A stretch of 64,000 nt of DNA from NCBI RefSeq assembly GCF_006345805.1, contig NC_043006.1, positions 46,128,001 through 46,192,000 of the forward strand. Direction: 5' to 3'. How positions within the stretch are numbered: the stretch's first letter is position 1; each line of letters opens with the position of its first letter. The stretch comes from Octopus sinensis. Taxonomy: Eukaryota. Shown here in pieces: positions 1 through 64,000 of this stretch. The notes beneath the pieces are model-generated. The model did no database searches. It saw nothing but the letters and a program-made list of their open reading frames with translations, and was not told the origin of the DNA. A program made the position numbers and the translations under genes.

Positions 1-79
1 TATATTGATGTAGTATACATAAATACATATCTACAAATACACATACTCACAAATATATTTAGACATATAAATATAGACG

Positions 80-208
80 TATATATATATAGATATATAC
101 ATACATAACACTATTATATATATATATATATATAATATAATATATATATATATACGCATATATATATATATATATTATCATATATACGCATATATAATAT
201 ATATATAT

Positions 209-252
<44 letters not shown>

Positions 253-290
253 ATAATGTATATATATATATACGCACATACATATTACAT
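80..290. repeat. (TA)n microsatellite tract
   Basis: Near-continuous TA dinucleotide run. Confidence 0.95.
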
Positions 291-762
291 AATGGTGTGG
301 AGTTGGCAGAAGCAGCAGAGATCCAAATACTTTCTGGTATTTGTTCTGAAGTATTACTTTCCGCGTTCAAATCTCACCGAGGTCAGATTTGACGTTCTTT
401 CCTTTCGAGGCTTCGAATTCAATATCAGTCAAGTACTGAATTCAACGGTATCGAGTCACTACTTCCCTTAAATGCTAGTCTTATACCTAAACCAGACACC
501 GCTCCGGAGGCTAGTGTGTTGGCATACTCGATTTAGATTCGGTAAAAGAAAAAAAAGTAGTTTATTTTTTCCGGTACTATATGATCTGAGTTCAGATCTT
601 GTTTGTGGTCAACTTTTGTTTTAATGCAGCGATGTGGCAATGCTGTGAAAGGGCCAGAGAGCGATCTAACAGAATAGTTACCGCGCTGGAAAAAAAAAAT
701 GCTTATGGGCATTTCTTCCGACTTGACATTCTGCAGCCGGAGTCGACTTTACCTTTTATTAT

Positions 763-1080
763 GAAGGCGCGTGGCTTAGTGGTTCGGATAATCAGCTTAC
801 GAGTTTAATGTCATGAGTTCGATTCCCGACGGCGTTGTGTCCTTGAGCAAGACATTTTACATTGCGTTGCTCCAGTCCACTCAGCTGGCAAAAGTCAGTA
901 GTATCTTTAATTCACAAAGGCCAGCCTTGTCATATTCTGTGTCATGCTGAAATACCCTGAGAACTACGTTAAGGATACGCGTGTCACTGGAATTCTCAGC
1001 CACTTGCAAGTTGATTTCGCGAGTAGCCTGTTCCGTTAATCATGTCAACTGAAACCCTCGTCGTCATAGTATATGGAGTG
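763..1080 (+). mobile_element. tRNA-derived SINE, chimeric: family-E-type head/central domain plus 'tail 2'
   Basis: A box TGGCTTAGTGG and B box GTTCGATTC. Central GTGTCCTTGAGCAAGACA..CCAGTCCACTCAGCTG. Tail matches 44670-44846. Confidence 0.8.
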
Positions 1081-1255
1081 CATGTTTAACTTTAAAGCCT
1101 CTGAAAAAATGTCTTGTAATATTTCTTAAGGTTAAGACGGTCGATCTAATAAAACAATATACCAGTTAAATACTGAGGGCAGTGTAATCGAATTAATCCT
1201 CTCACCTCAAAATTGATGGTCTTGTGCCAAAATTAGGAAGAATTATTATTTATAT

Positions 1256-1908
1256 AGGCGTAGGAGTGGCTGTGTGGTAAGTAGCTTACTTACCAACCAC
1301 ATGGTTTCGGGTTCAGTCCCACAGCATGGCACCTTGGGCAAGTGTCTACTATAGCCTCGGGCCGACCAAAGCCTTGTGAGTGGATTTTGTAGAGGTAAAC
1401 TGAAAGAAGCCCGTCGTATATATGTATATATACATACACACACATAAGCACTCAATCTCATTAGAAAAAACAAACAACAACACATCACCATTCATATGAC
1501 TTGCACCCTGTCACCTTCCTATTCTTAGATCTCTCCCCTTCCAACCTTGTTTGAACTCTTGAACTTTCTAGAATCTTCTACATTCAACCATTTTTGACGT
1601 CACTGCTTAAACGGAATATTTTAAAGAAACACTCATTTTCGCTATGGACTCTGTGTGGGCAGTCATCTAAAAGTTTTTGTTCATCATGATGCTGACATAA
1701 GTTCCTGGTCTTTCCTGATGAGAAGGCGGCATAATGCACCCCTTATTCCTTCGAAATTAGGAATATGCAGTCTTCGAAACATATGCACGTGATCTCTGCC
1801 CTTGGCATGTAGCTTCAACCGTATTTTTCTGACGTGAATTTGCTACCCGGGTATCTGTTAACCGAATTATCCATACTAGGATAATTCATCAACTACTTAT
1901 ATATATAT

Positions 1909-1981
<73 letters not shown>

Positions 1982-2205
1982 GTATGTGTGTGTATATGTT
2001 TGTGCGCATGTGTTTGGTCCCCCCAATATCGCTTGACAACCGATGGTGGTGTGTTTACGTCCCTTAACTAGCGGTTCGGCAAGAGACCGATAGAATAAGT
2101 ACTAGGCTTACAAAGAATAAGTCCTGGGGTCGATTTGCTCGACTAAAGGCGATGCTCCAGCATGGCCACAGTCAGATGACTGAAACAAGTAAAAGAATAA
2201 AAGAG
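1256..2205 (+). mobile_element. Family B SINE (internal microsatellite), split by a ~450-bp insertion at 1446-1897
   Basis: 5' half 1256-1445 (AGGCGTAGGAGTGGCTGTGTGGTAAG...GAAGCCCGTCG) and 3' half ~1995-2205 (CGCTTGACAACCG...GAAACAAGTAAAAG) match the intact copy at 6623-7032. Confidence 0.85.
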
Positions 2206-3149
2206 CTCATTGCAGTATCAAGTTACGGCCGTTTATATTCTGGTCGACGGTATAACAAATACAGCGATACCTCGCAGTACGAGTTTAATTTGTTCCATGA
2301 CCGAGTTCGTCTTACGATTAACTCGTTTTGCAAATCAATTTTCCCCCACTGAAATTAACTAAAATATAATTAATCTGTTCCAGCCCCACCAAAACCACTC
2401 AAAAATAATTTTCTATGGGTTTTTTTAAAGCAGAAAAGGTGCAGTTACAAGTAAAATGACAATTATAAAAAGGAGAATACAAAAGAAATATGTAAACTGG
2501 TTTTATTAACAGAATTACCTGAAAGATGGGACGATTTGTGTGTTCGTACTGCGGATTTCCGTGCGTACTTCACAACAAAAATTCGCACGAGTTTCAGCTC
2601 CTTGAGCGTATTACTCGTACAATGGTGCATTCATACTCCGAGGTTCCGCCGTACAACGGATATTCCGGCGGTAGCAGATATAGTCCTAGACAAGTATTGG
2701 CGTTGATATCAATATTATTGGCAAATTGCTCGTCTTGTGTTTACCTCAGAACCGATTATGCAGTCAACACAAACACATGTATATGTATGTCTGAATGTCT
2801 GTCTAATAGAATTTCTCTCTAGCGTTCTATATGCTTGTACGCAAGTACATGAATGCATACATGTATGGGAGTGCGTGCGTGCGTGCGTGCGTGCGTGTAT
2901 GTATGCGTGCGTGTATGTGTGCGTGTGTGTGTGTGTGTATATATGTGTGCGTGTATCACGCTATTAACCCATTAGTGTCTAAATGAGGTAAAAGGACCTG
3001 ATATATTTGCCAATTCTTAACCGATCACTGGTATAATAGCATCAAAATGTGGCGAGGGTGGACGGCCAGAAGAATCTCTCAAATAAATTGATGCTAAGTG
3101 GAAAGACATTAAGATATGGATGGGGTTGTGAGGTGTTATAAATGTATGA

Positions 3150-3189
3150 GTATTATGTATGTATGTATGTATGTATGTATGTATGTATG

Positions 3190-3256
<67 letters not shown>

Positions 3257-3493
3257 AACAAATATATTAATGTCTTTATTTCCTTTCTCTCGCTATATAA
3301 TTTCTCTCGCTCTATACACACACACACACACACACACACAACACACACACAAACATACATTATATATATAGATATATACACATACACATATATGCAACAC
3401 ACACACACACACACCTTACAAACGCCCATGAATGCTTATATTCCCACACCCACATACATAAGATATCCAACGGTACGTTTATATAAAGCAGGC

Positions 3494-3524
<31 letters not shown>

Positions 3525-3654
3525 TGTATGTATCTATCTATCTATCCATCTATCTATCTATCTGTCATTCTGTTTGTCTGACTGTCTGTCTGTCTATCCA
3601 TCTGTCTATCCATCTATCTATCTATCTATCTATCCACCTCTCTATCCACCTTTA

Positions 3655-3687
<33 letters not shown>

Positions 3688-3688
3688 C

Positions 3689-3745
<57 letters not shown>

Positions 3746-3755
3746 ACACGCACAC

Positions 3756-3794
<39 letters not shown>

Positions 3795-3926
3795 TAAGTT
3801 TATGTGTGTGTGTGCGTGTATATATATATATATACACACACAAAGGTTTGTATGCATGTGTGATAGTTTACCTGCATATACTTAAGTACATACATTTATC
3901 TATGTGTGAGTGTGTTTGTGTTTGCT

Positions 3927-3964
<38 letters not shown>

Positions 3965-4010
3965 GTGTGTGTGTGTGTGTGTACGTGCGTGTGTGCGTGA
4001 GAATGCATAT
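3150..4010. repeat. Compound microsatellite (TATG, TC, TA, CA, TCTA, TG)
   Basis: Direct reading. Confidence 0.95.
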
Positions 4011-4342
4011 ATGTATAATAATGCACGTAAGCATTCGTGTGTATGCATAAACAAAACAGTTGTGCCAAGACAGCGCTGACAGCGCTGACAGGCTGAGTAG
4101 ATCTCTATCCCAAGGCTAAGACGTCATTGATATAAATTGTTACGGAATAGGATTTTGGCATTGAACTGTGTTCTATGTCACTTCCACTCTGCTGTGGAGC
4201 GTGTTTAGCTGTAGAGGTTGATGCGACACCAAACTATGCGGAGTGACTTGTGGCTCGTGGCTCTTTAAGTTTGGAATGGTTGGTGAAGGGTCTGAGTGGA
4301 TTACTGTGTGTGGTTCGTTAAAGACGATCAGATGTAGTGTAG

Positions 4343-5300
4343 GTGTGTATGTGTGAGTGAGAGAGTCAGGAAGAGGGGTAGAAGTGAGAGTGTCAAGAGG
4401 AGGAGACAAAGAGGAGGAGAAAGAAGGAGGGGTAGAAAAAAGAGAGGGAGAAAGAGGAGAAAGAGAGAGAGAGAGAGGGGAGAGATGACGGAAAGAGAGA
4501 GGGGAGAGATGACGGAAAGAGAGAGGGGAGAGAGATGGGAGAAAGAGAGAGAGAGAGGAGAGGGATGGGGAAAGAGAGAGGGAAAAAGAAGGAGAGATAG
4601 ATGGGAAAGAGACAGGTGTATATGTGTGTGTGAGAGAGTCAGGAAGAGGGGTAGAAGTGAGAGCGTCAGGAAGAGGAGACAAAGAGGAGGAGAAAGAAGG
4701 AGGGGTAGAGAAAAGAGAGGGAGAAAGAGGAGAAGAGAGAGAGAGAGGGGAGAGATGACGGAAAGAGAGAGGGGAGAGAGATGGGAGAAAGAGAGAGAGA
4801 GGGATGGGGAAAGAGAGAAGGGAAAAAGGAGACATAGATGGGAAAGAGACAGGTGTTTATGTGTGAGGGAGAGAGTCAGGAAGAGGGGGAGAAGTGAGAG
4901 CGTCAGGAAGAGGGGAGAAGTGAGAGCGTTAAGAATAGGAGACAAAGAGAAGGAGAAAGAAGGAGGGGTAGTTAGAAAAAAGGTAAAAAATAAGAAAAAA
5001 GGAAAAAACGACAGACAAAGAGGTAGGAAGAAAGATTAACCTAAGGGAGAGGGTGAGCGAAAAAGAGGAGAAGAAAGAAGAGGAGAAGAAAGAAAGAATT
5101 GACAGAGGGTGAGAGAAGAGAGGGGAGACAGAGGGTGAGAGAGATGGGAGAAGGTGAGAGGGGAGATAGATGGGAGGAGGGGAGAGGGGAGTAAGAGAGA
5201 AGGAGAGGAAGATGGGGAGAGAGATGGGAGAGAGAGATGGGTAGACAGAGAGATGGGAGAAAGAGAGAGAGAGAGAGAGAGATGTTTCAGTGAGTATGTG
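4343..5300. repeat. Purine-rich GA tract with ~240-270-bp higher-order duplications
   Basis: GAGAGTCAGGAAGAGGGGTAGAAGTGAGAG recurs near 4361, 4634 and 4871. Confidence 0.85.
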
Positions 5301-5772
5301 TATGTGTGTGTATAAGAAACAGCATGCAAAAGAGTTAGTGCGTGCGAGAGAGACATACAGAGTGAGAAAGAAACAGAAAGAGGGAGATTTGTTTCAAAGT
5401 GTGTGTATGTGTGTGTGTGTGTGTGTATGTGTGTGTAGGAAATAGTGTAATGTATATGAGAAAGGAAGTGCCTGAAAATGAGAGTGATAGGGAAAAGATG
5501 TAGAGAGAGATGAGAAGGAGGAGAGGGTGGGATATAGAAATGGAGAGTAAGATAGATAAAGGAAAAGTAAAGAAAGAAAGCGAACGCTAGAAACCTAGAT
5601 ACAGGAAAGTGAAAGCAGACGGAGGTAGAACGAATATCTTAAGTAATTTAGAATAATTTAATTAGGGTAAGGTGAATTTGAAGCCTTACAGCCGTTTCTG
5701 GTATAATCCAAGTGTTAGGTTAGCGTGTCCAAATGAAAACGTTGCAGGTGAGCAGTGGTATTACCAGCTATA

Positions 5773-6230
5773 AAAGTGACGAGCAGGCAGAACCATTATA
5801 ATCACGCCTGACAAAATGCTTAGCGGTATTTCAACCGTCTGAAGGCGGTGAGTTGGAAGAATCGTTAGCACGCCGGACGAAATGCTTAGCGGTATTTCGT
5901 CTGTCGTTACGTGCTGAGTTCAAATTCCGCCGAGGTCGACTTTGTCTTTCATCCTTTCGGGGTCGATTAAATAAGTACCAGTTATGCACCGGGATCGATA
6001 TAATCGACTTAATCCGTTTGTCTATCCTTGTTTGTCCCTTCTATTTTTAGCCCCTTGTGGGTAGTAAAGAAATAAGTATTTCAACAGTCTTTACATTCTG
6101 AGTTCAAATTCAGCCGGGGTCGACTTTGCGTTTCATCCTTTTAGGATCGATGGAGTAAGTACCAGGTGAACATTGGGGTCGATGTAATCGACTACTCGTT
6201 TCCCTGAAATGTGCAAAAATTCGAAACCAA
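5773..6230 (+). mobile_element. Family A SINE: younger copy (~5842-6075) nested in an older copy
   Basis: GGCGGTGAGTTGGAAGAATCGTTAGCACGCCGG...GAGTTCAAATTCCGCCGAGGTCGACTTTG. GTATTTCAAC(C/A)GTCT is repeated at 5826 and 6076. Confidence 0.85.
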
Positions 6231-6622
6231 TATTATCAGTGAAAAGGAGTTCAGTAAACTGTAACTCACTGGAGTCAAAATGGATACTTGCTTAATTTGA
6301 ATAAGATACACTAGTTGCTATTTCTCAAATTACAGAAGATTTGTCTGTTAATTGTCGCAGATTGGCTCGGAATGTTCTTGGTATCATTTCGTAATAATAT
6401 CAGCCTGTAAGTTAATTAAAAATTAAGATGAAATTGGCCCGGAAAATCTCACTCATTTTCGGTATACGGGGAGATATAAAAGGTTGTTTCTATTTATTCA
6501 TATTCTACAACACGGTCCATAATTTAATAATTTTCAATATGAGATGCATTTCAGAAGTATTCAGACCTTTTCTTTTTTTATAACAGTCATACATTATTGT
6601 AATTTTAGCATATCATTAATAT

Positions 6623-6775
6623 AGGCGCAGGAGTGGCTGTGTGGTTTACTAACCACATGGTTCTGGGTTCAGTCCCACTGCATGGCACCTTGGGCAAGTG
6701 TCTTCTACTATAGCCTCGGGCCGACCAAAGCATTCTGAGTGGATTTGAGAGACGGAAACTGAAAGAATCTCGTCG

Positions 6776-6822
<47 letters not shown>

Positions 6823-7032
6823 TTGTGTGTCTGTGTTTGTGCCCCCAACATCGCTTGACAACCGAAGCTGGTGTGTTTACGTCCCCGTAGCCTAGCGGTT
6901 CGGCGAGATAGACCGATAGAATAAGTACTTGGCTAACAAAGAATAAGTCCTGGGATCGATTTGTTTAACTAAAGGCGGTGCTCCAGCATGGCCGCAGTCA
7001 AATGACTGAAACAAGCAAAATAGTAAAAAGAG
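6623..7032 (+). mobile_element. Family B SINE, full length
   Basis: tRNA-like head, CCTTGGGCAAGT central motif, internal TA/TG microsatellite, tail ending in AAAAGAG-type repeats. Confidence 0.9.
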
Positions 7033-7129
7033 TATATATCTAATAAGCTGAGCTGCCAACATTTTATCTTAGATTGAAAGAGACGGCTGAACCAACATCC
7101 TGCTAGTCACAGCCTACTAAATACTGCTT

Positions 7130-7462
7130 ATTATAATTCCATCCTGGTAACCAACTACTTGACAAAGATGGGCATTCAAGCTGTCCCTTACCAGATTCCT
7201 CTCCCTGTGACTTTTGGTTGTTCCCCAGTCTAAAGGAGAACCTCAAGGGCAGTCGTTTTGAAGACATTGAAAAGATGGAGGAGGCTATAACAAGGATCCT
7301 GAATACCTTTACTTGGGCGGGGTGGGGGCTCCCATGGGGCTTTCACGATGAGGCTGGAGCTGTACAACAACTGCATTAAAGTGAGGGGATCTTACAATGA
7401 GGGAGTTAGAATCTTGTACTTCTTCGAAAAAGTCGGAAAACTTCTGTAATACAACCCGTATA
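7130..7462 (+). mobile_element. Mariner transposase 3' fragment (decayed)
   Basis: From 7203 it translates PCDFWLFPSLKENLKGSRFEDIEKMEEAITRILNTF, then LYNNCIKVRGSY; this is the typical mariner C-terminus after the YSPDLAPCD motif. Confidence 0.85.
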
Positions 7463-7659
7463 TGTCTACTACACCAGTCTCATCGTACTTATAATAGTAC
7501 AACTCTTCTTTCCTGCCTACGCTTTATTGATTGGAGGTATTTGGAGTCAAGAATACACATTTACGAAGCTGTTTAATTGTGCAACGAACGGTACTTCATT
7601 TTGACATGCGAAATAATTTTATCCTTATACATACACTTAAAACCTCGAAAAATCCCCAC

Positions 7660-7829
7660 AGGCGCAGAAGCGGCTGTGTGGTAAGTACCTCGCTTACTAA
7701 CCACATGGTTCCGGATTCAGTCCCACTGCGTGGCACTTTAAGCAAGTGTCTTCTAATATAAACTCGGGCCGACCAAAGCCTTGTGAGTCGATTTGGTAGC
7801 CGGAAACTGAAAAACGCCCGGCGTATATA

Positions 7830-7874
<45 letters not shown>

Positions 7875-7932
7875 GTATACATACATATCTGTGTGTGTTG
7901 TGTGTGTGTGTGTGGTGTGTGTGTGTGTCTGT
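7660..7932 (+). mobile_element. Family B SINE 5' half plus microsatellite
   Basis: Matches 6623-6780. Confidence 0.85.
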
Positions 7933-8190
7933 GATGAACTGAACGCAAGGATTATGGCAGCATTGAGACCAACTTAAACAAAGAGACTGTCCAAAAGAGT
8001 TGCAGGAAATTCCGAAGTCTTCTGGAGGCCGTGATTGAAACCAATTGCGATTTTATTGAATAAATTTAAAGCTTAGTATTTCAAGATATTTTTATGTAAT
8101 TTTAGTAAATATATCTATTAAAATGAGATGTCAGTGTTATTTTAAGTTTTGCGTAATTTAGACGACAATATATCAACCGCACACTCTGTG
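7933..8190 (+). mobile_element. Tc1/mariner-superfamily transposon 3' end (decayed)
   Basis: NLNKETVQKSCRKFRSLLEAVIETNCDFIE* resembles Tc1-type C-termini, followed by a terminus-like CACACTCTGT. Confidence 0.6.
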
Positions 8191-9071
8191 TGTGTGTGTG
8201 TGTATGTACATATATATATGTGTGTGTGAGTGTGTGTGTGTGTGCATACGTATATATACTACATACATATATATAAATATCATAACACGCACATGTATGT
8301 ACAATTTCTAAATGTATATTCATACATCCCTCCATATATTTGAATGTATGTACGTGTGTATGTATTCATGTATGTATATATGTATGTGTGTATGTTTGTA
8401 TCTATCTACCATACCTTCCACTCTCTGTCTCTGTCTCCCTCTCTCTATCTCTATCTCTCTTTCTCTCTCTCTCTGTCTCTCTCTCTCTATGTATATATAC
8501 ACACATATACAGCACATATATATCTCTACACGCACACATCCGCACGCACGTATACACACACACACACACTCATAAACACACACATGCACACACACATGCA
8601 CACACACACACACATACATACATATCATGATGTCAGGTCTCAGCTCCTCGATACCATTTATCGATGAGTCAAGAAGACATGCAGACCTTAATTTAACATC
8701 AACTCCTTCCCGAGGATAACAGAGAAAATCCAAGAACGAAGTAAAAGACAATAATTGAGTTAGCCCTCCACCCACAGCGACTCTTATCTGGACCCCTGCT
8801 GACGGTTGGAATTGAGTTTTTTGTGGAGACTTCTAAGTTCCTAGAGGTACTTCACCGGATGGCTTCGCAGAAACCCAATTTGTGCTGTCACTAAATAAGT
8901 ATATAAATATCTCTCTCTCTCTATATATATGTGCAATATATATATACGTAGTAACACACACGCACACATACACACAGATATGTATATATATATATATATA
9001 TAATATATATATATATATAGAAAAAAATATATATATATACATACACATATACATAAACGTATATGTATATG

Positions 9072-9103
<32 letters not shown>

Positions 9104-10326
9104 TATATATATTATATATATATATATATAAATATGCATGCATACACATATTTCTGTATATATAGATGTGCATATATGTATGCACATATATATATATATA
9201 TATTCATATATACTTACTACACACCCTCATATAGATACTACACACTCATATATAAATTTATAGATATATATACACCCACATGTGTTTGTGTGTGCGTATA
9301 CATATACAAGAACATAAGTATAAATATATAGAGAGAGGGAAAGATAGATATATATGTGTGTGAGTGTCTGTGTATATAGACACACGACACATGTATGTAA
9401 GTAAATAAATATTTGTGTGTGGACGTATGTTTATGATGCTAAGCTTTTTTTTTTGTTTCAGCTATTACAGCCGTGGGTGTACGTTTCGCTAATGTGTAAG
9501 AATGACTACATTAACACACACACATACACACACACATACATATATATATTGTATTTATACACGTACGTATTTTTGTATGAATACGCACAGGCTTACACGC
9601 ACACACATGCTCACGTACGCACAATCACTTATATCTCCCGCCATTATGTGTATCTAAGGCATTGTACAGAATGCCTAGCATTTATTTCAACACAGTATGA
9701 TATTATTCTATTTTCATTGTGACTTTAAATACTTTACTTATGTATTTTAACACAATGCTGATATAATCTATAGAATATCTTACATTTTTAGGCAAATTAA
9801 AAATACGATAGACATCTTGACTCGGATATTTTATCATTCATGAATTAAAATCTGTGACACCTAAGTTAATTAAAGATACAATAGACAATAGAAATCTAAA
9901 TAATTTATTGACGAACTGATTCTGAAATCTGAATATAATATAAAATATCCTGATCAGTTTAGTTATTGTTTTAGTCTTTTATGTATTACAGCATACATTA
10001 GGATTATAGTTTGTAGTGTTGAGTACATTTTTCTTAACTGAAAACGTCTTTAATGGATGGTTTGCATAGTTATTGTAAGTACGTTACGGTAGATTAAAAA
10101 CGCAAGTATGCTAGTTGCTGCTGTGTATGTCGCATGAGAACTTCTGAAGGAATTCCTTGCGTTAATGATCCGAGTGTGTTACGAATACACTGTGGTCGTA
10201 AAAAAGAGAAATTGTTTTCCTATGACGTACACAACAGCGACTACCTTGTTGGCTTTTGAATCTACTTTTCGAGTAGCTCCTGCAAGTTAATTTTTTCGGT
10301 CTGCCGAGAAATGGCTAAAATTTGCC

Positions 10327-10543
10327 CTCTTTTACACTTTTACTATTTTACTTGTTTCAGTCATTTGACTGTGGGCATGCTGGAGTACCGCCTTTAGTCG
10401 AGCAAATCGACCCCAGGACTCATTCTTTGTAAGCCTAGTTCTTATTCTATCGGTCTCTTTTGCCGAACCGCTAAGTTACGGGGATGTAAACACACCAGCA
10501 TCGGTTGTCAAGCGATGTTGAGGGGACTAACACAGTCACACAA

Positions 10544-10595
<52 letters not shown>

Positions 10596-10780
10596 TATAT
10601 ATATATATGTATATATATACATATATACGACGGGCTTCTTTCACTTTCCGTCTACCAAATCCACACACAAGGCTTTGGTCGGCCCGAGAAGACACTTGCC
10701 CAGGGTACCACGCAGTGAGAGTGAACCCGGAACCATGTGATTCGTAAGCAAGCTACTTACCACACAGCCACTCCTACGCC
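10327..10780 (-). mobile_element. Family B SINE, full length
   Basis: Reverse complement of 6623-7032. Confidence 0.9.
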
Positions 10781-11345
10781 CATTAAACGTAAAGACAGGC
10801 GAGATTCCTCTGAGCATTTCACCCGGCTCGCTAACGGTTAAAGAGATGGTTATTTTGATTTCATACTGCCTGAATTGCATGAACGTCATGATACATATAT
10901 ACTTAGATTTCTGCCCGGTTTCCATTGATTGTTGCTCTGCATCGGACTTGAGTAAGGCTGGTGTATACATTGGGATGTCTTCCAATGCTAATAACGCGTT
11001 CTTGCTCACAGAAAATCGTGGTCTGGCATGATGCTATTTCAGTACTTTTATATCGAGCTCCCAACATCAAGCTGTACATGATGGTTAAAATTATTGTAAG
11101 TGTTTTCGCTTCCTTTATAATACGAAAGAATGACATTCCAAACAGTAGCAACACGCTCACACGGCGGAATTTTCAGATATACTTGACAGCATGCTTAGAC
11201 CAGTTTAAGAGGGCTTCTGAAGTGATTGCCAGCGCAAATGGAAAGAGTAGCGAGATCTCCCTCAGACAATACTGATATCATAAACAACTGAGAAAAGCTT
11301 CAAGTAAATTAGTCCTGAATATATCCGCCGCTGGTTTTTTTTTTA

Positions 11346-11643
11346 CATGCGCCCTTTTCAAGCCTAGCCAGACTCATGGGCCCGGTTTCTGTGGCATATG
11401 TGTTCCCCCCAGCTGGACGGGTCGCCAGTCCACCGCAGCGTTACCCAAGAAACAGGAAGAAACACTTAGAGAAAGTTGGGGCAAAATAGTACAACAGGGG
11501 TCGCCACCACCTCCTGCCGGAGCTTCATGGAACTTTAGGTGTTTTCATTCAATAGACACACACAACGCCCGGTCTGGGAATCGAAACCGCGATCCTCCGA
11601 CCGCGAGTCCGCTGCCCTAACCACTGGGCCATTGCGCCTCCAC
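11346..11643 (-). mobile_element. Family C SINE with 'tail 1'
   Basis: Minus-strand head GTGGAGGCGCAATGGCCCAGTGGTTAGGGCAGCGGACTCGCGG..TTCGATTCCC; tail GCTGCGGTGGACTGGCGACCCGTCCAG. Confidence 0.9.
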
Positions 11644-12119
11644 TAGCCGCAGGTTTAGAATAAAATAAAAAAAAATTTTAAAATGGTACGGTTACACAAA
11701 AAACATATGTTTGTAGCGATAAGAGCTGATCTGGGTTTAGCGAAACAATAGCAACGGATTTGATATTGTCGTATTAACGCCATCGCTTGGTTACTTAACC
11801 AAAAAGAAGCCGCGTTTGGTTCCGTTCTATAATTCCTTCGATAAAAATCAATACTAATCCCATACAAATGTGCTTAAATAGTTCTTCACTTTATTGGGCT
11901 TTGCTACACCCTTGATTTTCTTGGTAAACAGAGTCTTTCATTCGCCTCTATCACTTAAACGTGACTCACATGTTTATAAAGTCCGGTCTTATGTATAAAG
12001 GGCATCTATAGGTCTATGAAGTTCATCGATTTCTCACTAAATCGATTTAGAAATTGCTTAGTCACACATTTAACACTTAAGTATATCTTATTTTTTGAAT
12101 TGCTATACATACATACAGA

Positions 12120-12157
<38 letters not shown>

Positions 12158-12609
12158 CAATCATATACATATATACATACATACACACACGCATATACAT
12201 ACATACATACATACATACATACACATATGCATGCATACATACACATACATATATATATACATATATAAATACATACATACATACACAAACATGCATACAT
12301 AATACATACATACATTCACACACATACATACATACATACATGCATACATACACATACATACATATATACATACATACATGCATACATACATATATTCACT
12401 CACATATACATATGTGCATGCGAGTATACATGTGTATGTATATATGAAATATATGTATATATAATAAATATAATATATACAAAACATAAGTGTGTGATGT
12501 GCGTCTGGTTATATATTTAATATGTACATCTTAAGTATACCTTATTTTTTGAATTGCCATACATAATAAACATACACATACACATACATACATGGATGTA
12601 TACATAGAC

Positions 12610-12677
<68 letters not shown>

Positions 12678-12681
<4 letters not shown>

Positions 12682-12793
12682 CGTAGTGACTGTGTGCATG
12701 TAGCTTGCTTACCAACACATGTTTCCAGGTTCAATCCCAATGCATGGCACCTTGTGAGTGGATTTGGTAGACGGAAATTGAAGGAAGCCCGTC

Positions 12794-12855
<62 letters not shown>

Positions 12856-13058
12856 ATGTACGTATGTAATATATGTATGTATTTGTTATTTGTGTCTGTT
12901 TTTGTGCCTCCACCATCACTTGACAACCGATTGTAGCGGTTCAGCCTAAGAGTCCGATAGAAAAAGTACTAGGCTTACAAAGAATAAGTCCTGCGGTCGA
13001 TTTGTTCGACTAAAGGTGGTGCTCCAGCATGGCCGCAGTCAAATTACCGAAACGAAAA
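12678..13058 (+). mobile_element. Family B SINE with internal deletions
   Basis: Matches both halves of family B. Confidence 0.8.
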
Positions 13059-13141
13059 TTCTATAAAAGAATATGTGTATGTTATTATGTATATAACAGA
13101 CACAACATACCCAAAACATATGTATATGAGTATATGATGTA

Positions 13142-13175
<34 letters not shown>

Positions 13176-13369
13176 CGTATGTAATATGTATACACGCACA
13201 CAAACACATATGTATATAAATGTAAACATGTATGTGTGTCCTCTTTTCCATTTGTTTGTTTGAGAAAATTAAATATCAACAGTTGCATCTCCTATTTACG
13301 CTGAGAATCCAATTGTACACCTTGCAAGCCTGCGGTCGAGTTAGTCTTCTTACAATTAATTCCACACTT

Positions 13370-13565
13370 CTCCCTCTCCTCCTCTCCCTCCATCTCCTCT
13401 TCCTTCATCTCCATCTCCATCTCCATCTCCTCCTCCCTCGCTTCCTCTTTCAGTTCTTCCTCCTCTTCCTTCTTCCCCCCCTCCTTTCTCTAAGCATTCT
13501 TCAACACGCTTTTCTTCCGTATCTTTATGATTCAACACTTCTACTATCGCTATGATAAACAGCAT

Positions 13566-13605
<40 letters not shown>

Positions 13606-13990
13606 AGCAGCACCACCACCACCACGACCACTACCACCACCAGCACCATCATTCCAACTGCTATCATCACCAACACCACCACCATCACGACGACGACAAC
13701 GACGTCCACCACCACCACCACCACCACCACCACCACCATCACAACAACAAAACAACAACAACAACAACACCATTAACAACAACAACGACAACAATAACAG
13801 CAGCAGCAACAGCAAAAACAACGGTACATCACCGCAACCAATTCAACGAGACCGTTCCTCCCGAGACCGTTCCTCCTTATCCTCCTCCTCCTCCTATAAT
13901 AATAATATTAACGTTAATGTTGTCACCAGCCTCATCCCCTCCGCCACCCCGCACCCATCATCACTACCACCTCCATCATAGTCACTTCTA
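13370..13990. repeat. Triplet mosaic (CCT/CAC/CAT/CAG/AAC)
   Basis: Direct reading. Confidence 0.9.
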
Positions 13991-14282
13991 CGGACTCCAT
14001 CCTCATCTACAGTATCACTGATAAGTTAGACACGAAGGAGCTACGTGGTCATTGGATCCGCAAAGAATCGTATTTAAATCTTCAACCAATACTTCCTCAA
14101 ATATAGAATCTCTTTTTGGTTTCTTGACTTGCAAGAAATCGTAGCTAAACCCTCCTCAACTAACACTCTGGTGGATTGAAAATATTTAAATATATAGGTG
14201 CTTTTCACAAGAGTTTATCAGGCTTTGTCTTTGTAGTGGTCACTACTAGAATCTGCAGGCGGACAGAATTAGAGTGGACATA

Positions 14283-14700
14283 AGGCAACGAGCTGGCAGA
14301 AACGTTAGTACGCCGGGCGAAATGCTTAGCGGTATTTTGTCTGCCGTTACGTTCTGAGTTCAAATTCCACAGAGGTCGACTTTGCCTTTCATACTTTCGG
14401 GGTCGATAAATTAAGTATCAGTTACACACTGGGGGCGATGTAATCGACTTAATCCTTTTTTCTGTCCTTGTTTGTCCTCTCTGTATTTAGCCCCTTGTGG
14501 GTAGTAAAGAAATAGGTATTTCGTTTGCCGTTACGTTCTAAGTTCAAATTAAACCGCGGTCGACTTTGTCTTTCATACTTTCTGGGCCGATTAAATAAGT
14601 ATCAGTTATGCACTGGGGTCGATATAATCGACTTAATCCGTTTTTCTGTCCTTGTTTGTCCCCTCTGTGTTTAGCCCCTTGTGGGTAGTAAAGAAATAAG
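14283..14700 (+). mobile_element. Family A SINE, 1.5-mer
   Basis: The body is repeated after the junction AAAGAAATAGGTATTTCG at ~14506-14523. Confidence 0.9.
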
Positions 14701-14985
14701 AATTAGACCGGACATGGGCGAGCGTAAACTATAACCAGAGTTATTACTACAATTCAAATTCTGGAAGAAGGACCTCAGTAAGTGACAAGTAATGAGATGG
14801 GTTTGAAGATCCCAATTCGTATTGGAGGAAAATTTCGCTACGATTTCCTACGGGTGGAAGGACCACGTAGGCGCTTCATATCTAGCTCATTGCTGATGAT
14901 GTTATTGACGATGGAGTCAGTGATGGTGACTGTGGTGTTCGCGGTGATGATGTCAGGAAATTGCTTACTACTACTACTACTACTG

Positions 14986-15050
<65 letters not shown>

Positions 15051-15076
15051 GCAGCTGCAGTCGCCGTATATATATA

Positions 15077-15459
15077 CTCTTTTACGCTTCTACTTGTTTC
15101 AGTCATTTGACTGCGGCCATGCCGGAGCTCCGCCTTTAGTCAAGCAAATCGACCCCGAACTTCTAAGTTACAGGGACGTAAGTACACCAACACCAGTTAT
15201 CAAGCGATAGTGGGGTACAAACACAAACACTCACACACATCTCTCTCTCTCTCTCTCTCTTTCTTTCTCTCTCTTTCTCTCTCTCTCTATCCAAAGGACG
15301 GGCTTCTTTCAGTTTCCGTCTACTAAATCTTCTCACAAGGTTTTGATCGGCCTAAGGCTATAGCAGGAGGCAATTACCCAAGGTGCGACGCAGTAGGACT
15401 GAACCCGGAACTATATTGTCGGGAAGCAAGATTCTTACCACACAGCCACTCCTGCGTCA
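15077..15459 (-). mobile_element. Family B SINE (diverged; internal (CT)n)
   Basis: Similarity to family B on the minus strand. Confidence 0.8.
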
Positions 15460-15629
15460 ATATGAACATATGATTTGAGGGAGATTTAGCTACTTCTTTT
15501 TGCAGGCCCATCGACCACATAGTGAGTTCCTCGTTGCTAATGTTAATGTTACTATTGCAGTTGTTGGTCGTGGTGATGTTTATAATAGACTGGCATCGCT
15601 GATGTCTTAAAGTGGTTTTATTCGTGGTG

Positions 15630-15656
15630 GGTGGTGGTGGTGATAATAGTAGCAAT

Positions 15657-15732
<76 letters not shown>

Positions 15733-16038
15733 ATATTAGTAGTAGTAGTGGTGGTGGCGACGGCGGTGGCTAGTGACAGTCTTCCTGGTTCTTGTATTAG
15801 AGTCGGTGGAAGTCGATCTCACTTTTGTGGATGGTGGTGTTGATGTTACTGATGATGATGACGATGACGATGATGATGATGATGATGATGATGATTGATG
15901 ACGATAATGATGATGGCGATGATGATAGTGACAATGATGATGGCGATGATGATAGTGATGACGATGATGGCGATGATGATGATGACGATGATGATGAAGG
16001 CGATGATGATGATGGTGATGGCGATGATGATAGTGATG

Positions 16039-16070
<32 letters not shown>

Positions 16071-16564
16071 AGTAGTGATGATGTTGATAATGGTGATGGT
16101 GTTGGTGATAAGGATGCTGATACTGATGGTGATGATGATGATGGCGATGGTGTTGGTGATGATGGTAGTGGTAGTAATAGGGATGATAATAATAGTGATG
16201 ATGGTGGTGGTAGGTGAGAGAAGTGGTGGTAGTGAATGATGGTGATGGTTAATGTCGATAGTGACTTCACTTGCAGAACTAGTAAGAAGGAAGAGGAAGA
16301 GAAAGAGGTGGTGGTGATGGTGGTGGCAGTGGTAATGGTGATGGGCGGGGAAGTGGTGATGGTGAAGGCGATGATGGTTATGCTTGTGACATAGCGGGGA
16401 GGGTGTTGGAGGCGGTTATATATCTTTAGTGGAAGATAGCAGCCCCAATTTGCAGATGATGATGATGATGGTGGTGCTGGTGCTGGTGGTGATCATGGCG
16501 ATGATAACGATAATGGCGATGATGATGGTGATGATGAGGATGATGATGGTGATGATGATGGTGG

Positions 16565-16613
<49 letters not shown>

Positions 16614-17602
16614 GATAGTGATGATGATAATGATGATGGTGATGATGATGATGATGATGAGGATGATGATGGTGATGATGATGAGGATGATGATGAGGAT
16701 GATGATGTTAATGGTAATGATCGCGATGATGATGATGACGATGATGTTGATGATGATGATCGCGAGGATGATGATGATGATGATGTTGCAGTGGCAATGA
16801 TGGGTTTATTTGGTGGTGATGGCTGTCGTCGGCGTCGTCGTCGTAGTGGTTTTAGTAGTTTTGGTGGTTGTGTGGTGGTGGTGGTTGTTGTTGTTTTGGC
16901 AGCAGCGCGGCGGCGGCGGCGGTGGTAGCGGCTTCGACTGAGTAAATTAAATAATGTGTAATACAAGACAGATGGTAAACACAGTTAATAGTTTCTGGTG
17001 TCAAGTAGTGTTGGAATGTTTGTGGTAACAATCAAGACAAGAAGACTGCAGGGGCAACTGGAGGAAAATATGGATTTCATCGGTTGACATTCGGCTTGTC
17101 AGGCTTGTTGGGTGGATGGTGGGGGTTTGGTTGCCGGGTTTGGGTGGTTCAGTGGTTGAGTGAGTGGCTGGGAGTTTGTCTATCTAAAATGGCCGACTAG
17201 CTGGCTGGCTGGCTGGCTGGCTGGTTGGCTGGTTGGCTGCAGGCAGATTAAACAACATGTTGACTGGCTTGGCTTAGCTGGTCAGCTTGGTGGATGGACA
17301 GGCTGGCCGGTCTGGCTGGCTGGCTTGCTGGCTAGCTTGTTGGCTGGTGGTTTGGTTGGGTGGCTGACAGATAAGGGAGAACAGTTCTTCTTATCTACTG
17401 ATTTCATGAGCAGTATGATCCTCACCCTCACCACCACAACCATCATCATCATCATCTTCTCTTCTTCTTCTTCTTCTTCTCCTTCTCCTTCTCCTCCTCC
17501 TCCTCCTCCTCCTCCTCTTTCTTCTTCTTCTTCTTCTCCTCCTCCCCATCTTCCTTCCTTCTCCTTCTGCTGCTGCTCCTCCTCTTCTCTTTCTACTACT
17601 AT

Positions 17603-17672
<70 letters not shown>

Positions 17673-17830
17673 ACTACTACCACTGCTGCCGCCGCCGCCG
17701 CCACGCCACTACCACCACCACCACCACCACCACCACCTCCACAATCACAAACAACTAAAACTAACACCACCACCACTTCCATCACTACTACTACTACTAC
17801 TTCTCCTACTACTGCTGCTGCTGCTGTCAT

Positions 17831-17870
<40 letters not shown>
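15630..17870. repeat. Long triplet mosaics (GTA, GAT, GGT, CTA, CTT, CCT) and (GGCT)n
   Basis: Direct reading. Confidence 0.9.
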
Positions 17871-17871
<1 letters not shown>

Positions 17872-18985
17872 TCTATTTTTCTTCAGAAATTCTCCATCCC
17901 CAACTCTTCAGTTCCTGATTCCTTTTCAATCTCCGTGTCCCCGCCCACACCGAACTCACCATTTTGAGTTGTTGGAGGGATATATAAAGAATTTGAATTC
18001 ATGTTTCCCTTGTCGATATTTCAAGATCTCTCAGCAAAAGATTCAAACGTGGGATGCCCTAATGACCTATACTTATTCTTGACTAACGATACGAAATGAA
18101 GTTGTGAAATTTCAAACAACTTCGTCATATATCAATTAACTCAAGTATGTTCTGCTGTAACCTCAGCTTGACCAATATTGTATATACGAACTTAAGTGGA
18201 ATTAGATGAATCGGATTAATCTAAAAGCCTGTCCTATCTCTTATGGTAAGTGTCGTCGCCGAAGTCCTTCCCGACTTCTTTTCATCATTCAACGAAATAC
18301 CAAGATTTCGAATAGGTGTTATTTTTAGTTTAGCACTGATACGTCTTTAAATTAAATTTATATATATTATATATATATATATATCTATATCTATAATATA
18401 TTAATATATTATATATATATATATATATATTATATTATATATATATATATATAATATTTTACAATTATTTAAATAATTGTAACAAGGGGTCGGCTTTATG
18501 CCTCACCACGCACCGTAAGAAATGAACGTTAAAGTCCTTTTTGCTACCTGCACTGGCTACCTGGTAAAATTGTTATTGAATATACTCTTTATTATTAAAA
18601 TTAATTTTTGTATATATATATAAAATTTAAAAATAGGATAAAACCTTTATAAGAATTTATCAAGTAGTTAGCGTGAAAAACGAAATAACTGGTGATCTGC
18701 AGCTAATTCTGTTTTTAAATGACTTGCTTCGAGACTTGCTTTCGGTACGATATGTTTATTTTAGTAGTTTTGACTTAAGAGTCCTCCTAGGTGTGGCATT
18801 TATGTGTAATAATGCCTCTACCTCTATATATATATATATATATATATCTATATATATATAATATATATATATATATAATACACACACACACACTATATAT
18901 ATGAATATATATGTATATATATTATATATATATATATAATATATAGGTATATATATATGTTATATATATATATATATATATATAT

Positions 18986-19327
18986 AAAGGGGGTAAAGAC
19001 CCCCTTCGGTCATGAATGACCATGGGATTGCACCTAGAAAGTTACCCTCCTAGACCAAGTCCGGGCAAGTTGTTTTATGGAAGGCCAGCAGTCGCCCATG
19101 CAAACCAGCCTCCCCTCTCCACGCCACCAGTGTTATCCAAGGGAAGACAAAGGTCGATACAGCTTGGCACCAGTGACGTCGCAACTCGTTTCTACAGCTG
19201 GAGGAACTGGTGCAACGTGAAATAAAGTGCCTTGCTCAAGAACACAAACACGCAGCCCGGTCCGGGATTCGAGCTCACAACCTCACGATCGTAAGCTCGA
19301 CGCTCTAACCACTGAGCCATGCGCCTT
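18986..19327 (-). mobile_element. Family E SINE, full length
   Basis: Minus-strand head GGCGCATGGCTCAGTGGTTAGAGCG..CTCGAATCCC, central GTGTTCTTGAGCAAGGCACTTT, tail GGTGCAATCCCATGGTCATTCATGACCGAAGGGGG. Confidence 0.9.
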
Positions 19328-19414
19328 ATATATATAATATATATATATATATTATATATATATATATATATAATATATATTATATATATATATATATATA
19401 TATTATATCTATAT

Positions 19415-19463
<49 letters not shown>

Positions 19464-19470
19464 TAGTGTG

Positions 19471-19756
19471 AAGAGTAAAGAGTAAAGTCCAGGTGAGATT
19501 GTTTATGGTAGACCAGCAGTCACCCATGCGTATCATCTTGCCTCTCTCCACGTCACTGATGTTGTCCAAGGGAAAGGTAAAGTCCGATGCAGCTTAGCAC
19601 CAGTGATGTCACAACTTATTTCTACGGCTGAGTGAACTGGAGCAACGTGAAATAAAGTGTCTCGCCCAAGAACTCAACACACAGCCCAGTCCGGAATCGA
19701 ACTCTCTAACTCACAATTGTGAACCCGATTCTCTAACCACTGAGTCATGCGCCTTC
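19471..19756 (-). mobile_element. Family E SINE
   Basis: Similar to 18986-19327. Confidence 0.85.
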
Positions 19757-19931
19757 ACACATATATATAGTATATTGTTCGCTTGTTGACAGGATCAGCA
19801 AAAACTTCTCAAGGCAGCGAATAATAAAATATTTAATGAAAGCAGTAATGGTAAGCTGGCTACTTCCACGTTTTATACTCAGATTATGCAGCAATCGGAC
19901 GGCCTTATTATTATCATCATCATCATCATCA

Positions 19932-19979
<48 letters not shown>

Positions 19980-20006
19980 GTTGTTGTTGTTGTTGTCATT
20001 ATTATC

Positions 20007-20520
20007 GAGTGAGAGAGCAGTGCATGCCATCAAAGTGAGACTAGAGTACAAATATACGAAGCCCAGTATACCCATCATGACTACCCGTCTGATAAGGGTA
20101 CACCAGGCACATACATCACAACCATATGTACGCGACATGTCAAGATAAACAGCGCATGACCTTGCAAGTTAGAATTTTCTTCGGGTCGAATAGCCCATCC
20201 TGCTCAAAAGGTCCCTGAATAAGGGTTGTTTAAGGATGTTAAACGAAACACTCATGTTTCCAGAGGCGAATTATTTAAATCCCAAAGAATTCCTCTCAAT
20301 ACAAAACTATGATGTTCCCCACTACTTCTCCTTGTGATCAGAGATGCACCTATAATCATCCAATAAGGGACATGCTCAACTGATTAAGGTCAAACAACTG
20401 ACAAGCAAATCTGTGGTATTGAGCAGAATATTTGCTGCAGCCCATCTCTTACACCAAGACAAAACACATACATGATAACACTTCCAATCAGTTAAGATCA
20501 GAAGCCATGAGTGCTAGTGC
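20007..20520. mobile_element. Family D interspersed element embedded in ATT/ATC triplet repeats
   Basis: Aligns by eye with 35575-36057 and, in its right part, 28540-28710. Confidence 0.8.
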
Positions 20521-21018
20521 CGCCCATTGTTGAAATGTTCAGATCATCGTATTCACACATAAAATAAAAAACGATGACATATTGTTACCATGGTATTCTT
20601 TCATATAAGATATCCTAATAACATGTCCAATTACATTTCAATGACTGTAAAACACTTATTATAAAAACAGAATTATCGCGTGAAAAATTTTCTGAGCCCT
20701 AAGCTACTTACACTGGCCGTATATTCCCACTGAACTAGTTATCCACACATTTTAAAATTTATCTTCTCCTCAACGTTTGCATACCGTATCAGATATCTAT
20801 ATCAATGGTATTATCACTAATATTAAAATATTTTAATCATAATATATCTTAAATTTTAAATACCATTATATTCATATACCATTTCTTATCTTTTCATAAT
20901 TCATGAAAAACATTTCTTATCTGTTATTCTTATCTATTAGTTCTCTTAATTAATATATTTATATATATATAATTTTTATTCACTATTTTATCAATACATT
21001 GAAATAATGTTTCATCTT

Positions 21019-21118
21019 NNNNNNNNNNNNNNNNNNNNNNNNNNNNNNNNNNNNNNNNNNNNNNNNNNNNNNNNNNNNNNNNNNNNNNNNNNNNNNNNNN
21101 NNNNNNNNNNNNNNNNNN
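21019..21118. other. Assembly gap (100 N)
   Basis: Run of N. Confidence 1.
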
Positions 21119-21179
21119 TATATATATACATATACATACATACATACATACATACACCCACTCACTCACACACACCCAC

Positions 21180-21232
<53 letters not shown>

Positions 21233-21296
21233 ATATATATATACATATACATACATACATATATATACACACATATGTATATATGTATATATATAT

Positions 21297-21345
<49 letters not shown>

Positions 21346-21507
21346 TATATATATCGTTTTTGGGGAGTCAAAACTACTGAAAAGTTTGCAAGACGCATCG
21401 AAAGTTTTAGAAAAATAAAAGAAATAAGTGAAAATTTTACCGATGTGTGTTTTAAATTATAAGGCACTTAAAGAGAATGACTCTCTCCGCAGACACAATA
21501 GTATATA

Positions 21508-21890
21508 TCTCTCTCTATATAAACGGCAGTTTGTCTGTGCGTGTTTCTGTGTGTCTGTTTTCTTGTACCCTCACCCTGACCACGGCTTTCAACCGATTCT
21601 GATGAAACTTGACACACACATAGCCCAATGTCATAATTCAAAACTAACGCAGCGAAAATTTTGAAAAGTTCCCCCAGTTCTGAAAAAAATCGATAAATTT
21701 GACATGGGGTCGAGAATCAGAAACACAAACCGCAAACTGTCTAGGGGACGCAACTCCACCTTTTTTAACTAAAAAAAAAATTTACCATCATTTTTTCCAT
21801 CTTTTTGCTATTTTTTGGGCTATAACTCTCTAAAAATGCTTTATAGTTATTTCCCTTACAAACCTGAGCAACGCCGGGCGATACTGCTAG
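21508..21890 (+). mobile_element. Non-autonomous Helitron
   Basis: A|TC 5' end followed by CTATATAAA, imperfect subterminal hairpin CCTGAGCAACGCCGGG (21863-21878), CTAG|T 3' end, no TSD. Confidence 0.8.
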
Positions 21891-22169
21891 TAGTATATAT
21901 ATATATATATATATGAATCAAAACAGTTTGATTCAAATGCGTTGGTACACTTTAGTTTGGCGGTAACAATGGTGGCGTTGGCATCGCTGGCGGCGGCATT
22001 GGTTGTGAAGTTAGTGGTGGGCCGGCGGTGTTGGCGTCGATTGCGGCGCTGTGTGGTACAAGTGACCGTCGCAGTGGTGGTGGCGGCGGCAGTAACAACA
22101 CAACATAACGACAACAACAACAAGGACTACAACAAAGATGGTTGTAGCTATAACAAAAAGGAAAATTTT

Positions 22170-22343
22170 CTTTTCTACTCTAGGCACAAGGCCCGAAAGT
22201 GCGTAAGTGGTACTTAATTTATCGACCACGAAAGAATGAAAGGCAAAGTCGACCTTGGCGGAATTTGAACTCAGAACGTAACGGCAGACGAAATACCGCT
22301 ACAATTTCGCCTGGCGTGCTAACGATTCTGCCTACTCGCCGCC
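22170..22343 (-). mobile_element. Family A SINE, short-tail type
   Basis: Reverse complement of the family A body. Confidence 0.85.
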
Positions 22344-22554
22344 ATCAAAAAAGAAACATCAATAAGAGAAACAACGATGACACGAACGGTTGGAAATAGC
22401 AGCCAAATGTCACTTAATCTTACATTATTTCTTTGAAAAGAGCGTCCTAGGCAATGTACTCCTAGGTACACCATGTCTTAATATTCTACAGGATGGTTCG
22501 GAGCGAAACACATTTGATCAGAGGCGTGTCCTGTCTGCGGTGAGTTGGGTGTAA

Positions 22555-24162
22555 ACACTACCACCACTACCATCACTAACACCACTATCCCCCACCCCAC
22601 CACCACCGACACCACCACCAGTACCACCACCACCACCATAACCAGCACCACCAGCACCAGCACCACCAGCACTAGCACCACCAGCACCACCAGCACCACC
22701 AGCACCACCACCACCGCCACCATTGCCACCAACAACGTCACAAACATCACTATCACCATCACCACCAACATTTCCACCACTAACACCTCCAACACCATGA
22801 ACATGACCACCATGACCGCCATGACCACCACCACCACCACCACCACTGCCAAAATCATCATCACCACCACCACTACAACCACCACCTACACCACCACCAC
22901 CACACCACCCCACCACCACCACCACCACCACCATAACCAGCACCACCAGCACCAGCACCACCAGCACTAGCACCACCAGCACCACCACCACCGCCACCAT
23001 TGCCACCAACAACGTCACAAACATCACTATCACCATCACCAACCAACATTTCCACCACCACTAACACCTCCAACACCATGAACATGACCACCATGACCGC
23101 CATGACCACCACCACCACCACCACCACTGCCAAAATCATCATCACCACCACCACTACAACCACCACCTACACCACCACCACCACCACCACCACCACCACC
23201 ACGAGTACCATTATCCAGTACCAACATCACTTCTACCACCATCAACATGACCAACAACACGACGACGACTACCACCACCACCATCACCACTACCATCACC
23301 ACCACTACCACCATCACCACAACCACCACCACTACCACCACAACGACCAGCACGACGACCACCACCATTAACAGCATTAGCACCGCGACAATGACGACCA
23401 CCACCACGACCAGGACGACGACAACGACGACAACTACCACCTCTAACGCCTCCACTCCACGACTACCTCTACCACCATCAACATGACCCCCTACAGCTAC
23501 CACTACCACAGTCACCACCACCATCACCACATTTACCAACATCACCAGCACCACCACAACACCCAGCAGCAGCACCACCACCACCACCACCACCACCACC
23601 ACCATCTCTACCATCCCCACCCCACGAACACCTCTACCACTATCGATATGACCACCACCACCACCACCACCACCATTATTACCAGCACCACCAGCAACAC
23701 CACAACACCACCACTACCACAACCACCATCATTAGCAGCACGGCCATCACCATCACAAACAACAATAGTGTTAACATTTCCCGCTGCTATCGTTCATAAT
23801 ATCGACATTTTCTTACAACGTCATCGTCAGCTTTGTCAATGACGTCATCAACAAATTCTCTAACTTCTCCATTATTGTCACCGCCATCACAAAAACCACC
23901 ACCACAATCACAAGGGCGACAAATACCATCATTACTATCACTATGATCTTTTTCCTGCTCCTCCTCCTCATTATTGTCGTCAACGTCATCACTGTCATCT
24001 TCGTTGTGGCCGACATCATCGTTGTTGTCGTCGTCGTCATCATCATCATCATCATCGTCGTCATCATCGTCGTCGTCATCATCGTCATCATCATTATCAT
24101 CGTCGTCGTCGTCATCATCATCATCATTATCATCATCATCATCATCATCATCATCGTCGTCG

Positions 24163-24194
<32 letters not shown>

Positions 24195-24490
24195 GTCGTC
24201 GTCATCATCGTCATCATCATTATCATCATCATCAACATCATCTTCATCATTATCATCATCGTCATCATCATCATCGTCGTCGTCACCATCGTCGTCGTCG
24301 TCATCATCATCGTCGTCATGATCATGATCATGATCATGATCATCATCATCTTGTACGCAGTTGCGGTAGCCATGTATCTCATTGTAATGAATAGCAACCT
24401 GATCCTCGTCAGTGCAACAATAAAAATATAGACAAAAGCAACAATAACAACAACAACAACAACAACGACGACGTCAAAGTAAACAAACAA
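22555..24490. repeat. ACC/ATC/GTC triplet mosaic with a ~290-bp tandem duplication (~22630-23175)
   Basis: CCATTGCCACCAACAACGTCACAAACATC occurs twice, ~280 bp apart. Confidence 0.9.
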
Positions 24491-25024
24491 ACAATAACAA
24501 CAACAGTATTAGCTTAACAAAAAAAGCAAGAAACAAAAAACGTGGTAATAAATATAATGAAAATATTCTCTATATAATCCGCAATTTGAATTATCTGATC
24601 TCCTTAACCTCATCATCAGTCCACTTATCAAGAACGTATTAGTCTTTAGTACGCTATCAATCACGGGAAGTTCAAAGAGAAATATCGATTTGGCAGAAGT
24701 TTGAATCCCTGGCAGATGAGCTGTCGAGAAGAGAAACCTCTAGGTACATAATCTATTATCTTAAACCAATAACTTATACAGCATCTGAGTGAAATCTCGT
24801 GTCGTAGTAGAAATTGGATTCCATGTAAGGTTTATTTTACACATTTCCCGTCATAGAAACGAAATGAGAAGACGACTTCAGTTTTGGACGAGCGTTTCAG
24901 CGAATTTAAATCCACGTTTGTACATATGGGTTTCAAATTTTGGCTCAACATAAGTATCTGAAGGAAACTTGGTTACTATTTCTAGCAGGAAGACCAACTG
25001 TGTAGAGAATTCGCTCCTTTATAA

Positions 25025-25426
25025 TCTTTTCTATAATAGGAACAAGGACAGAAATTTTGTGGGGAAGGGATTAAGTCGATTACATCGACCCCAGTGCATA
25101 ACTGGTACTAATTTTATCGAGCCCCGAAAGAATAAAAGACAAAGTCGACCTCGGCGGAATTTGAACTGAGAACGTAACGGCGGACGAAATACCTATTTCT
25201 TTACTACCCACAAGGGACTAAACACAGAGAGGACAAACATAGACAGACAAACGGATCAAGTCGATTACATCGACCCCAGTGCGCAACTGGTACTTAATAT
25301 ATCGACCCCGAAATGATGAAAGGCAAAGTGGACCTCGACGGAATTTGAACTCAGAACGTAGCGGCAGACGAAATACGGCTACGCATTTCGCCCGGCGTGC
25401 TAACGTTTCGGCCAGCTCGCCGCCTT
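25025..25426 (-). mobile_element. Family A SINE, 1.5-mer
   Basis: Two bodies joined at CGAAATACCTATTTCT (~25185-25200). Confidence 0.9.
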
Positions 25427-25789
25427 TTCGCTCCTTTACAATAACACTCAAGTTTGTAAAACATCACCGAAACAAGCTTTGTAGTCAGGTCTAGTCGTTG
25501 CAGTATGGATTAAGAGAGTGTTGTCTTCTGCCCGGTTCATATCACTCTCAGGATTGGTTAGTGGATGATATATCAAAGAAAATACGAGTGGAATGCGAAG
25601 AAAGCTTCATGATAGTTTAAATCGACCGGGATCCGTTAGCAGAATTGGTAAAAAGGAATAAAATACTGTTCAATAAAGATAGGGGAATTGCTTAGGTTCC
25701 TGACACATTCATCTCAAAGACAAAACCATTGCTGTGATTCCCAATCTTCTCACGGTCAAAGACATCCTTTGTTTAATTGTTTGTATAAA

Positions 25790-26110
25790 GTTTTCCACAG
25801 GACCCAGGCATTCGTAATGATTCTCTACGCAATACTAACGAGTTTATTAACTAACTATAAAATCGTTTCTCAGTAAAAACATCGATTGTTTAATTAAATA
25901 AATTTTTTCCACGGAACCCAGGAATTCCTAACGATTGTCTAATAGTTAAAACATCGTTTGTTTAACTATTTAAATAAATTATTTTTGTTTAAATAATTTT
26001 TTTTTATTTAATTGTTTAAATGAATTTTTCCACAGGACCGGGAATTCGTAACGATTCTCTGCTCAACACAAACGATTTTATTAACTTACTATAAAATCGT
26101 TTCTCAGTTT
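25790..26110. repeat. Degenerate minisatellite, three ~115-120-bp units
   Basis: TTTTCCACAGGACCCAGGAATTCGTAACGATTCTCT-like motif at 25791, 25905 and 26026. Confidence 0.75.
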
Positions 26111-26814
26111 CATCTCTCTCAATTGAAAAATACATGCAAATGAAGATACAACCGAACCGTATCAAAAGATTGTTGAATGAAAGAGTCGACACTGATTCGT
26201 TGGTCGAATGTTCCATATTTCAAAGTCAATGGAAAATAGCTTTAAGTGTGGATCGTGTTTCAAAAATTATTTAAAGAGTAGACTATTGATGCAGATTCTG
26301 AAAATACTTGGAAATTTCGGAAGTTCATCTTTGTCAATTTTATGGAAACTAATTATACATTTTAAGCAGGGGTTCTTGAAATTTCGAACACATCTCACAG
26401 ATCTTCGGTTGTACCATTTCAGGCTACAGATGGATTTTCCATCGTGTATCAAGTTGAACATTAAAATTGAAAGAAGTACCATCGGAGGAAAGCCGACCTA
26501 ATTACTCATATGAACTGGAGTTTAGTTTCATTATTAGAATCCTAAATGTTATTTCACAGCTTTGAATGGAATTTATGAGCGGCGACAAAAACCATACAAA
26601 TGAAATTTGACAGACGTTCAGCTTTCCATCTTCTTAATTATTTGTTAGGAATGGAAGATCGGTAGCTATTATCTTTTCAGGTCCCCAAAGGTGGTTGAAG
26701 GAGAGATTTTGTTACCAGAATGGAGACCTGGTCACTTCCGAAATCTTCAGCCAATGGTCTTAGGCTATGCTGGGGTACTGCATTGAAATGTTTTTTTTGT
26801 CGAACTCACAGTGC

Positions 26815-27162
26815 TATAATTAAGAGATGAGGAGTTATGTACATTATTTACATTATTTACATTAACCACTACGCCATGTGCTCGCGGGCATATGGCGTAG
26901 TATTTAAGAGCGCGGGCTACTAACTTCAAGATTCCGTGTTCGATTCGAGGCAGTGACCTGAATGATGATAATAATAATAATAATAATAATAATGATAATA
27001 ATAACAACAACAACATCGAAAAATACCTTATGAATGAGAACCCAGGTTCGAAATTTCCCCAAGACACCTGATGAAGGCTGGAGGGTATATCAGCCAAACT
27101 TTGTGTTAACAACAAACAAGATGAGGACAAATATCCATCAAATGTAAATAATGTAAATAATG
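26815..27162 (+). mobile_element. Family H: tRNA-headed, hammerhead-tailed SINE (26885-27162) with an inverted partial arm (26815-26884)
   Basis: Head GGGCATATGGCGTAGT..GTTCGATTC..CAGTGACC, (TAA)n(CAA)n linker, tail with HHR motif and (AATGTAAAT)n. Confidence 0.85.
27063..27107 (+). ncRNA. Minimal type I hammerhead ribozyme motif (core mutated: G12 lost)
   Basis: GACAC-CTGATGA-A-GGCTG[GAGGGTATAT]CAGCC-AAAC-TTT-GTGTT. Confidence 0.65.
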
Positions 27163-27171
27163 AATATAGAC

Positions 27172-27316
27172 CTCAGTACTTATTTTAAAGTTTGGTAGTT
27201 ATTCTACCTGGCTCTCTTATCGAACCGCTAAGTTACGAAGACATAGAAACCAACACTCGTTGCGTTGTCAAGCGGTCGTGGTGGTGGGACAAACACTCAC
27301 ACACGCATCCACACAC

Positions 27317-27360
<44 letters not shown>

Positions 27361-27480
27361 CGAGATTTCATTCAGTTTTCGTGTGCCAAATTCGCTCACT
27401 CATTCCCAGGGTGCCGCCCAGTGGCACTTTACTCGAACCCACGTGGTTACAAAGCGAACCACTTCTGAACCACACAGCTA
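27172..27480 (-). mobile_element. Family B SINE, old and degenerate
   Basis: CGAACCGCTAAGTTACG..GTTGTCAAGCG..(CA)n..GAACCACACAGC. Confidence 0.7.
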
Positions 27481-28539
27481 ATAATATAACACAGCATGTT
27501 ACTTTTTGAATATTTTGCGATACAATTTATAACATTGATCTGGTGACCCTGTTTCATACGGAAATGAATGAAAAGTGGAGTCGGTCAGGCAGCTTAATGT
27601 AGAAATTCCTTTTAAAATCAACGACCAACGACAACAATAACAAAAAAAAAAAAACAACAACAAACAAACCAAACCAAACAAACAAAAGCGTTTCCTGTAA
27701 TGTCTTGTAATAATGATCAGACATTGTTTCACATCAAACGCAATTAATTATTAATCTCTGACAATCTGGTCTGTTGGCGCTTATGTTGATGAAGGTATTG
27801 TTATTTATGCCGCTAGCTAACAAAAAAAAAAAAATAAAATAAAAGAGAGTGTTGATATCCCACAGACTAAGCCACGCAGACTGCCCATAAAATTGTTACA
27901 ACCCATCTTTCTTATTGCATAGCATTTAGTTATACAAATATTTAAAATAACCACTAAACGCACATAAAAATAACGGTCGCGTCAATTATGCAGTGATCCT
28001 GTCGCTTACGTCATTGCATTGTAATTCGGCATCGCAAATGATGCTGTTAATGATGATGATGATTGTGATGGTAATGATTTTGTGGACGTTATGTGACAGG
28101 AATAATTATTGCCGATATTGTTGTTGTTGTTGTTGGCTTTGATGCTGTGTAATTCCTGGTTAACCATGATGAAGCATATCTGTAATCAAAGGTATTCTAA
28201 TCTTGACCATTTTGTCATTATTAGGACTATGTGAATCAACAATCGTTAGCAGCATAGCACGGTGGTTCGTTACAGCGCTGAGCTCAAATCCCGCCCCAGG
28301 TCGATTCTATCGTTTATCCCATCACCGCATAAAAATCAAACACTGAGGTGAAAATAAGTGATTTGACTCACAAAACACGAGTTTCTGACCTTGTGCCTAT
28401 GAAAATAATTATTACTAGAATGTGTGGGACTGATTTTCTAATGAATCGTTTTTGTAAGACGGGGCCCTTTGGTTTTGTAAACGATTTGATTACTATTTCA
28501 AGCTGACTACATTAACCCATTGTCTGCCATAAGCCCCAA

Positions 28540-28707
28540 TTGGTCAACTGGTTAAGGTCAAACAACTGACAATCAAATCTGTGGTGTTGAGCTGAATATT
28601 TGCTGTAGCCCATCTTTTATACCAAGACAAAACAATGTACATGATAACACTTCCAATTAGTTAAGATCAGGAGCCATGAGAGCCACTATCTAGTACTGCA
28701 TCAGGGC

Positions 28708-28710
<3 letters not shown>
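28540..28710. mobile_element. Family D element, right-hand fragment abutting (ATT)n
   Basis: Matches 20375-20512. Confidence 0.8.
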
Positions 28711-28804
<94 letters not shown>

Positions 28805-28865
28805 GTCATCATCGTCATCGTCGTCATCGTCATCATCGTCATCGTCATCATCGTCGTCGTCGTCA

Positions 28866-28908
<43 letters not shown>

Positions 28909-28959
28909 TGTTGTTGTTGTCGTTGTTGTTGTCGTTGTTGTTGTCGTTGTTGTTGTCGT

Positions 28960-28992
<33 letters not shown>

Positions 28993-28995
28993 CGT

Positions 28996-29059
<64 letters not shown>

Positions 29060-29103
29060 ATTATTATTATTATTATAATTATTATTATTATTATTATTAT
29101 TAT
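28711..29103. repeat. Stepwise triplet gradient ATT-ATC-GTC-GTT-ATT
   Basis: Direct reading. Confidence 0.95.
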
Positions 29104-29570
29104 TCAGTAGTTTTACTTTTATCGCGTGCTTTCACTGCACTACCGAGCGCAGCTCTGTGTGCCTTGGGTATGTACTGTGGTTTGCTGTGATGCCCTTAAG
29201 GTTACTGTATTGGAAGTGTTTTGCGTCGGATGTATGCCGTGCCCAGTAGTGCAATTTTCTGTATGTTATATATATTTGTAAGTCCAGGTGTTTTTGTTAT
29301 GTATTTGTTTGAATATCTTTTTATTATACCTAATGCGTCAATAATGATAGGAATTGCTTCGATTTTTTGATTCCACATTCGAGTTACCTCTATTTCCAGG
29401 CCTTTGTATTTTGAAAGGTTGTCATCTGCTGGTATTGATACATCAATTAGAAAGAATTTTTTTCTTCATTATCCCTGACAATTATATCTGTGTGTATTGG
29501 CATATCCCATAGTATGGTTGCTCTCCCATTTTGTGTGACCTTTTCTGGCGTGTGCTTTTACAATCTTTTT
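29103..29570 (-). mobile_element. RLE-clade (R4/Dong-like) LINE 3' end: restriction-like endonuclease C-terminus plus 3' UTR, ending in (TAA)n
   Basis: Minus strand translates ATILWDMPIHTD..IIVRD..FLIDVSIPADDNLSKYKGLEIEVTRMW..IPIIIDALG..IQKIALLGTAYIRRKTL; the 3' end is CTACTGAATAATAAT. Confidence 0.85.
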
Positions 29571-29586
29571 ATTATTGTTATTATTA

Positions 29587-29664
<78 letters not shown>

Positions 29665-29794
29665 CATTATTATTATTATTATTATTATTACTATATTTGT
29701 TAGTAACAGTGGTTAATCGTTATGACGGCAATGTTCGAATGATCTGATTCATATTGTAATATGTGTACAAATATATGGTTGTATGAAAGTTATG

Positions 29795-30012
29795 TTTCTT
29801 TTACTACTCTAGGCACAAGGCCCAAAATTTTTGGAGAGTGGGCTAGTGGATCAGATCGACCCCAGTACGCAACTGCTACTTAATTTATCGACCCCGAAAA
29901 GATGACAGACAAAGTCGACCTCGGCGGAATTTGAACTCGGAGCGTAAAGACAAACGAAATACGGCTAAGCATTTCACCGGGCGTGCTAACGTTTCTGCCA
30001 GTTCGCCGCCTT
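29795..30012 (-). mobile_element. Family A SINE, short-tail monomer
   Basis: Reverse complement of family A. Confidence 0.9.
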
Positions 30013-30734
30013 AAATGGTTCTATGAACGTTGTATGTCTGTGCATGTGTGCAAGTGCGTGTATGTCTGTGCATGTGTGTAAGTGCGTGTATGTCTGTTTG
30101 TGTACGTGTGAGCATGAGTATGTGCGAGTTTCTGTTTATTTATTGGACTTATGGCAGTTGATGTTAAAAGCTGGTGTATGTATTTTTGTGTTATGTGGTA
30201 AAATGAAATGTTCTCTCTATTATACCTCACACCATTACCACTCGCCAATTGATCCCAAAGCATTTATCGACATCGACCTGCCTTCATGCCTTCATGAACT
30301 GGTTATCGATCAGGGACTGTCCTAGTTCCAGTGCAAAACTGCAAATTTGGAGGGAATGAACGGAGGGTGTTGGCGTCCATTTTCTTCTTGCTTTGCTCAG
30401 TATTTTTTTTCTTTTGTTTCGTATATATTTATTTATAATTTCTTTTTCGGTTTGTTTGTTGAAAAGTGCATGCATTTTTTTGTTTATTTAGGGAACAGCA
30501 AAAATGATAGACGGAGGAGGAGAGGAGGAGAGCGAAAGAAGAGAAGGATGTTGAAGAAAAAGCGAAGATATAAAGTGGTATGCACTGGTATTTGGGTGTC
30601 GTTGGTGGGAAAGAACCATTTATTGAGGATTGACTGCCAGTAGTTGTACTCAAAAGAGTTCAGACGATAGAATAGAACAAAGGAATTACGAAGAACAACA
30701 TCCTCACGCATTATATATATACATATATATATAT

Positions 30735-30805
<71 letters not shown>

Positions 30806-30842
30806 CATATACATACATATATATATATATTTATATATACAG

Positions 30843-30882
<40 letters not shown>

Positions 30883-31194
30883 GTATGTACATTTAAATAG
30901 ATAGATAGATAAATAGATATATGTACACACACACATAGGCGAGTGTATGGATGTATGAGTGTTTATATGTTTACGCACACACTCGTACATCTTTATATGC
31001 ATTGATATAGAATTACACATACTAACATACATATATATATACACACATACAATATATATATATGTATATATATATGTATATATACGTATATATATATATA
31101 TATACACATACATACCACAATACAGATCCATCTTTACATATGTATACACATATACATATACATCATATACATTATATATTTGTTTGAGTATATC

Positions 31195-31238
<44 letters not shown>

Positions 31239-31492
31239 TGTATAGAAGACAAGTAAAAAGAGCAGAGGAAAGCATACGTATATAATAAATCTATAACATA
31301 CGTAGTGATTATATGGGTGTGTGTGTGTGTGTATATAGGTGTGTGTGAGTGTGTGGGTGTATTTGAATATATGGTATGCCTTGTTTTAGTAGAGTTCGTT
31401 TGATACACTTACGTTAATGCATGCAGAAGTATATACCGACATATACATGTATGGTGTGTAGGTCTGCATCACATCTACTATGTGTATATATA

Positions 31493-31538
<46 letters not shown>

Positions 31539-31674
31539 ACATATACATTATATATATATGCTTAATACGTATACTACATTATATATATGAATACGTATGA
31601 GTGTACAGGTCATATATATATATTTATATGTATGTATATATGTATATGTATATACGCATATATATATATATCAG

Positions 31675-31741
<67 letters not shown>

Positions 31742-31749
31742 CATCTATA

Positions 31750-31790
<41 letters not shown>

Positions 31791-32410
31791 GTGTGTGTGT
31801 GTGTGTCTTTGTGAGTATGTGCATGCATACACCTGTGTACAATTAATAGATCAAGAAAGCATAAACGGAATAGTAAAAACGATAAGTTACAGTTTAGACA
31901 AAAAAAGAGAAAAACACACAAACAGAACATCACACACACACACACACGCGTGCACGCACACGCACACGCACACACACTCACACACAAACACACCAGCTAA
32001 ACGCACGAGCTTCGGAAAAACTTGAAGGCTCTGCCAACAAAGTGAGCGCCTTAACCCTTTCAAGAAAAGCCCTGTTATTAATGTCACCCCCGCTATTAGC
32101 GTGAACATCAATAACATTGTTTAATTGAATATATATCTGTGTGTGTGTCTGTGTGTTTTTGTTTATATATATTATATACTTATATAAATATATATATGTA
32201 TATGTATGTATACATACATATACGCACACACCCACATATATATTGATTTTGACTCTCCCAAGACACAATAATATATATATATATATATGCCACCATCTTG
32301 CTACTTTATATGCCATAAATTCCCTTTCGTACTCCCTCTTCAAAACGATTGTCCTCCCAATACGTGACACCCCCAATAATAGCATCATTATTACAACATC
32401 TGAGGGTTTG

Positions 32411-32441
<31 letters not shown>

Positions 32442-32547
32442 GCAACAACAAAGCTATAACGACCGGGCATCTTAACCACAACCTCCGAAACCGATCCATG
32501 GTTTCTAGAGTTGCTAGAAATAACAGCTGCCTCTATTTCATTGATAT

Positions 32548-32833
32548 GTGGAGGCAAATGGCCTAGTGGTTAGAGCAGCGGATCGCGGGTTCGAATCTCA
32601 GACCGGGCGTGTGTGTTTATGAGCGAAACACCTAAGCTCCACGCGGCTCCGGCAGAAGGTAATGGCGAACTTCTGCTGACTTTTTCGCCACAACTTTCTC
32701 TCACTCTTTCCTCTTGCATCTTGCGGCTCACCTGCGACGGACCGGTGTCCCGTCCATGAGGGGAACCTATACGCCAAGGAAACCGGGAAATCGGCCCTTA
32801 TGAGCCAGGCATGGATCGAGAAGGAACAAACAA
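32548..32833 (+). mobile_element. Family C SINE with tail 1 variant
   Basis: GTGGAGGCAAATGGCCTAGTGG head; CTGCGACGGACCGGTGTCCCGTCCA tail; ends in AACA repeats. Confidence 0.85.
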
Positions 32834-34079
32834 AACTATTTAATTGATACATTGGTTAAAGCAGTGCTCTCTCATCAAAAATACACAAAGAAGAAAAACG
32901 ACAAGATTTTTAGATTTTATAGAAGACCAGAGAAGGACCTCACCATCTTCTCCACAAACTCCTGCAGCATCAGGATAACGCCAAAACAACCAGTATCACA
33001 GCCACAATCATCACTACCACGATCACCAACACCAAAACCACAACCTCCACAATGAATGCCGCTAACAACGGTGCCAACCAAACGACCACGGGAATCACCA
33101 CCACCCCCAACCCCACCATCACCCCCACCCCCACCATCACCCCCACCACTACTAACAACACCAACAGTAACCATACTATCGCAACTATCATCACCACCGC
33201 CACCCTCCTCCTCCTCCCCCCCTCCTCCTCATCATCATCATACACATCATCTTCATCATCCTCATCATCATTATCCTCATCATCTTCATCATCTTCGTCT
33301 TCAATATCATCATCTTCATCATCCTCATCGTCATCATCATCATCTTCATCTTCATCATCATCGTCATCTTCATCATCATCATCATCATCATCATCATTGT
33401 CATCATTATTTTCATTATCTTCATCTTCAATATCATCATCATCATCATCATCATCATCAATATCATCCTCATCAATATCATCAATATCATCATCGTCGTC
33501 GTCAAGAAGAACTACAAGGGCAACAACGATGGCGAGGCAAAGAAGGCGCTTCTACGTGATCGCTCGTTCTGCTAGATCCAGCAGTCAAATCTACCCCCAA
33601 AATGAAGCCTTATCGTCTAAAACAATAGACCAAGGACACAAATGACAAAATAATGCAGTAATAGATATTCAATCAATCGTGTGCTCATGGCTGGAATATC
33701 TTTAATCACAGTTCCCCTGTATGGTTAACCTTGGGCTGAATAATATCCACAATATTAGCAACAATAAATCTTGAACTAGGAGCATCTTACGATGATGGCG
33801 GTAACAACATAAGAAAAACAAGATGGCCATTATAACAGCTACAGTCACTAACGACTCCACCCAGTGCGCTGCACAGTATAAGGAGCATTTGCCCTGCTAA
33901 CAACATTGTATTCTGTTTATTAAATACAGAGGCAGATTTTAGCTTTGATCTTAACCTTTTCGGCATCTTCAAAGAAATTATCTCTAAGATTTACTCACTT
34001 TGTGTTTATAAACACATTTACAGATTCCGACTAACAGTAGGAAAAATTTGAATCCACACACACACACACACATACACGT

Positions 34080-34161
<82 letters not shown>

Positions 34162-35349
34162 ACACGCACGCACATACATACATATGTATGCGCGTGCAGA
34201 CACGCAGACACTCGTACACGCACGTAGTATACACAATAGCTGTTACACACACACGCACATACGCACGCGCACACACATGCACACACTATATGCACGCGCA
34301 TATGCACAAGCAGCTTTATCATAAACACGTGCACTCTCAAGGAGTGTATGCAAGAGCAGACTAAATACATGCAATTATATACAAATACAGATACATATAT
34401 ACATACATACATACATATGTACATATATGTGTATGTATGTTTGTATTTATGTCTGTATTTATGTATGTACGTATGTATGTATGTATGTATGCATGCATGC
34501 ATGTATGTATGTATGTATGTATGTATGCATGTATGTATGTATGTATGTATGTATGTATGTATGTATGTATGGATGCATGTATGTATGTATGTATGTATGT
34601 ATGTATGCATGCATGTATGTATGTATGTATGTATGTATGCATGTATGTATGTATGTATGTATATATGTATGAACTTATGCAAGTATGTATGCGTGTATGT
34701 ATGGTCTCTTCTAGTTTAAATTGTTTGAATCCTTCTTGTAAATAAGGAACTGGTTTCTAACAAAGATAAAAAAGGTTCCCTCGTCGGAATGCAGATAACA
34801 GAAACAATGCCACATGTTGAACTTGATAAATGTTTTGTACATGCAACGTGCATTTCTACTGTTTTCCTGTAAAAACCCTGCTCCTTCTCTAATTTCACTT
34901 AGGTATTTACTCACAAAACCAATCAATCATTCTACCCATCAATCTTCGATGTGGCTGAACAACCAATCGCAACGAATCAGAGTTCAAAGTATGGGTTCCA
35001 CTATCCATCCTTTCGATTGATGAAAATACAAAACGTGACACACAAGACCTCCGTTCGAGTGATTTTCTTGAGTCAACCATGTCACACTTGTATGCCAGAC
35101 TGTCACAAGGTTATGCATAGTTATCCCTTTACAGCTGAATGGACTGGAACATCACAAAATGAAGAACACAACGCAGAGCCTGCCTGGGAATCGAGATCAC
35201 GAACCTGTGATTGTGAATCCAACGCCAAAACCCCTTGGCCACATACACCAATCATTATTTGTATAAATTGGAAAACTAATCTGGGCATTATTTGCATAAT
35301 ATACATTATTTACATTTGACGGATATTTGTCCTCATCTTGTTTGTTGTT

Positions 35350-35395
35350 AACACATCATTTCGGCTGATATACCCTCCAGCCTTCATCAGGTGTC
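35350..35395 (-). ncRNA. Minimal type I hammerhead motif (stem III region mutated)
   Basis: Minus strand GACAC-CTGATGA-A-GGCTG..CAGCC-GAAA-TG-AT-GTGTT. Confidence 0.65.
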
Positions 35396-35458
35396 TTGGA
35401 GAAACTTCGAACCTGAGTTCTCATTCCTAATGTATTTTTCGATGTTGTTGTTGTTGTT

Positions 35459-35531
<73 letters not shown>

Positions 35532-35574
35532 TATTATTATTATTATTATTATCATTATTATTATATTATTATTG

Positions 35575-36057
35575 AGTGAGAGAGAGCAGTTCATGCCATC
35601 AAAGTGACACTGGGGTAAAATATACGAAGCCCAATATACCCATCATGACTACCCGTCTGATAAAGGTAACACCAGGCACATGCATCACAACCATATGTGC
35701 GCGACATGGTGATCTCATATCAAGATAAACAGCACATGACCTTACAGGTGGGGCCCAGTTAGAATTTTTTCAGGTTGAGTAGCCCATCCCGCTCAAACGG
35801 TCCCTGAATAAGGGTTGTTTAAGGATGTTGAAAAAAAAACCCCATGTTTCCAGAGGTGAATTATTCAAACCCCAAAGAAAACCTCTCAACACATGACTAT
35901 GATGCTCCCCCACTACTTCTGCTCGTGATCAGAGATGCACATATCGTCAGCCACTAAGGGACATGCTCAACTGGTTAAGGTCAAGCAACTGACAAACAAA
36001 TCTGTGGTATTGAGCAGAATATTTGCTGTAGCCCATCTTTTATACCAAGACAAAACA
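35575..36057. mobile_element. Family D element inserted in (ATT)n
   Basis: Flanked by ATT runs on both sides; matches 20007-20465. Confidence 0.85.
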
Positions 36058-36133
<76 letters not shown>

Positions 36134-37207
36134 TATTATTATTCAGGTCACTGCTTGGAATCGAACTCGGAATCTTGGGGCTAGTAGCCCGCGCTCTTAA
36201 CCACCACGCTATATGCCTGTATTTCTAAGGGCCAGCATTGTCGCATTGTGTGTCACACTGAATCTTCTTGAGAACTACATTAAGTGCAGGCGTATCTGTG
36301 GAGTGCTCGGCCACTTGCACGAAGAGGCTGTTCCGTTGATCGGATCAATTGGAACCCTCGTCAGAGGGCCAGTTTGAAGCAGCTGTCAGTTTGTTCCGCT
36401 CATCACGTATTTTTTAGCACTCTTCTGTTATTGGCACACCACTGCATGTCCTTCTGAGAGTGATGCGGTATAGCGACCGCGAGTGCAAGAACGTGCGATC
36501 TTTATGTCGATAGCAGATACATCCATGTGTCTTTGAGAAACATCTCCACGCAAAGAATTTTATTTTTGTACTTTCAAAATACAATTATTGTTGACTTTGA
36601 AATACTTGATTGTCAGATGTTTTGAAGTTTATAACAAGTACTCCAGGTTTGTCATTTGCGTGTAAGAAAGTCTTTTTATTCTTTAGAACAAAGGGCCCAA
36701 AGAATTTCGTCTTTGAAATGTATACCACCGCTGGGAAAAACTGGCAGGTGTCTTTCATGTTCATTGATTGCTATGTATTCATTGAGAAAACAATGAATCA
36801 TTCATAAACATCGACGAGGTACTCGAAAAGGTTGAAGTTTTAAATTCCATCTTCCTACTCAAAGTAAACTAGTCCAGTAGAACAAAGGTTGGCGACAAGA
36901 AATACAGAGTTCGGCGAGTAAGAAAGATAAGGAAAAAACGGACAAGTAATTTTTAGAATGCATGAGTTCATTTATATAAGATGTTACATATATACATATT
37001 ACAGGATGGGGTTACAGCCTTTTGAGTTGTTCCAAACATGCGGCGAATGGTTAATCTTGAAATGGGTATTTTGTAAATGTGTGTACGTAATGAGGCAGAA
37101 TCCCCCACCCACAAAATATTAGCCACTCGGATGAAACTAATACGTGAATGTATTCTGGCGTGTACCATCTTTACAAGATGGGTCACCTTCTTTACAAGAA
37201 TCAATAT

Positions 37208-37800
<593 letters not shown>

Positions 37801-38919
37801 TAAATGCGGAAGTAGTCAGCAACGTATTCATGATAAATACAGGCATCAATAAAGGCCGATTAAAGGGAGACAATTACTAATGCAGATGTGAATATGGGAA
37901 AAGAAGGGAAAGAAGAGAAAGAACATGAAATAAAGAGTAAAATATATATAAGTAGAAAGTCATGGTGGGGAAGGAGAGACTGAGGAGTAAAGGAAAAAGA
38001 ATGAAGAAAAAATAAAGAAAGGAGAGAATGAAAGACAAATGAAAGAACCATTAGGTCAGTTTGAGAGGCTTGAGTTTCAAAGAAAAGGTCGTGAATCTAA
38101 GAATTGAAGAAGGTGGAAAACAGAGGGCAATATAGAGAAGAAATCAAAAGACAGGAAATCAAAGGAAATCTATTGAAAAGAAAGAGGAATTGCAATACCA
38201 AATATCATCTTGCGGCGTAAAAGAAACAGTGATTTGCGTTAGTAGAAGTTTCATGCGTGTAGATAAGAATGGGATCGTTAAAAAAATGTAAATGAAAATA
38301 AAAATAAAATTATAAAAATGTAAGAACGGACTATAAAAATAGGGCAAAGATTGAAAGATTTTGTATTTCCATTTGATTGACTGCAATTTTGATTCTAGTA
38401 ACTAGGAAAAGTAAGAGTAGGTATTCAGTAGGTCTTTATTCTAGTCAGGTAGAATAGTTAAATAAATATTCATCTTGAAGATGTGGTCTAACACAATTGC
38501 ATTTGCCCCTCATCCGCCTGAAGCTGTTCGCTGATACCTGCTTGAAGATACGTTTTCAATTTTATACGAGTTATTAATAGTTTTGATTATTTGATATGTG
38601 AAATATCGCCCCCTATTGAACGTCTGCATGCATAATGTGCATTATGATATCAACGATATCTTTCAAACTATTGTAATGGTCTAAATTCATTATGTAAGAG
38701 ATATATGTACCATTTCAAATAATTCAATTCTTGACATCTATGAGTGTTTTTCTATCTTCATGTATGCCTGACTTTTGAGTTAGTTTAACTCCTACCTTTA
38801 GTAAAAACGGTGCTAGTCAACACCCTCTGTCACTTTTGTGATCTCTGTGAATTTTGCCTGTTCATTTTGGCGTTAAACTTATTATTCTTCCTGCTACAAA
38901 AAAAAACAAAAAAACAAAT

Positions 38920-40540
38920 GGCTACATGCTAGATTCTGAAATTGCAAGATATTTCAATGTAACCAATAATTTGTTTGCAGATGACCTCAAGATTTATGCT
39001 AAAACTGTTAACAATGCCAAAGAATAACTATAATTAATAAGAACATTTTATGTTGAAGTAGGAATGGAAATGTTCTTATTTACTTCTTGAACGGGGAAAA
39101 TCAGTCTCCTGGACACAAAATCTCTGCATCAGTGGTCCCGCTATCTCTCCTGTCCCACACACACAAAAAAAAAAATGCTACAAATACCTTGGCATCGATG
39201 AAAATATATCGTACCAAGGTACTGTGACTAAAGCTGGAGTAACCCATGAATATTACACCAGACTTAGAAAAATATGGCAGTCCGAACTCTTCTCTTACAA
39301 GGCAATATCCCACAATGCATTTGTAGTACCAGTACTGATTCCAACATTAGGGATGCTTGGTCTGTAGAAGAAATCCATTCCATAGACATTAAAACTCGCA
39401 AGATTCTAACATCAACTGGAAATCGCCACAAAATAGTGATATTGACAGGCTCTACCTAAGAAAAGATAGAGTGGGCTAGGAGTTCGAGATCAGTGCAAAC
39501 AACATTTGAATGTCACATAGTCTCTCTCGCAGACAGTACTTGATAAACAACAGCAGCAAAAATAAATACATTTACTTTGTTCTGCAAAGTGAAAAAGAAA
39601 AAGAAAACAACAATATCTCATGTGTTGGAAGGGAGTTCCTCAGGAAGTACTCTCTTTCTGATGATCTCCCATACGACCCCGAATCAGCTGGATAAGTGTA
39701 AATCAAAGAAGACCTGGATTGAAACGCTCAGCATATCCCTACACGTACAAAAAGACCATGCATGGCCATATTTCTTGTAGACTTGAAGAAGATGATAATA
39801 TTGACGTGAAGTGAAGCCTCTCTTGGACTCTCTTGGACAGTTACACCGCATCACATTCTGAAGGCTATGCATTTCCAATCCAAGAACAGGAGAGTTCTGT
39901 TAAATACGTAATCAACAAAAGTGACAGTGAAGCCTTTGGAGTTCCATGATGCAGCCGAAAATGTAGATTATATCATATTTCTGGGGAAGACATAGTACAT
40001 GAGATTAGCAGCTGCCCGAAAATGTCGTCAAGGTATTACATCCTTATGCGACATGGCGTTGTCGCAAAAACAATATGAAATGCCATTTGGAAAAAGGCTG
40101 TCCTGGAATAAACATAGTGAATACTCGTTATTGAATACGTACACAAATACCAGCGCAAGAAATACTGGTGGAATATTCCCATCAAAATATCTATCAAGTG
40201 TAAGTATTGCAGGTCGGATATTGTTGTTTGGGACACAGACAAAAAGTATGTACCGTCATAGAGGTCGGCTGTTCCGCTGATGTGAACATCCCTGAAAATC
40301 AAAGAGGAAACAGATAATTAAGGGCAGCTGCTTCGAAACCTCCAGCTTTTATACCTGGATAAGAAATTTACATTCATACTAATGATAATTGGTACACTTG
40401 GTTTTGTAAGTAAGTACCTAACGGGTCATTCTGGATTTTCAGAAAGAGGAATCAACCAACTGATTCGCACGTTACAAATACAATGTGTAAGCGGAACAGT
40501 AAAACTATGCAAGACTTTTCTCAGGTTTAAAATGTGACAT
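38920..40540 (+). pseudogene. Decayed RLE-clade non-LTR retrotransposon (RT, zinc knuckle, restriction-like endonuclease)
   Basis: LFADDLKIYA (FADD at 38974), YKYLGIDE (~39179), WSVEEIHSIDIKTRKILT, CRLYHISGEDIVHEISSCPKM (39962), RSDIVVWD..CTVIEVGCSAD (~40211-40280); many frameshifts and stops. Confidence 0.9.
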
Positions 40541-40822
40541 TGTGTTTGTCATCTGCATTCCAAAGACGGAGCCTTGTGTGTTTCTCAGATACATGCTCCT
40601 TCTTCAGAGGGAGAATTTAAATAATTAAATACAGAAGCGACATACATACATACATACACACACCAACGCACACACACACACATATACTAACATGTGCACA
40701 TATATGTATGTCTGTATATGTGCGTTCGTGCATATACATACATTCATACAAACGCATATACATACATGCATACATACACACACACATACATACATACATA
40801 CATACATACATACATACATACA

Positions 40823-40894
<72 letters not shown>

Positions 40895-42234
40895 ATATAT
40901 ATATACACACACTTAAGTATATGTATAGGTAATATATAGGTATATATATGTGTGTGTGTATATGTATGTATATATATTTATATATATAGTATGTAAATAC
41001 ATGCATACGTACATACCTATACATTATATGTATGTATATGTTTATACAACCACTCACACACAAACACACGCACGCATACGAAAACACATACACTCAAGTA
41101 TACACACAAACACACACATGCACACACACACTTACACACACACATACACACACATATCTTACGTACATCACTCACACATTCAAGAAAACAATTTTAGCTG
41201 TGCGTTAAGTGTGCGTTATTTAAGTGAACATTTGATTAACAACTGCTCCCTAAGGGACGAATTTTAAGGCAGCGATAATCGGCTCTGATAATGGCCAAAG
41301 GCAAAAGGCATTTGACATCAAGCTTAGAAATTTGTCGCCCCCAAACCCGAACAAATGATTCGCTTACACACGGAATTAATTTCTAGAATCTTCCAGATTG
41401 CAGGCATCTTGTTAAGGAGGCGGAAATTACGCCATCTTAGGGTCTCTACACAGCAGCAGCACCTGCACATCTTTGGTAATTTGGATGCGTGAGATTTCTA
41501 AAAGTGTGTAATATGCGAATGGTAATAATCGTTGTTGGTGTTGTTGTTGTTGTTGTTGTTGTATTGGTGGTCGTTGTAGCGGTGATAGCAGTGGTGTTGA
41601 TGTTACAGTGGTAGCAACTGTATTGTTGTAGGTATGATCCTGGTATTGGTGTGGGTGGTTGCACAGTAGTAGTAGCAGTTGTAGTAGTAGTAGTAGTAAT
41701 CGTAGTAGTAGTAGTAGAGTAATAGTAATAGTAGTAGTAGTCGTAAAAGTATAAATATGAGTAGTAATAATAATAGTAGTAACAACGGCAGTTGCAGCAG
41801 CAGTAGTAGTAGTAGCAGGAGCAGCAATAGAAGAAGCAACATCAGCAGCATCAGCTACATTAGTTGTTGCTGTTGCTATACTTATCGTATAGCCCTGTGC
41901 TTACCTGGACTGAAGAGACTTTTGATGCCAGACGCTCCAGCCGTAGCAATCACCTCAATCGCGTATGAGTAGAGTTGGTAGACGGAAGCTAAAACAAAAG
42001 CACCCGTCGTATATATATATATATATATTATATATATAATTCAATAAAAGCAATTAAGATTCAAGTCAATTCTAATGAATTCACTTGAATGCGGTACTTA
42101 TGCACCAGAAAAACTATATGGTGTTAACCAATACAGTAGAGTGGGGTGGTTATATTTGCAACTTTTAATAAAGCCTGTCTTTGTATGAAACAATTGTACT
42201 AAAACTAATCCATTCTTGTTGTCTTCTTTTCTCG

Positions 42235-42266
<32 letters not shown>

Positions 42267-42498
42267 CTATATAATTAATCAATATAGGGTGGAGAAAAAA
42301 ATTTTGTAGAATTCTTTCTGCCACCAGCGGCCTAGTAGGAAAAAATTAAATAGTCATAGACCATTTTTAAGTTCAACATCAACAATCAAGGAACGGCCAT
42401 AATAGGCCATTCACCCACTAGAAATACAGCCAAAGCTTCAACCGCAAATAAAGATCAATTCCGTAAACAGGAGAAAATTTAAAAACATTTACCCTGTA

Positions 42499-42604
42499 AT
42501 TTCTTGTACGATGCACCGTTTCGTCTGCTGTTTAATGTAAACTAACCTGATTAAATTAAATCAAGCCAATCTTCCATAGGCCCTCAGATTCTTCAGCAAG
42601 AAAT
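42499..42604 (-). ncRNA. Type I hammerhead ribozyme (array copy C)
   Basis: Reverse complement of 43593-43696. Confidence 0.8.
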
Positions 42605-43103
42605 AGCCAAGTCGGAACAGATATTTTCACGAGGCATTTCCGACACTGCCACGGTAATATCTGACCTAAAATTTTCAAATCGTCGCACTCGCGCCAAATT
42701 TATCGGCAGCAAATAAATATAAGCCGTCGATTCCATTACGGAATTAACCAGAAAATTCATAATTAATCAATATAGGGTGGAGAAAAAAATTTTGTAGAAT
42801 TCTTTCTGCCACCAGCGGCCTAGTAGGAAAAAATTAAATAGTCATAGACCATTTTTAAGTTCAACATCAACAATCAAGGAACGGCCATAATAGGCCATTC
42901 ACCCACTAGAAATAACAGCCAAAGCTTCAACCCTATATTGATTAATTATGAATTTTCTGGTTAATTCCGTAATGGAATCGACGGCTTATATTTATTTGCT
43001 GCCGATAAATTTGGCGCGAGTGCGACGATTTGAAAATTTTAGGTCAGATATTACCGTGGCAGTGTCGGAAATGCCTCGTGAAAATATCTGTTCCGACTTG
43101 GCT

Positions 43104-43210
43104 ATTTCTTGCTGAAGAATCTGAGGGCCTATGGAAGATTGGCTTGATTTAATTTAATCAGGTTAGTTTACCATTAAACAGCAGAGGAAACGGTGCATCG
43201 TACAAGAAAT
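43104..43210 (+). ncRNA. Type I hammerhead ribozyme (array copy A)
   Basis: Stem I ATTTCTTG/CAAGAAAT; CTGAAGA; stem II TCTG/CAGA; GAAA; stem III CGG-TGCA-TCG; GTA cleavage triplet ending at 43202. Confidence 0.8.
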
Positions 43211-43592
43211 TACAGGTAAATGTTTTTTTAAATTTTCTCCTGTTTACGGAATTGATCTTTATTTGCGGTTGAAGCTTTGGCTGTTATTCTAGTGGTGAAT
43301 GGCCTATTATGGCCGTTCCTTGATTGTTGATGTTGAACTTAAAAATGGTCTATGACTATTTAATTTTTTCCTACTAGGCCGCTGGTGGCAGAAAGAATTC
43401 TACAAAATTTTTTTCTCCACCCTATATTGATTAATTATGAATTTTCTGGTTAATTCCGTAATGGAATCGACGGCTTATATTTATTTGCTGCCGATAAATT
43501 TGGCGCGAGTGCGACGATTTGAAAATTTTAGGTCAGATATTACCGTGGCAGTGTCGGAAATGCCTCGTGAAAATATCTGTTCCGACTTGGCT

Positions 43593-43696
43593 ATTTCTTG
43601 CTGAAGAATCTGAGGCCTATGGAAGATTGGCTTGATTAATTTAATCAGGTTAGTTTACCATTAACAGCAGACGAAACGGTGCATCGTACAAGAAAT
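43593..43696 (+). ncRNA. Type I hammerhead ribozyme (array copy B)
   Basis: Same fold; CTGAAGA at 43601-43607, GAAA at 43673-43676, predicted cleavage after A43688. Confidence 0.82.
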
Positions 43697-44222
43697 TACA
43701 GGGTATGTTTTTTTAAATTTTCTCCTGTTTACGGAATTGATCTTTATTTGCGGTTGAAGCTTTGGCTGTTATTTCTAGTGGGTGAATGGCCTATTATGGC
43801 CGTTCCTTGATTGTTGATATATATATATATATATATACATACACACATACATATATATGTATAAACATATGCATGCAGTCATATATATATATGTACTTAC
43901 ATACATACATGCATACATACATATATATACATATATATATACATATATATATATATATATGTGTATATATTCATATATATATATATGTGTGTGTATGTGT
44001 ATGTGTGTATGTGTGTGTGTGTGTCTATGTTAGTGTGTGTGTTTGTCCCCCCAACGTCGCTTGATCACCGATGCTGGTGTGTTTACGTCCCCGTAATCTA
44101 GCAGTTCGGCAAAAGATACCGATAGAATAATACTAGGCTTACAAAGAATAAGTCCTGGGTTCGATTTGCTCGATTTGCTCCAGCATGGCTGCAGTCAAAT
44201 GACTGAAACAAGTAAAAGAGTG

Positions 44223-44282
<60 letters not shown>

Positions 44283-44469
44283 TTATATATCACGGGGTAA
44301 ATTGTAGTCAATGTCAGAAATTCCAGACCATTCACGAGAAAAGGACAAAGATGCAGCAATGTAAACACACACGAAAAAGAAAAGAAATACGAAACGCTTG
44401 TTTATCGCTTGTAGTTGGCTTCAACTCTTTTACACAGAATACACTTGAATATACTTATAAGAATGTGTA

Positions 44470-44846
44470 GTGGAGGAGCAATGACCCAGTGGTTAGGGCA
44501 GCGGACTCGCGGTCGTAGGATCGCTGTTTCGATTCCCAGACCGGGCGTTGTGAGTGTTTATTGAGCGAAAACACCTAAAGCTCCATGAAGCTCCGGCAGG
44601 GATGGTGGTGATCCCTGCTGTACTCTTTCACCACAACTTTCTCTCACTCTTACTTCCTGTTTCTGTTGTACCTGTATTTCAAAGGGCCGGCCTTGTCACC
44701 CTCTGTGTCACGCTGAATATCCCCGAGAACTACGTTAAGGGTACACGTGTCTGTGGAATGCTCAGCCACTTACACGTTAATTTCACGAGCAGGCTGTTCC
44801 GTTGATCGGATCAACCGGAACCCTCGTCGTCGTAACCGACGGAGTG
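44470..44846 (+). mobile_element. Family C SINE with tail 2
   Basis: Family C head plus CCTGTATTTCAAAGGGCC..GAGAACTACGTTAAGG..ACCGACGGAGTG tail. Confidence 0.9.
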
Positions 44847-45016
44847 TATGTAAATATGTACATTAATCTATACACACATACACGCACACACAATATATAT
44901 ACACACACACATACATACCATATATACCCACACAGTGTTTAGACACCCAAATATCGCTTTCTCTTAGTCTTTCTCTATGTACACATACACACACACACAC
45001 ATAAAGGAATAAGTGA

Positions 45017-45372
45017 AGGCAATGGTTAGAGCGTCAGGCTCACAATCATGAAGTAGTGAGTTCGATTCGCGGACCAGACTATGTGTGTTTTATGTTCTTG
45101 AGCAAGACATTTTATTACGCGTTGCTCCAGTTCACCCAGCTGTAGAAACGAGTTGCCACCTTATTGGTGCCAAGCTGCATCGGCCTTTCCCTTTCGCTTG
45201 GATAACTTTTACTCTTCCTTTGGTGTGGAGAGGGGAGTCTGGTATTCATAGGTGATGGCTGGTGTTCCATAAACAACCTTGCCCGGACTTGTGCCTCTAA
45301 GTGAAACTTTCTAGGTGCAATCCCATGTTCATTCATGACCGAAAGGGGATCTTTAGCTTTTACTCTTTTACT
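45017..45372 (+). mobile_element. Family E SINE
   Basis: Matches the reverse complement of 18986-19327. Confidence 0.85.
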
Positions 45373-45379
45373 CATTATG

Positions 45380-45460
<81 letters not shown>

Positions 45461-45622
45461 ATGATGGATATCACAATCGTTTTCCATATTAAACAATTAC
45501 ATAAAATATTCTATGAATAATTACACAAGTAAATATAATCCAGCAGCAGGTGTGTACCGGCACGTTATCAGGTAAATGGCCTTGATAGTACACACACACA
45601 CACACACATGCATATATACATA

Positions 45623-45694
<72 letters not shown>

Positions 45695-45881
45695 TGCGTA
45701 TGTGTCTATTAGAAGGCGAGAGGGAGAGAGAGAGGAAGAGAGAGAGAGAGAGAGAAAGAAATAGAGAGAGAGAGAGAGAGGATTACACGGGTCAACACAT
45801 TTTCTGGCACAAGTGTTATCAATAGCTTTTAGCTAATTCTGGAGTGTTGAATCCAAATCTGGCATCAGATTTTTGAGATAT

Positions 45882-46048
45882 TTTGGGTTGTCCGGAAAGT
45901 TCGTGCCAACTTTTAAAGGAAAAAAAAAGGTCAATAAATACTTGCTTACCATTACATTTTTAATCAACCAAATATGAACCATTTTGTTGTACAATGCGTC
46001 TCCATCTTTCCTTTAACTTGAAAATACCCTCTTCCCAGAACTGAAGTG
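45882..46048 (-). mobile_element. Mariner 3' end fragment
   Basis: Minus strand QFWEEGIFKLKERWRRIVQQNGSYLVD*; TIR-like TTGGGTTGTCCGGAAAGTTC. Confidence 0.75.
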
Positions 46049-46692
46049 CCTGGGAGGGTAAGTTGAAAGGTAAGCTACTATAAATCTATAATCTTTTAGT
46101 TTTGCAAGGAACGCCCATTTAATGCTTATAATGAAAGAATTAAACATAGGTAAACACAATTTTTAACAAACAGTATGTACTTTTTAAAATCTAATAAACA
46201 AAACACAGACTTGTTGGAGCAAATGCACTTTAGCATGCAGGAATTAACCTTGGTGATAACAGAATATTACTACATAGTTTCTTTTCATTTTGGTCATTCA
46301 TTCAGATCATCTTATTACTGCAAGAGCTTCCTCTTTTTTGACGATCTCTTGTGCACAGCTTCTGTAATATCTCTCATCAAGTTCCAGCTGTTTGAGTCCC
46401 ACTGGCCTTGGTAGCGCTCTTCCATTTCTTTCACGTCTTAATGAGAGCATTCACCTTGTTCTTCACTAACATCAACCACGTTCTCTGGAAAGTCACCCAA
46501 GTGACTGAGGGTAGGTAGTGCAGTTTAATGCTCATTCTACATCCAAGTGCTTGCAAAGTCAAGAACAGCTCCTACACAATCTCTTGATAGATGTCAGCTT
46601 CCATGTTCCCTAGGAATTTCCTTATCACACTAGATGAGGCATTCCAAGCTCCAGCCTCCGCGCGCGCATTGCTGTAACAAAATGTACATTCC

Positions 46693-47055
46693 GCGAGCTG
46701 GCAGAAACGTTAGCACGCCGGGCGAAATGCGTAGCCGTATTTCGTCTGCCATTACGTTCTGAGTTCAAATTCCGCCGAGATCGACTTTGCCTTTCATCCT
46801 GTCGGGGTCGATAAATTAAGTACCAGTTACGCACTGGGATCGATGTAATCGACTTAATCCGTTTGTCTGTCCTTGTTTGTCCCCTCTGTGTTTAGCCCCT
46901 TGTGGTCTGTCTTTACGTTCTGAGTTCAAATTCGGCCGAGGTCGACTTTACCTTTCATTCTTTCGGGGTCAATAAATTATCAGTTGTGTACTGGGGTCGA
47001 TCAAATCGACTGATCCCCTCCCCCAAAATTTCGGGCCTTATGCCTAGAGAAGAAA
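46693..47055 (+). mobile_element. Family A SINE, 1.5-mer
   Basis: Interrupts the Chapaev-like transposase; two bodies. Confidence 0.9.
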
Positions 47056-47929
47056 AGAAAAAAAATGCAGATCCCCGAGGAGTGTTCTTATCTGAGGACC
47101 ATAAAATATTCCTGCCTTCTTCACGTTACTGAAACTTGGAAAGTTTGTACATATATATTGGAAGCAGTCTCCACTGAAATCATGAGCTTTGATGAAGCAA
47201 TTCATCAAACCAAGTTGCAACACAGGTTTTGCAAACTTTGTGGGGAGCCTAGGTTTTGTCCTGGTTTCCAGGTGATACTTTAAAGTAAATAAAATGCACC
47301 TTATCGACAAAGTTATTAACGATGAGTTTTTTTATCCTGTGGAGATAAGTTACTACAGATGTAACAGAAGCATTGGGGTCATTACAGCACGTCCTTCTTT
47401 TCAATGTTGTAGCCATAACTAGATCACAGTGATTCAGTTCACACCTGAAAAGAAGGGGAAGGGTTTTAAAGAAAAACTCAGCTTGAACGTATTCAAAATT
47501 AGCATGACAGTCCAGCCAAAATTCTCACAAATAGTGGTGTAAAGTTAACTTTTGGTACGCTCCAGGTAAATAAAGGCACACGGATGACACAAAAATATGA
47601 TGTGATAGAGCAAATTTGAGGTAATTTTGGAATCAGCACCCCAAAACAGAAAATATTATTTTGATAACTAATGCTATATATACATATATGTACTTATGTA
47701 CGCGTTCAAATAAACTCTCATATATGTTTGTGTGTTAAATGCATCCACGTAAATTGAAATTAATTTAGGTAAATTTCAAATATTGAAAACATTGGAGAAT
47801 AATATGAGATAGGAGAGTATTGTAGTTCGCTTGAAGCACTGTGTATTGGTTTTAAAGAATAAAATGTTTTGAATGACACAACACTGCACTATAATACAAT
47901 GGACTATAATAACTGTTGTAATTTAACCA

Positions 47930-48530
47930 TCCATAGTCTGATATGATATTTCGGGATAAAATTTCTTCTTCAGATATCCAAAGAATTGATGGAGTTGCCG
48001 CTATAATCGGTTTTCCAACGGCTTTTCTGTTTTGTTTTCCGGATGAGTCTCAGCAGTGGTCTCATGAAGCTCCTTCCGGAATTCCTTATGAGAAGTGCGT
48101 GAGGTCGGCCATGTCTCAATCTCGTGTGTGCTGGTACATCCCTAGCGCTGCTTCTAAGTTATGTGTTATACGTGTAGCTCCCTTTTTTTTTTCCTTCACC
48201 TCGTTTTCTTTTTTTTTTGCTATAAACAATATATGAGCATGTTATCAAAAATGAACCTACACGCATCCAGATGTAGCTAAATAATATATTGATTACCAAC
48301 CTTCAGCCTGTTGTTAAATTACTCAAATTTCTTTCATTGACCTCAGTTGTGACTGTTATGCTTTTGTTGGTGTTCCGGCATCTGTCTAGATGTTTTCTAA
48401 AGAAGGAAGCTCTTGTGTTCAGATGTTCTTTGATGCCGACATGTAACGGTCTTGTTGTGCTACTCACATAGAACTTGTTGCATTTGTTACATTGTATTCT
48501 ATACACAACATTTACCCGTTGGCATAAATA
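47930..48530 (-). mobile_element. Penelope-like element 3' fragment: GIY-YIG endonuclease plus pLTR-like 3' region
   Basis: Minus strand LCQRVNVVYRIQCNKCNKFYVSSTTRPLHVGIKEHL (48303-48527), matching the PLE-type NVVY..C..C..YVG.T.R.L..R..EH pattern; HHR motif downstream on the same strand. Confidence 0.85.
47940..47978 (-). ncRNA. Minimal type I hammerhead motif of the Penelope fragment (stem II eroded)
   Basis: GATAT-CTGAAGA-AGAAATTTTATCCC-GAAA-TA-TC-ATATC. Confidence 0.6.
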
Positions 48531-49006
48531 TCAGTTACTACTTATAGCGTATATGAGCTTCGAGATTAATTTCCAAAAACGTATTATTTCACGTACTCTC
48601 GAAACTTTGTTAGTCCTTATCCCGTCTAAAATCCTCGCTGGTTAAAATAATGTTTCGAAAATGGATGCAAATATTTAAATGATTACTTCGTTCCAGTAAT
48701 AAAAGGCCTATTATGTTTACAGGAGATGCGAATTCGAGTACCACGGGGTGCTTTCGCCCTTCTCTTTTTAACAGGGGCATTTCAACCCAACATTTACTTG
48801 CTATTATTCATAGTATTTATGTCCTTCGAGATCCAGTTCCCGTTTCTTTTGTCTAAAGTTTATAAATTCTTATGACGTCAACAATATATATATATATATA
48901 TATATAATTTATACACCACACACACACATACATACATACATACATACATACATACATACATACATACATACATACATACATCATACATACATACGTATAT
49001 ATATAT

Positions 49007-49389
49007 GTGGAGGCACAATGGCCCAGTGGTTAGGGCAGCGGACTCGCGGTCGGAGGATCGCGGTTTCGATTCCCAGACCGGGCATTGTGAGTGTTTATTG
49101 AGCGAAAACACCTAAAGCTCCACGAGGCTCCGGCAGGGGATGGTGGTGAACCCTGCTGTACTCTTTCACCACAACTTTCTCTCGCTCTTTCTTCCTGTTT
49201 CTCTTGTACCTGTATTTCAAAGGGCCAGCCTTGTCACAATCTGTGTCACGCTGAATCTCCTCGAGAACTACGTTAGGGTACACGTGTCTGTGGAGTGCTC
49301 AGCCACTTGCACGTTAATATCACGAGAGTAAGCTGTTCCGTTGATCGTATCAGCTGGGACCCTCATCGTCGCAACCGACGGAGTGCTCC
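49007..49389 (+). mobile_element. Family C SINE with tail 2
   Basis: Matches 44470-44846. Confidence 0.9.
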
Positions 49390-49450
49390 TTTAATATATG
49401 TATATATATATATATATTATTATTATATATATATATATAATATATATATA

Positions 49451-49491
<41 letters not shown>

Positions 49492-50509
49492 TATTACGGA
49501 CAGACGGACAGATACAGACATATATTTATATGTAATACATATCCAGAGGACATTTTGATAGTATAACTAATACATTTGTATTCATAAATGCATCGGTGTA
49601 TGTATTTATTTCTGCGCATTAAGGAAACAAAAAAAAAAGAAGAAAAAAAGAGAAAAAAAAGAAGCATATATACATAGCTCCAAGGCGATTATATATTATG
49701 ATTGACAGCAAATGAAGAAAATCCAGTGTCTACATATATCTTTACTGCTCCATGACATATCACAACAAAATCTCTTTTGAATAACATTATTCACTTGTCT
49801 ATCATTCAGATAATTAAATTATCCTACAGTTAAATCTCTCCTGCTATACATTGAATCTTCTTTTTTTTTTTCCTATCCCACTTCCTTTCTCTACGTATCT
49901 AAAATTTTATCTTTAAAAAGCTCCAGCAAAAAAATTTAAATAAAAGCACATACTAAAGCTGGGGGTGGTACGTGTGTATTTGTGGGGGTATCTTTGTAAT
50001 TTACCTACTTAGAATAATCAAGAAGATAAAAATGAAAAGAAAACATAACACTAAACAAACCTAGCAAAGAAAGCAAAAACGGAATCTTAAACGTTAAATT
50101 TTGCATATCTAGTTCATTCCAGATGGCATAATTGTATCCATGACGAGAAGTAGATTACTAAAGATAAATTAGGAACAACTTCCGGGTGAAATGGTTATGG
50201 TAGAGGTTTATTTTCATTTGTGTAAGGGGCCAGGCTGTTTACATCTTTGAATAAGTGGCTTATCTTCAATGGTCTTTGAAGGTCTTTTATGTCTTGTTTT
50301 GGCCAGTGTATAGTAACAGTTTTATAAGATGATATATGTTAGCTTATCAAGGACCTCTCTCGCTCTGTACGTTCGTGTGTGTTTGTGCAAGTATGCGTGT
50401 GCGAGTGTGTGTGTGCGTGTGTATGTATGTGTGTGTGTATGCATACATATACATACACACACATATTAGACTGTCTGGTCCATTATGAACGTCCTGCTAT
50501 TTGATACAC

Positions 50510-51216
50510 GGAAGACCCCTTCGGTCATGAATGACCATGAGATTGAACCTAGAAAGTTCCAGTCCGAGGCACAAGTTCGGCCAAAGTTGTTTTATGGAAG
50601 AGCAGCAATCACCCATGCATAACAGTTTCCCCTCTCCACACCACCGATGTTGCCCAAGGGAAAAGGCAAGGGCCGATACAGCTTGGCACCAGTGACGTCT
50701 CATATTCATACATATTAGACTGTCTGGTCTATTATGAATGTCCAGTTATTTGATATATGAAATGACCCCTTCGGTCATGAATGACCATGAAATTGAATCT
50801 ACAAAGGTCTCCCGCGAGGCAAGGTTGTTTTATGGAAGACCAACAGTCACCCATGCAAACCAGTCTCCTCTCTCCACGCCACCGACGTTGCCCAAGGGAA
50901 AATGCAAAGGCCGACACAGTTTGGCACCAGTAACAACGCAGTTCATTTCTACAGCTGAGTGAACAAGAGATACGCGAAATAAAGTGTCTTACTCTTTTGC
51001 TCTTTTACTTGTTTCAGTCATTTGCCTGCGGCCATGCTGGAGCACTGCGTTTTAGTCTAGCAAATCGACCCCAGGACTTATTCTTTGTAAGGCTAGTACT
51101 TATTCTATCGGTCACTTTTGCCGAACCGCTAAGTTACGGGGACGTAAACACACCAGCATCGGTTGTCAAGCGATGTTGGGGTGGGACAAACACAGACACA
51201 CAACACACACACACAC

Positions 51217-51255
<39 letters not shown>

Positions 51256-51490
51256 GTATATATACATGCGACGGGTTTTCAGTTTCCGTCCACCAAAACC
51301 ACTCACAAGGCTTTGGTCGGCTGAGACTATAGTAGAAGACACTTGCCCAAGGTGCCTCGCAGTGGAAATGAACCCAGAATCATGTGGTTGGTAAGCAAGC
51401 TACTTACCACATAGCCACTCCTGCGCCTATGTCTTGCTCAAGAACACAACACATAGCCCAGTTCAGGTATAGAACTCTGATCGTATAGCT
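50510..51490 (-). mobile_element. Two family E 3' segments (50510-50700; 50763-50990 continuing at ~51430-51490) with a family B SINE (50988-51428) inserted in the second
   Basis: Similarity to families E and B; TGTCTT flanks the family B copy on both sides. Confidence 0.8.
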
Positions 51491-51615
51491 ATTTGACACA
51501 TAACCGTCCTGTTATCTGACTCATGAACATGAAGCTATTTGACCAACACTACGGCCTACACATTGAATTAATGTGGCAGACACAAGGACGCTTAACATGA
51601 CGTTGGATTTTGGAA

Positions 51616-51993
51616 GCACTCCGTCGGTTACGACGACGAGGGTTCCGGTTGATCCGAATCAACGGAACAGCCTGCTCGTGAAATTAACGTGTAAGTGGCT
51701 GAGCACTCCACAGACACGTGTACCCTTAACGTAGTTCTCGGGGATATTCAGCGTGACACAGAGAGTGACAAGGCCGGCCCTTTGAAATACAGGTACAACA
51801 GAAACAGGAAGTAAGAGTGAGAGAAAGCTGTGGTGAAAGAGTACAGCAGGGATCACCACCATCCCCTGCCGGAGCCTCGTGGAGCTTTAGGTGTTTTCGC
51901 TCAATAAACACTCACAACGCCCGGTCTGGGAATCGAAACCGCGATCCTATGACCGCGAGTCCGCTGCCCTAACCACTGGAACATTCCGCCTCC
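51616..51993 (-). mobile_element. Family C SINE with tail 2
   Basis: Reverse complement of 44470-44846. Confidence 0.9.
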
Positions 51994-52908
51994 GCTTAAC
52001 ATGACTACAAGTAGAATGAATATAAAATGTTGGCTCTGCAAAATACGGTTACAATCTCTTGAATCGGTCTGTAATAGATTTCCGTAAACCTAGTTTTAAT
52101 CAAAAATCTCTAGGCAGCCGGATACTATGGTAAAGATACTTGACTTGACGCTCTCGCAATGATCTCGAACATGCAATTTCGTGGTAACGAATCGAAGGAT
52201 TTAACCATTCAGCCACGCTTGCATTTATGTAGTCGCGGATCAAGAATAAACTTAATTTATGAGACAAATAAATAAAAACGCTTATTGGTTTGTGTGTGTG
52301 TATTCATGTGAGTGTGTTCATGTGTGTGTGGTGTGTGTGTGTTTGTGTGTATGTGTGTGTGTATATGGGCGTCACTATCTTTCTACATCTGTATCCATTT
52401 CTCTGTGTGTATGTGTGACTGTTTATGTGTGTGCCCGTGTGTGTGTGTGTGTGTGTGTGTGCGCATGCGTGTGCATGTGTGTGTGTGTTTGTTTGTGTGC
52501 GCGCGCGTGTGCATCCATCTTTCAGCATCTGTAAGCGTTTCTTTTTTCTGTGTGTGTGTGTGCATGCATCAGTGCGTGTGTGTGAGAGAGAGAGAGAGAG
52601 AAAGAGGGAGAGAATGAAAGATAAAGTGAAAGGCTGTGTGTGTGTGTGTGTAGACACATACGAACGCTTATAAATGCAGCAAGACAGCGACACATACACA
52701 CCTACAAACCTTCACACAGACATCAACATATGTTTATTTATGTATCTCATAAATTAAGAATATGGTTAATTCATCATAAGAAAATACAAATATGAGATTA
52801 CGTTTAGATCTTAGTGGAAAAAAAAACGATATCATTTCATGAAATCAGTTTTGGGGGTCATGCTTCATAGAGATACAAAACGTTATGAAGTTCTTTCTTG
52901 ATGTTAAC

Positions 52909-53700
52909 GGCGGTGAGCACAGATAACAAGCTAAACCGCTAGATAGGTTTAAAAAATTAGCGGAAGCTAACGCGAAATGATAACCGCCAAATGTTATCGT
53001 ATGAATTTAGTTTCGATTTGGTATTTCGGTTCTAAAACCTCTGGACACAGACCTAGAGAGCTGAAAATTTTCACGTTGTAGTTTAGATATATAGCTTTCG
53101 AAAAAGGTATGTCAAGATCAGATAATGATCAAGGTATACGCGAATAAGTAAATGAACAAATGTAATTGAATATTCATTTTTCAGTCAACATACACTTTAT
53201 TTACAGTATAAAAAGTATTAAACGAATCAAAAAGATATAGTATAGCATAGGTACCATTCCAAGATCAGATGATGATCAAGGTGTATTACTTTGGCTGGGA
53301 CTTCTCCATCACCTCGACTTGATGCTGATTGCCCTTCAAAAACATCAGCCTCTCAAAATTAGCACCTGACAGAGTGGCTCCCTTAGTCCTCAAAATATCT
53401 TTACCTATAGAGAATAGGCACTTATCTGCAGCACTGGATGGAATGGCAGTGTTACACTTGGTGAACAGGTCAATCAAGGCCTGCTCACCCAAAAAGGCAA
53501 CTTCAGTCTGGACCTTCTTTGAGACAGCCTCCAACCGGGCCTTCACCAAGTTCCGTGACCTGGATTTCAGTGAGCTGTGGCTCCTGCTCTACTGGAAACG
53601 AGTGATGTTGCTGAAGAAATCCTCTTCCTCATCCTAATTGCCGGTGGTGCTATTACCATCCTCATTGGTCTCCATTAGGGCTGTCACTAACACGGTTTCA
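52909..53700 (-). mobile_element. hAT transposon 3' fragment (C-terminal dimerisation domain)
   Basis: ORF 53286-53549: LFTKCNTAIPSSAADKCLFSIGKDILRTKGATLSGANFERLMFLKGN, equivalent to the hATC PSSA.vERlFS..L...nFE.L.FLK.N motif; outer boundaries approximate. Confidence 0.8.
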
Positions 53701-54051
53701 TGGAGTTCATTATTCTGCTAACCTGGTGGTGATAATGATGATGTTGATGATAATGATGATGACAAAGGCCTTGATGGAGATGAAGACTGCGATGATGGTG
53801 ATAATGATGATGTTGCTGTGGTGATGACGATAAATTGTAGCGGTGCATAGTCAGCCAGTCCAATGCCGGAGAAGCATCTTATTGCTCCGTATGTTTTATA
53901 AAATGTCACGGAAGCGAATCTTTGGAAGATAAGACAGATACAAGGAAGTGCAGACGATACAAAGTAACCATCGCAACATTTTACGAGATGAAAGATTGTG
54001 ATAGAATACTTGTAAATAAGGAACATCATTTTAGGTCACTAAAATATAGTA

Positions 54052-54103
<52 letters not shown>

Positions 54104-54125
54104 ATCTATCTATCTATCTAAAAGA

Positions 54126-54190
<65 letters not shown>

Positions 54191-54218
54191 GATATATATA
54201 TATATATATATATAGATG

Positions 54219-54250
<32 letters not shown>

Positions 54251-54275
54251 ATATATATAGATGTATGTATATATT

Positions 54276-54701
54276 ATTCTTTTATTCTTTCACTTGTTTC
54301 AGTCATTTGAGCTCGGCCATGCTGGAGCACCGCCTTTAGTCAAACAATTCGATCTCAGGGGTTACTCTTTGTAAGCCTAGTACTTATTCAATCGGTCTCT
54401 TTTGCCGAAGCGCTAAGTTACGGAGACGTAAACACAGCAAAATCAGTTGTTAAACGAGGGTGGTGGGGACAAGCACAGACATACAAACATGCACACACAT
54501 ACACAAACAGAAACACGCACACACACACACACACACATATATATACGACAGGCCTCTTTCAGTTTCCGTCTATCAAATTCACTCACAAGGATTTGGTCTG
54601 CCCGAGGCTATAGTAGAAGACACTTGCCCAAGGTGCCACACAGTGGGACTGAACCCGGAGCCATGTGGCTGGTAAGCAAACTACATACTGTACAACCACT
54701 C
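54276..54701 (-). mobile_element. Family B SINE
   Basis: Reverse complement of family B. Confidence 0.85.
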
Positions 54702-55337
54702 TAAAGAAGAGCTGCCTTTCTTCCTTCTATCTTCCTGTCTACCTTTCTCCCTCGTCGTCTCTATCACTCGCCCACCTCTCATCCTCTTTCCCTTTCTCTG
54801 TTAAGAGCGTCGAAAGAAAGTAACTTATTGTGTATGTTAAAAGTTCCTCCTTGTTCATGACAACATTGCTTTTCACCGATGAAACATACACTACAGCCAA
54901 TATAAACACTTCGAGCCTGTAGAAACACAGAAAAAACACACCATATACTTTATGTTGGTATTACTATTGACATTTTCTAAGCTAATATCATCAATATTTT
55001 CGTATATGGTTTTTACTCTGCATTAAAAGCAATTTTTTTTCAGAGTAGAAAAAAGTAAAGGTATTGCAAAAATGATATTCCATCACAGAATTAATAAGGT
55101 TTCGAAATGAAATGGACTCGAATAAGTATTATGACCTTTATTACTCGTAATTTAGGATTTGCTTATAGCTTATCGGAGTAGTTTTTTTAGTCACGTTCTT
55201 TCATAATATTTTCTTCTACTGTTTCGTAAGAAAATACATACACACACGCACACGCACACGTACGCCCCTCACACACAAGGAAACACACATACACGCATAT
55301 CCATTGATATGCACCGATCTTACATGCACATCCTATT

Positions 55338-55643
55338 GGGTGCAGGAATGGCTAAGTGGTTACGCAGTCCTGCTTGTTCCCTGCTGTCGCGGTTTCAATT
55401 CTTGTGCGTTGTATCTTAGGCAAGAAACCATAGGCCTTCTTTCATAACTTCTGCGCAATCAATATCTTTTGAGCGAAATTGGTCAACGAAAGCAAGCTAT
55501 ATGTATGTATATATAGGCGCAGGAGTGACTGTATGGTAAGTAGCTTGCTTACCAACAACATGGTTCAGGGTTCAGTCCCACTGCCTGGCACCTTGGGCAA
55601 GTGTCTTCTACTTTAGCCTCGGACCAACCAAAGAAGCCCGTCG

Positions 55644-55645
<2 letters not shown>
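55338..55645 (+). mobile_element. Two family B 5' fragments (old 55338-55500; younger 55515-55645)
   Basis: GGCGCAGGAGTGACTGTATGGTAAG head and CCTTGGGCAAGT. Confidence 0.7.
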
Positions 55646-55691
<46 letters not shown>

Positions 55692-55803
55692 TATGTGTGT
55701 GTATGTGCGTGTGCGTGTGTGTGTGTATGTGTGCGCGCATGTGTGTGTGTATGTGTGCGTGTGTGTGTATGCGTGTGTGTGTCTTTGTGCTTGTGTTTCT
55801 CTA

Positions 55804-55859
<56 letters not shown>

Positions 55860-56689
55860 TGGTTTGTTGGATTGTATGTGAGTGTATATTTCTTCGTATA
55901 TGTACGTTTATATGAAGCTTACTCTATGTTCGTCTTCTTGTGTTTATAAACCGTAAGATACTGATGCAGCTGAAAAAATCGCTAAAACGAGTCCCAGACT
56001 TCGAAATAAGTACTGGAGTGGGCCCTGCATGGTCACTGTCTGACGTTCGAACGAATACTCACGGACAGACGCACAACATTCCCGCACACGTACGCAACAA
56101 CACATATGAAGACGTACACATGCACACGACACACTCACACATGCACACAACACACACGCAAGCACATACGTTTCTTACGAACGTGAGTCAGAGCGTTCCT
56201 TGATATCAAGTAAAGTTGAAATTAGTGAACAACGAGCATGAAGCCTTTTGACTGTAAGCAATTAGTAAGAGATGAAAAGGAATCAGGTAAAATTCGTTGA
56301 AAATCTAAACTAAAGACACTACAATTCCTAATCACTCAATTTTCATTTGTTCCTTATTGACTTTGTCTCGTTGTATTGATTGCTTAATAGCTCCACCATT
56401 CTGTCTTGAACACTTCCCAATGAAATGAGGAGAGTCTCTAAGACAACCACTCTTCATTTTTGAGGCTTCTATTGATTGACGCGAAGCCGAGAAATCTATC
56501 GTTCTCTCTAATGTTACTCGCTATTTATGGTGGATGTATTAATTCTCTTCCTGTAAATGTATCTTGTTTTAACTCAAACTTGTTGAGAATTCCACGTAGT
56601 AGTCTCAAACCAGTTTTCTTCTATCAACAGACTTCGGAACACAATAATAGTCGAGCACAGAAATTTGATGGCTGCCTTGAATTGTTCTA

Positions 56690-57460
56690 TTCGAGCAAAT
56701 CGGCCCTTTTATTCATTTCCCATTCTGGTACTTTGTCTATCGGAGACTTTTTGCTAAACCGGTAAACGGCGGGGTCGTAAACAAACTAACACTGGCTGTT
56801 AAGCGGTTGGGTGGTGGTAACAAGCACACGCACAAACGCAGACACACAGATACACACACATAAACACACACGCACACAAAACAGACTTCCAACAATTTCT
56901 TCTTTTTTTATTGTCCTCAAGGGGCTAAACATAGAGGGGACAAAAAAGGACAGACAAAGGGATTAAGTCGATTACATCGACCCCAGTGCGTAACTGGTAC
57001 ATATTTATAGACCCCGAAAGGATGAAAGGCAAAGTCGACCTCGGCGGAATTTGAACTCGGAGCGTAGCGGCAGACGAAATGCCTATTTCTTTATTACCCA
57101 CAAGGGGCTAAACACAGAGAGGACAAACAAGGACAGACACACGTATTAAGTCGATTAATCGACCCCAGTGCGTAACTGGTACTTAATTTTATCGACCCCG
57201 AAAGGATGAAAGGCAAAGTCGACCTCTGCGGAATTTGAACTCACAACGTAACGACAGACGAAATACGGCTACGTATTTCGCCCGGCGTGCTAACGATTCT
57301 GCCAGCTCACCTCCCTGACTTCCAGCAATTTCTGCCATCCAAATTCATTCACGAGACATTAATTGGGGTTCGTAGAAGAAAATACTTACACAATGTGCCG
57401 CTCAGTAGGGCTCAACTTGAAATCACGTGGTTGGAAAGCGAGCATCTTAACCATAGAGCC
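56690..57460 (-). mobile_element. Old family B SINE interrupted by a family A 1.5-mer (~56910-57313)
   Basis: The family B halves flank the family A copy; GACTTCCA(A/G)CAATTTCT is duplicated at ~56884 and ~57317 (TSD-like). Confidence 0.75.
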
Positions 57461-57937
57461 AGCCTAACCACTGAGGAAATTCGTTCAACCTGAGAGACAC
57501 TAGTTTCAATCTATTGTATGGACATCAATTCTTGACTGGTATTTTATTTGATCGATCTGGAAAGAATGTGAGGCAAATATAAATTAGATAGAATTTCAAG
57601 GTGCAAAGCAACCTACGTGTCTGAAATGTGTAAGAAGCTGATTAACCTAAGGAAGATGTAGTAGTGTTCTCGGATCTTGATGAAATCAGTTTAGAGACAA
57701 TTTTCTTGGATTTGCCGTTAATTCTGACTACTGGATAGGGTAGCCCAATAGCTCAGATTTATTCCTGTATTTGACAGCATATAAAAGAAAACATCCCTCA
57801 TGAGACTCATGTCACGTTGGACCTGCTTTACATGATTTAGTAGTTTAAAACTGTTTCCTGAGTATACTTTGTTGTATTTGTGTGCATTGTATCATCAAAT
57901 ACGTCACTTTGGTTGTTTAATCCAGACTACTTCTTCA

Positions 57938-58127
57938 GTTCTATATTTAAGAGATGAGGAATTATGTGGATTATTTACATTATTTACATTTGACGGATAT
58001 TTGTCCTCATCTTGTTTGTTGTTAACACAACATTTCGGCTGATATACCCTCCAGCCTTCATCAGGTGTCTTGGGGAAATTTCGAACCTGTGTTCTCATAC
58101 CTCAGGTATTTTTCGATGTTGTTGTTG

Positions 58128-58196
<69 letters not shown>

Positions 58197-58311
58197 TATT
58201 ATTATTATTATTTTTATTATTATTCAGGTCACTGCCTGGAATCGAACTCGGAATCTTGGAGTTAGTAGCCCGCGCTACTTAACCACTACGCCATATGCCC
58301 GTGGGCAGTGA

Positions 58312-58377
<66 letters not shown>

Positions 58378-58410
58378 CAACAACATCGAAAACTACCTTA
58401 GGAATGAGAA
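57938..58410 (-). mobile_element. Family H SINE (57938-58301) with an inverted partial arm (58302-58410)
   Basis: Complete head-linker-tail on the minus strand, followed by plus-strand TGGGCA-GTGACCTG(AAT)n..CATCGAAAACTACCTTAGGAATGAGAA. Confidence 0.85.
58024..58069 (-). ncRNA. Minimal type I hammerhead motif (best-preserved family H copy)
   Basis: GACAC-CTGATGA-A-GGCTG[GAGGGTATAT]CAGCC-GAAA-TG-TT-GTGTT. Confidence 0.75.
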
Positions 58411-58705
58411 GTGGGCGGTACTGCCCCACGCCTCTGTGGACGACGGAAGGATCAAGGGGGGCGTTAAAACAAAGTGGGGTAACAATAAGGTGTGTAAAGG
58501 GGGTGATGGAATTACCCCCCAACCCTCCAAAAAAGATAATGGATTAATTAGATTAAGTTTTATTTGTAAAATACAGTTGTTTTGAATTTGCTATAGAAAG
58601 TGATCTACGTTTGTGGTGCTGTGTGCTAGTGTTGGGGATGAGGGCGCTAGGAATGTGGCCCAAGTGCCAAAAGGGCGGCAGCCTGCAAAAGCTTGGGAAC
58701 CACTG
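58409..58705. mobile_element. hAT/Charlie-like MITE lacking its left TIR
   Basis: Right end TTGGGAACCACTG is the reverse complement of the CAGTGGTTCCCAA hAT terminus. Confidence 0.5.
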
Positions 58706-58898
58706 CTTTAGATGATATGGTGTAGTTTGATGAAATTTCCTCTGCGTTGATTCCATGTCTGCGTTGATTAAAGATTAAATGTCAACAAACTAGGTTTACG
58801 ATTGGTTAAAGTTACATAATTTTATATGCTTGTAAAGTTACATAATTTTATATGCTTGTAGCTTCATTCAAATTAATTTTTGGAGAAAAAAAACTAAC

Positions 58899-59141
58899 GT
58901 GGAGGCGCAATGGCCTAGTGGTTAGGGCAGCGGACTTGCGGTCGGAGGATCGCGGTTTCGATTCCCAGACCGGGCGTTGTGTGTGTTTATTGAGCGAAAA
59001 AAACACCTAAAAGCTCCACGAGGCTCCGGCAGGAGGTGGTGATCCCTGCTGTACTCTTTCACCACTCTAAAGGCATGGCTCCAGCATGGCCGCAGTCAAA
59101 TGACTGAAACAAGTACAAAAAAAAAAAAAAAAAAAAAAAAA
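58899..59141 (+). mobile_element. Chimeric SINE: family C head plus family B 3' end plus poly(A)
   Basis: Family C sequence to ~59067, then AAAGGC..CTCCAGCATGGCCGCAGTCAAATGACTGAAACAAGTA and an A-run. Confidence 0.8.
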
Positions 59142-59744
59142 TTGCGATTTTTCTCATCCGCATGCAAAATTATATCAGAACTAGAATTTTTGAAAATAAT
59201 CTTTGGCAATTTGAAAAAATTCGAGTGGTTGGAAAAAATTTAACAAGATCCTCAATACGTAATTCATATTTATAAGACGGCAGGGCGTGTGTGTTTATTG
59301 AAATTTAGCCGCTATTTCCAGCATGTCGAGATACCACGTTGAGACTCCATCGTTGATTTTTGTAAATACGTCAGTGACATGATAATAGAATGATGTATGA
59401 CTACCGCTGGGAAGAGATAAAAGTTTTCTTTTTGGTTTTTTACTTGGTTACTGGAAAAATCTTTTGATCTCCCTGGAGTGATTTCGCATATTGACAGCAT
59501 ATTGTCGTTTGATGTTCTGTGAACGATCAAATGATGTAGAAAATGAATATTTTAATTCTTGTTTTTATTTCATCTTAGTAGGCACATGCCTTTAATAAGA
59601 TTAACTGATGTTTTTTTTTTCTTCTTTTTTTCTTCCAGCTTCCTGCTGCTAACGTAAATTTTGGTGAAATAAGGGCTGAAAAAAAGTAGGGTTTAATTAC
59701 AGAATTTTATGTAAGACGATTTCCATGTAAGTTCCATGTTATAC

Positions 59745-60101
59745 TTTCTTTCTTTTTCTTTCTTTCTTTCTTTCTTCTTTCTTTCTTTCTTTCTTCTTTC
59801 TTTCTTTCTTTCTTTCTTCCTTCCATCCTTCCTTCCTTTCTTTCTTTCTTTTTTCCTTCCTTCCTTTCTTTCTTTCCATTGATGTCTTTCTTTCTCTCGC
59901 TCTTCTCTTTCTTTCTTTCTTTCTTCTTTCTTCTTTCTTTCTTTCTTTCTTTTTCTTTCTTTCTTCTTTCTTTCTTTTTCTCTTCCTTCTTTCTTTCTTT
60001 CTTTCTTTCTTCTTTCTTCTTTCTTTCTTTCTTTCTTTCTTTCTTACTTTCTTTCCATTGATGTCTTTCTTTCTTTCTTTCTTACTTTCTTTCTATTGAT
60101 G

Positions 60102-60134
<33 letters not shown>

Positions 60135-60175
60135 TTTTTTCTTCTTTCTTTCTTTCTTTCTTTCCATTGATGTCT
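59745..60175. repeat. (CTTT)n/(CTT)n polypyrimidine tract with recurring CCATTGATGT interruptions
   Basis: Direct reading. Confidence 0.95.
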
Positions 60176-60743
60176 CCTATATAACATTCAACCCAGCGTA
60201 TCTAATTTTACTGATAACTTCTTGTTGCTTTTACTTAACCTTGAATCTGATCAGAGTCATATGGACAATGATCAACTATGACAATCGCATTTTTTTGGGA
60301 GGGATATATCTATCTAGAACTACTTATCGCAATGTACCCTTCGTTTTTGTGACATTTTTTTTTGCCTGCTGTTTCTAGTAAATCGTATGATTACGCAAAA
60401 TCTTCGTCGTTCGGTAAGGCTTTAATTTTCTTGTTTGTTTTTGAATCCCAATTCCACTCTGAATAGATTTCTGTTAACGATATTCGAGTCCTCACCATAG
60501 CGATACTGACATTCTGTAGAGTATGGAGTATTTAGGATCACATTATATAATGTATGTGCGTGTGCTATTTCTAGAATATCAATGTGGTTACATAAATATT
60601 CTTTAATAAGCTGGTTTGCAGTTAATTACAAGAGATAAACCACTTGTTAAGAGGCAATAATTATTTCTAATTGTGGCAAAAAGGCAGCAATTTTGAGGTG
60701 AGGAGAAGCCGTTTATATCGGCTTAAAGTGTTTCTTTTTTCTT

Positions 60744-61046
60744 CGCCCTTTTCAAGCCTAGCCAGGCTCATGGGCCCGGTTTCCCGCTTTCTGTTGCGTA
60801 TGTGTTCCTCCCTGCTGGACGGAACGCCAGTCCATCGCAGCGTTACTCAAGAAACAGGAAGAGAGAGTGAGAGAAAGTTGTGGCGAAAGAGTACAAAAGG
60901 GGCCGCCACCACCCTCTGCCGGAGCCTCGTGGAGATTCTAGGTGTTTTCGCTCAATAAACACACACAACGCCCGGTTTGGGAATCGAAACCGCGATCCTC
61001 CGACCGCGAGTCCGCTGCCCTAACCACTGGGCCATTGCGCCTCCAC
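60744..61046 (-). mobile_element. Family C SINE with tail 1, with TSD
   Basis: CTTAAAGTGTTT is present on both sides (60722 and 61047); inserted into an old family A copy. Confidence 0.9.
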
Positions 61047-61732
61047 CTTAAAGTGTTTAGCTGGTACTTAATTTATCGACCTCGAAATGATGAAAAGAAA
61101 ACCAATCTCAGTGGTATTTGAGCTCTAAGCGTAAAGCGCCGGAAGAAATGCTACTTGGCGCTAAGCGTTTTGTCCGGCACGCTAATGGTTCTACCCGCTA
61201 GCCGGACTATTTTTTCGTTAAGGAACAAATATGAAATATAGAATCGTTTACCTAGCTAAGAGAATAACTTATCTGATGCTGAACCAACGTAAAACATTCT
61301 ACGACTAGACGGAAATAGATAAGGTAAATATAGCAGCTAGATCAGCCCCGAATTAAATCGAGCACCACCATCTTAAACAAATGGCAACATAAAGGAAAAT
61401 GTAATCTTTGATATGTTTCAAAACCGGCTGGTCAGATTTAGGAAGCGTTTGAACAACGGTTGTTTTTTTTCTATCAGGGCTAATATGATATTAACCAACA
61501 AGAAGAAGAACAATAGCAGTATCAACAAGTAAAACAACGGCTAGAGATAATTGATGCGTTCTTAGACTGTAAAGATGTAAGATCTCATGGTATAAAACTG
61601 TCTCGCCAATGAAGATTCTGACAGAGAGATATTTTGCATTCGAAAACTGAGTTTAAATCTGTGGATATGTCAAAGTGACCTGTCCTGCATTTCTCGGGTT
61701 TCGGCGTTGAGCTGCACAGTGTGAAGTAATTA

Positions 61733-61785
<53 letters not shown>

Positions 61786-61915
61786 TGGCTGCTGTTACGG
61801 ATGCTGCTGCTGTACTTGTTGATGATGATCCTGTCTCCACCACCACCACCTCTATCATCACTACCACTACTACCACCTGCACCAACAGCCCTTGCAGCAG
61901 CAGCAGCAGCACTAC

Positions 61916-61950
<35 letters not shown>

Positions 61951-62009
61951 AAAGCACCACCACGAGCACGAGCACCGCCACCATCACCACCAGCACCAGC
62001 ACCACCAGC

Positions 62010-62058
<49 letters not shown>

Positions 62059-62780
62059 ACAAAATGCATTTGCTCGCGAAGCAGTCGCAATTACAAAATA
62101 TAAAACAAAACAAAATAAAACAAAAATACAAGCAAAACAGATTAGAAGCTCATGAGAAACACAACATTAAAACAAAAACAAAACAAAACAAAACAAAAAC
62201 GAAACGAAATAAAAATAAAAAAAAAAACCAAGAGGCAAGAAAAGGCATTAAGAAGGGAAAGAAGATAAATTTCGTTCCTCGATCCTACTTCAAAGCAAAA
62301 TATAAAATTGGTGAGCATTACCATCAATTTGTCGATAATAGCGGAAGCTGGAAGAAGAAGCAGCGATGTAGTTTTAAATGCGATGAAATTGCGAAAGAAG
62401 GATTTAGATTTGTTAAAGTACCTTAAGATATAGGAACTCCAGAAAAGGAAAAAAAAAAAAAGAAAATTGAAAAGGTAAGAAGGGAATGTAAGGACTGCAT
62501 CTTGTTGCATTTAGTCGGCCAAGGAATGAAGGCGGTAGTGATGTGGGTGAATAAAGGAATTAGGGAATAAGGGAATGAGAGAATGTTACTAAAGTGATTA
62601 TTATCGCAGGGTGTTGATTTGCTATAAGTAAGACAACATTTTAAATAAGTTTTATATTGGTGTTACATATTTTTCCTTCTCGCTTTATTTTTTCGTCTCT
62701 TTTTATATTCTATTCTATTTGGGGTTTTTTTTTTTTCGTTTCAGGCCCAGCAAATATTTGTATAGAATAATAATAATAAC

Positions 62781-62815
<35 letters not shown>

Positions 62816-62847
62816 TAATAATAATAATGATAATAATAATAATAATG

Positions 62848-62878
<31 letters not shown>

Positions 62879-62982
62879 TTATTATTATTTTTATTAAAAA
62901 ATGTGTCAATCCATGTTTATAAGGAATGTGGAGGGGAAGGAGGGATAGAAATGTAGCTTAACGGATATGGAGTAAAATGCGT

Positions 62983-63056
<74 letters not shown>

Positions 63057-63096
63057 TTTTATTTCAATTGAATGGATTAAACATCGAGTTTCGCCG

Positions 63097-63168
<72 letters not shown>

Positions 63169-63193
63169 CTTTATTTAAAAGCAACAGAGATAT

Positions 63194-63246
63194 AACAAAT
63201 ACTGTTACTCAGAGTTTCACGTTTCCGTTCGTCGGACAGATTTGTT
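63194..63246 (-). ncRNA. Type I hammerhead ribozyme motif with U4C core variant
   Basis: AACAAAT-CTGT-CCGACGA-ACG[GAAA]CGT-GAAA-CTC-T-GAG-TA-ACAG-T-ATTTGTT. Confidence 0.7.
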
Positions 63247-63324
63247 GAAATGGAACAGGTATAACAATATAATCAAAACTAGTTAAAGGATATACCTTTA
63301 AAAATGGATTTGTTTCACTGGTCT

Positions 63325-64000
63325 TACACACACATACATACATACATACATACACACATACACACACACATACACACATACATACATACATACATACACA
63401 CAAACACACACACATACACACATACATACATACACACACGCATACATATACATACATACATACACATACACACACATACATACATACACACATACATACA
63501 TAGACACATATATACATACACACACACATACATATACATACATACATACAGACACACACATGCACACATACACGCATGCACACATACATACATACACACA
63601 CACACATACTATACACACAGACATACATACACACACGCGTACATATACATACATACATACAACATACACATACACACACTTACACACATACACCCGTACA
63701 TACATACATACACACACACTTACATACACACACATACATACACACTTACACACATACACACACACATACACACACGCATACACACATACATACATATATA
63801 CACCCATACATACACACATACATACATAGAAACATACAAACACAAACATACATATACATACATACATACACACACACATGCACACACACATACACACACA
63901 CGCACGCACACATACATACATACACACACATACATATACACACATACATACATACATTCACACAAACTTACACACATACACATACATACATACATACATA
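63325..64000. repeat. (CA)n/(TACA)n compound microsatellite
   Basis: Direct reading. Confidence 0.95.

Follow-up and report, generated by a model that had tools for sequence, protein, structure and literature searches.

A retrozyme-like family of Octopus sinensis whose insertions in (TA)n mostly pair two inverted arms, each with its own fixed end

The window, a 64,000-nucleotide stretch of the Octopus sinensis genome (contig NC_043006.1), holds a retrozyme-like element at 42271-43818 with (TA)n tracts on both sides, and this element belongs to a family of several hundred copies that is abundant, young, ORF-less and dispersed. Its insertions are mostly pairs of inverted arms that end outward at two fixed positions of the repeat unit, one type of end per arm. 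Judged by sequence, the family appears to act like a non-autonomous Penelope-like element (PLE), and it has the defining traits of a non-LTR retrozyme apart from the G-C pair at 10.1-11.1 of the ribozyme. We consider it probable that the family is a non-autonomous retrozyme, the RNA of which is cut, probably circularized, and copied by a borrowed Penelope-type RT from two internal start sites. The kind of element is already known (metazoan non-LTR retrozyme), and it bears a clear Penelope-type twin-start footprint with a 107-nt tail. Mobilization of animal retrozymes is still at the hypothesis stage, and the family offers hundreds of near-clonal events, start sites that are precise to the base, and a natural A-U versus A·C ribozyme pair.

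Organization of the Element

Self-comparison resolves the element into two inverted arms of one ~490-nt unit, with units 97.5-98.7% alike. Unit positions are numbered from the predicted ribozyme cut, which places start site A at 129 and start site B at 236. The parts are as follows.

42235..42270: left (TA)n target tract
42271..42932, minus strand: arm B, 662 nt; 3′ end at unit position 236, abutting the left TA tract; 5′ end at position 65
42930..42932: inversion junction, a 3-nt microhomology common to both arms; BLAST overlap of 6
42930..43818, plus strand: arm A, 889 nt; 3′ end at unit position 129, abutting the right TA tract
43817..43838: right (TA)n target tract
43203..43688, plus strand: cut-to-cut monomer, 486 nt, the predicted circular RNA unit
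43332..43438, plus strand: tail, 107 nt, from start site A (43331) to start site B (43438)

The longest stop-free frames within the element reach at most 57 aa, and the three element frames tested have no Pfam match. An earlier note on this stretch had described near-identical, ORF-less units between (TA)n tracts, and this is borne out. It had also read the units as one array; the tandem repeats are real, but a single tandem run is wrong, since two inverted arms meet at 42930-42932. Donor-like (43213-43221) and acceptor-like (43366-43378) splice motifs flank start site A. No joint that would fit splicing appears in contigs from four further runs (organism codes A, B, and C; guessed to be RNA). 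Introns are often present in the pLTRs of PLEs.

Family Size and Insertion Architecture

The element DNA has at least 182 matches in the 2.72-Gb genome (best 39 of 1086 candidates scored), with 90-100% identity among the 150 matches listed. Exact patterns recovered at least 430 ribozyme 3′ halves of one subtype, at least 451 A ends followed by TA, and at least 769 B ends followed by TA; the reversed control was 0 for each of the two ends. One hundred insertions were mapped, namely the window element and those at 38 best-match loci, 40 loci picked by the A end (one of which has two insertions), and 20 picked by the B end, with four stray pieces excluded.

Eighty of the 100 are plain two-arm inversions whose 3′ ends both face outward. 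In 72 of these, one end lies at 118-131 (A) and one at 233-240 (B), an off-class end being found in the other 8, and no like-end pair (0 A+A, 0 B+B) occurs among the 80. TA is present on both sides in 71. The A+B pairing also holds in 19 of 20 of the B-end-picked set, which was mostly without a nearby exact A match. The 20 single-orientation insertions include some that are cut by a gap or by the edge of the fetched sequence and some with a short inverted stub missed by BLAST. The common ends lie at AU or GU, which could pair with a (TA)n primer.

The BLAST junctions of the 72 A+B insertions comprise 34 overlaps of 1-11 nt, 11 blunt joints, 25 with extra letters and 2 long overlaps, counted without a chance control. 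At one locus (L021:4015-4108) the junction contains ~94 nt of stuttered copies of one short unit segment, which suggests repeated re-priming during joining. The lengths of the two arms correlate (rho 0.48), and in 11 of the 72 the points at which the two arms stop differ by at most 5 nt on the unit, compared with 2.5 expected by permutation (p 5e-5). These 11 palindromic centers are what favors the view that the inversions arose as errors of long-read assembly or by a single cDNA simply folding back on itself, and self-priming has been proposed for Adineta PLEs in the available text of Arkhipova (2013; PMC3846280). We find that view hardly credible, as in 37 of the 72 arm A is longer than a fold-back copy of arm B could be, the excess being >300 nt in 12, the junctions differ from locus to locus, the two ends are of different fixed types, and an opposite-strand joint is also present in one contig of run X1. 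Another possibility is that a monomer inserted and was then expanded locally by unequal crossing-over, as discussed for vertebrate retrozymes (Li et al., 2026; 10.64898/2026.07.22.740005). This accounts for homogeneous tandem units in general, yet it leaves unexplained two inverted arms with one haplotype, fixed ends and correlated lengths, and it is in our estimate very unlikely.

The insertions have the signature of PLE insertion, with an inverted 5′-truncated arm, a tail between two ends, and a microsatellite target, but the tail is 107 nt and not 30-40. They equally show the features by which non-LTR retrozymes are recognized by sequence, that is, tandem ORF-less units with a type I hammerhead each, at least two of them consecutive, in dispersed mobile copies. 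The earlier note had held that attachment to a PLE ORF would turn the family into a pLTR array. No ORF is attached to the unit among ~123 insertions inspected, some of which were judged from flanks only, and an RT and GIY-YIG ORF between pLTRs, as in an autonomous PLE, was not found in the sampled insertions. We regard it as very unlikely that the family is pLTR debris of an autonomous PLE whose ORF-bearing copies lie outside the sample: the sample is a part of several hundred insertions, and inverted arms, tail, and microsatellite targets are PLE features (PMC8557442, available text), but no fetched copy runs on into an ORF, the units are complete and head-to-tail, up to 8 per run, and the ORF beside the L057 copy is a separate element past a TA tract. 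The best reading remains a young, PLE-linked non-LTR retrozyme, as the earlier note had it, and the two inverted arms with fixed ends link the family more directly to Penelope-type insertion than the note's argument did.

Sister Subfamilies

A pattern built from variant letters in the contigs of the other runs gave 60 matches and brought out a sister subfamily that is 77% identical, has a period of 478-489 nt, and carries a GUC site. Reading by eye gave 23 insertions for it. Fifteen of them have two arms: 11 pair A with B, 3 carry an off-class end, and one, at L197, is A+A. The loci concerned (L169-L198) hold older sister subfamilies of 75-80% identity with the GUC site, and some of these copies have C at core position 4 and a stem II hairpin that is 9-10 nt longer.

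The Hammerhead Ribozyme Motif

Three type I hammerhead motifs were located in the window.

43104..43210, plus strand: copy A, stem I 43104-43111/43203-43210; predicted cut after 43202; private G at 11.1 (43186)
43593..43696, plus strand: copy B, stem I 43593-43600/43689-43696; predicted cut after 43688
42499..42604, minus strand: copy C, predicted cut between 42507 and 42506; 10.1-11.1 is A·C

The two plus-strand motifs read as previously described, with predicted cuts 486 nt apart, and the third, which had been placed on the minus strand, is present there. The motif has the CUGANGA and GAAA boxes, a UH site, and stems I-III in type I order. Copy B features a long G·U-rich stem II extension and a self-complementary stem III and loop 3. 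In the minimum-energy fold copies B and C form the hammerhead, and copy A, with its G at 11.1, folds without stem III. Fold z-scores are -3.4 and -2.7 for the plus-strand motifs and -2.1 for the minus copy, with -1.2 for the antisense of copy A. The Rfam Hammerhead_1 model gives a weak match that stays below its gathering score (18.1 bits vs. 34, E 0.96), which is likely the cost of the long stem II insertion. Rfam microRNA matches were set aside, as they are located in the flanking microsatellite.

Covariation was assessed over 18 representatives hand-chosen across subfamilies, down to 77% identity, which are related sequences. In this set 93.4% of cells in the hammerhead helices are paired, compared with 23-45% in slid controls, and 11 of 33 pairs are altered on both sides. 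Three of five covariation measures lie above all 500 shuffles, which ignore relatedness, and the other two fall within shuffle range (49/500 and 436/500). The contigs of the four other runs likewise have partner changes in stems I, II, and III. Fold z-scores together with helix covariation across relatives indicate that the motifs are more than chance.

Position 10.1-11.1 sets the family apart. Deviation from G-C at this pair lowers the cleavage rate. The 18 representatives have A-U in 12 cases, G·U in 4, and A·C in 2, a purine-pyrimidine pair throughout, and core U4 is C in 4, all of them diverged relatives. Two of the window copies have C at 11.1, and the first plus copy has G; this G is a singleton (1 of 120 copies) and is likely damage or an assembly error. 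Counted by locus, 11.1 is T in 44 and C in 38 of 82 loci, which makes A-U the majority state, and it is uniform in 61 of 63 multi-copy loci. T also makes up nearly all of the depth in the three runs that cover 11.1. The A·C state is likely derived. The caveat of the earlier note, that the pair is A·C with G in copy A, therefore reads correctly for the window and is softer for the family, with A-U in 44/82 loci and A-U or G·U in 16/18 representatives. The G10.1-C11.1 pair is described as highly conserved in hammerheads (Cervera, 2014; PMC4209133, available text), and our literature search found no paper on A10.1 variants.

Stem III with its loop is self-complementary in both subfamilies, at -1.2 and 0 kcal/mol alone and -19.5 and -16.5 as dimers; the earlier note had described stem III as near-palindromic and able to form as a dimer. 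Because stem III is weak alone and self-complementary, dimeric hammerhead cleavage is proposed here; a dimer arrangement via stem III has been described (Cervera, 2014; PMC4209133, available text).

Fold of the Monomer

The 43203..43688 monomer, folded as a circle, has a z-score of -4.7 against 25 shuffles, and its antisense -3.0. Circular monomers of four units score -4.0 to -5.1 and the most diverged unit -1.7, with -1.8 to -4.4 for the antisense strands, so the fold z-score alone cannot choose the strand, because the antisense also scores well. The two start sites fall within one predicted domain.

43244..43461, plus strand: predicted multibranch domain; closing helix 43244-43257/43448-43461

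This conserved helix encloses both start sites, which lie in mostly unpaired stretches of the predicted fold, and the domain may be the region bound by the RT. Outside the ribozyme, pairs are mostly invariant or changed on one side, with two-sided changes in 9 of 109.

A Probable Single Template per Insertion

Substitution distance, taken from near-full units, is 0.6% within an arm (196 pairs), 1.1% between the arms of a locus (76 pairs, one locus among them having two insertions), and 2.2% between loci (13,756 pairs). A variant census was made in the 48 of 100 insertions with at least 3 calls per site. Where a variant recurs in other insertions, it is present in every unit in 158 cases, partial in 13, and confined to a single unit in 115, many of the last adjoining alignment ambiguities; private variants are fixed in 3, partial in 7, and single in 100. 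Twenty arms of at least 3 units carry 11 haplotypes. The shared variants being mostly fixed in all units, new variants therefore pass a one-unit bottleneck and reappear throughout both arms.

Of 245 crossings of the cut site, 242 show it intact. A stop peak at the cut, first suspected, was gone once reference-break bias was corrected, the stop rate being 0.068 at positions 1-30, 0.072 at 31-60, and 0.026 at 451-480. Contigs of the four other runs contain joints that go back 484-486 nt, which are compatible with tandem and circle alike.

A circle would be the simplest explanation of the one-unit bottleneck, and repeated jumping on a linear, terminally redundant RNA would fit as well. The latter belongs to a rival that we hold to be clearly less probable, yet deserving of weight: the same twin-primed PLE insertion would use a linear template, either an uncut multi-unit transcript or terminally redundant RNA with repeated RT back-jumps, and the hammerhead would be a passenger or act later. 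For PAc of Anolis, unprocessed RNA is reported as the dominant substrate, with no reads that end at the cut (PMC11167929, available text), homogeneous young source arrays would give homogeneous daughters too, and the lineage with the non-standard A·C pair is prolific (38/82 loci). However, long arms fall into 11 haplotypes with new variants fixed in all units, which calls for a one-unit bottleneck followed by re-multimerization; plain read-through cannot achieve this, and repeated jumping could. The ribozyme fold is also preserved across 77% identity, which speaks against a passenger role.

Proposed Mechanism

In the non-autonomous retrozyme that we favor, a multi-unit transcript would self-cleave, probably as a dimeric hammerhead, and the monomer would be ligated into a circle. 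A PLE endonuclease would nick both (TA)n strands, and each 3′ end would prime at AU or GU, at positions ~129 and ~236; this priming step is drawn from Frangieh (2024) and from the ends observed in the insertions. Both cDNAs would then circle the same template for 0-8 turns, passing through the cut site, and end-joining, in many cases at a short microhomology, would unite their ends. What we infer here is the cleavage, the circle, the copying by rolling circle, and the enzyme; the arms, fixed ends, A+B pairing, TA target, near-clonal units, unscarred cut, and covarying helices are read directly from the DNA.

A more specific reading, for which we see the balance as even, is that the insertions are fossils of twin-primed rolling-circle reverse transcription, in which the RT would be a dimeric enzyme of Penelope type, likely from the Hydra clade. 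It would start from both nicked (TA)n strands, at two fixed sites on one RNA circle made by the hammerhead, and lay down two divergent, multimeric arms per event. If true, the family would be direct genomic evidence on animal retrozyme movement, and the PLE tail would be the outcome of an obligate rule of one site per strand. Two published observations weigh against the cleavage step: for Anolis PAc cleavage is dispensable and uncut RNA is the main substrate (Frangieh, 2024; PMC11167929), and for only 1 of 9 predicted dimers of Xenopus retrozymes was cleavage seen in vitro (Li et al., 2026).

Penelope-Like Elements in the Same Genome

Candidate enzymes with long open frames exist in the same genome, and circle versus linear template and one start per strand are thereby directly testable. 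Neptune-like frames of 775-883 aa are present, and the two that were scanned (775 and 781 aa) have RT and GIY-YIG. The 781-aa family ends in (TA)n, and at L093:1174-4874 and at L096 an upstream 479-aa frame overlaps its RT/GIY-YIG frame; these copies have a TA target, 3′ repeated motifs and, by eye, a possible degenerate hammerhead near the end. As partners, the TA-targeting Neptune-like families were rejected, their DNA likeness to the unit being limited to AT-rich matches of 13-30 nt.

A second, young PLE family of ~900 aa is Hydra-like, with at least 287 matches (best 150 of 8592 candidates scored). It has a hammerhead and the DKT, CxxC, and CxH motifs of the Hydra clade, and its protein resembles the Neptune-like one weakly in the RT (22% over 274 aa, E 8e-4); a PDB sequence search with its ORF returned nothing meaningful. 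In (TA)n it forms inverted arms that end ~58-71 and ~220 nt after its own cut, with one end of each type in 6 of 6 two-arm insertions. An ORF-bearing PLE of this genome thus makes the same two-end footprint as the retrozyme. Across its copies at L199-L203, L057, L035, L042, and L131, the ends are ~150-165 nt apart and an Asn/Ser-rich low-complexity stretch precedes the endonuclease.

By sequence likeness the Hydra-like family did not qualify as partner (local alignment scores of 23-33 vs. shuffled means of 34-35), and the closest agreement with the unit is 16 of 17 nt at the 5′ side of the ribozyme (E 0.27). Nor did the unit have a significant match in 30 GIY-YIG loci, 20 extended loci, or 5 Hydra-like loci, the GIY-YIG candidates surveyed being the best 150 of 5029 scored. 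The Hydra-like family is a candidate partner. Further, unrelated hammerhead-like motifs occur at L095:7141-7710 (an inverted pair), L105:4155, L091:6509, L048, and L093:6505-6560, and suggest that several more retrozyme or PLE families are present in the genome.

Relation to Known Systems

The comparisons in this section refer to the available text of the papers cited. Like metazoan non-LTR retrozymes (PMC7229834; Li et al., 2026), the family consists of ORF-less tandem units with one type I hammerhead each in dispersed arrays, with GC below 45% and PLEs in the same genome. Unlike them, its arrays lie in (TA)n and consist of paired inverted arms with two fixed ends, its stem II extension is ~60 nt and G·U-rich, and the 10.1-11.1 pair varies among A-U, G·U, and A·C and is in no case G-C. 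The word "inverted" has 0 occurrences in the main text of PMC7229834, and inverted arms are absent from Li et al. (2026) from abstract to discussion. Retrozyme unit lengths of 170-400 nt are given by Cervera (2020; PMC7229834), shorter than the ~490-nt unit here; with consensus lengths of 51-972 bp in Li et al. (2026), the earlier description of the element as unusually long falls away. RT copying of circles by LINEs or PLEs has been proposed for retrozymes (Cervera, 2020; PMC7229834). In Li et al. (2026), co-occurrence and similarity to pLTRs are the arguments for a PLE origin; local amplification is suggested there, and the mechanism is described as unresolved.

PAc of Anolis nicks AT-rich DNA and extends both strands, and two internal starts bound a tail, with no strand difference reported in vitro in the available text (PMC11167929). 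The family resembles PAc and PLE insertions (PMC8557442, PMC3846280) in having two RT starts downstream of the hammerhead, an intervening tail, an inverted 5′-truncated arm, and AT-rich targets. It differs in having no ORF and a tail of 107 nt versus 30-40, and in that the tail, described as optional in PLEs, is here the rule, with one end type per arm almost without exception. As in Hydra-clade PLEs, it targets (TA)n and has a hammerhead, which is canonical in that clade (Craig, 2021). MRC1-type Chlamys elements are likewise non-autonomous PLE derivatives with multicopy head-to-tail insertions, but they share 3′-end sequence with an autonomous family and are mostly without hammerheads, neither of which holds here (Craig, 2021). 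Tandem and inverted PLE structures are named there as unexplained (Craig, 2021; PMC8557442).

No description of a paired-end two-arm structure for a retrozyme was found in the literature searched, which excludes subscription journals and Repbase, and no published description of this family was found, which supplements and Repbase, outside the search, may list. The giant squid genome paper gives 235 Rfam hammerheads in its available text.

Rest of the Window

No host gene was recognized in the window, 99 frames being without a Pfam match (98 of 170 filtered, plus one added). Assembly gap letters (100 N) occupy 21019-21118. A 184-nt unit in two copies that are 89% alike lies at 14331-14698 and resembles a dispersed repeat. 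At 44040-44225 and 44470-44600 lie pieces of short repeats, likely SINEs, which are abundant and dispersed and turn up in many of the retrieved loci.
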